Of a DNA stretch of 64,000 nucleotides, positions 1 to 64,000 are shown piece after piece (positions within the stretch are counted from its first letter, which is position 1; every line of letters begins with the position of its first letter). The notes below the pieces were generated by a model. It saw only the letters and a program-made list of their open reading frames with translations. It was not told where the DNA came from and ran no database searches. The stretch lies in IMG/VR virus record IMGVR_UViG_3300017991_000052; one strand, given 5' to 3'. A program made the position numbers and the translations under genes. Source of the stretch: a virus.

Positions 1-2
1 GT

Positions 3-1622
3 GGAACATTTAAAAATTATATAAAAACAATATTTCCACCGATATCAGTTGTTTATGTAAAACAATCTGGAGTCGAAATACCATATACATTAGAAGATAT
101 TGATGGGGATGGTGAATTAGAAATAGTTGTTGGAAGTGCGACAGAATCTGCTCTTGTTAAATTTAATTATGAGGGCGGAGATGAACCATATTCTCAAGCA
201 GCAGAAATAACTATTTATAATCCAACTGGAACACCAAATAATTATGTAGAAGTAACTAATTATCCAGTAACAACAGTAAATGATCCAGCAACTGGGACTA
301 TTGATGGAATTGGAAATCAATTAATAAGAGTTGGCGGATTAACTGGTAAAATAAATGTGAATTATCAATATGATGCTGGGGAACTTGGAGCAATGGCTGG
401 GGCTGCCGTTTCTAAAGAAGAAGAATATGATGAATTAATTGCTTCAATAGACAATTTAGAACAAACTAAAATAGATAAATATAATGAGTTCGTCATAAAC
501 AACAAAATGGCCACCTTTTATTATCAAGGTTTTGATTTAACTGTCTCTTACCCTACTGAATATGATCTGTATCAAGATGAATATGATAATAAGGGCAGTT
601 GGACGTGGCAGGACCAAGGCGGTGGTAACTTTACCTGGTATTATACGGGTGGCCATTCAACTGAATTTGCTGCTGGAATAATTGAAGAAATTGAATATAA
701 TAAAAAAGAATTGGCTTCAATGGCTATTCAAGGGTTGCAACAAGAAGAAAAAATTAGTTTAGATACATTAACAATTAGCACTGCAGTATCGGGAGAAAAT
801 TTTCAATATGGTGAAAGAATTCTTGAAAAAGCAATTGATGATCAAATTGGTATAGATAACGCTTTTCAATCTAATGCAATTAATCCAATTACTATTTTTA
901 TTACATTAGATTCTTTACAATATATAACTAAAATTAGAATTAATGCAACTCCAGAATTAGGTCTAGAAATAATTGAAAGTGTTAAATTAATGGATGATTA
1001 TGGAACTTCTGGAATTGAATTATTAAGAGAGCCTAAAGAAGTTGCTAATGAATGGATAGATATAGATGCAATTCAAAAATTTACAGATGATTTTGGAATA
1101 GCAGAAGAAGATGAAAATGGCCAAGAAAAAATATATTTAGCAAAGAAAAAAATAATTGGGATTACAATATCAAGAGCGTTATCTGATAATGTATGGATAA
1201 ATGAAATAGAAATTTATAAAGCAGCATATACACCAACTCAATTAAGTATATTAGAAAGTACTTGGAATATATACAATATTAATATAATAGATTCACAACG
1301 AAATTATGGCCCCGATGATGGATGGGATACAATTCCTCCAACTGGTAGAGCAACATGGATTGATACTCGTTTCACGAATACATTAACAAATAGACAATCA
1401 AATATTACTACTTGGGTAGAACTTCCAGAAAATATTGCAGATGCAGCACAAATTGTAGATGAGGGAGATACAAATTATGTAATATCTCAAAAGAAATTAT
1501 GGAGAGAAAAATTTGATTCAAGTGAAACACAACAGTTTGGAATTCAAAATTCAATTAGTGACACTGGAGTAGAGATTGTAAAAATAGGGTCTGAACTTCG
1601 AGATTATCAGAGGTATTTATAA
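3..1622 (+). CDS. Large virion structural protein, 5'-partial
   Basis: Frame is open from position 3 through the called ORF 357..1622; acidic, Thr/Ile-rich; carries a DIDGDGELEIVVG (FG-GAP-like) motif near nt 96-134; TAATG coupling to the next gene. Confidence 0.7.
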   Translation, partial: GTFKNYIKTIFPPISVVYVKQSGVEIPYTLEDIDGDGELEIVVGSATESALVKFNYEGGDEPYSQAAEITIYNPTGTPNNYVEVTNYPVTTVNDPATGTIDGIGNQLIRVGGLTGKINVNYQYDAGELGAMAGAAVSKEEEYDELIASIDNLEQTKIDKYNEFVINNKMATFYYQGFDLTVSYPTEYDLYQDEYDNKGSWTWQDQGGGNFTWYYTGGHSTEFAAGIIEEIEYNKKELASMAIQGLQQEEKISLDTLTISTAVSGENFQYGERILEKAIDDQIGIDNAFQSNAINPITIFITLDSLQYITKIRINATPELGLEIIESVKLMDDYGTSGIELLREPKEVANEWIDIDAIQKFTDDFGIAEEDENGQEKIYLAKKKIIGITISRALSDNVWINEIEIYKAAYTPTQLSILESTWNIYNINIIDSQRNYGPDDGWDTIPPTGRATWIDTRFTNTLTNRQSNITTWVELPENIADAAQIVDEGDTNYVISQKKLWREKFDSSETQQFGIQNSISDTGVEIVKIGSELRDYQRYL

Positions 1623-2980
1623 TGGCACAACTCCTATCAGAAAAAAATAAACCACCAATGTTCATTTTAGAATATTGGGAAAAAAAAGATATTTCAGAAG
1701 AACAAGCTAATGATGAAGTTAGTACTAATGAAACTGATATCATTAATGGATTATTTGAAAATGTAAAAACTAAATTTATAAATACTGCAACCCAACCATT
1801 AAATAATGTTACAAGAAAATATGGATTACCAAGTCTTCAATTATTTGGTAAACAACCAACGGAAATAAAAAAAATAAAAACTTTAGATTTGAATTCAGCA
1901 ACAATGGATTGGGCATCTAGTCGTTCAAAAAAAGGAAGCCCAAAAATGGATTCAAAGACCGCTATAGAATGGGCAAAACCACCAAGAACTGGATGGGCTG
2001 TTGTAAGACATAAATCTTTAGGAAATTCAGTATTGGCACCAGATGATGATAGAGTCCATCTTCTTACAGCTAACGAAGTAGCAGCAGCACCTATTGATTT
2101 TGGTGGAGTTGTATGGGTATATCAAGCTCAAGGCGGAGAAACTCCAATATGGGTTCCGGGATCTCCTGATTATTATAATCATTATGTGGAAAGATTTGAA
2201 AAGGGAAGAGTAGCTAAAACACTTAGAAATTATGAATATATTTCTGAGCCTGGAGATAATAAATATAAAGTTGTAATATTAGATCAATCAGCATTGAATT
2301 TACCTTCTTATCCGCCAGCAAATGTTCCATATGTAGTAATTAGATATTATAAAGATTGGGAATATAAACCTGGTGATAGAGAATTACCACATCCAATTCA
2401 AACAGATATAAATGGATTAAATATTGATGTTTTTGGATTACATATAAATTTTCCATGGAAAGACGAAGAAGATACTACAACAACTCCTACATATGATATT
2501 TGGATGTTAGATTTTCATGATATTGCAAGAAGAGATTTTGGATTTGGCGTAGAAAGATTTGATTTTGGTGGAGATTCTAGAAAATCAATACAACAAACAA
2601 GAGGAAAAGTTACTAATGATACTGTTCAAAATAATTTTTATGTAGATACATGGTGGAAAGGTCCAGAAACAATAACATTAGCAGGAGTAATTGAATTACC
2701 AAATGGTTATGAAACTAATGTTTTAATAAAAAATAGCGAATCATATGATGATATATTTTCTCCATTTTTAGAAGCAACTGAAAGATTTTTTCTATGGAAT
2801 AATAATCCAATAAGAGCAAACCGCGGAGATTATATGATCTTTAGAGATTTATATAGAGAACAAGAATATAAAGTTACATTTAAATCGAGAAGATATTCTC
2901 AATCAGTTGAGAGACAGAGTTTAGTATCATTTCAATTTGATTTTGTTGTATTAGATTCTACAAAGGATAGAGGAAGATAA
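1622..2980 (+). CDS. Putative tail/baseplate structural protein
   Basis: 452-aa ORF translationally coupled to the baseplate genes; function inferred from context only. Confidence 0.5.
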   Translation: MAQLLSEKNKPPMFILEYWEKKDISEEQANDEVSTNETDIINGLFENVKTKFINTATQPLNNVTRKYGLPSLQLFGKQPTEIKKIKTLDLNSATMDWASSRSKKGSPKMDSKTAIEWAKPPRTGWAVVRHKSLGNSVLAPDDDRVHLLTANEVAAAPIDFGGVVWVYQAQGGETPIWVPGSPDYYNHYVERFEKGRVAKTLRNYEYISEPGDNKYKVVILDQSALNLPSYPPANVPYVVIRYYKDWEYKPGDRELPHPIQTDINGLNIDVFGLHINFPWKDEEDTTTTPTYDIWMLDFHDIARRDFGFGVERFDFGGDSRKSIQQTRGKVTNDTVQNNFYVDTWWKGPETITLAGVIELPNGYETNVLIKNSESYDDIFSPFLEATERFFLWNNNPIRANRGDYMIFRDLYREQEYKVTFKSRRYSQSVERQSLVSFQFDFVVLDSTKDRGR

Positions 2981-3873
2981 TGGCAGCTGATCCAAGGATT
3001 TATGGTACTGATTTATATTTAGAAGATGGTGATCTTATTTCTGGGTATTCTGGAGATATGCAAACAATTTCTTCTTTAGAAAATCTTGCACAATCTATTA
3101 AATATGCTTTAATGACTGAGCAAGGAAGTCTTTATTATGATCCAGATTATGGAATAAATCTTTCTAGTATTATTGGGACAAAAAATACCGCTTTACAACG
3201 TTCAAGATTAAGAACAGAAATCAGTCGAGTATTAAACGCGGAACCAAGAATTGAAAAAATAGAACAATTAGATGTAACTCAAAGCACTACAAATCCAACA
3301 GAAATAAATATATATGCGAGAGTAAAACCTATTGAATCAACAGCAACGGTAGAAATTAATTTAATTTATCCATTTGCTGTATTTGCTGTAGAATCAACTA
3401 CGATAACTGGGGAAGCACAAATAAGTTCTACACAACTAATAGTATATACACAATATTCAATTTATAATGTTCAAGGTGTTTATTTATCTACCGATATAAA
3501 TCGCGAAGGAACAAATTATTATACTGGGGGATATGTTGAAGATAATAAAATAACTTTAGGTACTCCTCTTCCAGGTGCTTATACTGATGTTATTATCGAT
3601 TATGAAACATTAAATATAACAAGAACGAATATTCAAGTTACACAAATAGATAATGAAAGAGTAACCACGAATGATGGTTTAACATTAAATCTTGAATATA
3701 ATATATATGATTTAACTAGTGCCTATTTAGTAAGCGATACAACACAGACTGGTACTGATTATGCTTCTGGTGCAACATATGTTACAAATGTAATGACTCT
3801 TGGAGCATCAGCTGAGCCTAACACTTCATTTTTTGTAGATTATTCTACTACAGATAAAATAAGAAGGAGCTAA
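2980..3873 (+). CDS. Baseplate wedge protein, GPW/gp25 family, with C-terminal extension
   Basis: NLAQSIKYALMTEQGSLYYDPDYG...EPRI pattern typical of gp25; lies directly upstream of baseplate J. Confidence 0.8.
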   Translation: MAADPRIYGTDLYLEDGDLISGYSGDMQTISSLENLAQSIKYALMTEQGSLYYDPDYGINLSSIIGTKNTALQRSRLRTEISRVLNAEPRIEKIEQLDVTQSTTNPTEINIYARVKPIESTATVEINLIYPFAVFAVESTTITGEAQISSTQLIVYTQYSIYNVQGVYLSTDINREGTNYYTGGYVEDNKITLGTPLPGAYTDVIIDYETLNITRTNIQVTQIDNERVTTNDGLTLNLEYNIYDLTSAYLVSDTTQTGTDYASGATYVTNVMTLGASAEPNTSFFVDYSTTDKIRRS

Positions 3874-3875
3874 TT

Positions 3876-5246
3876 GTGGCTGTCGAATTTAGAACACAAA
3901 ATAAGATATTTCAAAATCTAAGAGCATACATTAGAACGATAAGTTCTACTTTAACTGATTTTAATAAAGGAAGTATACTTAATACTATTTTATATGCTTT
4001 TAGTAATGGACTTTCTAGTTTATATGGAAGTTTACAAAATGTTTACGATGCTAGTTTTGTTGCAACAGCTACTGAAGATGATTTAGATGATAGAGTTTTA
4101 GATTTTAATATAACAAGAAGAATTGCTACTCGTGGGTCTGGAACTGTTACATTTTTCAGATCAACTCCTACTGGTGGAGATATTATTATACCAGCAGGAA
4201 CTCGTGTTAAAACAATTACAACAAATTTATTACAAGGTATAGAATTTCAAACAACAATTGAAAAAGTTATTCAACCAGATATTACTGAAGAAGCATATAC
4301 ATATTATTCAACACAACAAATATATGATTTTAGTGTAAGAAAAGTTTATGACATAGATGAAATAATTGGAACTGTTGGTGGATTTTCTGGATATACTTTT
4401 GTAAAGAATGTCGATTATCAATTAAATACAACTGATTCAACTCAAGCAAAAATAGAATGGTTAACTGTTGGTGTAAAACCAGATACAAATACAAATTTCT
4501 TTGTTACATATACACCACTTTCAGTAGATGCTCCAATTGAAGCAATTGGTGCTGGTGCTTTTGGAAACGTATCTGCTGGAACTATTATAAATATTCCACA
4601 AAAACCATCTGGAGTTGAAGAAGTAACTAATTATGAAGCAACAAGTGGGGGAACTGATGCTGAGTCTGATGAAGATTTAAGGGCAAGGGTTCCCCTTTAT
4701 TTGTCTTCACTTTCAAAATCAATTAAAAGTTCATTAAAAGCTTCAGCACTTTCAATTGATGGAGTACAAAATGCAAATGTTGTTGAATATGATCCACCAA
4801 ATGGATATGTAACTATTTTTATTGATGATGAATCTGGTGGTGCAACAACTGATGTTATTAGAGCTGTTAAAGATGCAATTGATGGGACTGTTAATGGAGT
4901 AGAATCAACTAGTGCTACTGGAATTAGAGCGGCTGGAATTGCTGTTAATGTAACAGCTCCAACTGTAAAAGATATTTCAATATTTGTAATAGCATATATT
5001 GATACTGGATATGATCAAACAACAGTTTCAGCTAATATAGAAACTGATGTAAAACAATGGTTGTCATCTCATACAACTGGTCAAGATATTTTAAGAGCCG
5101 AATTAATTGAGATTATTATGGGAGTTGAAGGGGTAGCAAATATTGATTTAGAAACTCTAAGTGTAAATGGAATTACAACTGGAGATACAACAGTTGGAGA
5201 TAATGAAGTTCCAAGACTTAGAACAATAACAATCTCACCGAGGTAA
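3876..5246 (+). CDS. Baseplate J-like wedge protein
   Basis: TATEDDLD, GTVTFFR, IPAGTRV and GGTDAESDEDLRAR are Baseplate_J motifs. Confidence 0.9.
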   Translation: MAVEFRTQNKIFQNLRAYIRTISSTLTDFNKGSILNTILYAFSNGLSSLYGSLQNVYDASFVATATEDDLDDRVLDFNITRRIATRGSGTVTFFRSTPTGGDIIIPAGTRVKTITTNLLQGIEFQTTIEKVIQPDITEEAYTYYSTQQIYDFSVRKVYDIDEIIGTVGGFSGYTFVKNVDYQLNTTDSTQAKIEWLTVGVKPDTNTNFFVTYTPLSVDAPIEAIGAGAFGNVSAGTIINIPQKPSGVEEVTNYEATSGGTDAESDEDLRARVPLYLSSLSKSIKSSLKASALSIDGVQNANVVEYDPPNGYVTIFIDDESGGATTDVIRAVKDAIDGTVNGVESTSATGIRAAGIAVNVTAPTVKDISIFVIAYIDTGYDQTTVSANIETDVKQWLSSHTTGQDILRAELIEIIMGVEGVANIDLETLSVNGITTGDTTVGDNEVPRLRTITISPR

Positions 5247-5250
5247 TTGA

Positions 5251-5334
5251 ATGTCTTTAGAAATTTTTAGAAAAATTAAAAGAGAGATAAGAATTAAAGA
5301 TAACAAGAAAAAGGGAATAGTTTATGTCACTTAA
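5251..5334 (+). other. 27-aa mini-ORF duplicating the start of the next gene (possible insertion scar)
   Basis: MSLEIFRKIKREIRIKDNKKKGIVYVT versus the next gene start MSLNIFR. Confidence 0.45.
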
Positions 5335-6712
5335 TATTTTTCGGGAATTATTACTTTCAAGTCTTTCAAGTGTTTTTTCTAAAGTAACGTCATCAACAAA
5401 TTATAAAGTTATGACGGCTATTGCTAGTAGTGTAGATGATGCTCAAACTCAAATTGATAATATGAGTGAAGCATCCTCGATTAATCAAGCAACATCTGCA
5501 GATTTAGATCTTCATGGATATACATTAGATGTACAAAGAATTATTGGTGAAAATGATGCAACCTATAGACAAAGAATTTTAGCTTCATATGATAGACCAT
5601 ATGTAACAAAACCAAATCTTAAAGAATTAACTCAACAATATAGCGAAAGCGATATTAGAGTTGAAGAATATATATTAGATAGATGGTGGCTTGGTGGTAA
5701 TCCATGGCCACAACCAGTTACTGAATATTTACCAGCATTAACTGATACAGTTACTCAGACATCAAGCGGAATATTAACACGTACAATGCCTGAAGGATGG
5801 TTAGCAGCAGACACAGCGCGCACTGGTACTAATTATACTTCTGGTAGCACATGGACTAATAATGCCTCAGGAGCCGAACTCACCCTGACAACTCCTGTGT
5901 CAGCTGGAACTATATTACGAATCACATATACTCCAAATACAAGTCCATCTGGAGATGACATTGATTGGGTCCCCCATGGATATCTTGGTGATGACACAAT
6001 AATACATCATCGTTTAGTATCGAATAATTATGGGGAAATCGAATCAATACCATCAGAAATAAGTATACAGACAAATATGCTTCCAGGATATCAGGTATAT
6101 TCTATGTATAATGATATAGAAACTGGAATTGTTTATAGTTGGATATCAGTAGTAGATGGAAATAAACGAATAACATTAAAAGAAGAAAATAGAACTGATA
6201 ATTTAGTTAGTGATGAATTTCAAAATGCAACTAGCACAACACAAGTACAAGTAAATCACGATATTGCAAAAGTAATTGGTGTATGGTTAGCTACAGATCC
6301 AGATCATGAAGGAATAAACTACGCTACAGATAATACTTTTGATGGAAGAACTATTTATTTAAATACAGAATTACCAAGTAAAACTGGATTAATTGTTAAT
6401 TATCATCGATATTCAATTACAGATTATCAAAGACTTGATTTTGAAAAATTTGTAAAAACCGGAGAAGATGATTTGAGATTTACACTTGAATTACAAATGT
6501 CTTCTAGCTTTATTAAATGGGGAACTTTTAAATATAGACAAAAAAGATGGGGAGAATTAATAAATGAAGTTGCTGGGACAGTAGGGGAACTTCTTAATAT
6601 TGCAAAAGCTGCTGGCGTAAAAACAAAAGCAATATTGATTACAGCTGGCGCAATTTATGGAAGACCAGAATCGATATACGCACAAGTATATTATGGTGGT
6701 TCATATTACTAA
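5324..6712 (+). CDS. Baseplate wedge protein (gpI/gp7-like partner of J)
   Basis: ATSADLDLHG...GENDATYRQRIL motif, C-terminal KAAGVK, position after baseplate J. Confidence 0.7.
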   Translation: MSLNIFRELLLSSLSSVFSKVTSSTNYKVMTAIASSVDDAQTQIDNMSEASSINQATSADLDLHGYTLDVQRIIGENDATYRQRILASYDRPYVTKPNLKELTQQYSESDIRVEEYILDRWWLGGNPWPQPVTEYLPALTDTVTQTSSGILTRTMPEGWLAADTARTGTNYTSGSTWTNNASGAELTLTTPVSAGTILRITYTPNTSPSGDDIDWVPHGYLGDDTIIHHRLVSNNYGEIESIPSEISIQTNMLPGYQVYSMYNDIETGIVYSWISVVDGNKRITLKEENRTDNLVSDEFQNATSTTQVQVNHDIAKVIGVWLATDPDHEGINYATDNTFDGRTIYLNTELPSKTGLIVNYHRYSITDYQRLDFEKFVKTGEDDLRFTLELQMSSSFIKWGTFKYRQKRWGELINEVAGTVGELLNIAKAAGVKTKAILITAGAIYGRPESIYAQVYYGGSYY

Positions 6713-6726
6713 GTTGGAGGAAAACA

Positions 6727-7353
6727 ATGGATAAGACTAAATTTTATGATCAAATGCATGTTGCTGCAGAAGACATGGAACAAATATATTTAGATACAGA
6801 AGCTTTTATGGTGCAGCATATAAGAGACTTTCATACAAATAAAACACAATTTATACTTGGAAGTACTGCATATGGATCTAATTCATTGAAAGTTTCTTCA
6901 ACTTCTATTCCATCTTTAACTGTTGAAATTTCTGGTGGAGTTGCTTATGATAGTTATAAACGCCTTGAAGTAACATCAACAGAAGATTTTGTAATTACGA
7001 ACCCTCCTCCAACATCTGGTGGTGGATTAATTATTACAAGAATTGATCTACTTTATATTAAAAGAATTACGACAGATGCATATCCATTTACTATTGATTT
7101 AATTGATTATAATAGAAATATTTATCAAGATACAAAAGATACAAGAAGCGTTGATTCATATCAAATTGAACAATTGCAAGGAACATATAATATAGCTGGT
7201 GGAGTAAAACCCGCAGTTCCTGATGATGTAATTCCTCTCGCATGGATTCATTTGAGAGATAATACAAATAAAATTTATAACTATGATACGGGAAGTCTTG
7301 ACGAGGGGTATATCGAAGACGCCCGTACAGTTGTATATGCAAATACAATATAA
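6727..7353 (+). CDS. Baseplate/tail-fibre attachment protein
   Basis: VEISGGVAYD, RIDLL, KPAVP...IPLAWI...IEDAR pattern common to fibre anchor domains; context. Confidence 0.55.
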   Translation: MDKTKFYDQMHVAAEDMEQIYLDTEAFMVQHIRDFHTNKTQFILGSTAYGSNSLKVSSTSIPSLTVEISGGVAYDSYKRLEVTSTEDFVITNPPPTSGGGLIITRIDLLYIKRITTDAYPFTIDLIDYNRNIYQDTKDTRSVDSYQIEQLQGTYNIAGGVKPAVPDDVIPLAWIHLRDNTNKIYNYDTGSLDEGYIEDARTVVYANTI

Positions 7354-7365
7354 GGAGAATGAATA

Positions 7366-8625
7366 ATGTCAACACGTTATCCTGACAACTATGACAGTTA
7401 TACAGATAAGCAAGACAATATAAGTGATGCAAGAGCGCAAGATGTAAATGATTTACAAGATGCTATAATGGCAATCCAAGAGGAACTTGGAACTAATGTT
7501 GCTGGAAGGAATCAACCTTCTGGGTGGACACTTGCATCTAGATTGGATCGTTTTATTAATGATAACGGGACATTAAAAGCTACAGTGTTGACTTCATCTG
7601 ATATACCCTCTGGATCAATTTCAAATACAAAAATTTTCCATGAAGATACTTTTGATTTTAAACAAATAAATGTTGGACAACATTCTGATGGAATAACTTA
7701 TGGATATTCTGGTAGTGGACCTGGCCCAGATGCCGGTGTAACAATAGATGAAGATGGTAATATATGGTGTGATGGAAATATAACAGTAAAAGGTGGACAA
7801 GCAATTCAAGCATCTGAAACAATTACAACAAATCTTAATGTACATGGTAATTCATATTTAGGTGATCAATCAACAGATATTACAGAAATTCATGGGACAT
7901 TACGACCAGCTGTAACTTCACAATATAATATTGGATCTTCAACAAAAAGATGGAAATCTGCTTATATTGATATAATATTGGGGCAATCAACTGGTGGAGA
8001 AACTTTAACTGTTGGAACTTCGGGGGTATTTGATAATACAATAGCAATTAAATCATCAACAGATTCTTCTTCTGGTGATGCTCTTGGATTTATTGGTATA
8101 AAAAATCAAGATCTAATATTTCAATCTGGTACGGGAAAAAATTTAAGATTACAACCTTATGAAGGGATTACATACCTTGATGGAGTTGCAACACTTACAA
8201 ATCCCAATACAGGAATGATTGTTAATAGTAATATTGTTTTTAATGATGGGTCTTCAAAAATAACAGCAAAATATGATGATATAGATACATATAATTTTTA
8301 TATAAAATATCCATATGTACAAGAAAATATTCAACAACAATTTATAGCAAGCCCAGGAACAGTAATTTCAACTTCAGCAAAGACTGATGTAGCAGCTTCT
8401 GGGAATAATTTAATTGTTGATGTTACTATAAATAATGATAGATTAAATGAAATAGGGGATTTATATACTTTTCCAGATATTACAAATGCAGTTACGACAA
8501 AAACAGATTTTGTTTCTGGGGATTCAGTAGTTTTGAATGATGCTCTTGGAATTTCAATTATACAAACTGGTTCAATAGTTTCTGGACAAGATTTAAAAAT
8601 TGGAGTTAAGGTAAGGAAAATATAA
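7366..8625 (+). CDS. Tail fibre protein
   Basis: N-terminal YP..YD...VN.LQD...AI..ELG anchor shared with 10027; YNIGSSTKRWKSAY fibre motif. Confidence 0.7.
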   Translation: MSTRYPDNYDSYTDKQDNISDARAQDVNDLQDAIMAIQEELGTNVAGRNQPSGWTLASRLDRFINDNGTLKATVLTSSDIPSGSISNTKIFHEDTFDFKQINVGQHSDGITYGYSGSGPGPDAGVTIDEDGNIWCDGNITVKGGQAIQASETITTNLNVHGNSYLGDQSTDITEIHGTLRPAVTSQYNIGSSTKRWKSAYIDIILGQSTGGETLTVGTSGVFDNTIAIKSSTDSSSGDALGFIGIKNQDLIFQSGTGKNLRLQPYEGITYLDGVATLTNPNTGMIVNSNIVFNDGSSKITAKYDDIDTYNFYIKYPYVQENIQQQFIASPGTVISTSAKTDVAASGNNLIVDVTINNDRLNEIGDLYTFPDITNAVTTKTDFVSGDSVVLNDALGISIIQTGSIVSGQDLKIGVKVRKI

Positions 8626-9725
8626 TGGGGAATATATATTATTCTGGAGGTTCATCTTTACCTCCTCAATATAGTGAAGGTAGAGATGGGAATATTATTG
8701 TCACTGGAACAAATGTAAATATTGCTGATATTTATAATAATGATAATGTTACTGGTGTTATAACTCATCGCGGTTCTAATAAAGGATTAAATTATTCAAA
8801 TGGAAATCCAACAGGTGAAAATGCATATAATCCTCAAGCAAATCAATTTGAAAATAGAGGATTAAATATTCCTAACTGTCTTAATTTCACTATAAACTCT
8901 GGTGCTTCTTTAATAGCTTCATCATGGAATGGTACAGATAATCGAAAAGGTGTAATATGGATTGCTGCTATACAACAAATTTATATTGCAGGAACAATTA
9001 ATGTTGATCAATTAGCAGTTGCTGGAGCATCTTCTCCTTGTTATCAACAGCAAGGGCTTACTGGAGCTGGAGTTGGTTATGGTGGAGGAGGTTTTAGTGG
9101 AGGTCCTGGTTATGGTGGTCCAACAGGAGGAACTGCTGGCGCGTCATATGGAGATACTCAAATAAGTACAATTACTTGGGAAAATATATATGGTTCATCT
9201 GGTGGAAGTGGCGGAGCTACACACGCTGGATTTTGTGGAGGATTCCCATTTGGTGGCGGTGGTGGACATTATTCTGGGCACGGTGGTGGCGGTGGTTTTA
9301 GAAGTACAGGACGTGAAGGATACACAAGTTCGGGTACAAATACTTCAACGGATTGTTTTTGGGGTTCTCATGGCGGTGCTGGCGGAGGAGCAGTTAGATT
9401 ATATGCAGCTTCTTTAATAATTGATGATTCCACAGGATTAATAACAAGTGATGGAACTTTTGGTGGAAGCGGAACAGGTCAATTACAGGGTGATTATGCT
9501 TCGGGTGGAGCTGGTGGAGGAGGTAGTGGAGGTTCAATTTATATTGAAACAGTTTTAGGTGCAAATATAGGTACAGATAAAATTAGAGCAAGGGGTGGGA
9601 CTGGTGGAGGATGTTGGAATTTAAGTCCTACACGTTATTCAAATGCTGGTGGTTATGGTAGTGAAGGAAGAGTTCACATAGAAGGTGGATATACGGGTTC
9701 AACAAGTTTTAACCCAATAGAATAA
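8625..9725 (+). CDS. Glycine-rich adhesin-like protein, copy 1
   Basis: Poly-Gly tracts, GGAGGGAVRLYA, GGGSGGSIYI, GRVHIEG; paralog of 13062 and 30761. Confidence 0.7.
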   Translation: MGNIYYSGGSSLPPQYSEGRDGNIIVTGTNVNIADIYNNDNVTGVITHRGSNKGLNYSNGNPTGENAYNPQANQFENRGLNIPNCLNFTINSGASLIASSWNGTDNRKGVIWIAAIQQIYIAGTINVDQLAVAGASSPCYQQQGLTGAGVGYGGGGFSGGPGYGGPTGGTAGASYGDTQISTITWENIYGSSGGSGGATHAGFCGGFPFGGGGGHYSGHGGGGGFRSTGREGYTSSGTNTSTDCFWGSHGGAGGGAVRLYAASLIIDDSTGLITSDGTFGGSGTGQLQGDYASGGAGGGGSGGSIYIETVLGANIGTDKIRARGGTGGGCWNLSPTRYSNAGGYGSEGRVHIEGGYTGSTSFNPIE

Positions 9726-9735
9726 AAGGAAATTT

Positions 9736-9996
9736 ATGGGAAATACTATAATATATAAATATAATTTAACAGATAAAATAAATAATAATGAATTAACTTT
9801 AACTTCTGCAACAAGTGGGACTAAAGAAGAATTTTTACAAAATCCATTGACTATTGAAGAAAAAGAAGAATTAGAAATTATATTAAAAACGGTTAATAAT
9901 AATTATGATTTATTAGGATATAAAGAAGTTAACGGGAAAAGACATGTAATAATTATATATCTGGATTGTCCAGAATGTCATACACCTAGTGATTAA
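9736..9996 (+). CDS. Small hypothetical protein with C-terminal CPECH
   Basis: 86-aa ORF with an AAGGA RBS. Confidence 0.55.
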   Translation: MGNTIIYKYNLTDKINNNELTLTSATSGTKEEFLQNPLTIEEKEELEIILKTVNNNYDLLGYKEVNGKRHVIIIYLDCPECHTPSD

Positions 9997-10026
9997 TTTT
10001 GTTAATAACATTAAAGGAGAATAAGA

Positions 10027-13000
10027 ATGACAGGCCTAAACATATATCCAAGTGATTACGATACATGGTCAACAAAAGTTGATAATGTCAATCGTATTTT
10101 TGCTGATCATGTAAATAAATTACAAGATGTAGTAGAAGCGATTGAATATGAACTTGGACTTGGCCCAAAAGGTGCTACATCAAATGTAGCTGCAAGATTA
10201 GATACATCTCATGATATATATGGTAATAATGTAGATAGATTTTATAATAATTCTGGAAGAACATTAAATATCGGGGAAGTTGTTGTTGCAGATAAAACTC
10301 AAGCACAATCTATAACTGTTAGTGGAGCTTTATATAATGAAGAAGTTATTGGAGTTGTAACTGAAGCGACTGCAGCTGGATTATTAACACCTATTGCGAC
10401 ATTGGGTAATGTTGGAACTTATGTTACTGCTGAAACTGGGGACATTAGTCCTGGGGATTGGTTAACAACTGCTTCTACTCCTGGATATGCAACTAAAGCT
10501 CTTGCTGATACTCAAGTATTTTTAGGAAAAGCTAATACAACTATTTCAGCTGGCACTTCTGGAATATATTCAATATTTGTAAGAGTTGGTGCTAGTGGAT
10601 TACCAGAACATACCCATAGTGGAATTACTGGGTCTGGTGGGTTATTAGGTGATAATGTTGTTGATAATAGAATATTAGATAATACAGATGATTATACAGT
10701 TCATAGTTTAACTGTTTCTGGAGATCTAATTGTTAGTAATTTAGGTGGAGATACTCTTAATATAACTGGAAATTCATATTTAGGAAATGATGCTTCTGAT
10801 TTAACTCAAATATCTGGTAATCTTTATATTGCTGAAAATACTGGTATTCCAGTATCAAATGGAGCTATTTATTTGGGACGTGCTGGTGGTTGGACATATT
10901 ACTTAAGATATAATTCTGCAGAAGGAAGATTTGAATTAAATGCTCCTCTTTATATTGGAGGACTTTTTAGTGCAGATTATTTACAATCTTATAATGATGC
11001 TATTATTTGGGGAAATACTTCTGTAAATACAATTTCTACTTCTGGTAATGCTGAATTTGGAAATGATGTTGTAATACATGGGGATCTTTATGTAGAAGGT
11101 ACAGAATATGTAACAGAAACAGAAGTTTTAACTGGAGATCAAGTTATTACTGGTTCTTTATATGTTTCTGGTAATACATATTTAGGAAGTGATTCTACAG
11201 ATACTGTTTATGTGTCAGGAGATTTAGCTGCTGCTGGAACAATATCTGCTTCAGCATTAAATATTGCAGACAATTCAATTTTTCAAAGTGATTTAACTAT
11301 TGAAGGTGATTTATATGTAAATGGTACGGAATACATTACTAATACTGAGATTATTTCTGGGGATCAAATAATTGGTGATGAATTATGGGTTAAAGGAAAC
11401 TCATATTTAGGAAATGAATTAACTGATACAACTTTTGTATCTGGAGACTTATATGTTGGTGGAATAGTTCATGGATCAAGTCCATTAAAAATTGGTGATG
11501 ATTTGAACATGAATAGTAATAAGATTGCAAGTTTAGGAGAACCAAATGATAATTCAGATGCAACAACTAAAAATTATGTAGATACTCTTGTTGCGGCAAC
11601 TTCAGGACAAGGTGGAGGTGGAGGAGCCTCACTTATTACTGGAGTATTAGGTGAAACAATAGATATTGGGCAACCTGCATATCAAGCAGAATCTGATAGT
11701 AAATGGTATTTAGCTCAAGCTATTGATGGAAAATTAACAAGTTTATCTATTTGTCAAGCCGGTGGAAATGCTGATGATACTGGAACATTTATGAGATATG
11801 GTGAAATTACTTCTGCAACATCAGTTACTTCTGGTAAAGAATTATATGTTTCACAAGATACTCCAGGAGAATTAATTGATGTAGTTCCTGAAACTGGTAT
11901 TATATCATTTATTGGAGTAGGTAAAGAAAACGATAAAATAGATGTTGCAATTGGATTAACATCATATACTATTAATAGTACTGGCGGTGGAGGTACTGGA
12001 ACTGGAATATTAACAGGAACTCTTGGAGAAGCAGCTAGTGCTGGTCAACCAGTATATCAACAAGAATCTGACGGAAAATGGTATCTTGCTCAAGCTGTTG
12101 AAAATATGGTATCATCATTATCTATAGTAAAAGTTGGTGGCGGATCTGGAGCAACTGCAAGTCTTGTGAGATATGCAGAAGTTACTGGATTAGATAATTA
12201 TCCATCAAATAAAGAATTATATCTTTCTCAAGATTCACCTGGGGTTTTAACTGATACAGTTCCAGCTTGTGGAATTAAAATATATACAGGTATTACACGC
12301 GGCCCTGATACAATGGATGTTGTTATTGGAGTTATTGGCGGATCTATTAGTGGTGGATCTGGTGGTACAGGGACTGGGGTTACTGAAGGTGAACTTGGTG
12401 AAACTGTAGCAAAAGGACAACCTGTTTATCAAAATAGTTTAGACGGTAAGTGGTATCTTGCACAAGGTGTTAGCGGAAAAATATCTTCATTATCTGTATG
12501 TATTTTAGGCGGAAGTTCAGGAGCAACAGGACAATTTATTAGATATGGAGAAATTACTGGACTCACTGGATTACCTGATAGTAATGAAATATATTTATCG
12601 CAAGAAAATGCTGGTGAATTTGTTGAAACTGCATCTCCATCTGGAGTTGTTGCTTATATTGGTGTAAGTAGGGGTACAACCGAACTTGATGTTGCAATTG
12701 GAATTACTTCTTATGCTTCTAGTGCTTCTGGGAATGTTGAAGTACAAGGACAAATTTATTCACCATCTGTAGATCATGGAGATGTTAGTGGAGCATTTGA
12801 TCTTAATTGGAATGATGGAAATGTTCATACAATTTCTTTAACTGATAATGCTACAGGTAATTTAATACATGCATTTAATGGTGCAAGTTATGTACTTACT
12901 GTAACTCAAGGAACATCTGGGAATAATCTTAATTTTGTTCAAGCAATTAAATGGCCTGGTGGAGAAACATATGTACCAACAACAACTCAAGGAAGTGTTG

Positions 13001-13065
13001 ATGTTCTGAATTTTATTTATGCAAATAGTACTTATTATGGTGCTTATATGCAGGATATGTCATGA
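10027..13065 (+). CDS. Long modular tail fibre/decoration protein
   Basis: Anchor domain, two TEIISGDQII-type shaft repeats, DATTKNYVD, three copies of the GQPVYQ/DGKWYLA domain, C-terminal LTVTQG...KWPGG...DVLNF domain. Confidence 0.75.
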   Translation: MTGLNIYPSDYDTWSTKVDNVNRIFADHVNKLQDVVEAIEYELGLGPKGATSNVAARLDTSHDIYGNNVDRFYNNSGRTLNIGEVVVADKTQAQSITVSGALYNEEVIGVVTEATAAGLLTPIATLGNVGTYVTAETGDISPGDWLTTASTPGYATKALADTQVFLGKANTTISAGTSGIYSIFVRVGASGLPEHTHSGITGSGGLLGDNVVDNRILDNTDDYTVHSLTVSGDLIVSNLGGDTLNITGNSYLGNDASDLTQISGNLYIAENTGIPVSNGAIYLGRAGGWTYYLRYNSAEGRFELNAPLYIGGLFSADYLQSYNDAIIWGNTSVNTISTSGNAEFGNDVVIHGDLYVEGTEYVTETEVLTGDQVITGSLYVSGNTYLGSDSTDTVYVSGDLAAAGTISASALNIADNSIFQSDLTIEGDLYVNGTEYITNTEIISGDQIIGDELWVKGNSYLGNELTDTTFVSGDLYVGGIVHGSSPLKIGDDLNMNSNKIASLGEPNDNSDATTKNYVDTLVAATSGQGGGGGASLITGVLGETIDIGQPAYQAESDSKWYLAQAIDGKLTSLSICQAGGNADDTGTFMRYGEITSATSVTSGKELYVSQDTPGELIDVVPETGIISFIGVGKENDKIDVAIGLTSYTINSTGGGGTGTGILTGTLGEAASAGQPVYQQESDGKWYLAQAVENMVSSLSIVKVGGGSGATASLVRYAEVTGLDNYPSNKELYLSQDSPGVLTDTVPACGIKIYTGITRGPDTMDVVIGVIGGSISGGSGGTGTGVTEGELGETVAKGQPVYQNSLDGKWYLAQGVSGKISSLSVCILGGSSGATGQFIRYGEITGLTGLPDSNEIYLSQENAGEFVETASPSGVVAYIGVSRGTTELDVAIGITSYASSASGNVEVQGQIYSPSVDHGDVSGAFDLNWNDGNVHTISLTDNATGNLIHAFNGASYVLTVTQGTSGNNLNFVQAIKWPGGETYVPTTTQGSVDVLNFIYANSTYYGAYMQDMS

Positions 13066-14048
13066 CAGCCTATTATAATTTAGGAGCATTTTTAGGGTAA
13101 TATTATCCTCCATTTGGTAATGGAAGTGATGGAGAAGTTATTTTAGGGTCTGGATCGGTAACTTTAAAAAGTATTTATGAAGATGATGATGTATCTGGAG
13201 TTACTACTTGGAGAGGTACAGATAAAGGATTAAATCACGGAACAGATTCTTATTTACCATATAGAAATAAAACATTTGGTAATTGTCGTAATGTTCCCAA
13301 TTTTACTAATTTTACTATAAATAATGGTGCAACTTTAACAATTGATGCTTTAGGAGAAGGGACAGATTTAAATAATGGAGTAGCTTGGTTTTGTTGTACT
13401 GGAACTTGTACAAATAGTGGAGCAATAGATTTAGCAGCAAAAGGATGGATAGGCGCTCCTTGGACATGGGGAGATAGCGAGAACGGAAGAGGTCCAGGTG
13501 GCGGTATAAATGGTAGAGGTGGAAGTAACCCTCCGCCATATGGAGGAACTGGTGGACCAATTTATGGATCTACTAATATTCCTAAAAAACCATGGGAAAA
13601 TTTATTTGGTTCAGGTGCTTCCGCTGGTGGAGGTGCCGTTTATGATGATTCTTGGTATGGTGGTGGCGGAGCTGGAGCGGGTCATAGAAGTGTTGGTGAA
13701 GATGGTTCAGATGGATTAGCAAAAACACCACAAACTGCGGGTCCTTCAAGTGGTATACCAGGAAATGGTGGAGGCGCATTAAGAATATATGCAGTTAATT
13801 TTAATACAGAGAGTGGAACAATTAGTGTAAATGGACAAAATGCAGTAAATGGACATGCTGGTGGCGGTTCAGGTGGAACAGTTTATATAAAAACATTAAA
13901 CGGTAAGTTAGGAACAAATAAAATTACTTCTACAGGTGGAATTGGATTAACTGACTGGGCTAGTTCGGTAGGTGGGGATGGTTCAGAAGGAAGAATTCAT
14001 ATTGATGGACCATATACTGGAAGTACAACTACTCCACCAATTGAATAA
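13062..14048 (+). pseudogene. Glycine-rich adhesin-like protein, copy 2, interrupted by an in-frame TAA at codon 13 (13098-13100)
   Basis: ATG overlaps the upstream stop (ATGA); reads MTAYYNLGAFLG*YYPPFGNGSDG...GVTTWRGTDKGLNHG...GRIHIDGPYTGSTTTPPIE, collinear with 8625 and 30761; missed by the ORF track. Confidence 0.85.
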
Positions 14049-14065
14049 AATAAAAAAGGAGAATT

Positions 14066-14878
14066 ATGATGGTTAGAGGAGATGGAGGTCTTATAAATGT
14101 ACCCGTTGGCGGTGTTGGGGGAGAAGCGTTTGACCCATCCCAAACTCTTACGCTAACAAATCCAGGAACAGGATTAGTTGTTGAAGGCGATTCTGTAATG
14201 CAGAGTGCTTTATATGCTGTAGATGAAATAATTTTTGCAGATGGAACTTCAATGACAACTGCTTCTTCTGGTGGCGGCGGAGGAGGGGGAGAAAATCTCT
14301 CTCAAACATTAGCTATTGGTAATTCAGCTGGATCCTATACAATTGATATGAACAGCCAAAAGATAACAAATGTCGCAACACCGACAAATAGTGGAGATGG
14401 CGTAAATATTGATTATGTATTAACACAATCTGAAGCAACTTCAGGGAATGCTTTGGGGCAAGCACAAGCTTATACAGATACAGCTTCAGGGAATCTCGCT
14501 TCTTATATAGATGTAAGAGATCAATGGGTATATGATAATGTCCCAAAAGGAATAACTTGGAATGAAGTTACAGGAACTTCTCAAGGGATGTCAGTAGGAA
14601 ATGGTTATATAGCAAATAATGCATCAAGAGTAACTTTAACATTACCTTCAACTTGTGCAGTTGGAAGTATTGTTGCTTCTATTGGTAAAGGCGCTGGTGG
14701 TTGGAAAATAGCACAAAATTCTGGACAACAAATACATTTCATTAATGTAAGTACAACATCAGGAACAAGTGGATATGTTCAATCAACAAATCAATATGAT
14801 GGTTGTGAAATAATTTGTATTACTGCAAATACTACATTTGCTATTAGAAATTCAGTTGGTACTTTAGAGGTAAATTAA
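14066..14878 (+). CDS. Short tail fibre/decoration protein
   Basis: GNSAGSYTIDMN module, AYTDTASGN repeat, C-terminal TLTLP...GAGGWKIAQN domain. Confidence 0.65.
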   Translation: MMVRGDGGLINVPVGGVGGEAFDPSQTLTLTNPGTGLVVEGDSVMQSALYAVDEIIFADGTSMTTASSGGGGGGGENLSQTLAIGNSAGSYTIDMNSQKITNVATPTNSGDGVNIDYVLTQSEATSGNALGQAQAYTDTASGNLASYIDVRDQWVYDNVPKGITWNEVTGTSQGMSVGNGYIANNASRVTLTLPSTCAVGSIVASIGKGAGGWKIAQNSGQQIHFINVSTTSGTSGYVQSTNQYDGCEIICITANTTFAIRNSVGTLEVN

Positions 14879-14880
14879 TT

Positions 14881-15849
14881 ATGGCGATAAAACGTAGTGG
14901 AGATGTTTTACAAATATCTTCATCAGCTAAATCTTCTACAATATCTGCTACAGGACAAATGTATTATGAGACAGATACTCATAAAATAAAATTTGTTATT
15001 GTTGGTGGTGCTGCTGGTTGGACTAGCGGAGGAAATTTAAATAATGCTAGAGGGGCTGGAATTGGTGGTGCAGGGACTTTAAATGAAACATTATCTTTTG
15101 GTGGAGGTACTGGTATTAGTGCTTTTTCTGCTAAAACTGAAGAATATAATGGAGCATCCTGGACAAACAGTAATGATTTATCTACGGCGAAATATTTTGT
15201 TGGTGAGGCAGGTACTCAAAATGCTGGGTTATGTGCAGGTGGAAGTACTGATGTAGGTGTTTATACTGCCGTAACAGAAGAATATGATGGAGCGTCTTGG
15301 TCTGGAGGTGGTGCTCTTAGTACTGCCAGACAAGGAATGGGTGGTTGTGGGACTCAAAATGAAGCATTAACATTTGGTGGTAATAATGGCGGGCATTTAG
15401 CAACTACTGAAGAATACAATGGTGCGTCATGGTCATCTGGAGGAAATTTATTAGATTCAAGAAATAGTACTTCAGGATGTGGAACACAAAATTCAGCACT
15501 TTGTGCTGGTGGATATGATGGTTCTTATAAACCTGTTTCAGAAGAATATAATGGTTCGTCATGGTCAAATGGTGGAACAATGAACACGGGATATGGAATG
15601 CTTGCAACTTTCGGGGTACAGGGTGACGCAATTTCTGCAGGTGGAGATACTGGAAGTCCAAGTTCTAGTTGTGAGAGATATAACGGGACTTCTTGGTCTA
15701 TTATGCAAAGTTTAAATACTGCAAGAAGAGCAGCTGGACCTGGAGGAGTTACTTCTGCAGGATTAACTTTTGGTGGCGGATGGTTATTTGATACTTATTT
15801 AAGTTCTACAGAAGAAATTACTGGGGCTGTAGAGAGGTATATACAATGA
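14881..15849 (+). CDS. Kelch-like beta-propeller protein 1
   Basis: About six repeats of GG...TEEY(N/D)G.SW..GG.L..AR. Confidence 0.8.
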   Translation: MAIKRSGDVLQISSSAKSSTISATGQMYYETDTHKIKFVIVGGAAGWTSGGNLNNARGAGIGGAGTLNETLSFGGGTGISAFSAKTEEYNGASWTNSNDLSTAKYFVGEAGTQNAGLCAGGSTDVGVYTAVTEEYDGASWSGGGALSTARQGMGGCGTQNEALTFGGNNGGHLATTEEYNGASWSSGGNLLDSRNSTSGCGTQNSALCAGGYDGSYKPVSEEYNGSSWSNGGTMNTGYGMLATFGVQGDAISAGGDTGSPSSSCERYNGTSWSIMQSLNTARRAAGPGGVTSAGLTFGGGWLFDTYLSSTEEITGAVERYIQ

Positions 15850-16028
15850 TAATACAAAATTCTTCAGCATTTAAAGTTCCAATTATAACATCAACAACTG
15901 CACCAACAACTGGTGAAGAAGTTTCAGGAGCATTTTTAGGATATATGTGGTATGAAACAGACACTGCTAAATTAAAAGCATTTGTTGACGATAATAATGG
16001 AACACCATTAATAAAGGAATTAAATTAA
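15846..16028 (+). CDS. Small virion protein with YETDT motif
   Basis: WYETDTAKLK is shared with the N-termini of both Kelch proteins; coupled overlap. Confidence 0.55.
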   Translation: MIIQNSSAFKVPIITSTTAPTTGEEVSGAFLGYMWYETDTAKLKAFVDDNNGTPLIKELN

Positions 16029-16029
16029 T

Positions 16030-17019
16030 ATGAGTTATCAAAACAATGATAATTTTAAATATATACATATGACAACTTCAGCATCAAGTGGGGATTTTAC
16101 AATTACCGGTAATGAAGGAATAATTTTTTATGAAACAGATACTGAAGCATTAAAAGTATTTATTACTTCTGGTGGATGGAGCTCTGGTGGTAATTTAATA
16201 ACTGCACGTCCAGGATTAGCGGGTGCAGGATTGCAAGATGTTGGACTTTGTTTTGGAGGTCAAACTGCAGAAGCTCCATATTATAGAGATGAAACAGAAG
16301 AATATGATGGAAGTTCATGGGCAAGCGGTGGAGATTTAGTAACTGGTAGAGGTTCTCCAAGCGGAGCTGGTACTCAAAATGCTGGACTTTGTATTGGCGG
16401 ACAAAATGCTGGTTCTCTTAGTTCTTGTGAAGAGTACGATGGAGCATCATGGTCAAGCGGTGGAGATACTATAACTGCAAGAAATGGCGGCGCAGGTGCA
16501 GGAACTCAAACAGCTGGATTAGTTTTTGGTGGAACTGGTGCAGGACTTACTTCTGAAGAATATAATGGATCAACTTGGGCAACAGGTGGTTCTTTATCTT
16601 GGTCAAGAATGACTCCTGCGAGTGCAGGTATACAGACAGATGCTTTAGCAATTGCAGGATATGTTTCAATTGATGCTTCTGTATTATGTGAATCTTATGA
16701 TGGTGCTTCATGGAGTAGTGCAGGAAGTTTAAGTCAAAAAAGATATACTACAGCGGGATGTGGTGCAGATAGTAGTAATGCATTAGTATTTGGAGGTCTT
16801 TCTGGAAGTACAGTTCTTTCAAGTACAGAAATATACAATGGATCAAATTGGGCAAATACTGGTTCATTAAATAGTGCAAGAAGATATTTAGGCGGGGCAG
16901 GAACAACCTTAGCAGGATTAAGTATGGGTGGAAATGCAGTTGGAAGTACTTCTGGAAATACAAATGTTACAGAAGAATATAGTGGCAGTTCTACAGTAAC
17001 AGTTCCAACAGCAGAATAA
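16030..17019 (+). CDS. Kelch-like beta-propeller protein 2
   Basis: Same repeat as 14881; paralog. Confidence 0.8.
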   Translation: MSYQNNDNFKYIHMTTSASSGDFTITGNEGIIFYETDTEALKVFITSGGWSSGGNLITARPGLAGAGLQDVGLCFGGQTAEAPYYRDETEEYDGSSWASGGDLVTGRGSPSGAGTQNAGLCIGGQNAGSLSSCEEYDGASWSSGGDTITARNGGAGAGTQTAGLVFGGTGAGLTSEEYNGSTWATGGSLSWSRMTPASAGIQTDALAIAGYVSIDASVLCESYDGASWSSAGSLSQKRYTTAGCGADSSNALVFGGLSGSTVLSSTEIYNGSNWANTGSLNSARRYLGGAGTTLAGLSMGGNAVGSTSGNTNVTEEYSGSSTVTVPTAE

Positions 17020-17037
17020 ATAAAGGAGTAAAGTAAA

Positions 17038-17820
17038 ATGAATAACAATACTATTTCTATACCTATGTATTCTGAAGAAAGTTTAGAGACAATTAAAGAA
17101 AGTCAATTTTTACCAAAAGAAGACTTTAAAGAATTAGAACAATTAAGAAGCGAATTGCAAGATACATTTGAAAAGAAACAAATGTGGAGAACAGAAACTG
17201 AAATGAGAATTTCTGTTCTTAATGATATTAAATTCCCAACAAATGCTTCTAAATACTGGCAATCAGTTAGAGAGCAATCTGTATTTTTTGAGAATTTAGT
17301 AACACTTTCGTTTGAATATAGAAGAAATAATATAAAAATAAAAAAATTAATGAAAGAAATTGAACAAGCAAAAAATGATTTTGAAAAAGAAGAAAAACAA
17401 ATTGATTTAGATGAGGCATTATTTTCAAAAAAGAATATGGAATTAGCTGCCAAAGATAGAATGAGAGAAATAAAACTTTGGAGTAAAATTAAAAAAGAAC
17501 TTGATAATAATACTTTTGATACTCACAATGTTAATAATCATCAACTTATAAGTTATGGTCAGAGATTTCTTAAAATGGGACTTAATTTAAAACATTCTCC
17601 CAATGCTAATACCGGAGAGGTTAATAATATATTGGGGCAAATGATAACAACATTAAAAGTCGCAAAGGATAATGGAGTTGAAGATGAGATTCTTAAAGCA
17701 TTAACTCCAAATGAACAACAAGAAATTATTAATTATATGAAAATAAGCACTGGAATAGATTTATCTAAAAATTTACCAGAAGGTAAACCACAGTTAAGAA
17801 TTTTGGAGGGTAAACAATGA
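17038..17820 (+). CDS. Coiled-coil hypothetical protein (possible fibre chaperone)
   Basis: Charged helical composition; PTNASKYWQSVREQ; follows the Kelch genes. Confidence 0.5.
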   Translation: MNNNTISIPMYSEESLETIKESQFLPKEDFKELEQLRSELQDTFEKKQMWRTETEMRISVLNDIKFPTNASKYWQSVREQSVFFENLVTLSFEYRRNNIKIKKLMKEIEQAKNDFEKEEKQIDLDEALFSKKNMELAAKDRMREIKLWSKIKKELDNNTFDTHNVNNHQLISYGQRFLKMGLNLKHSPNANTGEVNNILGQMITTLKVAKDNGVEDEILKALTPNEQQEIINYMKISTGIDLSKNLPEGKPQLRILEGKQ

Positions 17821-18089
17821 CACACAAATATTATGTTGCTGAATGTTATGGACAAGGGTTTATAACACATGATCATCAAGAAGAAGATAATCTTCAATTT
17901 GAAGGATTTCCTGGTAATGTATGGCTTGTTAGATCATCTACTGAAGAGAATTCAGGCAATATATTAACTTGGGCAGCTGGAGTAAGTGGTGAAGAAAAAA
18001 CTCTTTCAGAGGCTCAAAATATTGTAGACGCAACAAATCCTACTGATATAGAAGGTAATCCAATAACAATAACAGTTCCTGCGTCATAA
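17817..18089 (+). CDS. Hypothetical protein
   Basis: 90-aa ORF, ATGA overlap, GGAGG RBS. Confidence 0.6.
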   Translation: MTHKYYVAECYGQGFITHDHQEEDNLQFEGFPGNVWLVRSSTEENSGNILTWAAGVSGEEKTLSEAQNIVDATNPTDIEGNPITITVPAS

Positions 18090-18108
18090 AAGATAAGGAG
18101 GATAAGTT

Positions 18109-18426
18109 ATGTGGGTAAAGATAGTAGAATTTTTGCTTAATCAAGGTCTTGCGGGGATTGCAATACTGGCATTAGGTGGTGCTGCTTGGATTTTTTATAA
18201 AGATAATCAAAAAAAAGAAGTATCACATCATGGAGAAAAAAAAGAAATAACAGAAAAGTTTATTCAATTATCTAATGAAGCGGTAAAATATATACAAGAA
18301 AATACTTCAAGTCTTAAAGAATTACGAGAAGATATAAAAGAAGATCGACATGCGCGCGAAAGAGTTAATGAGAGAATGTTACAAGCATTGCAAGATGCAA
18401 TAAGGGATTATAGAAGAGGAGAATAA
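18109..18426 (+). CDS. Holin-like membrane protein
   Basis: One N-terminal TM helix followed by a charged coiled coil (BhlA-like architecture). Confidence 0.5.
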   Translation: MWVKIVEFLLNQGLAGIAILALGGAAWIFYKDNQKKEVSHHGEKKEITEKFIQLSNEAVKYIQENTSSLKELREDIKEDRHARERVNERMLQALQDAIRDYRRGE

Positions 18427-18428
18427 TA

Positions 18429-18767
18429 ATGAATATGGTTTTTATAGTATTTGCAATAATGATGTTTATTAGTTTTCTTATTGCATCAAGATTAACATAC
18501 ACTTTTTTTAAATTAGCTGAAATAATGAAAAGCAAAAAGAATTTAGCTAAATTTTTAGGGTATTTTTCATCAGCCGGTGCGATTGTTGCATTATCAGTTT
18601 TAGCAACAAATATTATGAGTATTTTTGCTAGTACTGTTGATAGATATGTAACTTATCTTGTATATAGCTCAATTGGCACGCTTATTAATATATCTGTATT
18701 TGTATGTTCTTTAATTCTATTTTATATAGTAGAAATTAAAAACGGCAATGGTAAATCTATTAAATAA
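18429..18767 (+). CDS. Three-TM membrane protein (holin candidate)
   Basis: Three hydrophobic helices and a basic C-terminus. Confidence 0.5.
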   Translation: MNMVFIVFAIMMFISFLIASRLTYTFFKLAEIMKSKKNLAKFLGYFSSAGAIVALSVLATNIMSIFASTVDRYVTYLVYSSIGTLINISVFVCSLILFYIVEIKNGNGKSIK

Positions 18768-18778
18768 AGGCAACTTAA

Positions 18779-19207
18779 ATGGGTGTAACAGGAACAGGAC
18801 AACCTTATGTAAATCCGGGTGATATAATACAACGTCGCTGGCAAACACCAGCTGATGCAGATAGAGTTACGCTTGTTGATGAAAATGGCAATCTTATAAA
18901 TGAAAGTCACCCATTACCAACATCAGCGACAATAGAATTAAGTGGAGTTAATATTGAAGCTGTCGCTATTAAAGATGGTACAACAGATTCTCAAAGAGCA
19001 GCAGTTGATAGCGATGGAAGTTTACACGTAAAAATTCAAGAAGTAGAACCTTTATCCGCTACAACTGTCAATCCTTCATATATATATACTTGGACAGGAA
19101 ATAATCTCACAAAAATTAGAAAAACAATTGGATCTAATAGTTGGGAAAAAACCTTGTCATATACTAATAATAATTTGACAAGCGTTAGCGGATGGGTTTC
19201 AGTATGA
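18779..19207 (+). CDS. Virion structural protein
   Basis: C-terminal YTWTGNNLT/YTNNNLT beta-repeat; context. Confidence 0.55.
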   Translation: MGVTGTGQPYVNPGDIIQRRWQTPADADRVTLVDENGNLINESHPLPTSATIELSGVNIEAVAIKDGTTDSQRAAVDSDGSLHVKIQEVEPLSATTVNPSYIYTWTGNNLTKIRKTIGSNSWEKTLSYTNNNLTSVSGWVSV

Positions 19208-19806
19208 CATGGCATAAACACGAAGTATTAGATTTAGAACATGGAGAAATTAGAGGATTAGCACTTCCCGTCGAAACTGATGGTACTTCTGGTGAGTATT
19301 TAAGTAAAGTAAGTGATGATACAGCAGAAGGAACAATAACTTTTAATAAAGATATTATTCTTACACCAACAACTACTCCAAGTGGTTCTGAAGATGGAAG
19401 AATAACTTATTCACAAGGTGATTTATTTGTTTATGATAGTACAAGAACTAAATGGATAAGTTTATCGAGAAGAAATTTTGTTTTTAGTAGAGATGGGCAA
19501 AATCAATCATCTCAGTTTTTAAAAATTGGTGGAGTAGTTACTTCTGTAACTGGGTTAAAGATGCCAAGAAATGGTACTATTTTAAGAATAATAGCTAATT
19601 CAAGAAATAATTCAAATGTAACTTATGAAGTAAGAAAAAATGGAACACCATTAGCATCTCTAGTAATTTCAGGGACACAAGGTGGATTTAATAATTATAT
19701 AAATGTAGATTTTAATGCGAATGATGATTTAAAGATATATATGAATGTAACTTCAGGCAGAGTTGATTATCCTGTAGTATGGATAGAAATAGCGTGGAGA
19801 ATTTAA
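19204..19806 (+). CDS. Virion protein, paralog of the C-terminal domain of 19821
   Basis: YD..R.KW.S, GGVV.S.TG..MP..GTI and V.YP.VW are shared with 19821. Confidence 0.6.
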   Translation: MTWHKHEVLDLEHGEIRGLALPVETDGTSGEYLSKVSDDTAEGTITFNKDIILTPTTTPSGSEDGRITYSQGDLFVYDSTRTKWISLSRRNFVFSRDGQNQSSQFLKIGGVVTSVTGLKMPRNGTILRIIANSRNNSNVTYEVRKNGTPLASLVISGTQGGFNNYINVDFNANDDLKIYMNVTSGRVDYPVVWIEIAWRI

Positions 19807-19820
19807 AAAGGAGGTAAATC

Positions 19821-21569
19821 ATGGCAGGTGATATGACAATTATTGTAAAGAATAATTCTGGTTCAACACAGTGGATTTATGATTTAGGTATTTCAATAGC
19901 AAATACTGCACAAAGAACAATAAGTGATGAATTCACACAATCAGAAATATCAAAGTCGAATGATCTAAAGTCATTAGTTTTAGCAGGAACACTTGTCCTT
20001 AATAATGGTACAAGTGATATCCCAATCCCAGAAGCAGCTGAAATATTCAATACTATAAATGAATATGAGCAAGCAAATACTTTTGCGACATCTGGTGATT
20101 TAGAAAGTACATTAAGATTTGGTAATAGTGCAGGCAGTTTTGATATTGACATGAATAGTAATAACATTACTAACCTTGCTGATGCAGCAAATAGTTCGGA
20201 TGCTGCAGCTTGGGGTCAAGTGTATACTTTAGTTGAAACAGCAACAGGTGCTATATCAACACCGAATTTAGAAACTGTTTTAGCTCAAGGTAATTCAGCT
20301 GGATCTTACGATATTGATATGAATAGTAACAATATTGTAAATGTTGCTGATGCTGATAGTAATGATGATGCAGCAAATTGGGGTCAAATAAAAGCATTAA
20401 CTGAAACAACAAGTGGATCAATAGATCTACAAATAGTAACTGATAATGGGAATACTACAACAAATGCAATAACAATTGGTGGTAGTTCTACATTTCAAAA
20501 TGATTTAACTGTACAAGGAGATCTATATGTTCAGGGAACTGAATATATTACTAATACGGAAATTATTAGTGGAGATCAAATTATAGCAGGAAAATTAGAG
20601 ATTAATGGCGATTCTTATTTGGGAAATGAATCAACTGATACTACTTTTGTTAGTGGTGATATTTACATTGGCGGAGATGCTATTGTAAGTGGTGGTGGAA
20701 GTTTTGGTTCAGATCTTGATATGAATAGCAATCAAATTAATGAAGTAGCAGACGCTACTTTAAATTCTGATGCTCCTAACTGGGGCCAAGTTCAAACATT
20801 AGTTGCTTCAAGTTCTGGTGCGGAAACATTAGAACAAATACTTGCTAAAGGAAATTCAGCTGGTTCATATGATATTGATATGAACAATAATCAGATTAAT
20901 AATCTGGCTGATGCCACTTTAGATAGTGATGCAATTAATTACGGGCAAGTTAAGACTTATGTAGAAACAGTAACTGGAGGTATTGATTTACAAGCAGTAA
21001 CTGATAACGGAGATACTACAACAAATGGTATTAATGTTCAAGGTGCTTCGACTTTTACTGGTGGAACAACCTTTAATACTTCAAGTCAAACTTATGCTCC
21101 AGTAATAATCACACCACAAACTGCAGTTCCTTCAACAGCGGAAACTTCTGGTTCGTTAATGGTCTATGAAAATAAGACTTATATGTATGATCCAGTAAGG
21201 GCAAAGTGGTTGAGTATGGAAAAATTGCCTTTTGCGTTCGGTATTGGGCGTGCTGCTCAAGGAAATATTTACCTTGATATGGCAGGTGGAGTTGTATCTT
21301 CTCAAACAGGATATAGAATGCCTTATGCAGGAACAATTTTGGGTATAGCATTTGATAGTAGAAGTAATACTGATTCAGATATTGAGATCAGAAAGAATAA
21401 TGTAGCTTCAGCTATAGCGACTTTATCCACAACAAATAATTCAGATGATGATTTTAATTTGAATATTGATTTTAGTGCGGGTGACAGATTGCAATGTTAC
21501 CTAACATTAAATGGTGTTCAAAGAGTTAATTATCCTGAAGTTTGGGTATATGTAGCGTTTCGTGCCTGA
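19821..21569 (+). CDS. Modular tail fibre protein
   Basis: Three GNSAGS(Y/F)DIDMN/DAAxWGQ repeats, TEIISGDQII module; N-domain paralogous to 22419. Confidence 0.7.
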   Translation: MAGDMTIIVKNNSGSTQWIYDLGISIANTAQRTISDEFTQSEISKSNDLKSLVLAGTLVLNNGTSDIPIPEAAEIFNTINEYEQANTFATSGDLESTLRFGNSAGSFDIDMNSNNITNLADAANSSDAAAWGQVYTLVETATGAISTPNLETVLAQGNSAGSYDIDMNSNNIVNVADADSNDDAANWGQIKALTETTSGSIDLQIVTDNGNTTTNAITIGGSSTFQNDLTVQGDLYVQGTEYITNTEIISGDQIIAGKLEINGDSYLGNESTDTTFVSGDIYIGGDAIVSGGGSFGSDLDMNSNQINEVADATLNSDAPNWGQVQTLVASSSGAETLEQILAKGNSAGSYDIDMNNNQINNLADATLDSDAINYGQVKTYVETVTGGIDLQAVTDNGDTTTNGINVQGASTFTGGTTFNTSSQTYAPVIITPQTAVPSTAETSGSLMVYENKTYMYDPVRAKWLSMEKLPFAFGIGRAAQGNIYLDMAGGVVSSQTGYRMPYAGTILGIAFDSRSNTDSDIEIRKNNVASAIATLSTTNNSDDDFNLNIDFSAGDRLQCYLTLNGVQRVNYPEVWVYVAFRA

Positions 21570-21582
21570 TGTATTTTAAGTA

Positions 21583-22429
21583 ATGTATAAGTGTGTATGT
21601 AATAAAAAGTTCAAAAATACAGGTGCTCTGGCATCACATAAACGTTTTTGTAAAAAATGGATTAAATATAAAAATGAGTTTTATAAAAATCCACCGCTTT
21701 GCAAATGCGGATGTGGAGCACCTGTTAAAAAAATAGGGAATAAGTTTATTGCTGGACATCATAAGAACACTAAAGAATTTTGGGAGAAAGTAAAAAAGGG
21801 GATAAAAAATAGAGATAATTTATATTTAAAAGCATCAAAAAGAAAAAACAAAACATATGAAGAACTATATGGCAATGAAAAAGCGAATGAATGGAAGAAC
21901 AATTTATCTCGAATTGCTTGGAATAAAAATTTAACTAAAGATTCTGATGAAAGAGTTAATAAATATGCAATAAAAATGTTGGGTAGGATAGGAAACAAAG
22001 GATTTTTGGGGAAAACGCATTCTAAGAAAACCAAAGAATTTCTTAGTAATTTAATGGCACAAAAACAAATAAGTCATCCTAGATGTAAATGGTATAAATA
22101 TAAAAGAAAAAATGGAGAAATTATAAAAGTCCAAGGAACTTGGGAATTAAGGTTTGCAAAGTGTTTAGATGATATTTTTAATAATAATTGGGAATCACAA
22201 TTTAATTTTGCCCCCATTAAATACCACAATAATGGAATTAAACGAAGTTATAGACCAGATTTTAGAATAAAAAATGAAGAAATTTATTTTGATGTAAAGG
22301 GATATTTTGATAACAAATGTCAAGAAAAAAATAAGATTAGTAAGAGAACAAAACAATGATAAAAAAATTGTTATTATTGATGAAAATCTATTAAAAAAAT
22401 ATGAAGAGGGAATAACTAATGGCTTCTGA
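21583..22429 (+). mobile_element. Free-standing homing endonuclease (Zn finger, NUMOD3-like, PD-(D/E)XK), frameshifted at the A7 run 22325-22331
   Basis: CKCGCG, GKTHSKKTK, GTWE, YRPDF...YFDVKGY; removing one A gives QEKIRLVREQNNDKKIVIIDENLLKK...TGA at 22427-22429. Confidence 0.75.
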
Positions 22430-22925
22430 TATTAGAATAACAGCCATAAATAACACGGGCTCGCCGATTGATGTATATGACTTAGGAATTTCTATTCCCG
22501 CATCGAGTCAGCGAGCCCTTTATTTAGAATTCAGCGATGAAGATATCGCTAGTAGTTTAGATTTAAAGTCCTATGTTGAATCAGGGGATGTAATAATTCA
22601 CGATGGAACTAAGAATCTTTCAGTATCAGAAGCCTTAGAAGTCTTTAATCAAGTTATTGGATATGAAGTAGATAAAACAATTGGAGAATCAGATCGATAT
22701 ATAGAATATATAAGAACAGGAAATTTGGTAACAAGCATTGTTGAATGGACAGATTCTGGTAAAACTAAAAAAATAAGAGAAGAAATATATACAAGGATAA
22801 ATGGTTTAATTAGCCAAGTTCAAATAAAAGATTATGATGAAGATGGGAATCTTACAACAACAAAAACTACAACTATAAATAGAATTGATTCATTAGTATC
22901 AACTGAAACCGTGGAGGTTAGTTAA
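22419..22925 (+). CDS. Virion protein
   Basis: N-terminal NN.G...YDLGISI...DLKS domain paralogous to 19821. Confidence 0.6.
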   Translation: MASDIRITAINNTGSPIDVYDLGISIPASSQRALYLEFSDEDIASSLDLKSYVESGDVIIHDGTKNLSVSEALEVFNQVIGYEVDKTIGESDRYIEYIRTGNLVTSIVEWTDSGKTKKIREEIYTRINGLISQVQIKDYDEDGNLTTTKTTTINRIDSLVSTETVEVS

Positions 22926-23476
22926 TGTATCTAACAGGAGAATTTTTATTATTAGGAAAAACAGGTACTTTAGCTGAAGTTACTACTGGTGGTCTTATAA
23001 AAGTCGAATCATATCAATCTTCTTCTGCAACTCCTACAAGAACAATTATTCAAGATTATTATAATTTACAAAATTTTGCTTCAATTGACGAAACTGGACG
23101 ATTACATGTCTCAACAGCTGCTCCAGCACCTCCCGATACAACATCAATATCGAATACTCAAAAATCAAATATGACAGGGACAGTTGATTCTTTTACGATA
23201 ATTCCTTCAGGACATTATATTCAATTAACTTTATTTCAAGCTGGTTCCGAATATGATTCAGTAGCAGGAAGTAATGCGGAAATATATTATGCACCTAATG
23301 GCACAACAACAGGAATAGAGTTAATAGCCGCAATATATGTTAATGGTTCCTCTAATCAATTTGACATTACTTATATAACTCCAGAGGGTGATGGAACAAA
23401 GTCTATTCTTTTGAGAAGAAGAAGACTTGGTGGTGGTGCTAAAGAAATATTTGCAAAGTGGGGAGGATATTATTAA
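22925..23476 (+). CDS. Virion protein
   Basis: Thr/Ser-rich beta protein, translationally coupled. Confidence 0.5.
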   Translation: MYLTGEFLLLGKTGTLAEVTTGGLIKVESYQSSSATPTRTIIQDYYNLQNFASIDETGRLHVSTAAPAPPDTTSISNTQKSNMTGTVDSFTIIPSGHYIQLTLFQAGSEYDSVAGSNAEIYYAPNGTTTGIELIAAIYVNGSSNQFDITYITPEGDGTKSILLRRRRLGGGAKEIFAKWGGYY

Positions 23477-24057
23477 TGCAATTAAAATTATTCTGGACTA
23501 ATTTTAAAAATACTATTAACAACAAAAAATTAGCTGAATTTGTTCAGTACCTAGAAATAGAGTCAGAAGTAACAGGTACAGAATATACAATATTCTGTTC
23601 AGAACAAATAGTTACATATTATTGTGTAATAAATGATTCAGATAATCCCTCTGATGTTTCAGATTTTGAAAATAATTATAAATCATATTGTAATAAAAGA
23701 AATTTTGGAGAAGATTCAATTTTAGCAACTCTTAAAGGTGATGACTTATATCAAACAGCAAAAAAAACAAATATAGGAACTAGTGGGTATACAAATATTA
23801 TTAATGTTACAGTTTCTAGCGGAAAAAGATGGTTAGTGTCTCATTTAAGTATAAGTCCAAATACAAATGGTGAATGGTATTTAGATATTAATGGAAACGC
23901 AAAAGAGGGTGGATATATAGCAGCTTTTAATTTTATAAAAAGTGATTTTTGTGTTCCTCTTTTAGCAACAGAAGGACAAACTGTGAGATTAAGATATAAA
24001 CCACAATCTGCAAATGCTATTTGTTATGGATGTATTAGCGGGATGAAAGTAGACTAA
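23476..24057 (+). CDS. Hypothetical virion protein
   Basis: Coupled TAATG start; DFENNYK resembles DFEENIK in the next gene. Confidence 0.5.
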   Translation: MQLKLFWTNFKNTINNKKLAEFVQYLEIESEVTGTEYTIFCSEQIVTYYCVINDSDNPSDVSDFENNYKSYCNKRNFGEDSILATLKGDDLYQTAKKTNIGTSGYTNIINVTVSSGKRWLVSHLSISPNTNGEWYLDINGNAKEGGYIAAFNFIKSDFCVPLLATEGQTVRLRYKPQSANAICYGCISGMKVD

Positions 24058-24066
24058 GGAGAAAAT

Positions 24067-24690
24067 ATGGATAAACTTGCTATTCCTTATAACACTATAA
24101 AAGAAATACTTACTAATTATAATGTTCCTATATATTATTCATATAATGATGATAATACATATGATTTATTTTCTGCAAGTAAAGACTTTATTTATACTTG
24201 TAATATTACTAGTTCTGCTAATATTCTTGATTTTGAAGAAAACATAAAAACAAATTCTGTTGAAGTAACAGGCGGAGAAAATGTTGCTATAACATTAGCA
24301 ACTATTCCATATAGATGGGCATATTCGGGATATAAAGTAGTTCAAAAATCTTTATATATAGATGGTAAAACATTAACTATAACTCCGGGTTCTTCTGGGG
24401 GATATATTGAATGGCAATATGCTTCTTTAGTTGAACTCCAAGGATTAGATGCTCAAGTATGTGGAGATGGAGCACAATTTGGAGATTATCTTAATTTAAC
24501 AATTGAACATCCTATTGTAGGGGAAGTAAATAGATTTGGGAATAATGTTTTTATGTTTGAAAATAATATATATGGTGCTATTGCAGATGTTGTAGCAGAT
24601 TTAGCTGCTGGATTAAAAATACGATTATCATATTATGCATGTGATACAAATGGAAGAAATATATTAGCAAGAGTGAGGTGTTTTAGATGA
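24067..24690 (+). CDS. Hypothetical virion protein
   Basis: 207-aa ORF with an AGGAG RBS. Confidence 0.5.
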   Translation: MDKLAIPYNTIKEILTNYNVPIYYSYNDDNTYDLFSASKDFIYTCNITSSANILDFEENIKTNSVEVTGGENVAITLATIPYRWAYSGYKVVQKSLYIDGKTLTITPGSSGGYIEWQYASLVELQGLDAQVCGDGAQFGDYLNLTIEHPIVGEVNRFGNNVFMFENNIYGAIADVVADLAAGLKIRLSYYACDTNGRNILARVRCFR

Positions 24691-24884
24691 CGCTTCAAGA
24701 TATTATTGATAAATTAAATGATCTCAATTTTAATAATACTATACATAAAAATATTTTAGTAGGAACAAATATTTTTACTACATTAAAAAAAGAACTTGGG
24801 ACAAGTGTAGCTAATAGAATCTATGGTATTCCATTTGAACTAGATAATACATTAGAAAAAGATCAAATTACTTTAGAATCTTAA
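24687..24884 (+). CDS. Small hypothetical protein
   Basis: ATGA overlap and GAGG RBS. Confidence 0.5.
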   Translation: MTLQDIIDKLNDLNFNNTIHKNILVGTNIFTTLKKELGTSVANRIYGIPFELDNTLEKDQITLES

Positions 24885-24911
24885 ATTCAAATACATAATG
24901 GAGAATAATAA

Positions 24912-26954
24912 ATGGGCATAGGAAGAGCAACCTTCCCAAGAAGGCATTTTTCATATACTATTAGTTATCCAACTATTACTGCTGATAGTTATATAGAAAT
25001 AACATTTGATAAAGATCCCGGCGATGCGATGGGGCAGGGAACTGTTCAATATATAGAAAAATTACCAGGTGTAGGATTTACTATTCATTTATCTTCTACA
25101 GTATCTGATAATATTCCTTTTACATATCAAGTAATAAATCCTGGAGATGTTGGATATTCAAATACTGGAGCAGTTAGTGGAGATTTATTTATATATGGTG
25201 ATCTTTATGTTTTTGGGACTGAACATGTAACTGAAACAGAAATTTTAACCGGAGATCAACGTATTACAGGATCTCTTTCAGTATCTGGTGATACTCATAT
25301 ATGTGGTGAAATGTTTGGATGTGAAGATGTATCAGAACCAATGATTTATTATGATACTGAATCAACTGGATTAGGAGATTATACAGTTCATAGTGCATTA
25401 GATGATCTAAGTTATTTAATGCCATCAAGACCAAATAATATTGGACAAAATATTGCAGGAATTCCTAACTCTGGAATACCATCTTGGTCATTAGCTGGAT
25501 TTGTATCTGGAAGATTTACTGATAATAGCACTTCTATTTCAACTTCATATATAACTCAACAAGGAAATTTTAATGTTACTGGTATTATGGCAAATGCTGA
25601 TAGAGGTATTCTTGTTTGTGTAGTAAATAGTGTTGAAGTTGCAGAATTAAATTTAGAATCAATTTATGATTCATCAAAAAGAGAAACGGGCCAAGATAAT
25701 TATACTCCTTCAAATATTGGAAAAGATGTTATAACATTAACATATCGATTACCATATTGGGATGATTATAGCGGATGGGGAAGTCCATATACTAATTATG
25801 ATGAAAAATTCCCAGCATATCAAATAGCAACTTATAGTATTCCATTGAATTTAGTAAATGGACTTAATGATAATATTCAAATAATACATTATAAAGATAT
25901 ATCAAAAACAACAATTTATTCTATAGATAATAGTTATACGCATCTTAATACAATATTCAGGGATATTGGTCCGACACCCCCAGCGACATGGACTCCAACA
26001 ATCTCATTAAATACATTAAGTTCAAATAAATATTTATCTGGAGTGAGATTCTATTCTACAGGTGATACATTTAACATGTCAGTTAATGGTGTTAATGTAT
26101 TTGCTAATTCATATAAAAATAGTCCATTAGATTTAGATTTTACTCAATTTGATGCTGGAACTTCATCTATAACATATAATAATTTAGGAGCTGGATCTGC
26201 CCCGCTTCCCACGGATGGAGCAGTACATAATGAAGTGTTTGTTATTGGAAGTACTGGGACATTACAATCAGATGCAAGAATAAAAACTAGATTTGGGGAT
26301 CCATTTAATGAAGATAGTTATAAATCTAGTGATCCTGGAATTTATTTAGTAAATACATATACAAATTCATCAACAGAATTAATTGAATATTTTAGAGATG
26401 AAACATATAGAAAATCTGGAAGTTCATCTTTTGATACCATTCCTTCATGGACTACTGGAGATTGGGATAGTACACAAAATTTAACAACTTATGATAGTGG
26501 TAATGGATTACAATTCTATGGATCATTGATATATCCAACTATTAATTACTCATCTGGATATTTACCAACACAATCAATAAATTATTCTGGATTATCTGGG
26601 AATAGAGTCTTTATACGCTTATTAAGAGATAATGGGACTCCTCATACAAATGGAATTATACAACTTAATGGAATTTCTTTTGCTCAAATAGAAGAAGGAG
26701 GAGGAAGTCAAGTAGCTCGTGTAGAGATAAAACTTCCATCACAAACTGGGTGGTTAAATCTTGGAAAAATTTTTAATATAGCAACTTTCACTGGTTCGGA
26801 TGGAGATGGATGTTTAACTGAATATACGGGAAGTAATTTTAGTTGGACATCAGCAACATTTAGCACAGCTCTTTCTGGATATATGATTGCGATAAGAATT
26901 ACATTTTTTAATAGTAGTATATCGTGTAGTTCATTGCAATTGATAATAACTTAG
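24912..26954 (+). CDS. Large virion/tail protein
   Basis: TETEILTGDQ shaft module; YLSGVRFY; S/T/G-rich beta composition. Confidence 0.6.
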   Translation: MGIGRATFPRRHFSYTISYPTITADSYIEITFDKDPGDAMGQGTVQYIEKLPGVGFTIHLSSTVSDNIPFTYQVINPGDVGYSNTGAVSGDLFIYGDLYVFGTEHVTETEILTGDQRITGSLSVSGDTHICGEMFGCEDVSEPMIYYDTESTGLGDYTVHSALDDLSYLMPSRPNNIGQNIAGIPNSGIPSWSLAGFVSGRFTDNSTSISTSYITQQGNFNVTGIMANADRGILVCVVNSVEVAELNLESIYDSSKRETGQDNYTPSNIGKDVITLTYRLPYWDDYSGWGSPYTNYDEKFPAYQIATYSIPLNLVNGLNDNIQIIHYKDISKTTIYSIDNSYTHLNTIFRDIGPTPPATWTPTISLNTLSSNKYLSGVRFYSTGDTFNMSVNGVNVFANSYKNSPLDLDFTQFDAGTSSITYNNLGAGSAPLPTDGAVHNEVFVIGSTGTLQSDARIKTRFGDPFNEDSYKSSDPGIYLVNTYTNSSTELIEYFRDETYRKSGSSSFDTIPSWTTGDWDSTQNLTTYDSGNGLQFYGSLIYPTINYSSGYLPTQSINYSGLSGNRVFIRLLRDNGTPHTNGIIQLNGISFAQIEEGGGSQVARVEIKLPSQTGWLNLGKIFNIATFTGSDGDGCLTEYTGSNFSWTSATFSTALSGYMIAIRITFFNSSISCSSLQLIIT

Positions 26955-26965
26955 GAGATTAACCA

Positions 26966-28450
26966 GTGGGATTTTCAAATGAAACAAAAGTAGATAAAAC
27001 GTGGAAGAATAGTTTAGATAAAGCATTAACTTCCACAAAAAAAGCATATTACGAAGAAGCTATTGGCGCTGCTAATATTCTTTTTGGTGATAGTGTTTGG
27101 GTATCTGATCTTCCAACTGATCCTAGTCAAGCTGTTACTCAGGGATTAGCAATACAATATGCTGATTTAACATTAACAGAAGATGTTACAGTTGAGAAAA
27201 AACAAGGTTGGTTAGCATGTGCAGTTGTTGATAATTTGGGAACAAGAATTAGAAATTGGATTCCTCCTAAATTTGGTGTTGGATATAATATAAGATTATA
27301 TGAAGATAATGGAGCTGGTAGTAAAGGTACTGAAATATTTACTGCTGATAATATAAATTGGTTATTTGATTACGGCAATGGAATTCTTTTTTTAGAAAAT
27401 CAACCAACAGGAAAAACAACTCCATTTCATATTTCTGGTTATGTATATACTGGATTAACTGCAACTTCAATATCTAGTGGAGCAAGTGGTCTTTCTATAG
27501 ATATTGCAAATCAATTATATTTACGCAGAGATGGAACAAATAATGCAATAGGAACTGTTCATTTTGATGCTTCAGGAACAGGCGTTGTAATTAATAATAA
27601 TTTAACAGTAAATAATATTCCATTTTATGATGATTCAAATACTCAATTAACAAATTTATTAGATGCAACTTCTATTGTCGGATCAATTAATGAATTAGCT
27701 TCAGGTGGAGATGACTATGGAGGAGAATATGTAAAAGAAGTAAATCCAGTAACAAGATTATCTAATACACAATTTAGATTAGAAGGCGATTTTACAAGTA
27801 GATATGTAAAAGATAGATTATTAAAAACAAAATATAATGGAACTCCTTATTATCATTTTGTAGAATCTTCAGTATTAAATAGTGGTTATACAACAGTTAC
27901 TATTAATAATACAGTTATTAATGGATGGTCACTTCTTCCAGCATCAATTGATTGGTTGGGATATTCAGTAATTGGTCTTTCTTCTGTTTATACAGGAGCA
28001 ATAAAAAATGGAACAATTATTGATGTTGATATTAATGAAGATGCACGTATTGATGATAAAAAAATATGGATAGGTGTATTTAATAAAAATTTTGAACAAG
28101 CAATTGCTGATGGTGATTTTGCAAGTTCAATAACTCAAGCTGCTTCAGCTGTAACTTTTTCTCCAACTGGTAATATACAATCTACTAATGTTCAAGATGC
28201 TATTGTTGAAGTTTCTTTACAACAACAACAAGGTGCAACATGGACAACTTATTCTGCTTCAGGTAATAATTCAACAGTAGATTTTATATTACCACATACA
28301 GTAGTACAAAACTCTGAAAATGTATTTCTTAATGGACTTTTAAGTTATCCAAGTGAACAATATGAAATACAAGGTGGTAATACGGTTCATTTTTATGAAC
28401 CACCCAGTTTTAACTGGAAAGTTTTTATAAAGTATCAATTCTATGCATGA
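26966..28450 (+). CDS. Virion/tail protein
   Basis: WLFDYGNGIL, SIVGSINEL, STNVQDAI, C-terminal ENVFLNGL Ig-like module. Confidence 0.6.
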   Translation: MGFSNETKVDKTWKNSLDKALTSTKKAYYEEAIGAANILFGDSVWVSDLPTDPSQAVTQGLAIQYADLTLTEDVTVEKKQGWLACAVVDNLGTRIRNWIPPKFGVGYNIRLYEDNGAGSKGTEIFTADNINWLFDYGNGILFLENQPTGKTTPFHISGYVYTGLTATSISSGASGLSIDIANQLYLRRDGTNNAIGTVHFDASGTGVVINNNLTVNNIPFYDDSNTQLTNLLDATSIVGSINELASGGDDYGGEYVKEVNPVTRLSNTQFRLEGDFTSRYVKDRLLKTKYNGTPYYHFVESSVLNSGYTTVTINNTVINGWSLLPASIDWLGYSVIGLSSVYTGAIKNGTIIDVDINEDARIDDKKIWIGVFNKNFEQAIADGDFASSITQAASAVTFSPTGNIQSTNVQDAIVEVSLQQQQGATWTTYSASGNNSTVDFILPHTVVQNSENVFLNGLLSYPSEQYEIQGGNTVHFYEPPSFNWKVFIKYQFYA

Positions 28451-28466
28451 TTAGGGGGTGAAATAA

Positions 28467-29837
28467 ATGGCAATAATGCAAATTTTTGGGGGACAGATTA
28501 CCGATAGTGCGATTACATCGGGTAAAATAGCAGACGGACATGTTATAACTGATAAAATTGCTGATTTAAATGTTACTGAAGCGAAATTAGCAACTGATGC
28601 AGTTACAACAAACAAAATTACAGACCTTAATGTAACATTGGGCAAATTGGAAACTAACGTCCAAAATGTCCTTCCTACTTCAGATGAAAAAGCAGCGTTA
28701 ACTGGTCCATCGGGTTATACACCTAGTGCAAGTGACCCGTACGCGACACAAGATTATGTTGACAGTATAGTTGATACTACATCAGGTGCAATAACTCTAC
28801 AAACTGTTACAGATAATGGTAATTCAACAACAAATGGAATAACTGTTGACGGAAGTTCAACTTTTAATTCAGATTTACATGTTGAAGGGGATTTATACGT
28901 AACCGGAACTGAATACATCACTAATACGGAAATAATTTCAGGCGATCAGATTATCGCTGGTAAAATAGAAATTAATGGTGATTCTTATTTAGGTAATGAG
29001 AACACAGATACAGTCTTTGTATCAGGTGGAATGTATATCGGTGGTCAAGTCGACATGCAATCACACAAAGTTGTCAATTTGGCCAATGGTACAGTATCTG
29101 GTGATGCAGTAAACTATGGTCAGATGACAGGTGGTGACTCTTCAACTTTAAGTTCTGCACAATCTTACACAGACACTGCGTCTGGTAATTTAGCAACTTA
29201 TATTGATGTTAGAGATGCTTATGTTTTGGGTGAAGCTGAATCATATGCTGACGGTGTAGCTGCAACAGCAGAATCTAATGCAAATTCTTACACTGATACA
29301 GCATCTGGAAATCTCGCTTCATATATAGACGTAAGAGATGCATGGGTTTTAAGTCAAGCAGAATCTTATGCAGATGGAGTTGCAGCAACAGCTGAATCAA
29401 ATGCTAATGCATATACTGATACAGCTTCTGCAAATTTAGTTGCATATGTTGATCAACAAGTTGGTGCAAACAATGATCTAGAAGAAATTCTAGCTAATGG
29501 TAACAGTGCTGGAAGTTATGACATTGATATGAATGGTAATAAAGTTGTCAATGTGGGAACTCCAACGGCTTCAGGTGATGCGGCAACCAAAGACTATGTT
29601 GATAATGCTATAAGCGGTGCTGGTGGAACACCAACTCAAGATGGTTTCTCTGGAACAGGTTCTCAAACAGATTTCTCTTTGAGTCAAACACCGGTTTCAA
29701 ATAGCGAAAATGTATATGTCAATGGTATTAGGCAAAGACAAACAACTCACTATAGTATAACGGGAACTACATTATCATTTACAGATGCTCCAGATTCTGG
29801 TGCTCTAGTTGATGTTATGTATTCTTATTTAGCATAG
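28467..29837 (+). CDS. Tail fibre protein with 41-aa coiled-coil repeats
   Basis: ITxxKI N-terminal repeats, TEIISGDQII, DAVNYGQ, ANSYTD stalk repeats, DAATKDYVD, ENVYVNG. Confidence 0.75.
   Translation: MAIMQIFGGQITDSAITSGKIADGHVITDKIADLNVTEAKLATDAVTTNKITDLNVTLGKLETNVQNVLPTSDEKAALTGPSGYTPSASDPYATQDYVDSIVDTTSGAITLQTVTDNGNSTTNGITVDGSSTFNSDLHVEGDLYVTGTEYITNTEIISGDQIIAGKIEINGDSYLGNENTDTVFVSGGMYIGGQVDMQSHKVVNLANGTVSGDAVNYGQMTGGDSSTLSSAQSYTDTASGNLATYIDVRDAYVLGEAESYADGVAATAESNANSYTDTASGNLASYIDVRDAWVLSQAESYADGVAATAESNANAYTDTASANLVAYVDQQVGANNDLEEILANGNSAGSYDIDMNGNKVVNVGTPTASGDAATKDYVDNAISGAGGTPTQDGFSGTGSQTDFSLSQTPVSNSENVYVNGIRQRQTTHYSITGTTLSFTDAPDSGALVDVMYSYLA
29160..29460 (+). repeat. Coding tandem repeat, 123-nt (41-aa) unit, about 2.4 copies
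   Basis: SYTDTASGNLA(T/S)YIDVRDA(Y/W)VL..AESYADGVAATAESNAN repeated. Confidence 0.85.
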
Positions 29838-29846
29838 TAGTAATTT

Positions 29847-29879
29847 GAGGGGGTACTAACCCTACCCCCTCTTCATTTT
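29847..29879 (+). terminator. Rho-independent terminator
   Basis: GAGGGGGTA-loop-TACCCCCTC 9-bp stem followed by TTCATTTT. Confidence 0.75.
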
Positions 29880-29903
29880 AAATTTAAGGGGATAAAGACG
29901 TAA

Positions 29904-30761
29904 ATGCCATTAATGGAAATAACTGGAGGACAAATCCAGGATTTTACAATAACTAATGCTGATATAGCAACTGGAGCAGCTGTAGAAGAAAGTAAACTTC
30001 TATTTGATCCCATTTCTGGACATGCACATGATGGCGAAGATAGTAAGCAACTGGTATTTACATCTTTATCTGATGCACCTTCAGCTTATGATAATCAATC
30101 AGGGAAAGTTGTTAAAGTAAATGCCGATGAAAATGCTCTTATTTTTGGTGATGAAGGATATTTTGAAAGACAAAGTAAAATTGGTTCTGAAGGAATTTCT
30201 AGCGAATATGGAGAAAGAACTACATTTACTTTTTCTGCAAGCGCAATGGTTGATGATTCTGTTCTTCTTGTTTTTGATAATGGATTATTAATGAGAGAAG
30301 GATACGATTATTTTCAAAATGGTGTTGGAGAAATAACTTTTGCTTCTTCACGTTCTTTAAGTTCAAAAATAGCTTTTGTATTTTTACAAACAATGCAATC
30401 TGTTGTTCATGAATTAGATTTTTATAATTTTTATGTAGATGAACTTCAACTTGCAGATAATCTTATTCAACAATTTATAGGATTTAATGGAACTGTAATA
30501 GAGGCAAGAGCAATTTTAAGTACTGCTGCTTCTGGTGCAAGTGGAGAAAGTTGTGCTGTAGATATTGATAATAATGGAACTGTAATTAAAGCATCTGGAG
30601 ACAATTATACATTTCCTCTTGTTTCTACAACACAAGTAGTAAAAACTTCTTTTGATTCTGGGGCAGAATTAATTGCAAATAATTTATTAACTTTAAATAT
30701 AAAAGAACTTGGTGGGACAGGAAGTAAATTAAAAGTAATTCTCAAAGTGAGGCGAACTTAA
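29904..30761 (+). CDS. Tail fibre/adaptor protein
   Basis: GGQI N-terminus like 28467; GHAHDG; FTSLSDAP..Y...GKVVKVN motif. Confidence 0.6.
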   Translation: MPLMEITGGQIQDFTITNADIATGAAVEESKLLFDPISGHAHDGEDSKQLVFTSLSDAPSAYDNQSGKVVKVNADENALIFGDEGYFERQSKIGSEGISSEYGERTTFTFSASAMVDDSVLLVFDNGLLMREGYDYFQNGVGEITFASSRSLSSKIAFVFLQTMQSVVHELDFYNFYVDELQLADNLIQQFIGFNGTVIEARAILSTAASGASGESCAVDIDNNGTVIKASGDNYTFPLVSTTQVVKTSFDSGAELIANNLLTLNIKELGGTGSKLKVILKVRRT

Positions 30762-31705
30762 TGTCTAATGTTGCTTATGCTGAAATATTAGATGCAGAAT
30801 ATGGAACTGGTATGGATAAAGCAATAATAGTTTCTTCTGGCACAATAAATATTAAAGATATATATGAATTAGATGATTTAACTGGAGTTACTACATGGCG
30901 TGGAACAAACAAAGGGTTAAATTATGGTGTAGGAACTTATGATCCTAAAAATAGTAGCTATATAAATGCTACATCTTTTACTGTAAACAATGGTGCAATT
31001 ATTATTGCTGATGCATGGGCAGACGGCACAGACGACAGAAAAGGTGTTGTTTGGGTAATGTGTACTGAAACTTTTACTAATGCGGGCAACTTTAATATGG
31101 CAAATCTTGGTGGTTCAGGTGGAACACCGTCACAAAATGGAGTTGGTTCTGGCGGTGGTGGCGGAGGAGAATATTCTTGCGACCACATTCCTCAAGGTGG
31201 AGTTGGAGGAAGTTCTTACGGAACAACAGATATTTCTATTTCTACTTGGGCTGATATTTACGGTTCAGGTGGGGGTGGAGGTGCTCCTAGATGTGAAGGT
31301 CATTATGAAGGAGCAGGTGGCGGAGGCGGTGGTGGACGCAATGCTGGTGTTACTGGTGATAATGGATTTACTATTATAGGACCAGGTGGTGCTTCAGGTT
31401 CTTGGGGTAGAGTTGGCGGTGGAGCAATAAGAATATATGCAAGAATTTTTAGAAATACTGGAACTATGACAGTAAATGGACAAGATGGAACTTTTCAAGG
31501 TATTGCAGGACACGGTGGCGGTGGTGGTGGAACTATATTTATTAAAACTGCCGATGGAGATATTGGAATAAATAAGTTAACTGCTAAAGGTGGAATTGGT
31601 GGTTGGTCTGTTCCCACTGGGATAAAAGGTGGCGCAGGATCTGTAGGAAGAATTCATGTTGAAGGCAGATATATTGGTTCAACAAATGAACCTGCAATAG
31701 AGTAA
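30761..31705 (+). CDS. Glycine-rich adhesin-like protein, copy 3
   Basis: GVTTWRGTNKGLNYG, GGGAIRIYA, GRIHVEG...IE; paralog of 8625 and 13062. Confidence 0.7.
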   Translation: MSNVAYAEILDAEYGTGMDKAIIVSSGTINIKDIYELDDLTGVTTWRGTNKGLNYGVGTYDPKNSSYINATSFTVNNGAIIIADAWADGTDDRKGVVWVMCTETFTNAGNFNMANLGGSGGTPSQNGVGSGGGGGGEYSCDHIPQGGVGGSSYGTTDISISTWADIYGSGGGGGAPRCEGHYEGAGGGGGGGRNAGVTGDNGFTIIGPGGASGSWGRVGGGAIRIYARIFRNTGTMTVNGQDGTFQGIAGHGGGGGGTIFIKTADGDIGINKLTAKGGIGGWSVPTGIKGGAGSVGRIHVEGRYIGSTNEPAIE

Positions 31706-31720
31706 TTGGGAGTTAAATAA

Positions 31721-33814
31721 ATGTCGAATGAAACACAAATACAATTACATAATATAGAACAAGCATTAAACGGGGATTTTGCTGTAACAGGAAGTATTTC
31801 AACAAGTGGAGCTATTTTTCAAAATACCGTAACTCCCACAAATCCTAGTTCAGGTAGTATTAAATTATATTCAAAAGATGATAATAGATTATATTTTCTA
31901 CAACCAGATGGTACTGAATTACCTGTAGGTTCTGGAAGCGGAGTAGGAATGGCTGGTATTCTTGGAGAAGATATTCTTGCAGGTGAGCCAGTTTATCAAA
32001 GTAGTTTAGATGGAAAATGGTATAAAGCACAAGCAATATCTGGTAAATTATCAAATCTTGCAGTAGCAAGTGCTGATGGTTTAACAGATGAAGAAATAAC
32101 ATTGGTTAGATTTGGATCAGTAGAGGCTTCAATATCAATTCCAAATTATCAAGATATATATTTATCTCAAGATGTTGCAGGTACTTATACTTCAACAGTC
32201 CCTTCCTCAGGAATAGTGACATTTATTGGAACTTCAAAAACAAGTAATGCGCTTGATGTTGCAATAGGTATTACTTCTTATTCCCTTGAAGTAACTGGTG
32301 CTGAAGATGTCGGAACTGCAATAATAACAGGAACTCTTGGTGAAACAATTGTATCTGGTCAACCAGCTTATCAAAAAGAAGAAGATGGTAAATGGTACTT
32401 AGCTAAAGCAACTCTTGGAACACTTTCATCTCTTTCAATATGTAAAACTGGTGGAGATACAGATTCAACTGGAACATTTATACAATATGGGAATTTAGAA
32501 GATTTAACAGGACTTCCAAATAGTTCAGAATTATTTTTATCTCAAACTATTGCCGGAGAAATAACAAGTACAGAACCAGCAACTGGTGTAATTGCTTATT
32601 TAGGAATGAGTAGGGGTACAACTAATTTTGATGTATCAGTTGGTGTTGTTGCTTATGATAGGAGTGGTGGTGGAGGAGATACTGGTACAGCAGTAATTAC
32701 TGGGACTCTTGGTGAAGATGTTAATAAAGGTCAAGCAGTATACCAAAAAGAATCTGATGGTAAATGGTATTTAGCAAAAGCTGCAGATGGTATGGTATCT
32801 TCATTATCTATTTGTTTAATTGGTGGTTCTTCTGAAGAAACAGGAACTTTTTCAAGATATGGTACATTAGAAGATCTTTCGGGATTACCTGCAGATAGTG
32901 AATTATATTTATCACAAGATACTGCAGGAGAATTAGCAACTATTTATAGTGATGGATTAAATATATATGTAGGTATAAGTAGAGGGACAGATGTTCTTGA
33001 TATTGCAATAGGAGTTATTGGTGGTTCAAGTGAGGGAGGCGGAGGATCTGCTTATATTACTGGAACATTAGGAGAAACAGTAACAGCTGGCCAACCAGTA
33101 TATCAAGATAAAAATAATGGATTATGGCAATTAGCACAAGCAACTTCAGAAAAAATTTCTAATTTATCTGTAGCAACAACAGCTGGAGTTTCTGGTGATC
33201 AAATAAGTATGACAAGATATGGTTCTATTGAAAGTATATCTGGATTACCTGAAAATGCTGAATTATATTTATCACAAGATTTACCAGGCGGAATTATTGG
33301 AGAAAAACCAGCATCTGGAGTAATAGCATATTTAGGTATAAGTCGCGGATCTACTGTAATGGATGTAGCTATTGCAATGGTAGCATATCAATCGGGTTCT
33401 GGTGGAGGATCTGTTCTTACTGGGATACTAGGTGAAACAGTTATTAAAGGCGATGTATGTTATCAAAAAGAATCTGATTCAAAATGGTATAAAGCTAGAG
33501 CAGTTGAAGGGGAAATAACAAATCTTTCAATAGCAACAATTGGTGGTAGTGCTGATAGTTCAATTACTTTTACAAGATATGGTAATTTAACTGAATTATC
33601 AGGATTACCAGATTCTAAAGAACTTTATCTTTCACAAACAACAGCTGGATCACTTACAGATGTTGCTCCAATATCTGGTGTAATTGCTTATGTTGGAATG
33701 AGTATTGGAACAACACAATTAGATGTGGCAATTGGGACAATTGCTTTTGAAGCTGGTGGTGAAAGTAGCGGGTCAGGAGGACCGAGATGGTCACTATTAT
33801 TAGGAGGTATGTAA
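31721..33814 (+). CDS. Virion protein with five tandem cement-like domains of about 120 aa
   Basis: Five copies of G.LGE....G..VYQ...DGKWY.A.A...RYG...ELYLSQ...DVAIG. Confidence 0.7.
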   Translation: MSNETQIQLHNIEQALNGDFAVTGSISTSGAIFQNTVTPTNPSSGSIKLYSKDDNRLYFLQPDGTELPVGSGSGVGMAGILGEDILAGEPVYQSSLDGKWYKAQAISGKLSNLAVASADGLTDEEITLVRFGSVEASISIPNYQDIYLSQDVAGTYTSTVPSSGIVTFIGTSKTSNALDVAIGITSYSLEVTGAEDVGTAIITGTLGETIVSGQPAYQKEEDGKWYLAKATLGTLSSLSICKTGGDTDSTGTFIQYGNLEDLTGLPNSSELFLSQTIAGEITSTEPATGVIAYLGMSRGTTNFDVSVGVVAYDRSGGGGDTGTAVITGTLGEDVNKGQAVYQKESDGKWYLAKAADGMVSSLSICLIGGSSEETGTFSRYGTLEDLSGLPADSELYLSQDTAGELATIYSDGLNIYVGISRGTDVLDIAIGVIGGSSEGGGGSAYITGTLGETVTAGQPVYQDKNNGLWQLAQATSEKISNLSVATTAGVSGDQISMTRYGSIESISGLPENAELYLSQDLPGGIIGEKPASGVIAYLGISRGSTVMDVAIAMVAYQSGSGGGSVLTGILGETVIKGDVCYQKESDSKWYKARAVEGEITNLSIATIGGSADSSITFTRYGNLTELSGLPDSKELYLSQTTAGSLTDVAPISGVIAYVGMSIGTTQLDVAIGTIAFEAGGESSGSGGPRWSLLLGGM

Positions 33815-33815
33815 A

Positions 33816-36188
33816 ATGGCAGGAGATGGAGGATTAATTGAGATTGTTGGGGGTCAAGAATTTGATCCTTCACAAACATTAACTTTAACAAATTCTAGTA
33901 CGGGGTTAATAGTAGAAAATGATGCCGCTGTTTATGGGACTCTTACTATAGGTGCGAGTTCTGTTAAAATTAATAATGATGGTATTATATTTCCCAATGG
34001 ATCTACTCAAACTTCTGCTGGAGGTGCTGGTGGTAGCGGAGCTGGATTAGAAGTAATTGAATTAAAATCTCAACTTGAAAAAATTGGGGTAGCTTATCCC
34101 ATATCAAATCCTAACATATTAAATGAAAGTTTTACAGATTCTGCGAATGAAGTAGTTACTCTTAGAACTGCTTATACAAGCGGTGGATCAACTATTATAG
34201 TTAATGTTGATAAAACTGATTTAGATTTAATGGATGCTACAACTGGATGGACTCAAAATACTGGGACGCCAACAATTGCTCAAGATACTGTGAATTTTAT
34301 TGAAGGCACAGCTTCTGTAAAAATGAGTAAAACAGCATTAAATGGGGATGCTGATATGTATAAAGATTTTACTGCATTTAGTATGAATAATACTCTTTTA
34401 ACAGTGTCAGCGCGACCAGATACATTAACAAATGTTGATTATTTATATATTGGAATTGGATCTTCTGCATCTGATAGTGTTTGGTATAAAATTGAAGATA
34501 CCGATTTAACAGCTGCACAATGGAATCATCTTACTATAAAATATGCATCAGATACTCCTTTTAGTACTGCTGGAACTTATGTGCCATCTGCTACTACTAG
34601 AATTTGGTTTGGAATTCATACATCTTCTTCTCAAGATGTTAATGTTAGTTGGGATTTTGTTACATGGTCTCCAGATTATACTTTACCTTTAGAAATACCT
34701 CAAAGAAGATATATTTGGGATGGAACAAATCAAGAAGAGATAATAATTTCTGCTGCCGCAGGAACAGGACTTGCGCAAAGAAATACATATACTATTTCTC
34801 CACTTACTTATTCTTATGCAATATCAGATACTTTTTCTAAAAGAAGAAATATAACAATTGATACATATACACGTAGAGGCGAATTTATGGCTGGGTTAAC
34901 TGGTGATGCTTCAAAAACTGCTTATGATAAAACAGGCAAATGGCTTCAAGAATCTGTTACAAGCGGAACATTAGATTTATCTCAAAGATGGTGGGATGAA
35001 AGTTTTAAATTAACAGATGTTCCTTCAACAACACAAATAAAAGCATATAGTGTAACTGATAAAAGCGGATATTTTAAAAATGGGGATAAAATTCTTTTAT
35101 ATGATTATAAAAAAATTGGTGGTAAATATAATTCAAGATACAACTCAACAATTGGTAGTAATGCAAAAATTGTTAATTTAACTTCAGATACAACTTATGC
35201 TAGTGGTAGTTATGAATTAACTTTTAATCATGATGGAACAAATGCCGGTGTTGATTCTTCAACATGGTATGTTGCAAGATATTCTGCAGAATTAGGATAT
35301 GCTTATGGGGCACAAGCAGATAATCCCGCGATAACATTTGAAAATCCTACTACTATTGTTCCTATTGGAGATTATATAGAATTTCCGCCTTCTTTATCTG
35401 CTTACTGGAATTTTGATAATGAAGTAGAAGATATAAGATATGGGAGAAATTTAACTCAATATGGAACGCCAACTAAAATTGCAGGAAAATTTATAAATGC
35501 ATATACTGGATTTTCTAGTAGTAATAGATTTTGTGCTTTTGATACAGCATTTGATTTAAATACAGATGAACATATTACTGTAGAAATGTGGTTAAAATTT
35601 GCGACATGGACAGGGACTTATCAAGTACCTTTTGAATGGTCAAGAAATGATGCTAATGCATTATCAAATCAACCATTTTTTATAATGTATGCTACAAATA
35701 GATTTTGGTGGAGTTACCATATAACTAATGCAGCGGCTGAATTTGATCCAACTCCTTATCGAGATGGCGAATGGCATTATATTGTAGGAACATTTAGTGG
35801 CGGTAGTGGAGGATATTTTAGACATTATTGTGATGGAGTTCAACAAGCAAGTTATTATGCATCAAGTACTGGATATTTTCATACAGCTTCTATGTATCCC
35901 GCTATTGGAGCTGATACATATAGTAGTGGAACGGTTGGTCGTTATCCGTGGTTAGGAGATATTTCAGAAGTTGCAGTTCATGTTGGATATGTAATGCCAA
36001 TCGAAGAAATACAAGCAAGATATGCCAACGGATTAGGTAAAAGATATGGATTTGGAACGGGATTTATTTCAAGACTTCAAAAATCTGGAATAGATGCTGA
36101 AAAATTATTTACTAGTACAAAATTAACACGACAAGATCCTACAAATCAAAATCCAAAAGTGTTCCAGAGAGATGCAATTATAACATAA
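33816..36188 (+). CDS. Virion protein with C-terminal LamG/concanavalin-like lectin domain
   Basis: AYWNFD, ITVEMWLK, DGEWHYIVGT, YCDG and GDISEVAV form the LamG pattern. Confidence 0.7.
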   Translation: MAGDGGLIEIVGGQEFDPSQTLTLTNSSTGLIVENDAAVYGTLTIGASSVKINNDGIIFPNGSTQTSAGGAGGSGAGLEVIELKSQLEKIGVAYPISNPNILNESFTDSANEVVTLRTAYTSGGSTIIVNVDKTDLDLMDATTGWTQNTGTPTIAQDTVNFIEGTASVKMSKTALNGDADMYKDFTAFSMNNTLLTVSARPDTLTNVDYLYIGIGSSASDSVWYKIEDTDLTAAQWNHLTIKYASDTPFSTAGTYVPSATTRIWFGIHTSSSQDVNVSWDFVTWSPDYTLPLEIPQRRYIWDGTNQEEIIISAAAGTGLAQRNTYTISPLTYSYAISDTFSKRRNITIDTYTRRGEFMAGLTGDASKTAYDKTGKWLQESVTSGTLDLSQRWWDESFKLTDVPSTTQIKAYSVTDKSGYFKNGDKILLYDYKKIGGKYNSRYNSTIGSNAKIVNLTSDTTYASGSYELTFNHDGTNAGVDSSTWYVARYSAELGYAYGAQADNPAITFENPTTIVPIGDYIEFPPSLSAYWNFDNEVEDIRYGRNLTQYGTPTKIAGKFINAYTGFSSSNRFCAFDTAFDLNTDEHITVEMWLKFATWTGTYQVPFEWSRNDANALSNQPFFIMYATNRFWWSYHITNAAAEFDPTPYRDGEWHYIVGTFSGGSGGYFRHYCDGVQQASYYASSTGYFHTASMYPAIGADTYSSGTVGRYPWLGDISEVAVHVGYVMPIEEIQARYANGLGKRYGFGTGFISRLQKSGIDAEKLFTSTKLTRQDPTNQNPKVFQRDAIIT

Positions 36189-36198
36189 GGAGTAAGAA

Positions 36199-36384
36199 AT
36201 GAAGATACAGTTTGGGAATTTAAAAGTATTTATTGATTATAGTGAAAACTATACACAGGCTTATGCTTCTGATATGGAAAATCTTTATTATCAAGAAGGA
36301 CAAGTTTCAGATATTTCATTTGATTATGATGCAGAAAAAACATATATTGTAGAAACATTAAGCGCTTCTGGGTCTGGATCATAA
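36199..36384 (+). CDS. Small hypothetical protein
   Basis: AGGAG RBS, 61 aa. Confidence 0.5.
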   Translation: MKIQFGNLKVFIDYSENYTQAYASDMENLYYQEGQVSDISFDYDAEKTYIVETLSASGSGS

Positions 36385-36400
36385 TTGAGGAGGAACTAAA

Positions 36401-37525
36401 ATGGCAGGTAATGGCGGTTTAATAGGGACAGGTCCAACATTTAATACTGCAGAATTTGAGGATATGTGTAAAACATATTCTGGAACTACTACTGTTAGTG
36501 GTGCAGATGCGGTTATAAATTTACCTTTTAATTGGGCTAATGGATTTGTAAAAATTATAAGATCTTTTACATCAGGAGAATATTTTGAAGATGATATAAA
36601 TAGTATAAATACTATTATGACTTCATATGATGCTTTGACAAATTCAAACTATACATCTGATCAAATACTTGAATTACTTTCCAGTGCTTCCCCATTAACT
36701 GCAGATAAATCTACTAATTTATCGGGGGTTCCTAAGTCAGCAACGACAACCTCTTTCACGCTTCATAATAGCGGAACTATTGTATATGTGAAATATTTTG
36801 TTTATGCGCCATATACCCAAGCGGTAACGATGGCAAATTTGCAGGTAGATGAGGTAATTACAAAAACTGGGAACCAAGAAAAATCAGGAACTTTAACTTT
36901 ATCTGCGGCAGGAACAGGATTAATTGTTGAAAATGATGCTGTAGTTTATGGAACACTAACAATCGGAGCGAGTTCTGTAAAAATAGATGAAACTGGAATT
37001 ACATATCCAGATGGAAATAAACAAACATCGGCTGGCGTTCCTTCTGGAACAGTCATGATGTATGGCGGAGCAACAGCTCCTACTGATTGGTTATTGTGCG
37101 ATGGTTCAGCAATTTCAAGAACTACATATGCTAGATTATTTAATGCGATAGGAACTACTTTTGGAGTTGGCGATGGTTCGACCACTTTTAATGTTCCAGA
37201 CTGTCGAGGTATTTTTGTAAGAGGTGCAGGAAGTCATGGCAGTTTAACTAATGCTAATGGTTCTCCTTTTTCGGGAACATTAGGTACAGAAGCAAATGAT
37301 AAAATACAAGGTCACTATCATTATCTTGACCCTGCAAAACATACTAACGCACAAAACATTCCTTCACCCACAGGCGGTGGGAATGCTCTAAGTGGAGGTT
37401 CTTTTTATCCTTCAAATTGGAGTAGTACTGGTGAACCTTATAATGACGGAACTAACGGAGCACCCAGATTTGGCACTGAAACTAATCCTGCAAACATTTG
37501 TTTAACATATATTATTAAGACCTAA
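36401..37525 (+). CDS. Tail fibre protein with phage tail-collar domain
   Basis: PSGTVMMY...WLLCDG...YARLFNAIGTTFGVGDGSTTFNVPDCRG.F.RG and ETNPANI...YIIK. Confidence 0.9.
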   Translation: MAGNGGLIGTGPTFNTAEFEDMCKTYSGTTTVSGADAVINLPFNWANGFVKIIRSFTSGEYFEDDINSINTIMTSYDALTNSNYTSDQILELLSSASPLTADKSTNLSGVPKSATTTSFTLHNSGTIVYVKYFVYAPYTQAVTMANLQVDEVITKTGNQEKSGTLTLSAAGTGLIVENDAVVYGTLTIGASSVKIDETGITYPDGNKQTSAGVPSGTVMMYGGATAPTDWLLCDGSAISRTTYARLFNAIGTTFGVGDGSTTFNVPDCRGIFVRGAGSHGSLTNANGSPFSGTLGTEANDKIQGHYHYLDPAKHTNAQNIPSPTGGGNALSGGSFYPSNWSSTGEPYNDGTNGAPRFGTETNPANICLTYIIKT

Positions 37526-37536
37526 AGGAGCTGAAA

Positions 37537-38016
37537 ATGCCTAAATACTATGATGCATTAGGAAGATTAAAACAAGATATAAGTGGGACACCAAGAAAAT
37601 GTTGGAATGATGAAATGTACTATATAGATACAGTTTCGCCAGATGTGGCAATAGTTGTTCCAACAGCTACAGATATAGTAACGGCAGGAACTGAAAATGT
37701 ATCAGGCGAATTAGTATCAGTATCCGTATCGGGATTTAATAATACTTTCAATGAGGAATTTTATTTAGAGCTAGAAATCAACAGAGTTCGTAATACTAGA
37801 GACTCAAAACTTGCAGAAGTAGATTATATATTTGTAAGACAAAATGAGGAATTGACACTAATAGATGAGGGGATAATAACCACAACAACAATTCCTACAA
37901 GTGCATATATAGAGTTTTTAGAATATAAAAAAGAATTAAGAGATTTACCAGATACAATAACGAGTTTTGAGGATTTAAACTCTCTAACTTGGCCAACAAA
38001 ACCATCGGGGGGATAA
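37537..38016 (+). CDS. Tail fibre assembly chaperone
   Basis: VRNTRDSKLAEVD...YKKELRDLP...WPTKP. Confidence 0.75.
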   Translation: MPKYYDALGRLKQDISGTPRKCWNDEMYYIDTVSPDVAIVVPTATDIVTAGTENVSGELVSVSVSGFNNTFNEEFYLELEINRVRNTRDSKLAEVDYIFVRQNEELTLIDEGIITTTTIPTSAYIEFLEYKKELRDLPDTITSFEDLNSLTWPTKPSGG

Positions 38017-38017
38017 T

Positions 38018-38941
38018 ATGTATAATCAAGCTATTATAAATGGTAATTTTGATATATGGCAAAGAAACACTTCTTTTACAAATCCTTCAAATGAAGATTA
38101 CACAGTTGATAGATGGAAAGTGGTAAGGGCGGATGCTTCAGGAACTGCACCAAATGTAAATGTTGAAAGAAGTACAACAAATTTACCAGCAAATGGTAAA
38201 AGTAAATATAATGTAAAATTATCTCCAACTTCTACTGGCTCAACTGGAGTAGGTATGAAATGGTTTTTTAGACAAATGGTAGAAGATTATGAAATATTTC
38301 AAGGGAAAACAGTTTCGGCTTCAGTAACAATGACGATACCAAATGGGGCTAAAATGTATTTACAGATATGGGATTATAATAGTGAAAGCTTTTCCTTACA
38401 ACAAACAGGAACTGGAAGTGAACAAACAGTAATATTGACTCATACAGTACATGCTTTGGCAGGAGCATTAGCAGTAGGAGTTATTTTAGCATACGACACT
38501 CAATTTGTAGCAACTGTCGGAGATTATTATTTTTCACAAGTTCAATTAAATGTAGGTGAAGTAGTACTACCCTTTCAACCAAAAACTTTTGAAGAAGAAT
38601 TATTAAAATGTCAAAGATATTATAGTAAAAGTTTTCCCTATGATAACTTTCCTGGAGGTGGAGCTGATTATTCTGGACAATGTGAGCTAACAGGTAGTTC
38701 ACCAAATGATACAGTACCTTCTATGGAATATCCTGTTCAAATGAGAACAACACCTACCGTAACTGTCTATTCTCCAGCTACAGGTACTTCTGGAGCAATT
38801 AGAAATTACGAATCATCTTCTGATATTACTTCTGTGTTAGTAGATGGCACGGGAGGGGATAGATTTAGAGTATATAAAGGGAGTGCTATTGTTGATTCTG
38901 TTCTATATGGTGTTCAATGGACTGCAGATGCTGAAATGTAA
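38018..38941 (+). CDS. Tail protein with carbohydrate-binding-like domain
   Basis: IINGNFDIWQR...DRW...EELLKCQRYY...MRTTPTV...ADAEM family pattern. Confidence 0.7.
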   Translation: MYNQAIINGNFDIWQRNTSFTNPSNEDYTVDRWKVVRADASGTAPNVNVERSTTNLPANGKSKYNVKLSPTSTGSTGVGMKWFFRQMVEDYEIFQGKTVSASVTMTIPNGAKMYLQIWDYNSESFSLQQTGTGSEQTVILTHTVHALAGALAVGVILAYDTQFVATVGDYYFSQVQLNVGEVVLPFQPKTFEEELLKCQRYYSKSFPYDNFPGGGADYSGQCELTGSSPNDTVPSMEYPVQMRTTPTVTVYSPATGTSGAIRNYESSSDITSVLVDGTGGDRFRVYKGSAIVDSVLYGVQWTADAEM

Positions 38942-38952
38942 GGAGTAAAAAT

Positions 38953-39108
38953 ATGACGATTTCAGGAAAATGGGATATTAACGATTATGAAGTAGTATAT
39001 ACTGAAACTGTAGAAACAAGCGCAATTAAACGAAGTGATAATGCATTTATTCCAATGAATGAAAATAATAAAGATTATCAAGAATATTTAGAATTAAAGG
39101 GGGAATAG
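38953..39108 (+). CDS. Small tail-associated protein (51 aa)
   Basis: AGGAG RBS; FIPMNENNKDYQEYL motif typical of small genes that follow such fibres. Confidence 0.6.
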   Translation: MTISGKWDINDYEVVYTETVETSAIKRSDNAFIPMNENNKDYQEYLELKGE

Positions 39109-39111
39109 AAT

Positions 39112-39258
39112 ATGCCTACACAATTAACTCAATTATGGTATTGTCCTACATGTGATTCAAATGTACCATTAGAATATGTAATTTTTGTAATGAATGGAAC
39201 TGATAAAGAAATGATCTGTAAAATATGTGGCAGTGTTTGTCAGAAAGTCCCTGTTTAA
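39112..39258 (+). CDS. Small Zn-ribbon protein (48 aa)
   Basis: CPTC...CKICG; GGGGG RBS. Confidence 0.6.
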   Translation: MPTQLTQLWYCPTCDSNVPLEYVIFVMNGTDKEMICKICGSVCQKVPV

Positions 39259-39277
39259 ATTTAATTAAGGAGAAAAT

Positions 39278-39499
39278 ATGGCTGGTGGTGGAGGATTAGT
39301 TGGCGCAGTCGACTTATCTAATTTAACTACAGATGTTTCAACAACCGGAAAAGGAACTTTTGGGGAACTAAAAGTAACTGGTAATTCGCCAACAGCTGGA
39401 AAAGCGCTAATTGCACAAGATAGTGAAGGAAATCTTAACTGGGGCGATGTAAGCGCAATAGGTGGAAATAAATTATCAATATTATTGATGGGAGGATAA
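39278..39499 (+). CDS. Short virion adaptor protein
   Basis: MAGGGGLV start, GNLNWG, LLMGG end. Confidence 0.55.
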   Translation: MAGGGGLVGAVDLSNLTTDVSTTGKGTFGELKVTGNSPTAGKALIAQDSEGNLNWGDVSAIGGNKLSILLMGG

Positions 39500-39503
39500 G
39501 AAC

Positions 39504-39860
39504 ATGGCAGAGCAACCAAAACGATTAGGGGCAATAACAAGTACAGTGGCAGTCACTGGGGAAGCTTCTAGTGGGCAAATTTTATATACAGTTCCTGCAA
39601 GTACGAGCGCAATCGTATCTACCGTGATTGTTTGTAATCGTGGTGGTGCTTCGGGGACTTTTAGACTTGCTCATGTAGATGGCGGTGGCGTAGCGCAATT
39701 AGCCGATGAAGATTACTTATATTATGACGTAACAATTCCAGGAAATGATACTTTTACGGCAACAATAGGTCTAGGCATGGAGGCAACCGATTCGCTTGTT
39801 ATAAAAGGAAGTCTGGAAGCAATTAATTTTGTAGCAGAAGGTATTGAAATAACTGCATAA
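39504..39860 (+). CDS. Virion structural protein
   Basis: LYTVPAST.AIVS...VCNR...YDVTIPGND...GIEIT pattern of a common phage structural family. Confidence 0.6.
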   Translation: MAEQPKRLGAITSTVAVTGEASSGQILYTVPASTSAIVSTVIVCNRGGASGTFRLAHVDGGGVAQLADEDYLYYDVTIPGNDTFTATIGLGMEATDSLVIKGSLEAINFVAEGIEITA

Positions 39861-39871
39861 GGAGTTGAAAG

Positions 39872-41572
39872 ATGACACAGGGGTTTGTTAAAAAGAACAG
39901 TTTAAATACTGTTCAATTTGAAAATATGACGAGAATGTATTCTGGAGAAGTAACAGTAACAGGTGGAGATACTACTGTTGATTTACCTTTTGATTGGACA
40001 GGAGGTTTTATTTGGTTACTTCATTCAGCTAGTGCTACAGAATGGACTGATGCTACAGGAAATTCAATGGGCTCTTTTGCAAGTTATGATTCTCTAACTA
40101 ATTCAAATTATACTAATTATCAATTAATACAAACACAAACGGCTGCTCCTTTTTTTAATGCAGTAGCAAAAACTTATAATGATAGAGGAATTATTCAATC
40201 TGCAACTCCGACATCTTTTACGATAAATAATCCTTCTGGAACTCAATATGTAAAATATTTTGTTTGGGCTCCGTATACTGAAACTTTAACAATGACAAAT
40301 GATGGAATTCAACAAACAGAAGTTCCTTATATGACTAGAATGTGTAGCGGTTTAACTACAGTAACTGGCGGTAGTGGAGATGTAACTGTAAATCTTCCAT
40401 TCGATTGGACTGGAGGTCATTTACAGGCATTTATAAGCAATGATTCAACAAAATGGTTGTCATCAACAGGTACAGTTCAAATTTATGATGCATCATATGA
40501 TTCGTTAACTAATAGTGCATACTCTGGTGGGAATCAAATTTTTTCTCATGATATTACCGATGGTGCAAGTCACCATTTAGTTCAGAAAACATCAAATTGG
40601 CCAGGACAACCAAAATCAGCAACTTCAACTTCGATAACATTTGAAGATGATGGTGCAACTACAGTATACATAAAATATTTTGTATGGGCTCCCTATACAG
40701 CAAAATTAATGGTACAGGCCGATAAACAATTAATGTTAAATGGTGCAGGAGCACCAGAAGGAATTACACCTAACGCAATAGGCGACCAATACATAGATAC
40801 TTCAAATGGAAAACTTTGGTATGCAGTAGGAACTACAACAAGTGATTGGATAAATACAAATGGTCAAAGAACAGGTGGAATATTAATTCCTGGATATGTT
40901 TATTCATATTGGAAATTAGACCACATTTCTGGAAACGCAGTGGATTATAGAGGAAATCAAATTCTAAATCAATATGGAACTGTTCCTAATGTAAACGGGA
41001 AATTTGGAAATGGTAAAGGACCTTTTTCTACTTCTAATTATTATGGAGTAGATTCTGGTGGGTCTTCTTCTACAGTATTTGATACAAATAATTTCTTCGC
41101 TGAATGCTGGATTAGATCGACGGGATTTTCGGGTTCTAATGAAGTAATTTTTGGAAAAAATAATGGAACGACAAGAACAGCAGGTTGGGGATTTCATGTA
41201 ATTGGAAGTTCACAAAAAATTGAATTTAGAGCAGGAAATAGTTGGGCACTTCTTTCTGATAGTGCAGCTTTAGATGATGGAAATTGGCACTATTTGGCTT
41301 TTGGTAATAGAGCTATTTCTGGAGCAAATGAGGGAAGATGTTTTGTTGATGGAACAGAACAATCATCTACTGCAACAGGTGCTTCATGGGCAAAAACAAC
41401 AGCTGATTTAATCATTGGCGGTGGAGATCAAGTGGGCGCAGTTGTTGGTGCAGCAACTGTCATAGAAATTGATGATTGCGTTTATTGGAGTAGTGTTCCA
41501 TCTTCGTGGACAGATATTCAACAATATGTAACTGATAGATGGAATTCCGGGGCTGGAAAACAGTATTCATAA
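39872..41572 (+). CDS. Virion protein with two LPFDW domains and a C-terminal LamG-like domain
   Basis: Duplicated LPFDWTGG...KYFVWAPYT domain; FFAECWIR, DDGNWHYLAF, FVDG, IDD. Confidence 0.7.
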   Translation: MTQGFVKKNSLNTVQFENMTRMYSGEVTVTGGDTTVDLPFDWTGGFIWLLHSASATEWTDATGNSMGSFASYDSLTNSNYTNYQLIQTQTAAPFFNAVAKTYNDRGIIQSATPTSFTINNPSGTQYVKYFVWAPYTETLTMTNDGIQQTEVPYMTRMCSGLTTVTGGSGDVTVNLPFDWTGGHLQAFISNDSTKWLSSTGTVQIYDASYDSLTNSAYSGGNQIFSHDITDGASHHLVQKTSNWPGQPKSATSTSITFEDDGATTVYIKYFVWAPYTAKLMVQADKQLMLNGAGAPEGITPNAIGDQYIDTSNGKLWYAVGTTTSDWINTNGQRTGGILIPGYVYSYWKLDHISGNAVDYRGNQILNQYGTVPNVNGKFGNGKGPFSTSNYYGVDSGGSSSTVFDTNNFFAECWIRSTGFSGSNEVIFGKNNGTTRTAGWGFHVIGSSQKIEFRAGNSWALLSDSAALDDGNWHYLAFGNRAISGANEGRCFVDGTEQSSTATGASWAKTTADLIIGGGDQVGAVVGAATVIEIDDCVYWSSVPSSWTDIQQYVTDRWNSGAGKQYS

Positions 41573-41583
41573 GGAGTTGAAAA

Positions 41584-42861
41584 ATGGCACAAGGATTTTT
41601 AAGAGATAAAAGTTTTGATGAGATAACATTATCTGATAATTGTAATTATGCTTCGGGTATTGTCACTGTTGGCGCGGGAGGCGGGGATGTAACAATAGAT
41701 TTACCATTCGACTGGACAGATGGATATTTAGAAGTACATCAAACTGATACAGAAGCTTCTCCTATTGATGGGACAACAGGACATATAATGTATGTAAAAA
41801 CTTCTTATAATGAATTAACAAATGCAACTTATACTAATCATCAAACAGTTTATATGCCAAATACTGGATATGGTGCTTCAGTTATTAAAAGCACTGCTTC
41901 CCCTGGTTGGCCAAAATCAGCAACTCCTACAAGTTTTACGTTAAATGATGATGGTGCAAATACATGTTATGTAAAATGGTTTGTCTGGGCTCCAAAATCA
42001 ACAACAATAACTATGAATTCAGTAATGGGAAAAATTACACAAGGTTCTGGTGTACCAGCTACAGTTCCAGAATTAATTGGTGATATGTATTTTGATCAAC
42101 AAACTGGAAAAATGTATGTAGCAACAGGAACAAGTGGAACTTATAATTGGGCGTTAATGGCACAAGGCGCAACAGATAGTTTTACAAAAGATTCAGTGCC
42201 TGGAATTATAAATTGGTGGAAAGCAGATGGAACACTTACAAAAGATGGTGGCAATGCTGTATCTCAATGGAATGATGAAACAGGAAATGGTGACCATATG
42301 GTACAGGCAACAAGTACAAATCAACCAACTTATACAGAAAATGTTATAAATGGTAGACCTGCTCTTTATTTTGATGGAAATGATTATTTAAGAAAAACAA
42401 GTGGATGTATAACAACTACTGTTCCCGCAACAATATTTATAGTACTTCTTTCTCCTAGTTCTTCTACAAATCAAGGAGTATTTGGTTCTTCCGATAATGC
42501 TTATGTATATGTTGGGTATCCTGTAGACGGATATGTTGGATATTTTCAATATAACAATTGGAATGGCGGGCCTGCTGTGCCTTCAACTTCATCAGCATAT
42601 CTTTATGTGGTAAATTGTACAGGTGTTGCAAATACTGGATATATGGAAACAAATAGTGGAGCAGATAAAACATTAATAGCAAATGCAAGTAGTTATGGAT
42701 TATTTACGGCAACAAGCAGAACAATTGGTGCAAATTCTAATACACTTGGTGACCCTTTTACTGGATATATTGCAGAAATAATTGGGTATAGAGGGAATTT
42801 AACAGATACAAATAAAAATATTGTTAAGAATTATCTTAACTCAAAATATGCACTTTACTAA
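41584..42861 (+). CDS. Virion protein with an LPFDW domain and a C-terminal LamG-like domain
   Basis: WWKAD, VSQWND, INGRPALYFDG, FTGYIAEII, YLNSKY. Confidence 0.7.
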   Translation: MAQGFLRDKSFDEITLSDNCNYASGIVTVGAGGGDVTIDLPFDWTDGYLEVHQTDTEASPIDGTTGHIMYVKTSYNELTNATYTNHQTVYMPNTGYGASVIKSTASPGWPKSATPTSFTLNDDGANTCYVKWFVWAPKSTTITMNSVMGKITQGSGVPATVPELIGDMYFDQQTGKMYVATGTSGTYNWALMAQGATDSFTKDSVPGIINWWKADGTLTKDGGNAVSQWNDETGNGDHMVQATSTNQPTYTENVINGRPALYFDGNDYLRKTSGCITTTVPATIFIVLLSPSSSTNQGVFGSSDNAYVYVGYPVDGYVGYFQYNNWNGGPAVPSTSSAYLYVVNCTGVANTGYMETNSGADKTLIANASSYGLFTATSRTIGANSNTLGDPFTGYIAEIIGYRGNLTDTNKNIVKNYLNSKYALY

Positions 42862-42873
42862 TAAGGAGGATAT

Positions 42874-43407
42874 ATGGGCGACATAAAATATAAAGCAGGT
42901 GATGTCGTTCTAGTTGAGCATTTTAATTTAATAGCATGGATTATAAAATTAGGGAATTTATGGACAAGATTATTTGATCCTGAAAAAGTTGGAATAAATT
43001 ATAATCATATAGGAATAATGATAAGTGAAAAACATATTGTTGAAGCATTAGGGAATGGTGTTATAATGAGACCGTTTCCATATAAGAAAAATTTTGCTGT
43101 ATATAGAAAAAAAAATCTTACAGTAAATTCAAGAGAAATATTAAAATCAGCGGCATTAGATCAAGTTGGAGAAAAATATAGTTGGTTTTTAATTTGTGTA
43201 ATATGTATCCTTAAATTTCTTCGTATAGAATGGTTATTCACGGGGATTGGATATACCGGAAAAATATGTTCAGTTGTTGTAGCAAAATGCTATGAAAAAC
43301 TAGGATATTTATTTAAAAGAAATGAATGTGTAGATGTTATAGATCCGGGGGATATTGCAGAACATGTTATGATTTCTGAAGAATGGACAAAGGTGGAAGT
43401 GAGGTGA
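42874..43407 (+). CDS. Permuted papain-like (YiiX/YaeF, NlpC/P60-related) amidase
   Basis: GDVVL, YNHIGI, IVEA, GEKY, ICS and PGD with His before Cys. Confidence 0.75.
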   Translation: MGDIKYKAGDVVLVEHFNLIAWIIKLGNLWTRLFDPEKVGINYNHIGIMISEKHIVEALGNGVIMRPFPYKKNFAVYRKKNLTVNSREILKSAALDQVGEKYSWFLICVICILKFLRIEWLFTGIGYTGKICSVVVAKCYEKLGYLFKRNECVDVIDPGDIAEHVMISEEWTKVEVR

Positions 43408-43411
43408 ATCA

Positions 43412-43924
43412 ATGGTAGAATCTAACCAAAGAATAAAACTTACAGACAATTTTAATTTTGAAGAGTATTTTGTAAGTAGTAACTATCCAGGACTTGCTGA
43501 AGATGCTTACAAAGAAGTTTTAGATGATGATTTAATTCGTAGAAAACTTTCACATCATGCAACTCTTTGTGCACAGCCTATAAGAGATCATGTTGGAAGT
43601 TCTGTTTCTATAACTAGTGGTTATAGAAGTAAAGAATTAAATGAAAAAATTGGAGGGTCATCTTCAAGCGACCATATGAAGGCATTGGCAGGAGACCTTG
43701 TGGTTGACAAATATTTAGGAAATACTGAAGAAATGAAAAAAGTTTTTCAGTGGGCAATTGACAACCTTTGTTATAGACAAATAATTTGGTATCCACAAGA
43801 TGATGATAAATTTATTCATACTTCAATAAATTGGCCTGGAGTTTCCTATAAACATGAAGCGCGGGTAAAATGGAACGGTGAGTATATGTTAGCAAAAGAT
43901 TTTTTTAAGGGAGGTTATGTATAA
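43412..43924 (+). CDS. Endolysin, peptidase M15 family
   Basis: NFNFEEY, ITSGYRS..LN..IGG...SDH...AGD, FIH zinc motifs. Confidence 0.85.
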   Translation: MVESNQRIKLTDNFNFEEYFVSSNYPGLAEDAYKEVLDDDLIRRKLSHHATLCAQPIRDHVGSSVSITSGYRSKELNEKIGGSSSSDHMKALAGDLVVDKYLGNTEEMKKVFQWAIDNLCYRQIIWYPQDDDKFIHTSINWPGVSYKHEARVKWNGEYMLAKDFFKGGYV

Positions 43925-44109
43925 TGTGGGAGAAAATTAAAGAATGGGCAGGAATAATAGGTTCGATTTTGTTAATGATTCTAACATTGGGATTTTTCAA
44001 GAAGCAGGAGGATAAGAAAAATGTTGAAAAAAAGTCTAACGCGTCTGTTAATACTGCTGTTAATCGTAGCAAATCTGCAAGGCGCAAGCGTCTCAAAAAC
44101 CCTTTATGA
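43924..44109 (+). CDS. Small membrane protein (holin or inner-spanin-like)
   Basis: N-terminal TM helix, basic tail, directly after the lysin. Confidence 0.5.
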   Translation: MWEKIKEWAGIIGSILLMILTLGFFKKQEDKKNVEKKSNASVNTAVNRSKSARRKRLKNPL

Positions 44110-44386
44110 TGATACTATTGAACGATTGAAAGTTCGATATGGGTCAACTTATAATAGAAAAATAAATCCTCATTTTTTAGAGTATTCTTTAGTAACAGGA
44201 AATGTAGAATATTCAGCATTAATAGATGAAGATTATGAGATCTTTATTGATACATTAATGCAAAGAATGCAGGATATTGAAATGGAAGATTTAGAACCAA
44301 AAAAAATTGAATGGTATGAATCAAAAGAATTTGGATTTGTAGTTGGAGTCTTGACGTCATATGCTATTTATAGCACTGTGAAATAA
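44021..44386 (+). CDS. Secreted/membrane protein (spanin-like)
   Basis: Signal peptide plus C-terminal hydrophobic helix; overlaps the previous gene by 89 nt. Confidence 0.45.
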   Translation: MLKKSLTRLLILLLIVANLQGASVSKTLYDDTIERLKVRYGSTYNRKINPHFLEYSLVTGNVEYSALIDEDYEIFIDTLMQRMQDIEMEDLEPKKIEWYESKEFGFVVGVLTSYAIYSTVK

Positions 44387-44409
44387 AGTTCCTTCTATTA
44401 TATATTAAC

Positions 44410-44437
44410 GGGGAGGTAGTGTAAATTACCTCCCTTG
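44410..44437 (+). terminator. Terminator ending the late/lysis operon
   Basis: GGGAGGTA-loop-TACCTCCC 8-bp stem; weak U-tract. Confidence 0.65.
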
Positions 44438-44465
44438 TGGTGTCTATATGATCAGAAAATAGTTG

Positions 44466-44494
44466 TTTAAATCCTTTCATTTTTACAGTATAAT
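44466..44494 (+). promoter_or_regulatory. Early promoter, class I
   Basis: TTTAAA-17 nt ending ACAG-TATAAT. Confidence 0.75.
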
Positions 44495-44523
44495 ATACTA
44501 ACAAATTAAGAAAGGAGATCACA

Positions 44524-44790
44524 ATGACAGAACAACAAGAAAAAGAGATAAAAGTATTTGGAACAACAATAGAACATATAGAAGATTCTATTCAAAATTT
44601 TGATGGTAAGATATCATTTGCATTTTCAGTATTAAGTGATTCTCAAGAACTTATAGGGATGGGTGATCATGAATCTGCGAGACAGCATATCAATATAGCA
44701 AAGTATCTTTTGGGTGATGTATTAGATGATGAAAAAGTTAAGAAATATGGTCCTGAATATTCAAGGTTATACGGGAGAGATAAAAAATAA
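44524..44790 (+). CDS. Early hypothetical protein
   Basis: AAGGAG RBS directly after the promoter. Confidence 0.65.
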   Translation: MTEQQEKEIKVFGTTIEHIEDSIQNFDGKISFAFSVLSDSQELIGMGDHESARQHINIAKYLLGDVLDDEKVKKYGPEYSRLYGRDKK

Positions 44791-44793
44791 CAG

Positions 44794-44822
44794 TTTAAAT
44801 TGGAAAGAAAGCACAGTATATT
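44794..44822 (+). promoter_or_regulatory. Early promoter, class I
   Basis: TTTAAA-17 nt ending ACAG-TATATT. Confidence 0.75.
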
Positions 44823-44847
44823 AAAGTAACAAAAAAAGGAGAGAACA

Positions 44848-45087
44848 ATGAGAAAAGGAATAGCACATTTATATTGGCCAGGGTTAAGTAGATGTGGAAA
44901 TAAAAGAGGATATGATGTTGAATGTGAGATACTTAATTTTAAAAAATCTGGTTACGGAGAAGGCGGAAGAAATTATTATGGTGATCGTTATCTTATTAAG
45001 TACAAACCGAAGACACATAGCACAAAAAATGGATATAGGAAACAATGGGTAGATACAAATCAAGTAAAAGAAATAAAGGAGATATAA
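44848..45087 (+). CDS. Early hypothetical protein
   Basis: AAGGAG RBS. Confidence 0.6.
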   Translation: MRKGIAHLYWPGLSRCGNKRGYDVECEILNFKKSGYGEGGRNYYGDRYLIKYKPKTHSTKNGYRKQWVDTNQVKEIKEI

Positions 45088-45088
45088 A

Positions 45089-45259
45089 ATGAAAGTACTA
45101 CATGTAAATATTGGATCAAGGAAAGCAACGAAAAGGTTTGATGATAGTGTAAGCGATGAAGCGATTATGAAGGAACTTAATGAATTAATAGAAAAAGATT
45201 CTTGGGTAAGTTATGATGGTAATAGATTATTCAATGGAACTTTAATAACAAAGGAGTAA
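45089..45259 (+). CDS. Early hypothetical protein (56 aa)
   Basis: AAGGAG RBS; fills the gap between called ORFs. Confidence 0.55.
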   Translation: MKVLHVNIGSRKATKRFDDSVSDEAIMKELNELIEKDSWVSYDGNRLFNGTLITKE

Positions 45260-45263
45260 AACA

Positions 45264-45842
45264 ATGAAGAAAGTAAAAGTATTAGATTTAGAACAAGCAG
45301 TAGCACAAGTTTTGGATTGCAGAATGAATCACAGAGCTATGTATCCAGGAGAAAAAATATCTAAATTAATAGAATATATGTTAGATGGTAAAGATAAAAC
45401 TTTAAAAACTTTGAAAGAAAAAAAGAAAGAAGATGAACAAGATTTTAATTATTATTATGGCGAAGATTTTCTCGACAAATTAGAGACATTTTTTGATGTT
45501 TACGAAAATAGAAAAGTACTGAGTGGGAATAACGAGTTTGATATAGTTATTTCTAATTATCAATCTTTTAACTATGGGAATTATCAAGAACTTAAAAAAG
45601 CTAATTTGCTTTATTTAATTAGAGAATTTGATGATTATTTTAGAGGGGATATTAAGAAAATTTATAAAGTGTATACTAAATGGACTATAATTGAAACTTA
45701 TAAAGATGATGAAGGAAAAAAGTTTTATAGTACAGAATATACTTCTAATTGTTTTGATAATTTCGAAGATGCTTTATTTTATGCAATGAATGAGCATCAA
45801 GCTGAAGCGATGGGAATACTTTATAAAGCAAAGGAGGTATAG
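45264..45842 (+). CDS. Early hypothetical protein
   Basis: 192-aa ORF with RBS. Confidence 0.65.
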   Translation: MKKVKVLDLEQAVAQVLDCRMNHRAMYPGEKISKLIEYMLDGKDKTLKTLKEKKKEDEQDFNYYYGEDFLDKLETFFDVYENRKVLSGNNEFDIVISNYQSFNYGNYQELKKANLLYLIREFDDYFRGDIKKIYKVYTKWTIIETYKDDEGKKFYSTEYTSNCFDNFEDALFYAMNEHQAEAMGILYKAKEV

Positions 45843-45844
45843 TT

Positions 45845-46045
45845 ATGAGAAAGTCGGCAGCTGAAGCGATAGCAAATCATTTTATGATGGAGGTAAAGTT
45901 GGCATCAGGAAGAGTAGAAGAGTGGTATAAAACAGCAACTCCCGCGGCAAAGTCAAAAGCACGAGATAGATTAGCACAATTATCAATTGAATTACATAAG
46001 TTAGCAGCATACTTAAAAGATCATGACATAAGAGATCGTAAATAA
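45845..46045 (+). CDS. Early hypothetical protein
   Basis: AGGAGG RBS. Confidence 0.6.
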   Translation: MRKSAAEAIANHFMMEVKLASGRVEEWYKTATPAAKSKARDRLAQLSIELHKLAAYLKDHDIRDRK

Positions 46046-46053
46046 AATAGTTA

Positions 46054-46082
46054 TTTAAGTTGAAAGAAATTTACAGTATATT
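46054..46082 (+). promoter_or_regulatory. Early promoter, class I
   Basis: TTTAAG-17 nt ending ACAG-TATATT. Confidence 0.7.
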
Positions 46083-46235
46083 TAAATATCAAATAATAGG
46101 AGAATAAAATGTCAAGAACAATGGAATTATTAGATCAAATGAAATACTATTGTATTGATTTAAAAATAAGAGATGAAAGAACAGTAGCAAGTTTTATAAG
46201 GAAAATAAAACGAGCTGCAAAAAAGGAAATCAAAA

Positions 46236-46448
46236 ATGTTAATTAGTGCAAGATGTAAATGCGGGAATGATAATAAAAATAATTTTTTTGAATATGAAGG
46301 ATCTCTTGGATATGAAGCAATAATTTGTAAAGAATGTTGTGGATATTTTGATAATGATGGAGAACATGAGGCTGATGAATGGAGCAAAGAATTTGTTAAA
46401 AATAGAAAAAAATATGAAGGGAGTAAAGACAATGAAAAAGCAAAGTAA
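46236..46448 (+). CDS. Small Zn-finger protein
   Basis: CKCG...CKECC. Confidence 0.55.
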   Translation: MLISARCKCGNDNKNNFFEYEGSLGYEAIICKECCGYFDNDGEHEADEWSKEFVKNRKKYEGSKDNEKAK

Positions 46449-46995
46449 AAATTATACAGCAAAGGATATTCCAGTTTTAAAAGAACAAAAAAAAGAAATG
46501 AAAAAACAAGCTCAAGAAACGAGGAATAAGATAAGAAAACTTGAAAAGAAAGTAGAAAAACTTGAAGAGAAAGCTGATAGTTTTGATGAAAAAGCAGAAA
46601 AAATACAAAATCTTATAGGGCAATTAAGGATTGGCGAAAGTGATGTAATTGTTGGCGATGTAGTAGCTTATATTGTAAATGATAAAGTTCGTTATGGTGT
46701 TGTTGAAAGTATAGCTTTCGATCCTTACGATAAAAAAATAGAATACAAAGTAGTTAGAATTAAGGTGAATATGGATATTCGCTACAATAATAACTCATAT
46801 GATAATTATGAGAATTTAAATCGTAAGGATTTTAAACGTTATATGACAGCTAGGCAACGCGATGAACATCTGCGAAAAATGGAAGTTGAGGAACGGGAAA
46901 AGAAATTAACTAAGCAGGAAAGAGCTCAAAAGAAATTTGATAATATTAAAGAAGCTAAAGATATGCCAGTTGAAATAAAGGATGAGGCTATCTAA
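46432..46995 (+). CDS. Coiled-coil protein with SH3/KOW-like central region
   Basis: GGAG RBS at the internal ATG; heptad K/E runs; VGDVV...YGVVE. Confidence 0.55.
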   Translation: MKKQSKNYTAKDIPVLKEQKKEMKKQAQETRNKIRKLEKKVEKLEEKADSFDEKAEKIQNLIGQLRIGESDVIVGDVVAYIVNDKVRYGVVESIAFDPYDKKIEYKVVRIKVNMDIRYNNNSYDNYENLNRKDFKRYMTARQRDEHLRKMEVEEREKKLTKQERAQKKFDNIKEAKDMPVEIKDEAI

Positions 46996-47027
46996 AGCCA
47001 ATATTACAGACACAGGGGGGGTGTGAG

Positions 47028-47171
47028 ATGATCATAATCAGGAGTTTATTAATAGTTTCATTAGCTTGGTTTGTTTACATTATATATAAAAAGCCTGTTA
47101 AATTAAGTTATCTGATTGCGAGATGGTCGATTGTTGGAATACTGAGTGGATTATTAGTAAGTACATTTTAA
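47028..47171 (+). CDS. Small two-TM membrane protein (47 aa)
   Basis: MIIIRSLLIVSLAWFVYII...WSIVGILSGLLVSTF; G-rich RBS. Confidence 0.5.
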   Translation: MIIIRSLLIVSLAWFVYIIYKKPVKLSYLIARWSIVGILSGLLVSTF

Positions 47172-47334
47172 GGAGCGGGAAAGGGGTAAAGTCATGAAAA
47201 GTTATACACCAGTTATGATCAAGATCGCAGAAAAGTTAGGAAGAAGTCTGAGTAATATTAGAAAAACAAAGCAATTTGATTATGTAATGAAATTTGATTT
47301 TGTTGATATTAATGTAAAGTACGCACTTAATTAG

Positions 47335-47363
47335 TTTAAATTTTAATTTTTTTGCAGTATATT
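47335..47363 (+). promoter_or_regulatory. Early promoter, class I
   Basis: TTTAAA-17 nt ending GCAG-TATATT. Confidence 0.7.
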
Positions 47364-47458
47364 AATGAAGAGGTAAAAACAATGATTTATGAAGAAAAAG
47401 AAATTGATGAATATAATGAAGAAGAATTGAAAGCAATTTTTGGATAAAGGAAAGTAAA

Positions 47459-47716
47459 ATGATAAAAGAAAAATATGAAAAAATAACTGGAAAAGAGCTT
47501 CCTATAAAATCAAAGATGGAACCATATATTTCTTCAATAAAATTAACTCTTGATCAATTTTATAAAATACATAAAGGATTCACGGGTTGTGGATGGGGAA
47601 GAGTAATAAATTTACCTTGTGATTATTATTGTACAAAAAATGAAAACGAATTAATTGAAGTATATGGTACAAGAAATTTAGGACATAAAACTGATATTTT
47701 TTTACTTACAAAATAA
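47459..47716 (+). CDS. Early hypothetical protein
   Basis: 85-aa ORF with RBS. Confidence 0.55.
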   Translation: MIKEKYEKITGKELPIKSKMEPYISSIKLTLDQFYKIHKGFTGCGWGRVINLPCDYYCTKNENELIEVYGTRNLGHKTDIFLLTK

Positions 47717-47727
47717 AGGAGAGTAAA

Positions 47728-48099
47728 ATGAGTACGCGAGCAAATATAATAATTAAAGATGAATATGAAGAATTAATTTTTTATAGACATTCTGATGGAT
47801 ATCCCGAAGGAACAATGCCAACATTAAAGAAATTTCTTAATCTTGTTAAAAGTGGAAAAATAAGAGATGATGCAAGTCAAGCGGCTGGATGGTTAATAAT
47901 AATTGGACATGAAGAATATTTAAAAGATTTTAGAGGAGAGACTAAACCATTTGGGACAAAATTATTTAATAGTGAAAATGATAGACTTTCTGATTGGAAG
48001 GTTGGAGCATATGAACCAACTTCTCAAATTCATGGTGATATTGAATATCTTTATACGGTTGATCTTGAAAAGAAAGAAATAACCTATAAAAAAGTTTAA
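47728..48099 (+). CDS. Conserved phage hypothetical protein (MSTR...HxDGYP family)
   Basis: MSTRANI...YRHSDGYP...DIEYLY motif is widespread in phages; function unknown. Confidence 0.65.
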   Translation: MSTRANIIIKDEYEELIFYRHSDGYPEGTMPTLKKFLNLVKSGKIRDDASQAAGWLIIIGHEEYLKDFRGETKPFGTKLFNSENDRLSDWKVGAYEPTSQIHGDIEYLYTVDLEKKEITYKKV

Positions 48100-48178
48100 A
48101 GGAGGGATAAATATGAATGAAGATGTCGAATTACATGATATTGAAATTGAAAGCTTAACCCTATTTGATATTTTATAA

Positions 48179-48207
48179 TTGTACTTTCCCGATAAAAGTG
48201 TTATAAT
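48179..48207 (+). promoter_or_regulatory. Promoter, class II (extended -10)
   Basis: TTGTAC-17 nt ending TGT-TATAAT. Confidence 0.6.
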
Positions 48208-48223
48208 ATCAAGCAAAGGGGGG

Positions 48224-48484
48224 ATGGCAATGAGACTAAACAAAGAGCAGTTGAAGATCATTGAAGAAGATATGTTAGAGATTGAAGAACCGCCATGTAC
48301 AAAAGGAGGGAAATGTGAATATTTTGATAAGTGTAGTAATGAGGCTTTAGCATGTTTAAAATTTGTAGCATATGTTGCCAATAAAAAATTAGAGCAATAT
48401 AAAATATATCAAAGAAAAGGGGAGGATGTGGTTAGAACACCAACAAGAAAATTATATTTAAAAATGGTTTCAAATGAAGATTAA
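48224..48484 (+). CDS. Cys-rich hypothetical protein
   Basis: PPC....C....C....AC spacing; GGGGG RBS after the promoter. Confidence 0.55.
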   Translation: MAMRLNKEQLKIIEEDMLEIEEPPCTKGGKCEYFDKCSNEALACLKFVAYVANKKLEQYKIYQRKGEDVVRTPTRKLYLKMVSNED

Positions 48485-48626
48485 ATGGGGGTATTTATGA
48501 AAATGTTAAGAGGGATTGTAAGAGTGCGGCGAAGATGGTGGGAACAAGTTTTATATTTTTTTAAGATCATAAACCGTTTTAATTATAAATATGAAACATT
48601 AGTTTTTTATGAAGGAGATCTTATAA

Positions 48627-48815
48627 ATGTCGGTTATTGTGAAACAAAAAGAATCTAATAAAACACGTGATATATTTGCTAAAAGTATACAACAATACAA
48701 AGTTGCGAGATCATTCGCAAAAAGTCCTCATGAAATATTAGTAGCAACAACATATAGACAAACAATTCTATTATTAATGAAGAAATTTAAAAAAGCTGGA
48801 TTATTAAAGAAATGA
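48627..48815 (+). CDS. Hypothetical protein
   Basis: AAGGAG RBS. Confidence 0.5.
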   Translation: MSVIVKQKESNKTRDIFAKSIQQYKVARSFAKSPHEILVATTYRQTILLLMKKFKKAGLLKK

Positions 48816-48902
48816 AAAAATATTCAGTGCAACTTTTAAAAAGGTGTACTAAAAAAACATTAATAAATATTGTTTTGAAATTACAAAAGAAAGGAGATTG
48901 TG

Positions 48903-49076
48903 ATGGCTGATTATATAAAAAATCCGGCCATAAGAGAGATTACAAAAGATATGCGCAAAAAGCCATGTAAGATTTGTGGTAAAGTAAAATTGATCCATAA
49001 ATATGATGCTTTTTGTAAGCGATGTAAATCTGCGGCAAATAGAATAAGTCGTGCAAATTCAAGTATATTTTACTAG
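48903..49076 (+). CDS. Small Zn-finger protein (57 aa)
   Basis: CKICG...FCKRC; AAGGAG RBS. Confidence 0.55.
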   Translation: MADYIKNPAIREITKDMRKKPCKICGKVKLIHKYDAFCKRCKSAANRISRANSSIFY

Positions 49077-49105
49077 TTTAAATTGCCCATAATTTACAGT
49101 ATAAT
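49077..49105 (+). promoter_or_regulatory. Early promoter, class I
   Basis: TTTAAA-17 nt ending ACAG-TATAAT. Confidence 0.75.
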
Positions 49106-49133
49106 AAGATATCAAATTAAGGGAGGGATTTAA

Positions 49134-49919
49134 ATGGCTGAAATAAGATTTTTATCAAAGGGAGATATAAGGAAGGTGGCACCAGCAGTTTTATCACATA
49201 ATGCTGCTGATTATGTTTCAAGTAAATATTCTTTTGTTCCTACTGATACAATTATTGATACATTAAATAAAGAAGGATGGGGAGTTACTAGTGTAACTCA
49301 ATCTAAACCTCTTAAGAAATATGTAGAACGTACAATGGTACAAAAACATATTGTAAGATTCAGAAATAAGGATGTTGATATTGAAGATAAAGAATATATA
49401 CCTGAAATAGTATTAGTAAATTCTCATGATCGAACAAAGAAATTTATGTTCTATGCAGGAATATTTAGGCTTGTATGCGAAAATGGATTAATAGTAGCAA
49501 CATCAACACTCGAAAGATTTGAACTGATTCATAAAAGCATTGAAAAAAATGAACTGCTTGGCGCGATCGAAAAGGTAATAAAAAGACTGAATTTAGTTAC
49601 TGGAAAAATTGATGAGATGAAAAAAGTAACATTGAGTCCTCAACAGCAATTAGCATTTGCAAAGAAAGCATTTGAAGTTAAATATGGACATTGTGTAACT
49701 CCATTACAGTCAAAGCAGCTTTTAGAAATTCGCAGGCCAGAAGATAATAAGAACGATCTTTGGACAAAATTCAATGTTATTCAAGAAAATGTTATGAAAG
49801 GCGGGATTGTTGGTAATAAAGAGAATGGTCGAAAAATAACAGCAAAGCCAATTACTAATGTTTTACGTATAGTAAAAGTAAATGAGAAACTTTGGGAATT
49901 AGCTGAATCATATGCATAA
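49134..49919 (+). CDS. DUF932 family protein
   Basis: SSKYSFVPT, KHIVRFR, NSHDR, AGIFRLVCENGL, DLWTKFNVIQEN, N.KLWELA. Confidence 0.85.
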   Translation: MAEIRFLSKGDIRKVAPAVLSHNAADYVSSKYSFVPTDTIIDTLNKEGWGVTSVTQSKPLKKYVERTMVQKHIVRFRNKDVDIEDKEYIPEIVLVNSHDRTKKFMFYAGIFRLVCENGLIVATSTLERFELIHKSIEKNELLGAIEKVIKRLNLVTGKIDEMKKVTLSPQQQLAFAKKAFEVKYGHCVTPLQSKQLLEIRRPEDNKNDLWTKFNVIQENVMKGGIVGNKENGRKITAKPITNVLRIVKVNEKLWELAESYA

Positions 49920-49936
49920 ATAAAGGAGTGATAAAC

Positions 49937-50317
49937 ATGGGAAAAGTAAAGAAATACTATCAACTGAAACTTCAGGAAGATAAGATCAAAACAGAAAAGA
50001 ATGAGATCCGCAAAGAACTTATATCTGAGATCAAAAAGCTTCCAGGCAAAAATGAAGATAAATTTTTAATGGAAGATAATTTAAAAGCTGAAATTACTTA
50101 TAAGCGTTCTACAGTTTATGATAATCCAACTGAAACAAAGAAATATTTTGAAAAACTTGGATTAGGTGAATTAGTCAATGTAGAAATTAAATTTGATAAT
50201 AAAAAAATAGATGAACTTATTAAAAAAGGTAAGCTTAATAAAAAGGAAATAGACAAGATGCGTACAGTATCATGGACAAGTCCAACTTTATTTGTAGATG
50301 TGGTGGAGAAAGGATAA
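49937..50317 (+). CDS. Hypothetical Lys-rich helical protein
   Basis: AAGGAG RBS; ORF. Confidence 0.6.
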   Translation: MGKVKKYYQLKLQEDKIKTEKNEIRKELISEIKKLPGKNEDKFLMEDNLKAEITYKRSTVYDNPTETKKYFEKLGLGELVNVEIKFDNKKIDELIKKGKLNKKEIDKMRTVSWTSPTLFVDVVEKG

Positions 50318-50322
50318 GATTA

Positions 50323-50634
50323 ATGGAAAACAAAAAAAATGAAGTTGCTCATGTGCTATCAACGGTTTTAGGAAAAGCAGTTAGTGATATTAATTTGGTA
50401 ATTTTTTTAATGTTAATTATGTCTAATGATGAAAATCATAAAGATATAATAAATGAAATTACAAGTAATGTTAATAGGGATATTAATAATTTCACTAAGA
50501 AGCTTGTAAAAAATAAAGGGTTAATTCAAGTAGCTAGAGATATATTAGAGAATACAGAATTCGAAGATCATGATGAGAATAAAGTAATTGTTAAACTACA
50601 CGATAATTTCTCTAATATGATAAGCTTTAATTAA
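50323..50634 (+). CDS. Hypothetical protein
   Basis: ORF with an RBS at the internal ATG. Confidence 0.55.
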   Translation: MENKKNEVAHVLSTVLGKAVSDINLVIFLMLIMSNDENHKDIINEITSNVNRDINNFTKKLVKNKGLIQVARDILENTEFEDHDENKVIVKLHDNFSNMISFN

Positions 50635-50685
50635 ATTGGAGGTGGCTCACTAATGAATTTTTGATCAATAATAAACGGGGGATTT

Positions 50686-50907
50686 ATGTGTATAATTTCA
50701 TATGAAGAAAAAATCGGCAATGAATTATTAGTTATCTATCCAGAAGAATATGTATATAGTAATAGATTAAGAGAGTTCGTAAAGATAAATAAAGAGAAAG
50801 CAGAACAGCATTTTAAAAAGCAAAAAGAATATATGAAGATCAGTAATTTTTTAGTATTTATTTGGTTTCAATTGGCAGAAAAACCTAAAGAGGTGATAGT
50901 ATTATGA
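50686..50907 (+). CDS. Hypothetical protein
   Basis: GGGGG RBS. Confidence 0.5.
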   Translation: MCIISYEEKIGNELLVIYPEEYVYSNRLREFVKINKEKAEQHFKKQKEYMKISNFLVFIWFQLAEKPKEVIVL

Positions 50908-50910
50908 ATA

Positions 50911-51387
50911 ATGAACATTGTGGTAAATATGCAAAATGTAATAATGCTGAGGGATGTGATGATTGTGAGTACAATGAAGAAGAAGAATAATATTCACGAA
51001 GATAAATCGATACATTTAACAGATGAACAATATACTTTCATTTTAAAGAAAGCTCGTAAGAATCTTGATAAAATCAAAAAGATAAAAATGGAAGATTCTA
51101 CTGAGATTGGTAATAAATATACTATAAGTAATGTAGGTCTATGTAACGACAGGCTTACCACCAGAGACACAGCGTTGCTGCCGGCTGAATTCCCCAGGAC
51201 AAGGTGGATGTTATATAGGGGAATGTCCCACAAGTGCCCGCTGGACGGTCGACAAAAACCATGTGATGTACAGGGATGGGGTGGTGGATGTTTCTATGAT
51301 TGTTTATTATTTAATAAGAAAGTAAAAACAATATCTGAGATCAAGGAATTATATGATAAAAGAATAAGGGAAATAAGTAATGGATAA
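50911..51387 (+). CDS. Cys-containing hypothetical protein (start uncertain)
   Basis: GLC...HKCPLD...GCFYDC; contains a GC-rich patch. Confidence 0.55.
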   Translation: MNIVVNMQNVIMLRDVMIVSTMKKKNNIHEDKSIHLTDEQYTFILKKARKNLDKIKKIKMEDSTEIGNKYTISNVGLCNDRLTTRDTALLPAEFPRTRWMLYRGMSHKCPLDGRQKPCDVQGWGGGCFYDCLLFNKKVKTISEIKELYDKRIREISNG

Positions 51388-51571
51388 TGAGATAAAAACT
51401 TTACTTCAAGATATTATTAAAAGACCAAAAGAAATTGTAGAGATTATGAAAAAGCATAATATTATAATTGATAATTTAAATAATAAAATGCAGAAATATG
51501 CTTTCACTTTATATACAGATTTAGTTGAATATTCTAGTAGGGCCGAAAATCTACTTAAAGAAGCGGAGTAA
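51380..51571 (+). CDS. Hypothetical protein
   Basis: Overlapping ORF with RBS. Confidence 0.5.
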   Translation: MDNEIKTLLQDIIKRPKEIVEIMKKHNIIIDNLNNKMQKYAFTLYTDLVEYSSRAENLLKEAE

Positions 51572-51579
51572 AAATAAAG

Positions 51580-51747
51580 ATGAAAAGAAAAACAATAAAA
51601 ATAAACATTGAAGCTACTCTTTCATACGAGATAAATGAATTTGATGATCTTAAATATGCAATACAAGATATAGAAGAAAAAGTAGAATCTTTACAAGAAC
51701 ATGGAGAAACAAAAATTTCTATTAATATAAGTGACAGGAAAAAATAA
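51580..51747 (+). CDS. Hypothetical protein (55 aa)
   Basis: Fills the gap; coupled to the next gene by TAATG. Confidence 0.45.
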   Translation: MKRKTIKINIEATLSYEINEFDDLKYAIQDIEEKVESLQEHGETKISINISDRKK

Positions 51748-52124
51748 TGAAATTTAAAATAAAAATGAGATTAATAAAATTACTTAATAAGTTTCCTAAA
51801 CTTCCAAAAGATGAAAATTGTTCTTATGCAAATGGTAATGGATATATTCAATGGAGTAAAGAAGAATATAATAATTTAAGAAATGAATTTTTAGATCTTG
51901 TAAAGGATAATCATCCTAGTTTAAAAAAGACAGTAAAAATAACTAAAGATATGGATTCTAATTTAGGAGTAATGGGAAGATGTCTTGATGATATGGATTC
52001 TATATTATATGCAGTATGGTGTAGATTTATGAAGATAGATAACCAACAAAGAGAATGGGGACAAACATATTATGCAATACATCCAGAGAAGGCAAGGAAA
52101 ACAATATGTCTGAACAAAAATTAA
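51747..52124 (+). CDS. Hypothetical protein
   Basis: 125-aa ORF; ID...REWGQ.YYA.HP motif. Confidence 0.6.
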   Translation: MKFKIKMRLIKLLNKFPKLPKDENCSYANGNGYIQWSKEEYNNLRNEFLDLVKDNHPSLKKTVKITKDMDSNLGVMGRCLDDMDSILYAVWCRFMKIDNQQREWGQTYYAIHPEKARKTICLNKN

Positions 52125-52435
52125 TACCATTTCCTAGAAATTTAAAGATCAAATTTAGTCATGATTATCCTAAATTATGGGGACAAACTGTAGGTTATTT
52201 AATGGCTGTAGAAAAAATATTTTATGAAGATATTATGCAAGATCTTATAGAATATGATACTAAAATAAATGATGGAGAATATTATAAATTATATGGGAAT
52301 GAATTTTTAATATTATATTTTAGGGGGGAGAAATTAATTCCATTTTGTACTATTAGACCTTATAACAAAGAAAAAGAAGAATATTATAGATCAAATATAA
52401 ATAGGTGGTTCGACATAATAATAAAAAGGGGGTGA
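52106..52435 (+). CDS. Hypothetical protein
   Basis: AAGGA RBS at the internal ATG. Confidence 0.55.
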   Translation: MSEQKLIPFPRNLKIKFSHDYPKLWGQTVGYLMAVEKIFYEDIMQDLIEYDTKINDGEYYKLYGNEFLILYFRGEKLIPFCTIRPYNKEKEEYYRSNINRWFDIIIKRG

Positions 52436-52438
52436 AAT

Positions 52439-52636
52439 ATGTTTAACTTCTTAAAGAAATTTGCAGAATCTAGAACTGCTTATACTATTGGTATGGTTTG
52501 TAATGGATTATTATTTTTTATGTCGATATTAATAGTATTAGCAGCTAGTGATAGATTAGAGGGATTATCTATATGTTTATTATTTGGTCTTAATACACTT
52601 ATATGTGTTAGTAATTTGGCAAGGATAGCTAAATAA
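52439..52636 (+). CDS. Two-TM membrane protein
   Basis: Two hydrophobic helices. Confidence 0.55.
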   Translation: MFNFLKKFAESRTAYTIGMVCNGLLFFMSILIVLAASDRLEGLSICLLFGLNTLICVSNLARIAK

Positions 52637-52812
52637 GCTTATATGTGCAATTATATTAATAAGCTTATATATGCACATGATATAAAGCATAAGTATTAAT
52701 TAATAGCTTATACTTTAATTAATATTTTATACTTTTACTAAATTTCTATACTCTTACTTAATTAGTAGCTTAATATTTAACGTTATATATTAAGCATAAT
52801 AAGGATAATAAG
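52630..52812. repeat. AT-rich non-coding patch with direct and inverted repeats (candidate replication origin)
   Basis: AATAAGCTTATAT(G/A)TGCA twice, further (T/A)AGCTTA and TAAGCA copies, TATACT three times; upstream of the replication module. Confidence 0.5.
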
Positions 52813-53019
52813 ATGAATGTAAAAATAAAGACAAGCAGAATATTTAAATATTATGAAAATGAAGGATATGACATCGAATATGAAAAAGACAATGAGATCA
52901 AGATGACAAAATTCTCTATCAAACAAGGATTTGGGATCGGGAATTTTAAAAAAAGAGCTCTTGATTCGATGTATTTGACAATAACTTCCGATGGGGATGT
53001 GATTGATACACCATTTTAG
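52813..53019 (+). CDS. Hypothetical protein
   Basis: AAGGA RBS. Confidence 0.5.
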   Translation: MNVKIKTSRIFKYYENEGYDIEYEKDNEIKMTKFSIKQGFGIGNFKKRALDSMYLTITSDGDVIDTPF

Positions 53020-53022
53020 TTA

Positions 53023-53051
53023 TTTACAATAAAAAATTTTTGTGTTATAAT
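53023..53051 (+). promoter_or_regulatory. Promoter, class II
   Basis: TTTACA-17 nt ending TGT-TATAAT. Confidence 0.75.
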
Positions 53052-53082
53052 TCATTCACAATTTTAAATGGGGAGGAAAAAC

Positions 53083-53520
53083 ATGGCTGAAAAATTTTCA
53101 AAAATAACAACAAGGATTCCAAGACAACAATATTCATATATTGAAGTAGAGCGAGGGTGTAATGATGCTGATGAAGAAAAAATAATAGTTGAATCAATGA
53201 AGAAAATGATTGAAGATAATGCTTTAGTAGAAAATGAAAATAAAGGGAATTTAGAAGTAATTGTTGATGGTCAAAATTGTGAAGTATGTGGTGGTAGAAT
53301 TTTAGAACAAATTGGTATTTCAAAGAAAACAAATAAACCATATCATAAACTTTGTTGTGAACACAATATTCAGATTCCTAAAGAAGTAAAACCAAATATT
53401 AATAATGAAAAAGTAATTGAAACCCAAAAATTTGTTTCGGGGACTGTTACAATAAATAATGAACAAAAGAAATATTGTAATTATCTCCGCTGGATTTCTG
53501 TAAGATCTCTTGAACAATAA
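53083..53520 (+). CDS. Zn-ribbon hypothetical protein
   Basis: CEVCGG...GISKKT.KPY...C...C..W pattern; GGAGG RBS. Confidence 0.6.
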   Translation: MAEKFSKITTRIPRQQYSYIEVERGCNDADEEKIIVESMKKMIEDNALVENENKGNLEVIVDGQNCEVCGGRILEQIGISKKTNKPYHKLCCEHNIQIPKEVKPNINNEKVIETQKFVSGTVTINNEQKKYCNYLRWISVRSLEQ

Positions 53521-53532
53521 ATAGGGGTTAAT

Positions 53533-54267
53533 ATGAAGAAGCACAATGATGCAATTTGTCCTGCATGTGGATCATACAATAAATTGTATAATGATATAAC
53601 AATAAATGGTAATCAATTAAGATGTGATTGTAAAGAACAAAAAGAGAAAAGAAGACTTCTTTTAAAAGCAAATATTCCGTATGAATATTGGTTTAAAGAT
53701 TTTAATGATTATGAAGGAGATCAAACTGCTTTAAAGGAAGTAAAAGAATATATTCAAAATCTAGATAATTATTATCATGAGAACATTGGTTTATTTTTAT
53801 ATGGAAATAATGGTGTTGGAAAAACTTTAATGTTAGTTCAAGTATTAAGAGAGGCAAGTAGAAAAAAACATTCAATATTTTTTGTTCCATATTCTAAAGT
53901 AATTACAATGCTAACAAATTCATGGTATGATACGAAAGCAAAAAAAGATTTTGAAAGACAAATTGAACAAGTAGATTTTTTATTGGTTGATGATATTGGG
54001 AAAGCATATCATTCTCAAGGTGGATTAGCTGAAAGTACTTTCGAAAATTGTTTAAGATATAGATCAAATCCAACATTAATTTCTTCAAATAAAAATGTTG
54101 AAGAAGTTAGAAGAATGTATGAAGGAACTTGGGGAGAAAGTATAGCATCATTGATTTATGGAAAAAGTATTCAAATAGTTGTACAAGGTAGAGATTATAG
54201 AAAAGATATGTCTTCTAAATTAAAACAGCGTGGTCAAACTGAGATACATTATAGACCTTTAATATAA
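53533..54267 (+). CDS. DnaC/IstB-like helicase loader ATPase
   Basis: N-terminal CPAC/CDC, Walker A GNNGVGKT, Walker B LLVDDIG, PTLISSN, GRDYR. Confidence 0.9.
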   Translation: MKKHNDAICPACGSYNKLYNDITINGNQLRCDCKEQKEKRRLLLKANIPYEYWFKDFNDYEGDQTALKEVKEYIQNLDNYYHENIGLFLYGNNGVGKTLMLVQVLREASRKKHSIFFVPYSKVITMLTNSWYDTKAKKDFERQIEQVDFLLVDDIGKAYHSQGGLAESTFENCLRYRSNPTLISSNKNVEEVRRMYEGTWGESIASLIYGKSIQIVVQGRDYRKDMSSKLKQRGQTEIHYRPLI

Positions 54268-54272
54268 TTTAA

Positions 54273-54427
54273 GGTGGGTAGTTAAGGAGCCCATGTTAAT
54301 GAGGGCTGTCAAAATAATTTCATTACTGGTGGTAGGATTTGGTATTCTAATGACTAGATAGGAATGCCATCCCTCCCGAGTTAGCGAGAACTCGTTAAAA
54401 ATTAACGCAAAAACTTAACTACCCATT
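54273..54427 (+). ncRNA. Putative structured RNA (multi-stem, end-paired), family unknown
   Basis: 12-bp perfect pairing 54275-54286/54414-54425 encloses several GC-rich hairpins; non-coding. Confidence 0.6.
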
Positions 54428-54445
54428 CTCAAAAAGGAGAATTAA

Positions 54446-55477
54446 ATGGAAAGAAAATTAGCAAGTATTCAAAAAATTGTAGATGTTAAACCAATAGAAA
54501 ATGCAGATGCTATTGAAAAAGTTCAGATATTAGGTTGGCAATGTGTTTCTAGAAAAAATGAATTTAAGCCCGGAGATCTAGCTATATATTTTGAAATAGA
54601 TTCCTTTCTTCCAATTGATGAAAGATATGAATTTTTAAGAAAAAGTTCTCATAAAATATTAACAGATGGAAGAGAAGGTTTTAGATTACGAACAATAAAA
54701 TTAAGAAAAACATTAAGTCAAGGATTATTATTGTCACTTAAAGAATTCCCTGAAATTGTCGATGCCAAAGAAGGACAAGATGTTACTGAGATACTTAAAA
54801 TAGAAAAATATGAACCTCCAATTCCAACAAATTTAAGTGGTCAAATATTTGGTAAATTTCCAACTCATATAGTACCTAAAACAGATGAAATTAGAGTACA
54901 ATCAATTCCAACAATTTTAGATGAAATGAAAGATAGACAATACTATATTACTACAAAAGTTGATGGTACAAGTTCTACATTTTATTATAAAGATGGACAT
55001 TTTGGAGTATGTGGAAGAAATTGGGAATATAAAGAAGATGAAACCAATACTTATTGGAAGATTGCTAAGAAATATAAATTAAAAGAATTAATGGAAGAAG
55101 ATAAAAGAAATATTGCTATTCAAGGAGAAATAGTTGGTCCAGGAATACAAAAAAATCCGTTATTATTAAAAGAATTAGAGATAAGAGTTTTTTCAGTATA
55201 TCTTATTGATGAACATCAATATGCGAGTATTAATGAAGCTCAAGAAATTTGTGAATCATTAGAATTACCATTTGTTCCTATTGATGAGATGGGAGATTCA
55301 TTTAATTATACATTAGATGAATTATTAGAAAAGGCTAAAGGTAAATATAAAAATACTGATCGTAATAGAGAAGGAATTGTTATACGACCTCAAATTGAGG
55401 CTGTATCTGTGATCCTCGAAGGTCGCATGTCATTCAAAGTTATAAATAACGATTTTTTACTTGGTAATAATGAATAA
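54446..55477 (+). CDS. ATP-dependent RNA ligase (Rnl2-like, DRB0094 family)
   Basis: RKLASIQ...PI.NAD.IE N-terminal domain, KVDGTS motif I, QGEIVG, REGIV, SFKVIN. Confidence 0.9.
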   Translation: MERKLASIQKIVDVKPIENADAIEKVQILGWQCVSRKNEFKPGDLAIYFEIDSFLPIDERYEFLRKSSHKILTDGREGFRLRTIKLRKTLSQGLLLSLKEFPEIVDAKEGQDVTEILKIEKYEPPIPTNLSGQIFGKFPTHIVPKTDEIRVQSIPTILDEMKDRQYYITTKVDGTSSTFYYKDGHFGVCGRNWEYKEDETNTYWKIAKKYKLKELMEEDKRNIAIQGEIVGPGIQKNPLLLKELEIRVFSVYLIDEHQYASINEAQEICESLELPFVPIDEMGDSFNYTLDELLEKAKGKYKNTDRNREGIVIRPQIEAVSVILEGRMSFKVINNDFLLGNNE

Positions 55478-55501
55478 AAAAGGACAAAGTAGTAGTAATA
55501 G

Positions 55502-55525
55502 TTATATATAATACAATATATATAA
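55502..55525. promoter_or_regulatory. Palindromic operator candidate
   Basis: TTATATATA-N6-TATATATAA immediately upstream of the RHH gene. Confidence 0.4.
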
Positions 55526-55551
55526 TTTGTAATACATAAAGGAGGTAAATT

Positions 55552-55692
55552 ATGTCAGAAATGAAGACAATACAAGTAAAGTTAAAAGATAAAGATATAA
55601 AAGAATTAAAAATTTTATCTAAGAATAGTGGGCTATCATTAAGTGCTTATATTAGAATGAATTTAAGGAGAATGTTAAAAAAATGCCAATAG
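55552..55692 (+). CDS. Ribbon-helix-helix (CopG-like) protein, 46 aa
   Basis: KTIQVKL...KELKILSKNSGLSLSAYIR; AGGAGG RBS; missed by the ORF track. Confidence 0.7.
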   Translation: MSEMKTIQVKLKDKDIKELKILSKNSGLSLSAYIRMNLRRMLKKCQ

Positions 55693-56426
55693 GAATATAT
55701 AAAAGAACTAAAGAACATTGTAAAAACATTTCTGAAGCTAAAAAAGGCTACATTGTTACTAAAAAAACTAAGTCATTAATTAGTAAAGCAAATATAGGAA
55801 AAAAACGCACAAAAAAACAAATAGAAAATATGAGCAAGAGTCGTAAAAAATATTTTCAAATTCACGATGCTCCAATGAAAGGTAAAAAATTCACAAAAGA
55901 TCATATAGAAAAATTACGACAAGCAAAATTAGGAACAAAACATTCAAAGAAAACAAAATTAAAGATGAGTAAATCTCGAAAAGGAAGAAAAATAATATTT
56001 TCGAAAAAAGCAAAAGAAAATATGAGTTTAGGTGCTATAAAAAGATTAATGAATGGAAAAGATAATTATGCGAGGGGGAAAAGAGGATATTTTTATTCAA
56101 AGAAGAATTGTAAAAAGGTATATTATCGATCATCATGGGAATTACAGGCATACAAAATATTGGAATTAATGAAAGAAGTAAAGAATTATTTTATAGAACC
56201 ACTTAGAATCCCTTATCTATTTAATGGAACTATTCACAATTATCTTCCAGATATACTAATAAAATATAAAAATGGAATAAAAGAATTAATAGAAATAAAA
56301 CCTAAATTTAAATTGCAAGATAAAAAAACAATATATAAGTTAAATGCTGGTATGCAATATGCATTGGCAAATAATATAAAATTTAATATTTGGGATAATG
56401 ATTACTTATTAAAAGACGAAAACTAA
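55683..56426 (+). mobile_element. Homing endonuclease: NUMOD3 repeats plus TnsA-like PD-(D/E)XK domain
   Basis: GKKRTK, GKKFTKDH and GTKHSKKTK repeats; YRSSWE, EP..IPY, YLPDILI, LIEIKP. Confidence 0.8.
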
Positions 56427-56443
56427 TTTAAAAGGGGGGCGCC

Positions 56444-57685
56444 ATGAAAGCCGAATATTCTCTACTTAATGCAATATTAACACAAAATAGAATTGCTTTT
56501 GTTATTAAAAAATTAAAGCCATATCATTTTGGGGATGATTATGCTCGTGAAGTTTATAAGTTCTTTTGTAAATTTTTTAAAGAATATCATAAGACACCAA
56601 GCTCCAGTATTACAAGACAAAAATTCAGAGAATATGATTATCAAGAAGAAAATGGAGATATTAATTATTTAGTAAATGAAGTGATGAATAAATATAGTGA
56701 ATATAAATTATTAGGTATTTTAAATGATGCAGCAAATAAATTAAAAGAAAATTCAAGTGAAGAAGTTCTTAATTATGTAATAAGTAATGGATTGAAATTA
56801 AGATCAGAATCTCAAAAAGAAGAGGATCTTGATTTGCTTAATATTACTGATGAAATAATAAAAGATTATCAAGTTAGAAAAGAAAGAGGAGCAATTTCAG
56901 GCATTCCATCTGGAATTCCGAGTTTAGATAATTTAATATGTGGATGGCAAAATGGAGAATTAATTAATATAATGGCTGGTACAGGAATTGGCAAATCATT
57001 TTTAGCAACTCATTTTGCAACTCATGCATGGAGAAATGGATATAAACCATTATATATTTCTTTTGAAATGTCTCCTAAACAAATTTATACTCGAGTATTA
57101 GCATTACAATTAAATTTAAATCCTAGAGATATTAAACATGGACAATTAACTGAAGAGAATGAACAAAGATTAAAAGAATATTTAAATAATTTAAAAAATG
57201 CTACAGATGGAAGAACAAGTTTTATTGTATCTTCACCACATAATGCAACACAATCTTCAGTATTAGCTGCAATTAATAACCATAATCCAGATATTGTTTT
57301 TGTAGATTATATTACTTTAATGAAAGATGAAAATGGAGATAAAAGCTGGGAAGCTGTAAAAAATATTTCAAGAGATTTGAAGAATTTTGCTCGTAAATGT
57401 AATATTCCTGTTATTTCATTATGTCAAGCGAATAGAGAATTTGATGTTGGCGGAAGTGAACCGCCGGAATTAGATAATGTTGGGTATTCTAGAGCAATAG
57501 CTCAAGATTCAGATATAATTATTTCTATACATCAAAACAATGATCAAAGAAATGATGGGGTAATGAAAGCAAAAGTTGTAAAAATGAGAGATGGTGAAGT
57601 TGGATTACTTATTGATTTAATGTGGTATCTTAATGATGGTATTATTAGGGAAAATATACATGACTTTGGATATAGACCTGCTTGA
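56444..57685 (+). CDS. dnaB: DnaB-like replicative helicase
   Basis: GIPSG...LD, AGTGIGKS, SFEMS, VDYITLM, LCQANR, IAQDSD, KMRDG. Confidence 0.92.
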   Translation: MKAEYSLLNAILTQNRIAFVIKKLKPYHFGDDYAREVYKFFCKFFKEYHKTPSSSITRQKFREYDYQEENGDINYLVNEVMNKYSEYKLLGILNDAANKLKENSSEEVLNYVISNGLKLRSESQKEEDLDLLNITDEIIKDYQVRKERGAISGIPSGIPSLDNLICGWQNGELINIMAGTGIGKSFLATHFATHAWRNGYKPLYISFEMSPKQIYTRVLALQLNLNPRDIKHGQLTEENEQRLKEYLNNLKNATDGRTSFIVSSPHNATQSSVLAAINNHNPDIVFVDYITLMKDENGDKSWEAVKNISRDLKNFARKCNIPVISLCQANREFDVGGSEPPELDNVGYSRAIAQDSDIIISIHQNNDQRNDGVMKAKVVKMRDGEVGLLIDLMWYLNDGIIRENIHDFGYRPA

Positions 57686-58580
57686 ATTATTAACATCATA
57701 TGGAATAGATAATATCAAACTAAAAGGACATTATATACAATTATCCTGTCCTTTTCATGATGATAATAATCCTTCAGCAGCTTTTTATTTAGACAACCAA
57801 AGATTCGTATGTTTTGGATGTAGAACAAGCGTTAATATATATGAATTTATTGCTTTATTAGAAGATATTCCGGTTAGTGAAGTAAAATCTAGATATAGAG
57901 TAGAATTAAGTAAAGATATTATAATAAATAAATTAAGAACTAAGATTAATGATTTTTATAATAAAGAATCAGAAAGATCTGTAACAAAAGTATATGATGA
58001 AAGTATATTAAATAATTTTACATCTGAATATGATTATATGTTTAATAGAGGATTTAATATTGAGACATTAAAAAAATTTGAAGTTGGATATTATGCTGCT
58101 AAAAGTATGGTGTCATTACCATTTCGAGATAGGCATGGAAATTTAATTGGAGTATATGGGAGAAAAACATACCCAACTAGTAGAGCAAAATATAAACCAA
58201 TAGTTCCAATAGATTCTGGATATCCAAAGTATGATCATTTATATGGATTACATCTTGTTAGGGGAGATACATTAATGTTAGTTGAAGGGAATCTTGTTGT
58301 ATTAAAAACACATCAAGAAGGATTTCCATTTTCTGCAGCAATACAAAGTACTAATTTAACATTGCCTCATGAAAAATTGGTATCTAAATATTTTGATAAT
58401 GTTATTTTAGCTTTAGATAATGATGAACCAGGGAAAGAAGCGAGTAAAGATATATATAATAGATTAAAGAATAAAGTTAAAATATCAATTTTTAATTATG
58501 ATGCAGCTGGAAAACACGATATTGATGATATGAATAGTGATGAAATAGGAAAAGGAATAGGAGAAGCAAAATTATTATGA
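57660..58580 (+). CDS. dnaG: DNA primase (CHC2 zinc finger plus TOPRIM)
   Basis: CPFHDDNNPS...CFGC, GVYGR, LYGL, LVEG, LDNDEPG. Confidence 0.9.
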   Translation: MTLDIDLLELLTSYGIDNIKLKGHYIQLSCPFHDDNNPSAAFYLDNQRFVCFGCRTSVNIYEFIALLEDIPVSEVKSRYRVELSKDIIINKLRTKINDFYNKESERSVTKVYDESILNNFTSEYDYMFNRGFNIETLKKFEVGYYAAKSMVSLPFRDRHGNLIGVYGRKTYPTSRAKYKPIVPIDSGYPKYDHLYGLHLVRGDTLMLVEGNLVVLKTHQEGFPFSAAIQSTNLTLPHEKLVSKYFDNVILALDNDEPGKEASKDIYNRLKNKVKISIFNYDAAGKHDIDDMNSDEIGKGIGEAKLL

Positions 58581-59392
58581 AAAATATATTACTTATTGAT
58601 GCCTATCATTTAGCACATCGAGCATATTCAAAATTTTATAATCTTAAATTAGATGAGGATACATCAGTTGGATTAATTTATGGAGTTATTAATATATTGC
58701 TTTCATACAAAAAACGCTTTCATCCTTGTGATATTGTTATGTGTTATGATACTGGACATAGTAGAAGAAGTAAAATTTGTTCAGATTATAAAGCGAATCG
58801 AACAGATACTCATAATGGATTTTTTCAACAACTTTTTATTTTAAAATGTTTATTAAAAGATATAGGGATTAAATGTGCAGAATTACCAGATACAGAGGCG
58901 GATGATATAATTGGAAGTTTGTCGATAAAAAATAAAGATGGACTTAATATAATAGTAAGTGGTGATCATGATTACTTTCAATTAATTAATGATAATACAG
59001 CATTTTTTAAAGTTGGGAAGAATGATAAATTATATGATAAAAAAACTTTTATTGATGAATTTGGTATTTCTCCAGATCGTTATGTCGAAACAATGTATAT
59101 TTCCGGAGATAAAAGTGATAATGTGCATGGAATTGCCGGAATTGGAGATAAGAAAGCACTTACTATTGTAAAATCAACAGATAATTTTGATGAAGTTCTA
59201 AAACATGAGAAAGTGAAAGATTTTATTGATATTGTGAATATTAATCGTCAAGTTCTTACTATTAATAAGTCTCTCGATGTAAAGATACAAACACCAGAAA
59301 AGCATTTAGATATTGTAAAACATTTATTCGACAATTATCTTAAATTCAAATCATTTTTAAAAAGATGGGAGGAAATAGAAAATTTTTCATAG
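58577..59392 (+). CDS. 5'-3' exonuclease / flap endonuclease (PolI N-domain/RNase H-like)
   Basis: LLIDA, YKANR, EADDII, SGDHDYFQL, GDKSDNVHGIAGIGDKKA. Confidence 0.92.
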   Translation: MKNILLIDAYHLAHRAYSKFYNLKLDEDTSVGLIYGVINILLSYKKRFHPCDIVMCYDTGHSRRSKICSDYKANRTDTHNGFFQQLFILKCLLKDIGIKCAELPDTEADDIIGSLSIKNKDGLNIIVSGDHDYFQLINDNTAFFKVGKNDKLYDKKTFIDEFGISPDRYVETMYISGDKSDNVHGIAGIGDKKALTIVKSTDNFDEVLKHEKVKDFIDIVNINRQVLTINKSLDVKIQTPEKHLDIVKHLFDNYLKFKSFLKRWEEIENFS

Positions 59393-59421
59393 TTTACAAA
59401 CTAAGATGTTCATGTTATAAT
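59393..59421 (+). promoter_or_regulatory. Promoter, class II
   Basis: TTTACA-17 nt ending TGT-TATAAT. Confidence 0.75.
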
Positions 59422-59452
59422 GTCATCTCATTTTACTACAAAGGGGGTCCGC

Positions 59453-60130
59453 ATGAAGGGTTTATTAAGATACAAAACAATAAAGAATCAGGGAACAAGT
59501 AATGCACTTCAAATCAAGGATGGTGAGACTAAACAAATAAGGTTTTTAGAGGATGGAGCAGAAATTCATTTTGTAAGAAGACATTGGGTTGATTTAAATG
59601 GATTTAAAGGATTTGTTAATTGTTTAAATAATCCAGATGGGGGGGTTGTTGATGAATGTCCCCTTTGTGATCGTGCCAGTACAAATTGGGGATCGCCAAT
59701 TTCTACAGCTCAGATCAGAATGTTAACGAAAGTTATTGATAGAGCTGATGGGAAAGCAAAATTATTTGAAGCAACACATTCAGTTATTGATAAATTAGCA
59801 AAAGATTATGATGCTAATAAGACAATTACTGATGTTGATTATTCTTATTCTAGAAGTATTGAAATAAAAGGTAAACGCAAAAGAACAAGATATGATCTTG
59901 ATGCTTTAAGAAATACTGCTAGTCCTTTGTCTGATGATGATAAAAAGAAAGGGTTAGAAGTAGATGTTGATGGAGAAATCAAAAGAACAGGTAAAAGCAA
60001 AGAAGAAATAATTGACATTATAAATAAAATTCAAATAAGTAAAAATCCACAAGAAAATAATTCATCACCACAAGGGGGATCAGAATCTCAAGGAGTTAAA
60101 GAAGAAAAGACAAAATCTTTTCCTATATAA
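59453..60130 (+). CDS. Single-stranded DNA-binding protein (gp32-like)
   Basis: IRFL, HWV...C...CPLC zinc motif, low-complexity tail ending in FPI; replication context. Confidence 0.7.
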   Translation: MKGLLRYKTIKNQGTSNALQIKDGETKQIRFLEDGAEIHFVRRHWVDLNGFKGFVNCLNNPDGGVVDECPLCDRASTNWGSPISTAQIRMLTKVIDRADGKAKLFEATHSVIDKLAKDYDANKTITDVDYSYSRSIEIKGKRKRTRYDLDALRNTASPLSDDDKKKGLEVDVDGEIKRTGKSKEEIIDIINKIQISKNPQENNSSPQGGSESQGVKEEKTKSFPI

Positions 60131-60157
60131 ATATCTATTTGGGAAAGGGGGTGTGAC

Positions 60158-60364
60158 ATGACAACAAGTGTAACTGAATTTGTAAAATCTCAGCTGCATA
60201 GCGGCAATAGGGATGCTGAGGCTGTTTTTGATTTAGTTAATAAAGAAATCCAAAGTGGAAATGTGAGAAAGATGCGCGGTGATGGGGATCTTAAGAGCTA
60301 CATCAATTACATGATTAGGCCGATGAGAAAGAAAGCAGAACAGAGTGAGGGGACTGATGAGTAA
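60158..60364 (+). CDS. Small hypothetical protein
   Basis: G-rich RBS; overlaps the next gene. Confidence 0.55.
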   Translation: MTTSVTEFVKSQLHSGNRDAEAVFDLVNKEIQSGNVRKMRGDGDLKSYINYMIRPMRKKAEQSEGTDE

Positions 60365-61556
60365 AATAGCAGTAATTGGATTGGGGCGTGTTGGTTTACC
60401 ACTAGCTTTATTATTATCTTCAGAAGGACATGAAATAATGGGCATTGATAGGGATGGGAAAATTGTATCCTCTCTTATGCACAGACATATGCCTTTTGAT
60501 GAACCCCAATGCAAGGAATTGCTAAGTTCTTCGACCGCCGTCTTTAGTGATGATATTTCATTAGCGAGTTTTTGTGATACTATTATTATCACTGTTGGCA
60601 CTCCATTTTTGCCGCACATCGAAATGGATTTAAATCATTTAAGGACGGCCATCGAATCTATTATCCCATCATTAGAAAAAGGAAAGTTGGTGATCTTAAG
60701 AAGCACAATAGCTCCAAATACAACTAAATTTGTTAAAAATTTAATTGAAAAACATTCTGGATATATAGTTGGAAAAGATATATTTTTAGCATTTTGTCCA
60801 GAAAGACTTGCTGAAGGTGTTGCTATAGAAGAATTACAAACTTTACCTCAAATTATCGGAACAGAAGATGAAAAGAGCAAAGAATTAGCATATGAGATAT
60901 TTAAATTTACTGAATGCATTCCTACAGATTATATAACAGCAGAATTAATAAAATTATTTACTAATATTTTTAGATATATACAATTCTCGATTCCAAATTA
61001 TTTTATGTATATTGCAGAAAATTATAATGCTAATATATTTAAAATTATAGAACTTATTAATTATCGATATCCACGCGGTGGACTTAAAAGACCAGGATTT
61101 GTTGCTGGGACTTGTTTAAGAAAAGATTTTGCTCCAATTTCTATGGATAGTTTTGGTGTAGATTTAGGAATGTTGTCATGGAAGATTAATGAATATTCTC
61201 CTTTGTTCTTAATTAAAGCAATTAAAAAATATACTACATTAACTAATAAAGAAATACTTGTATGTGGATATTCATTTAAAGCAAATACTGATGATATTAG
61301 AGATTCATTATCTGAAAAATTTGTTAGATTATTAAAAAATGAAGTACCAAAAAACTTATCAATATATGATCCATATGTAGAGGGATATAAAACTTATCTT
61401 AATATAGATTATGATATTATTTTTATAACAACTTGTCATGATCAATTTAATAAAGAATATTTTAAAAATCTTGGCGTTGATGATAATACATATATTGTAG
61501 ATATATGGAATGTTTGTAAAACTAATAAATTAATTTTTAAGAAAGGGGAAATATAA
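60357..61556 (+). CDS. UDP-glucose/GDP-mannose (WecC-like) nucleotide-sugar dehydrogenase
   Basis: GLGRVG Rossmann motif, VGTP, LRSTIAP, CPERLAEG, AELIKL..N, GTCLRKD, FKANTDDIRDS. Confidence 0.92.
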   Translation: MSKIAVIGLGRVGLPLALLLSSEGHEIMGIDRDGKIVSSLMHRHMPFDEPQCKELLSSSTAVFSDDISLASFCDTIIITVGTPFLPHIEMDLNHLRTAIESIIPSLEKGKLVILRSTIAPNTTKFVKNLIEKHSGYIVGKDIFLAFCPERLAEGVAIEELQTLPQIIGTEDEKSKELAYEIFKFTECIPTDYITAELIKLFTNIFRYIQFSIPNYFMYIAENYNANIFKIIELINYRYPRGGLKRPGFVAGTCLRKDFAPISMDSFGVDLGMLSWKINEYSPLFLIKAIKKYTTLTNKEILVCGYSFKANTDDIRDSLSEKFVRLLKNEVPKNLSIYDPYVEGYKTYLNIDYDIIFITTCHDQFNKEYFKNLGVDDNTYIVDIWNVCKTNKLIFKKGEI

Positions 61557-62575
61557 TGAAAGTATTAGTTACTGGATCAGAAGGGTTTATTGGAGGATAT
61601 ATAGTAGATAAATTATTAAAAGAAGGTCATCAAGTAAGAGGATTAGATAATTATAGTAAGTATGGTAAAGTTGTTCGTTCATTTCATGATAATTATAATT
61701 ATACATTTGTTGAAGGCGATGCAAAAGACTATAATAAAGTAGTAGAAATTTTAGAAGGGTGTGATCATTTTATAGCAAATGCCGCATTGATTGGCGGAAT
61801 ATCAATGTTCCATGAATTTGCATATGATCTTTTAGAAGAGAATGAAAGAATACTAGCTGCTGGATTTAGAGCCGCAATCAATGAACATCTTCATGGAAAA
61901 TTAAAGAAAATAACAGTAATGTCTTCTAGTATGGTATTTGAAAGTACAGCTACATACCCCACACCCGAGGGGGAGCAATTTAAATGCCCCCCTCCTTTAT
62001 CTACATATGGCTTTCAAAAGTTAGCTACTGAATATTGGGCTAAAGGGGCATGGGAACAACATAAATTACCATATACTATAATAAGACCATTTAATTGTAT
62101 TGGTATAGGAGAGACTCGTGCGGTATGTGATAAAGATATTATGTCAGGTAACATAAAGCTCGCCATGAGTCACGTGGTGCCTGATTTGATACAAAAAATA
62201 GTTAAAGGGCAAGATCCATTGCATATTTTAGGTAATGGTGAACAAATAAGACATTATACACATGGTAAAGATATAGCTAGAGGAATATATATGTCATTAG
62301 AAAATGAGAATGCAATTAATAATGATTTTAATATTTCAAATGATGTTTCAACAACTGTATTGGAATTATCAAAAATGATATGGGAAAAAATAAAAGGAGA
62401 TAAACCATTTTCATATATTCCAGACGATCCATTTAAATATGATGTACAAAAGAGAATACCAAATGTTAATAAAGCAAAAGAATTGCTTGGATTTGAAGCA
62501 GAAGTTTCATTAAATGATGCTCTTGATGAAGTCATTCCATGGGTAAAAGAGGAAATTGAAAAAGGGGTATTGTAA
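61556..62575 (+). CDS. NAD-dependent nucleotide-sugar epimerase/dehydratase (extended SDR)
   Basis: VTGSEGFIG, SSS, YGFQK, RPFN. Confidence 0.92.
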   Translation: MKVLVTGSEGFIGGYIVDKLLKEGHQVRGLDNYSKYGKVVRSFHDNYNYTFVEGDAKDYNKVVEILEGCDHFIANAALIGGISMFHEFAYDLLEENERILAAGFRAAINEHLHGKLKKITVMSSSMVFESTATYPTPEGEQFKCPPPLSTYGFQKLATEYWAKGAWEQHKLPYTIIRPFNCIGIGETRAVCDKDIMSGNIKLAMSHVVPDLIQKIVKGQDPLHILGNGEQIRHYTHGKDIARGIYMSLENENAINNDFNISNDVSTTVLELSKMIWEKIKGDKPFSYIPDDPFKYDVQKRIPNVNKAKELLGFEAEVSLNDALDEVIPWVKEEIEKGVL

Positions 62576-63747
62576 TGAAGAAAATATTGTATATACTTCA
62601 ACAGTCGATCTATAACAAAAATGAGAAATGGTTAACTGCAGATTCAAATATTCAGATGATGAGAGGGCTATTAAAAGAAATTCATCACGATTTTAAATGG
62701 GATATTTTAATAGCTCCGATTAAAGATTTTGCTGATATAAAATCTTATAAAGAAATATTTAATTCTCCAAATGTAAAATTTATTCCATGGAAAAGACCAA
62801 TATCTGCTTTTGATAATCGCTATCATTTTGATACAGTTGAATTTAAAAAGATCATAGAAAAGGGTAAATATGATATTGTATGGAGCAATATTTCTGAATT
62901 GACAAGAAATATTAAAACTGTTTTAACATATGCAAAATCACAAGCTAAAATAATTCATGCTTGTTATTGGATGGATTGCCCATGTATTGGGGAAGAAAAA
63001 GTATCTAAAACTATTTCATATGATTGGAGGCAATTTGATGGAGCTGAATGCGCTGATGTGGTTGCTTTTACATGCGGATCAACTAAGCAAGCTTTTTTTG
63101 ATAATGCTAAACGAAAATTTAATAAGAAATATATTAATAATATAAAGAAAAAATCTATTATTTTTGATTTTGGATTTTCATTAAGAGAAATATTAGATAA
63201 TTATAATCCAGAAAAATTTAATAAAGCAACTATTGTATTTGGTAATAGATTAAGTGAAATAAATTATACTCATCATGAAGAAGTAATTGAAGCAGTTAAT
63301 AAGCTTTATAAAAGAAGAAAAGATTTTCAAATAATATTTACTAATCCATCACAAAAAGTAAAATGGAGCGACTTAAAAAAGAAAGTAAAACCTTTATTTG
63401 TATATTCAGAAAAACCATTAAATAGAAAAGAATATTTTGATATGCTAACGAGATCAGATATTAGTGTTAGTTTATATTTTATTGAAAGATATGGTGGATG
63501 TTTTAGTAGAGAAGCAATAGGAGCTGGGTTATTGCCAGTAGTTCCAAAAGTTTATGAATACAAAAGAATATTAGGTAATAGATATCCATTTTATACAAAA
63601 TTAAATAATTTAGAACGAGTATTAGAAAAAGCAATTATTGCTATAAAAGATGGGTATAAAGTAAAAGGGGAAATACGAAAGAGGAATGCTGAATCTTCTT
63701 TTGAGGAAGTTGGTGAAGTAGTAAAACAATGTCTATTGAAACTTTAG
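62575..63747 (+). CDS. GT-B fold glycosyltransferase
   Basis: IVFGNRL and C-terminal ERYGGCFSREAIGAG..PVVP (EX7E-like) nucleotide-sugar motif. Confidence 0.75.
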   Translation: MKKILYILQQSIYNKNEKWLTADSNIQMMRGLLKEIHHDFKWDILIAPIKDFADIKSYKEIFNSPNVKFIPWKRPISAFDNRYHFDTVEFKKIIEKGKYDIVWSNISELTRNIKTVLTYAKSQAKIIHACYWMDCPCIGEEKVSKTISYDWRQFDGAECADVVAFTCGSTKQAFFDNAKRKFNKKYINNIKKKSIIFDFGFSLREILDNYNPEKFNKATIVFGNRLSEINYTHHEEVIEAVNKLYKRRKDFQIIFTNPSQKVKWSDLKKKVKPLFVYSEKPLNRKEYFDMLTRSDISVSLYFIERYGGCFSREAIGAGLLPVVPKVYEYKRILGNRYPFYTKLNNLERVLEKAIIAIKDGYKVKGEIRKRNAESSFEEVGEVVKQCLLKL

Positions 63748-64000
63748 AACAAGATATTTACAATTGCAATAAATGTAAAGAAATGGTTGAAGCTAGATTG
63801 TATCCTATGCCAAATCTTCGTATTGGGGATAAAATACAAAGATCATTTATGTTTATTGGAGAAAATCCAGGCGCACCACTTCCAAATGAGAGAGAAATAA
63901 TAAAATCACATAATGATTTTAAAAAAAGTTATGAACAAACATTTCAAATGTGTAAAATGGGGAAATTTATTAAATATATACTTGATGATCTTGGGTATGG
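63729..64000 (+). CDS. Uracil-DNA glycosylase family 4/5-like protein, 3'-partial
   Basis: MSIETLEQDIYNCNKC...FMFIGENPG: Fe-S CxxC plus the UDG motif; runs off the window. Confidence 0.7.
   Translation, partial: MSIETLEQDIYNCNKCKEMVEARLYPMPNLRIGDKIQRSFMFIGENPGAPLPNEREIIKSHNDFKKSYEQTFQMCKMGKFIKYILDDLGY

Follow-up and report, generated by a model that had tools for sequence, protein, structure and literature searches.

A candidate cytosine-hypermodification cassette in the replication operon of an uncultured phage

Genes and features at the locus

We analyzed a stretch of 64,000 nucleotides (the window) from an uncultured, 150-kb phage whose record is 85% complete. The features considered here lie near the end of the window and just past it, as follows.

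59393..59421, plus strand: promoter-like site (TTTACA, 17 nt, extended -10 TG-TATAAT), between a 5'-3' exonuclease gene and the SSB-like gene
59454..60130, plus strand: SSB-like gene of the replication module, context only (weak PHROG match)
60158..60364, plus strand: 68-aa open reading frame (ORF) whose last 8 bases overlap the dehydrogenase start
60357..61556, plus strand: NDP-sugar 6-dehydrogenase, UDP-ManNAc/UDP-HexNAc-dehydrogenase-like (Pfam, NCBIfam, and PDB matches)
61556..62575, plus strand: extended SDR predicted to act on a nucleotide sugar, nearest to 4-epimerases (Epimerase family, Ser/Tyr/Lys triad)
62575..63747, plus strand: GT-B glycosyltransferase (GT), GT4-like retaining type (predicted fold, motifs, and gene order)
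63729..64000, plus strand: first 90 codons of a gene for an Fe-S UDG-fold DNA glycosylase (197 aa; end at the window-equivalent position 64322; L001:4321-4914)
L001:5847-6629, just past the window end: thymidylate synthase (TS) homolog (Pfam PF00303, 2.6e-19)

The four genes named in the preliminary description (dehydrogenase, SDR, GT, and UDG) are all present in the window and translationally coupled, and the overlaps it reported measure 1 base (dehydrogenase/SDR), 1 base (SDR/GT), and 19 bases (GT/UDG). Downstream of the UDG gene are genes for a Tmk-like kinase, a dUTPase, the TS homolog, a dCMP deaminase, and a DnaE polymerase. The same description had singled out this region as one where a dNMP hydroxymethylase or kinase should be sought, and candidates for both were found there, immediately after the UDG gene. 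The cassette thus adjoins the DNA polymerase gene of the phage, and its gene set is conserved. We suggest that this part of the window is best explained as the upstream half of a predicted cytosine-hypermodification cassette within the replication operon.

The proposal that one promoter at 59393 serves the whole run stands in part. The site has 11/12 matches, is the top scorer within 56000-64000, and lies upstream of the SSB-like gene. Because promoter-like sites in this interval are no more numerous than in shuffled sequence (56 versus 57.2), its role as the sole promoter is plausible, and we treat it as a candidate. The SSB-like gene has a weak PHROG match (phrog_9721, 2.7e-4, SSB family) and homologs of 38-44% identity at the same position in L003 and L022. 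Its likely start is ATG 59454, preceded by AAAGGGGG; the listed start, ATG 59420, falls within the -10 element. The 68-aa ORF has no family match and no homolog in any related locus, and we place it outside the conserved cassette.

Enzymes of the sugar donor

The dehydrogenase contains all three UDPG_MGDP_dh Pfam domains (N-terminal, central, and C-terminal), an N-terminal GLGRVG (GxGxxG), and a catalytic-type Cys257 in GTCLRKD, and it scores 264 bits against TIGR03026 (cut-off 190). ATG 60357, with GAGGGG upstream, is a likelier start than the listed GTG 60345. By this architecture and these motifs, we assign the protein to the NDP-sugar 6-dehydrogenase superfamily. The original label of a UDP-sugar dehydrogenase therefore holds at that level, but the enzyme is not Ugd-like, as the UDP-ManNAc dehydrogenase clade is nearest. 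The top solved relatives are 4r16 (1.9e-53) and Cap5O (1.1e-48), whereas UDP-glucose dehydrogenases in the PDB match at 1e-28 or weaker. Among NCBIfam models, those for UDP-ManNAc dehydrogenases give 143-198 bits, TuaD and AglM ~120 bits (cut-offs 670-700), and PRK15057, the E. coli-type Ugd, 34 bits (cut-off 757). We rejected Ugd orthology on these grounds.

The SDR matches the Epimerase family at 3e-37 and has GxxGxxG, Y151xxxK155, and a complete Ser/Tyr/Lys triad. It also has the SSSMVFE motif noted previously, which puts a Met at the position of the catalytic Glu of UXS and ArnA (TSEVYG); this Met is kept in bacterial orthologs. Those orthologs are 66-70% identical and 339 aa long, and their gene is always directly 3' of a dehydrogenase gene, in polysaccharide clusters. 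Sequence comparison identifies the SDR as an ortholog of this widespread bacterial family, which has no characterized member, no solved structure, and no NCBIfam equivalog.

The preliminary description gave uronic acids or pentoses as the products of such pairs. The two enzymes here, a UDP-ManNAc-dehydrogenase-like protein and an SDR lacking the decarboxylase Glu, do not resemble a Ugd/UXS pair, and a UDP-glucuronate decarboxylase of UXS/ArnA type was rejected for the SDR by the same signature. A pentose could still arise if the dehydrogenase made a UDP-uronic acid that the SDR then decarboxylated to a xylose-, arabinose-, or XylNAc-type sugar. 4-Keto-uronic acids shed CO2 readily, the SDR aligns with human UXS1 over the C-terminal half (8e-12), and there are weak NCBIfam matches to ArnA and UDP-4-keto-pentose/UDP-xylose synthases. 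Yet every NCBIfam match is far below its cut-off, the catalytic Glu shared by UXS, ArnA, and UAXS is the residue replaced by Met, and the best full-length solved matches are to the 4-epimerases 4zrm, 8rdg (a GDP-sugar 4-epimerase; PMC12171764), and 6dnt. We consider a pentose end product unlikely and favor a uronic-type sugar over it; the sugar on the phage DNA would probably be acidic.

The glycosyltransferase and its predicted acceptor

The 390-aa GT has no Pfam, PHROG, or NCBIfam match. Its AlphaFold2 model (pLDDT 95.9) has two Rossmann-like domains in a GT-B arrangement, in agreement with the divergent GT-B enzyme first described. The top structural neighbors are MshA, BshA, and the sucrose-phosphate synthase 6kih: Foldseek matched MshA 3c4q at 3e-12, and VIA gave Z scores of 30.9 to 6kih (rmsd 3.1, 351 aligned), 30.5 to 3c4q, and 30.2 to BshA. 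The sequence contains E304-x8-E313 followed by A.GAG.PVV (GGC...EA.GAG.PVV), one residue longer than the classic E-x7-E, and E304, G307, G308, and E313 are invariant. The GT has 75 close metagenomic homologs, and its family has 525 cluster representatives; only a few family members match Pfam Glycos_transf_1. On the strength of the model, we place the GT with GT4-like retaining GT-B enzymes. A T4 AGT/BGT-type enzyme, raised at the outset, was not what the structure search returned; AGT and BGT were absent among the matches listed (Foldseek, VIA), which is still compatible with distant kinship.

We detected no sequence similarity between the GT and RB69 gp46/47, and a tblastn search against 50,697 phage records gave no match. 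The tie to proven DNA glycosyltransferases is one of fold and gene order only. The arabinosyltransferases of RB69 and DLP3 have 3c4q/3c4v and 6kih as listed structural neighbors, in common with the phage GT (PMC13326640), and BshA and MshA are named as neighbors of metagenomic 5-hydroxymethylcytosine (5hmC) GTs (10.1101/2023.12.21.572611). We predict that the GT is a DNA 5hmC glycosyltransferase.

The acceptor is suggested by the TS homolog; the record has no second TS-family gene and no ThyX. Of the solved structures, T4 dCMP hydroxymethylase 1b49 matches the homolog best (1.9e-25); the best ThyA match is ~1e-10. Its thymidylate-synthase fold retains the catalytic Cys146, with DFVCT aligned to T4 DFMCT, and both RSSDCIRGITFD and D-F-V-C align to the T4 enzyme, with Asp177 and Asp143 in place. 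The resulting active-site signature is L143D, C146, D169, and N177D. Within the TS family, N177D denotes cytosine, L143D/E a non-methyl product, and D169N the 5-hydroxycytosine (5hoC) synthases, the D169 rule being an empirical signature from one paper (PMC13326640). D169 and D177 are kept in 14/14 TS homologs beside the GT family (D/E143 in 13/14) and in two distant TS homologs, so that D169 is found in all 16 examined. We predict a dCMP hydroxymethylase of T4 gp42 type. A 5-hydroxy-dCMP synthase of RB69 gp48/DLP3 gp80 type was rejected for this protein, which has D169 and reads RSSD where RB69 gp48 reads RSQN.

The same pathway might nonetheless run through another C5-substituted dCMP, such as the 5-hydroxy-dCMP of RB69 and DLP3, with the sugar ether-linked directly. 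The trio of kinase, GT, and TS homolog is the arrangement of the published 5hoC systems, and the Tmk-like kinase is homologous (2e-6) to the kinase of the RB69 trio, gp45 (PMC13326640). L032, which encodes a distant member of the GT family, has a peptidase-U32 gene in the TS-homolog position, another point in favor of this alternative. Against it, Asn replaces the invariant D169 in every tested 5hoC synthase, and no other solved structure matches nearly as well as the T4 hydroxymethylase. We regard this route as very unlikely.

To relate the cassette to other phages, we compared 14 distinct metagenomic phage contigs in which the order dehydrogenase, SDR, (UDG), kinase, GT, TS homolog recurs, 13 of them testable for gene counts. 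The SDR (44-62% identity), the kinase, and the TS homolog were each present in 13/13, and the dehydrogenase was upstream of the SDR in 11/13. The TS homolog is directly 3' of the GT in most relatives. Gene identities, catalytic motifs, fold, and this conserved synteny are direct observations.

Several features are consistent with the dehydrogenase, SDR, and GT acting on something other than DNA, whether protein of the virion, polymer on the host surface, or a small molecule, with at most bare 5hmC in the DNA and early expression explaining their placement. The dehydrogenase/SDR pair derives from bacterial polysaccharide clusters, small molecules or glycans are the usual GT4 acceptors, and the same genome carries a second GT4 gene besides a 10-kb island in which six GT2 genes lie with a methyltransferase gene, all of these GTs being possible users of the sugar. 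The pair's origin and these additional GTs count against DNA glycosylation. However, the GT is placed between the kinase and the TS homolog, often with overlapping codons, in DnaE phages and in one PolB phage, and the relative G002 keeps the cassette though it has neither the GT2 island nor the second GT4. A 250-kb relative (88% complete) has the cassette but lacks any further gene that Pfam assigns to GT2 or GT4, leaving the cassette GT as the only partner there for the sugar genes. A non-DNA target is, in our judgment, quite unlikely.

The UDG protein matches Pfam UDG at 9.5e-19, and among solved structures 4zbx, a family 4 UDG from Sulfolobus, matches best (3.8e-17); scores against the NCBIfam family 4 models are below their cut-offs. 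The CxxC and FIGENPG motifs described before are both there, the former as C13xxC16. Across 10 phage homologs, C13, C16, C103, C119, and H172-P173 (motif B) are invariant. Four Cys ligands for a 4Fe-4S cluster together with motif B point to family 4. The NPG of motif A is likewise conserved in these 10; the motif reads GENPG here and GRNPG, GINPG, QNPG, or IAPG in relatives, so that the Asn is kept and the Glu is not. In place of the G-x-PF-x-G loop of family 4 UDGs, the phage protein has an insertion. The gene has its own stop codon and is separate, and the suggestion that it encodes the N-terminal domain of a SPO1-type polymerase was rejected. It is present in 7 of the 13 testable cassettes and in two distant ones, so that roughly half of the related cassettes lack it; we regard it as an accessory part.

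Proposed pathway and comparison with known systems

We consider it probable that 5hmC is made before replication and that the DNA is then glycosylated from a phage-made donor. This reading, in which the phage attaches its own sugar to a DNA base as originally proposed, is the best supported because of the TS-homolog signature, the synteny across 14 contigs, and the 250-kb relative without another recognizable GT. We infer that the acceptor is 5hmC in DNA, and likewise which sugar is donated, how it is linked, and what the UDG does.

First, the TS homolog would convert dCMP to 5-hydroxymethyl-dCMP with methylene-tetrahydrofolate. Second, the Tmk-like kinase and then host NDP kinase would take this product to the triphosphate, for incorporation by the phage DnaE replisome in place of cytosine, while dCMP deaminase and dUTPase would balance the pyrimidine pools. 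In parallel, the dehydrogenase would take a host UDP-hexose or UDP-HexNAc and oxidize it at C6 to a uronic acid, which the SDR would remodel, most likely by 4-epimerization. The GT4-fold enzyme would then place the sugar on the 5hmC hydroxymethyl in duplex DNA, probably with retention (alpha linkage). The Fe-S UDG-fold protein may serve as an accessory glycosylase that clears uracil-type bases (U, perhaps 5hmU) arising from the pyrimidine chemistry. The phage DNA would thereby resist restriction enzymes and other nucleases.

TviB and TviC convert UDP-GlcNAc to UDP-GlcNAcA and then to UDP-GalNAcA. A TviB/TviC-like reaction is putative here, the SDR scoring 35 bits against the TviC model (cut-off 760). 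The phage genes resemble the bacterial pairs in gene order, SDR length, and the SSSMVFE motif; the bacterial pairs have as neighbors GT2 and methyltransferase genes that serve surface glycans. A more specific version, which we rate as less likely than not, is that the captured bacterial pair provides a hexosaminuronic-type or otherwise remodeled uronic acid, unreported on DNA, and that the UDG-fold protein is a proof-reading glycosylase of pyrimidine-hypermodification systems. The latter would be a MUG/SMUG-like GxNPG protein removing U, 5hmU, or unmodified bases, and such a dedicated function would account for its recurrence beside the GT family in DnaE and PolB phages.

The T-even glucosyl-hydroxymethylcytosine system comprises gp42 dCMP hydroxymethylase, gp1 kinase, gp56 dCTPase, cd deaminase, and alpha- and beta-glucosyltransferases. 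The phage cassette shares with it the hydroxymethylase active-site signature and the anti-restriction logic, along with a dCMP deaminase, a nucleotide kinase, and a GT-B enzyme predicted to act once the DNA has been replicated. Unlike the T-even system, it has a GT4-like GT (AGT and BGT being absent among the structural matches listed), a Tmk-like rather than gp1-like kinase, a DnaE-based replisome, and a donor that would be phage-made instead of host UDP-glucose. A search for a dCTPase (MazG and dUTPase_2) gave 0 matches in the 85%-complete record, which counts against the 5hmC reading and bears on the exclusion of dCTP and hence on how fully cytosine would be replaced.

With the arabinosyl-5hoC clusters of RB69 and of DLP3, an Acinetobacter phage (PMC13326640), the cassette shares adjacent genes for homologous Tmk-like kinases, a GT4-fold GT, and a TS homolog, the GT structural neighbors named above, and phage-encoded donor synthesis. 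It differs in D169 (5hmC type) versus D169N, in GT sequence, and in the donor route, which in RB69 and DLP3 uses an arabinose-5-P isomerase, a kinase/uridylyltransferase, and a phosphatase, and here a 6-dehydrogenase and an SDR. In E. coli, phage epimerase and GT pairs from metagenomic MT/TET clusters have been shown experimentally to attach hexuronic acid to 5hmC, and such clusters add other sugars as well (10.1101/2023.12.21.572611). There, as would be the case here, a GT depends on a partner SDR epimerase, and the GT-B members resemble BshA and MshA. Those clusters use a methyltransferase and a TET-type dioxygenase to form 5hmC on DNA, whereas here it would be made before replication via the TS homolog; no nucleotide-sugar 6-dehydrogenase is mentioned for them, the one mention of a dehydrogenase concerning a HAD enzyme (10.1101/2023.12.21.572611), and the phage cassette would supply this oxidation step.

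Hiding DNA from host nucleases by decorating cytosine is already known, and the cassette appears to be a variation on it. Few phage counter-measures to restriction enzymes, CRISPR nucleases, and type IV systems are as strong as sugar-decorated cytosines; every additional DNA sugar alters which defenses work, and each has been a source of DNA-labeling enzymes. New here is the predicted joining of a pre-replicative 5hmC route to phage-encoded oxidation and remodeling of the sugar donor, which would remove the need for a host pool of that sugar. Also new are a large GT family without library annotation, tied to TS homologs across different replicases, and a recurrent Fe-S UDG-fold partner. The cassette additionally offers a handle on the very widespread bacterial SDR family. 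All of its parts are small soluble enzymes.

Layout of the cassette and its neighbourhood

The window spans bases 44592-108591 of one linear IMG/VR virus record of 152,375 bp (85% complete, CheckV estimate), and the + strand carries every gene in 55.6-64 kb. The 20 kb that follow on this contig make up locus L001, where the window coordinate equals the L001 coordinate plus 59408.

Features of the replication region and cassette, in order (window coordinates unless L001 is named)
55.6-64 kb, upstream of the promoter-like site, +: DnaB helicase, DnaG-type primase, 5'-3' exonuclease
59393-59421: promoter-like site, the best of the region, in the 60-bp gap after the 5'-3' exonuclease gene
Between that gap and the dehydrogenase gene, +: SSB-like gene, then a 68-aa ORF
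Running past the window end: UDG-fold gene, complete at 197 aa, with codons overlapping those of downstream genes
L001:4911-5435: Tmk-like P-loop kinase
L001:5422-5850: trimeric dUTPase
L001:5847-6629: thymidylate-synthase (TS) homologue
L001:6619-7062: dCMP deaminase
Between dCMP deaminase and DnaE: 198-aa ORF
L001:7648-11046: DnaE-type polymerase
L001, after DnaE: RecA, resolvase-like protein, PD-(D/E)XK nuclease

The preliminary description had the dehydrogenase, SDR, glycosyltransferase and UDG-like genes coupled or overlapping, and this arrangement stands: successive genes overlap by one base or by 19 bases. It had also pointed downstream for a hydroxymethylase or kinase; the Tmk-like kinase and the TS homologue do lie directly past the UDG-fold gene region on L001. 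The dehydrogenase probably starts at ATG 60357. For the SSB-like gene, the ATG in the ORF list (59420) falls within the promoter-like site's -10 element, and translation more likely begins at ATG 59454, after AAAGGGGG. Neither the 68-aa ORF nor the 198-aa ORF upstream of DnaE matched a known family or had a homologue in the related loci; both were dropped as cassette parts.

To define the conserved neighbourhood, we scored 14 distinct contigs with close members of the glycosyltransferase (GT) family using the proteins of this phage, counting a gene only where the sequence reaches far enough. The SDR (44-62% identity), the kinase and the TS homologue were each present in 13 of 13 testable contigs, the dehydrogenase in 11 and the UDG-fold gene in 7. 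The genes usually run dehydrogenase, SDR, (UDG), (a methyltransferase in a single lineage), kinase, GT, TS homologue, (dCMP deaminase), DnaE, an order from which this genome departs in that the GT is now ahead of the UDG and kinase genes. Three more distant family members have the orders GT, kinase, TS homologue (L033); kinase, UDG, GT, family B polymerase, TS homologue (L034); and dehydrogenase, SDR, UDG, GT, kinase, peptidase-U32 protein, dCMP deaminase (L032). Together, the close and distant contigs tie the GT family to the kinase and the TS homologue in phages whose replicases differ. One large branch additionally has the dehydrogenase/SDR pair.

Two relatives carry further genes within the cassette. 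In the 178-kb relative (L003:8837-9514), a SAM-dependent methyltransferase (Methyltransf_23) lies between the UDG and kinase genes; tblastn found no homologue of it in this genome. In L032, the peptidase-U32 protein (L032:4784-5884) occupies the usual place of the TS homologue, on a contig of 7 kb, such that a TS gene could fall outside. The U32 proteins TrhP and RlhA are responsible for C5 hydroxylation of pyrimidines in RNA. RB69 gp50, of the arabinosylation cluster, is likewise U32-like (PMC13326640, Table 1). By analogy, the L032 protein may offer an alternative way to make a base oxygenated at C5.

The predicted modified base and the glycosyltransferase

The best solved match of the TS homologue is T4 dCMP hydroxymethylase (1b49, 1.9e-25), compared with 5e-14 for the CMP hydroxymethylase MilA and 1e-10 or weaker for true thymidylate synthases, and the protein scores far under every cut-off of the NCBIfam ThyA models. 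Its D-F-V-C-T aligns with D-F-M-C-T of the T4 enzyme, and its R-S-S-D-C-I-R-G-I-T-F-D with R-S-N-D-V-V-F-G-F-R-N-D, giving D143, C146, D169 and D177 in ThyA numbering. Among TS homologues, N177D confers cytosine specificity, L143D/E accompanies non-methyl products, and D169N is characteristic of the flavin-dependent 5-hydroxy-dCMP synthases from RB69, DLP3 and others (PMC13326640). RB69 gp48, in its GenBank record, reads R-S-Q-N where the protein here reads R-S-S-D. This retention of D169, along with D143 and D177, points to a 5-hydroxymethyl-type enzyme, as predicted from signature residues. C146, D169 and D177 are kept in 14/14 TS homologues of GT-family contigs, and position 143 is D or E in 13 of the 14. 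The record holds no second TS-family gene and no ThyX, making this homologue its sole TS-family gene. The kinase shares homology (29% identity, 2e-6) with RB69 gp45, the corresponding member of the kinase-GT-TS trio in RB69, DLP3 and RL38J1 (PMC13326640).

The 390-aa GT matched nothing in Pfam, PHROG or NCBIfam and nothing meaningful by phmmer against PDB sequences, and neither it nor the region had any match in 50,697 phage records (blastn, tblastn). Homologues were found in metagenomes (n = 75, 38-78% identity), and among 1.8 billion cluster representatives a profile search picked out 525 family members, 291 of them at E <= 1e-10. An AlphaFold2 model built from a 40-sequence alignment has a GT-B fold (pLDDT 95.9, pTM 0.92). 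Its top Foldseek matches are MshA (3c4q, 3e-12) and BshA, and VIA-align places sucrose-phosphate synthase first (6kih, Z 30.9, rmsd 3.1 over 351 residues), followed by MshA (Z 30.5) and BshA (Z 30.2). All three are retaining GT4 enzymes that use UDP-sugars. The invariant residues E304, G307, G308 and E313 resemble the classic donor-binding motif of the C-terminal domain, with spacing one residue longer.

The RB69 and DLP3 DNA arabinosyltransferases have these same three structures (6kih, MshA, BshA) as their top matches (PMC13326640), and a metagenomic 5hmC glycosyltransferase is matched by BshA and MshA (10.1101/2023.12.21.572611). Sequence similarity between the GT alignment and RB69 gp46 or gp47 was not detectable (hhalign probabilities under 1%); the cassette GT is a family separate from gp46/47 with the same fold. 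T4 AGT and BGT were absent among the Foldseek and VIA-align matches listed, an absence that does not prove a difference in fold.

Set against known systems, the cassette would work like the T-even glucosyl-hmC pathway but with another GT family, another kinase type, another replicase and another supply of donor. Its gene layout is like that of the RB69/DLP3 arabinosyl-5hoC clusters, whereas the base made (a 5hmC-type signature here) and the donor pathway differ. The reading of the cassette, a prediction from sequence, is well supported by comparative evidence.

The predicted donor-sugar pathway

The dehydrogenase has three domains, a GxGxxG motif and a catalytic-type Cys. Assignment as Ugd was set aside, the enzyme falling instead in the UDP-ManNAc/UDP-HexNAc dehydrogenase branch by NCBIfam and PDB sequence comparison. 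The genome encodes no UDP-GlcNAc 2-epimerase, which would feed a ManNAc dehydrogenase, and UDP-GlcNAc is present in every host; we therefore regard UDP-GlcNAc as an attractive substrate.

The Ser/Tyr/Lys triad of the SDR is intact, and its SSSMVFE motif, noted in the preliminary description in place of STSEVY, puts a Met where UXS, ArnA and 4,6-dehydratases carry an acid. A full-text literature search found no paper on this motif. The best full-length solved matches are the 4-epimerases 4zrm, 8rdg and 6dnt, none over ~100 bits, of which 8rdg is a GDP-sugar 4-epimerase (PMC12171764). NCBIfam, PDB sequence and C-terminal-half searches gave superfamily-level matches only, and the Arg that aligns with UXS R277 is a residue shared among extended SDRs and is not diagnostic.

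Bacterial homologues of the SDR number, unexpectedly, in the thousands. Among the best 120, all at E-156 or better, nearly every protein is exactly 339 aa long and 66-77% identical to the phage SDR, with named sources including Calothrix, Margulisbacteria and Thermodesulfovibrionales. We examined three bacterial loci.

Bacterial dehydrogenase and SDR pairs, in polysaccharide clusters
L023:6759-9020: dehydrogenase + SDR
L024:6814-9020: dehydrogenase + SDR
L025:6808-9020: dehydrogenase + SDR

In all three, an SDR gene encoding 339 aa (66-70% identity to the phage SDR, SSSMVFE kept) lies directly 3' of a ~400-aa dehydrogenase gene. With neither an NCBIfam equivalog nor a closely related solved structure, the pair is an uncharacterised nucleotide-sugar pathway, very widespread in bacterial surface-polysaccharide clusters. 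This pairing indicates that the phage lineage captured a cellular two-gene nucleotide-sugar unit. The most likely product is a uronic-type sugar, either hexuronic or HexNAc-uronic and probably 4-epimerised, with a decarboxylated pentose as a less likely possibility. With other phage clusters, a hexuronic acid has been produced on 5hmC in a partner-epimerase-dependent manner (10.1101/2023.12.21.572611). Topical full-text searches turned up no report of a nucleotide-sugar 6-dehydrogenase within a phage DNA-modification cluster.

Probable acceptor, dCTP pool and UDG-fold protein

We infer that DNA is the acceptor of the cassette GT, a choice favoured by the gene order of kinase, GT and TS homologue across relatives. 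Against it, this genome holds further glycosyltransferase genes outside the cassette.

Glycosyltransferase genes elsewhere in the record (record coordinates)
C1:4705-5859 (L008), ~40 kb before the window start: second GT4 gene (Pfam Glycos_transf_1, 3.9e-11)
G000:C1:122300-131600 (L001:18309-19672 and L002:28-7094), 14-23 kb past the window end: 10-kb GT2 island

The second GT4 is unrelated in sequence to the cassette GT, has a homologue (62% identical) in the related genome G001 only, and neighbours a Volactin actin-like gene, a papain-family protease and a NUDIX hydrolase (C1:7333-7869). The island comprises six GT2 (GT-A) genes, a SAM methyltransferase, a Fic-domain protein and a DUF2334 protein. 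By analogy with the remote RB69 gp3, the second GT4 could add a second sugar, or together with the island could extend a glycan on DNA; the two could equally serve an unrelated target. Among relatives, GT2 genes number three in G001, where they are clustered, and one or two in G003. In the relative G002 (250 kb, 88% complete), Pfam detects no GT2 or GT4 gene outside the cassette, yet the cytosine cassette is kept whole, so that the sugar genes there have no other visible client, which again favours DNA.

Searches of this genome (85% complete) for a dCTPase with MazG, dUTPase_2 and, by tblastn, the L003 dUTPase_2 gene found none. A dUTPase_2-family gene immediately precedes the dehydrogenase in some relatives; this phage and several others (e.g., L004, L019 and L022) have a trimeric dUTPase instead. 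With no dCTPase found to keep dCTP out of the DNA, cytosine replacement may be partial. The NUDIX protein beside the second GT4 could be the missing dCTPase.

The UDG-fold protein aligns over its full length with Sulfolobus family 4 UDG (4zbx, 3.8e-17). Ten phage homologues keep the four Fe-S-cluster Cys, the Asn of T-N-I-C-K-C, the motif B His-Pro and the motif A Asn-Pro-Gly, with E, R, I or Q at the family 4 Glu before the motif A Asn. The shared G-x-N-P-G motif also occurs in MUG/TDG, as GINPG, and in SMUG1, as GMNPG. In those enzymes the motif Asn is catalytic, and U, T:G, 5hmU and oxidised cytosines are excised. We read the protein as an active glycosylase that clears uracil-type bases from DNA made with an extensively rewired pyrimidine pool. 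Its absence from half of the relatives indicates that it is not essential to the cassette.

An earlier suggestion that it might be the N-domain of a polymerase fails for this genome, where it is a separate, complete gene. In two large relatives (L004:14158-16461 and L019:14164-16467), DnaE does carry a UDG-like domain at its N-terminus, in a degenerate form (GQAPS, no CxxC), besides the free-standing Fe-S UDG gene of the cassette; the cassette protein is distinct from this fused domain. Both DnaE genes also give a weak intein signal.
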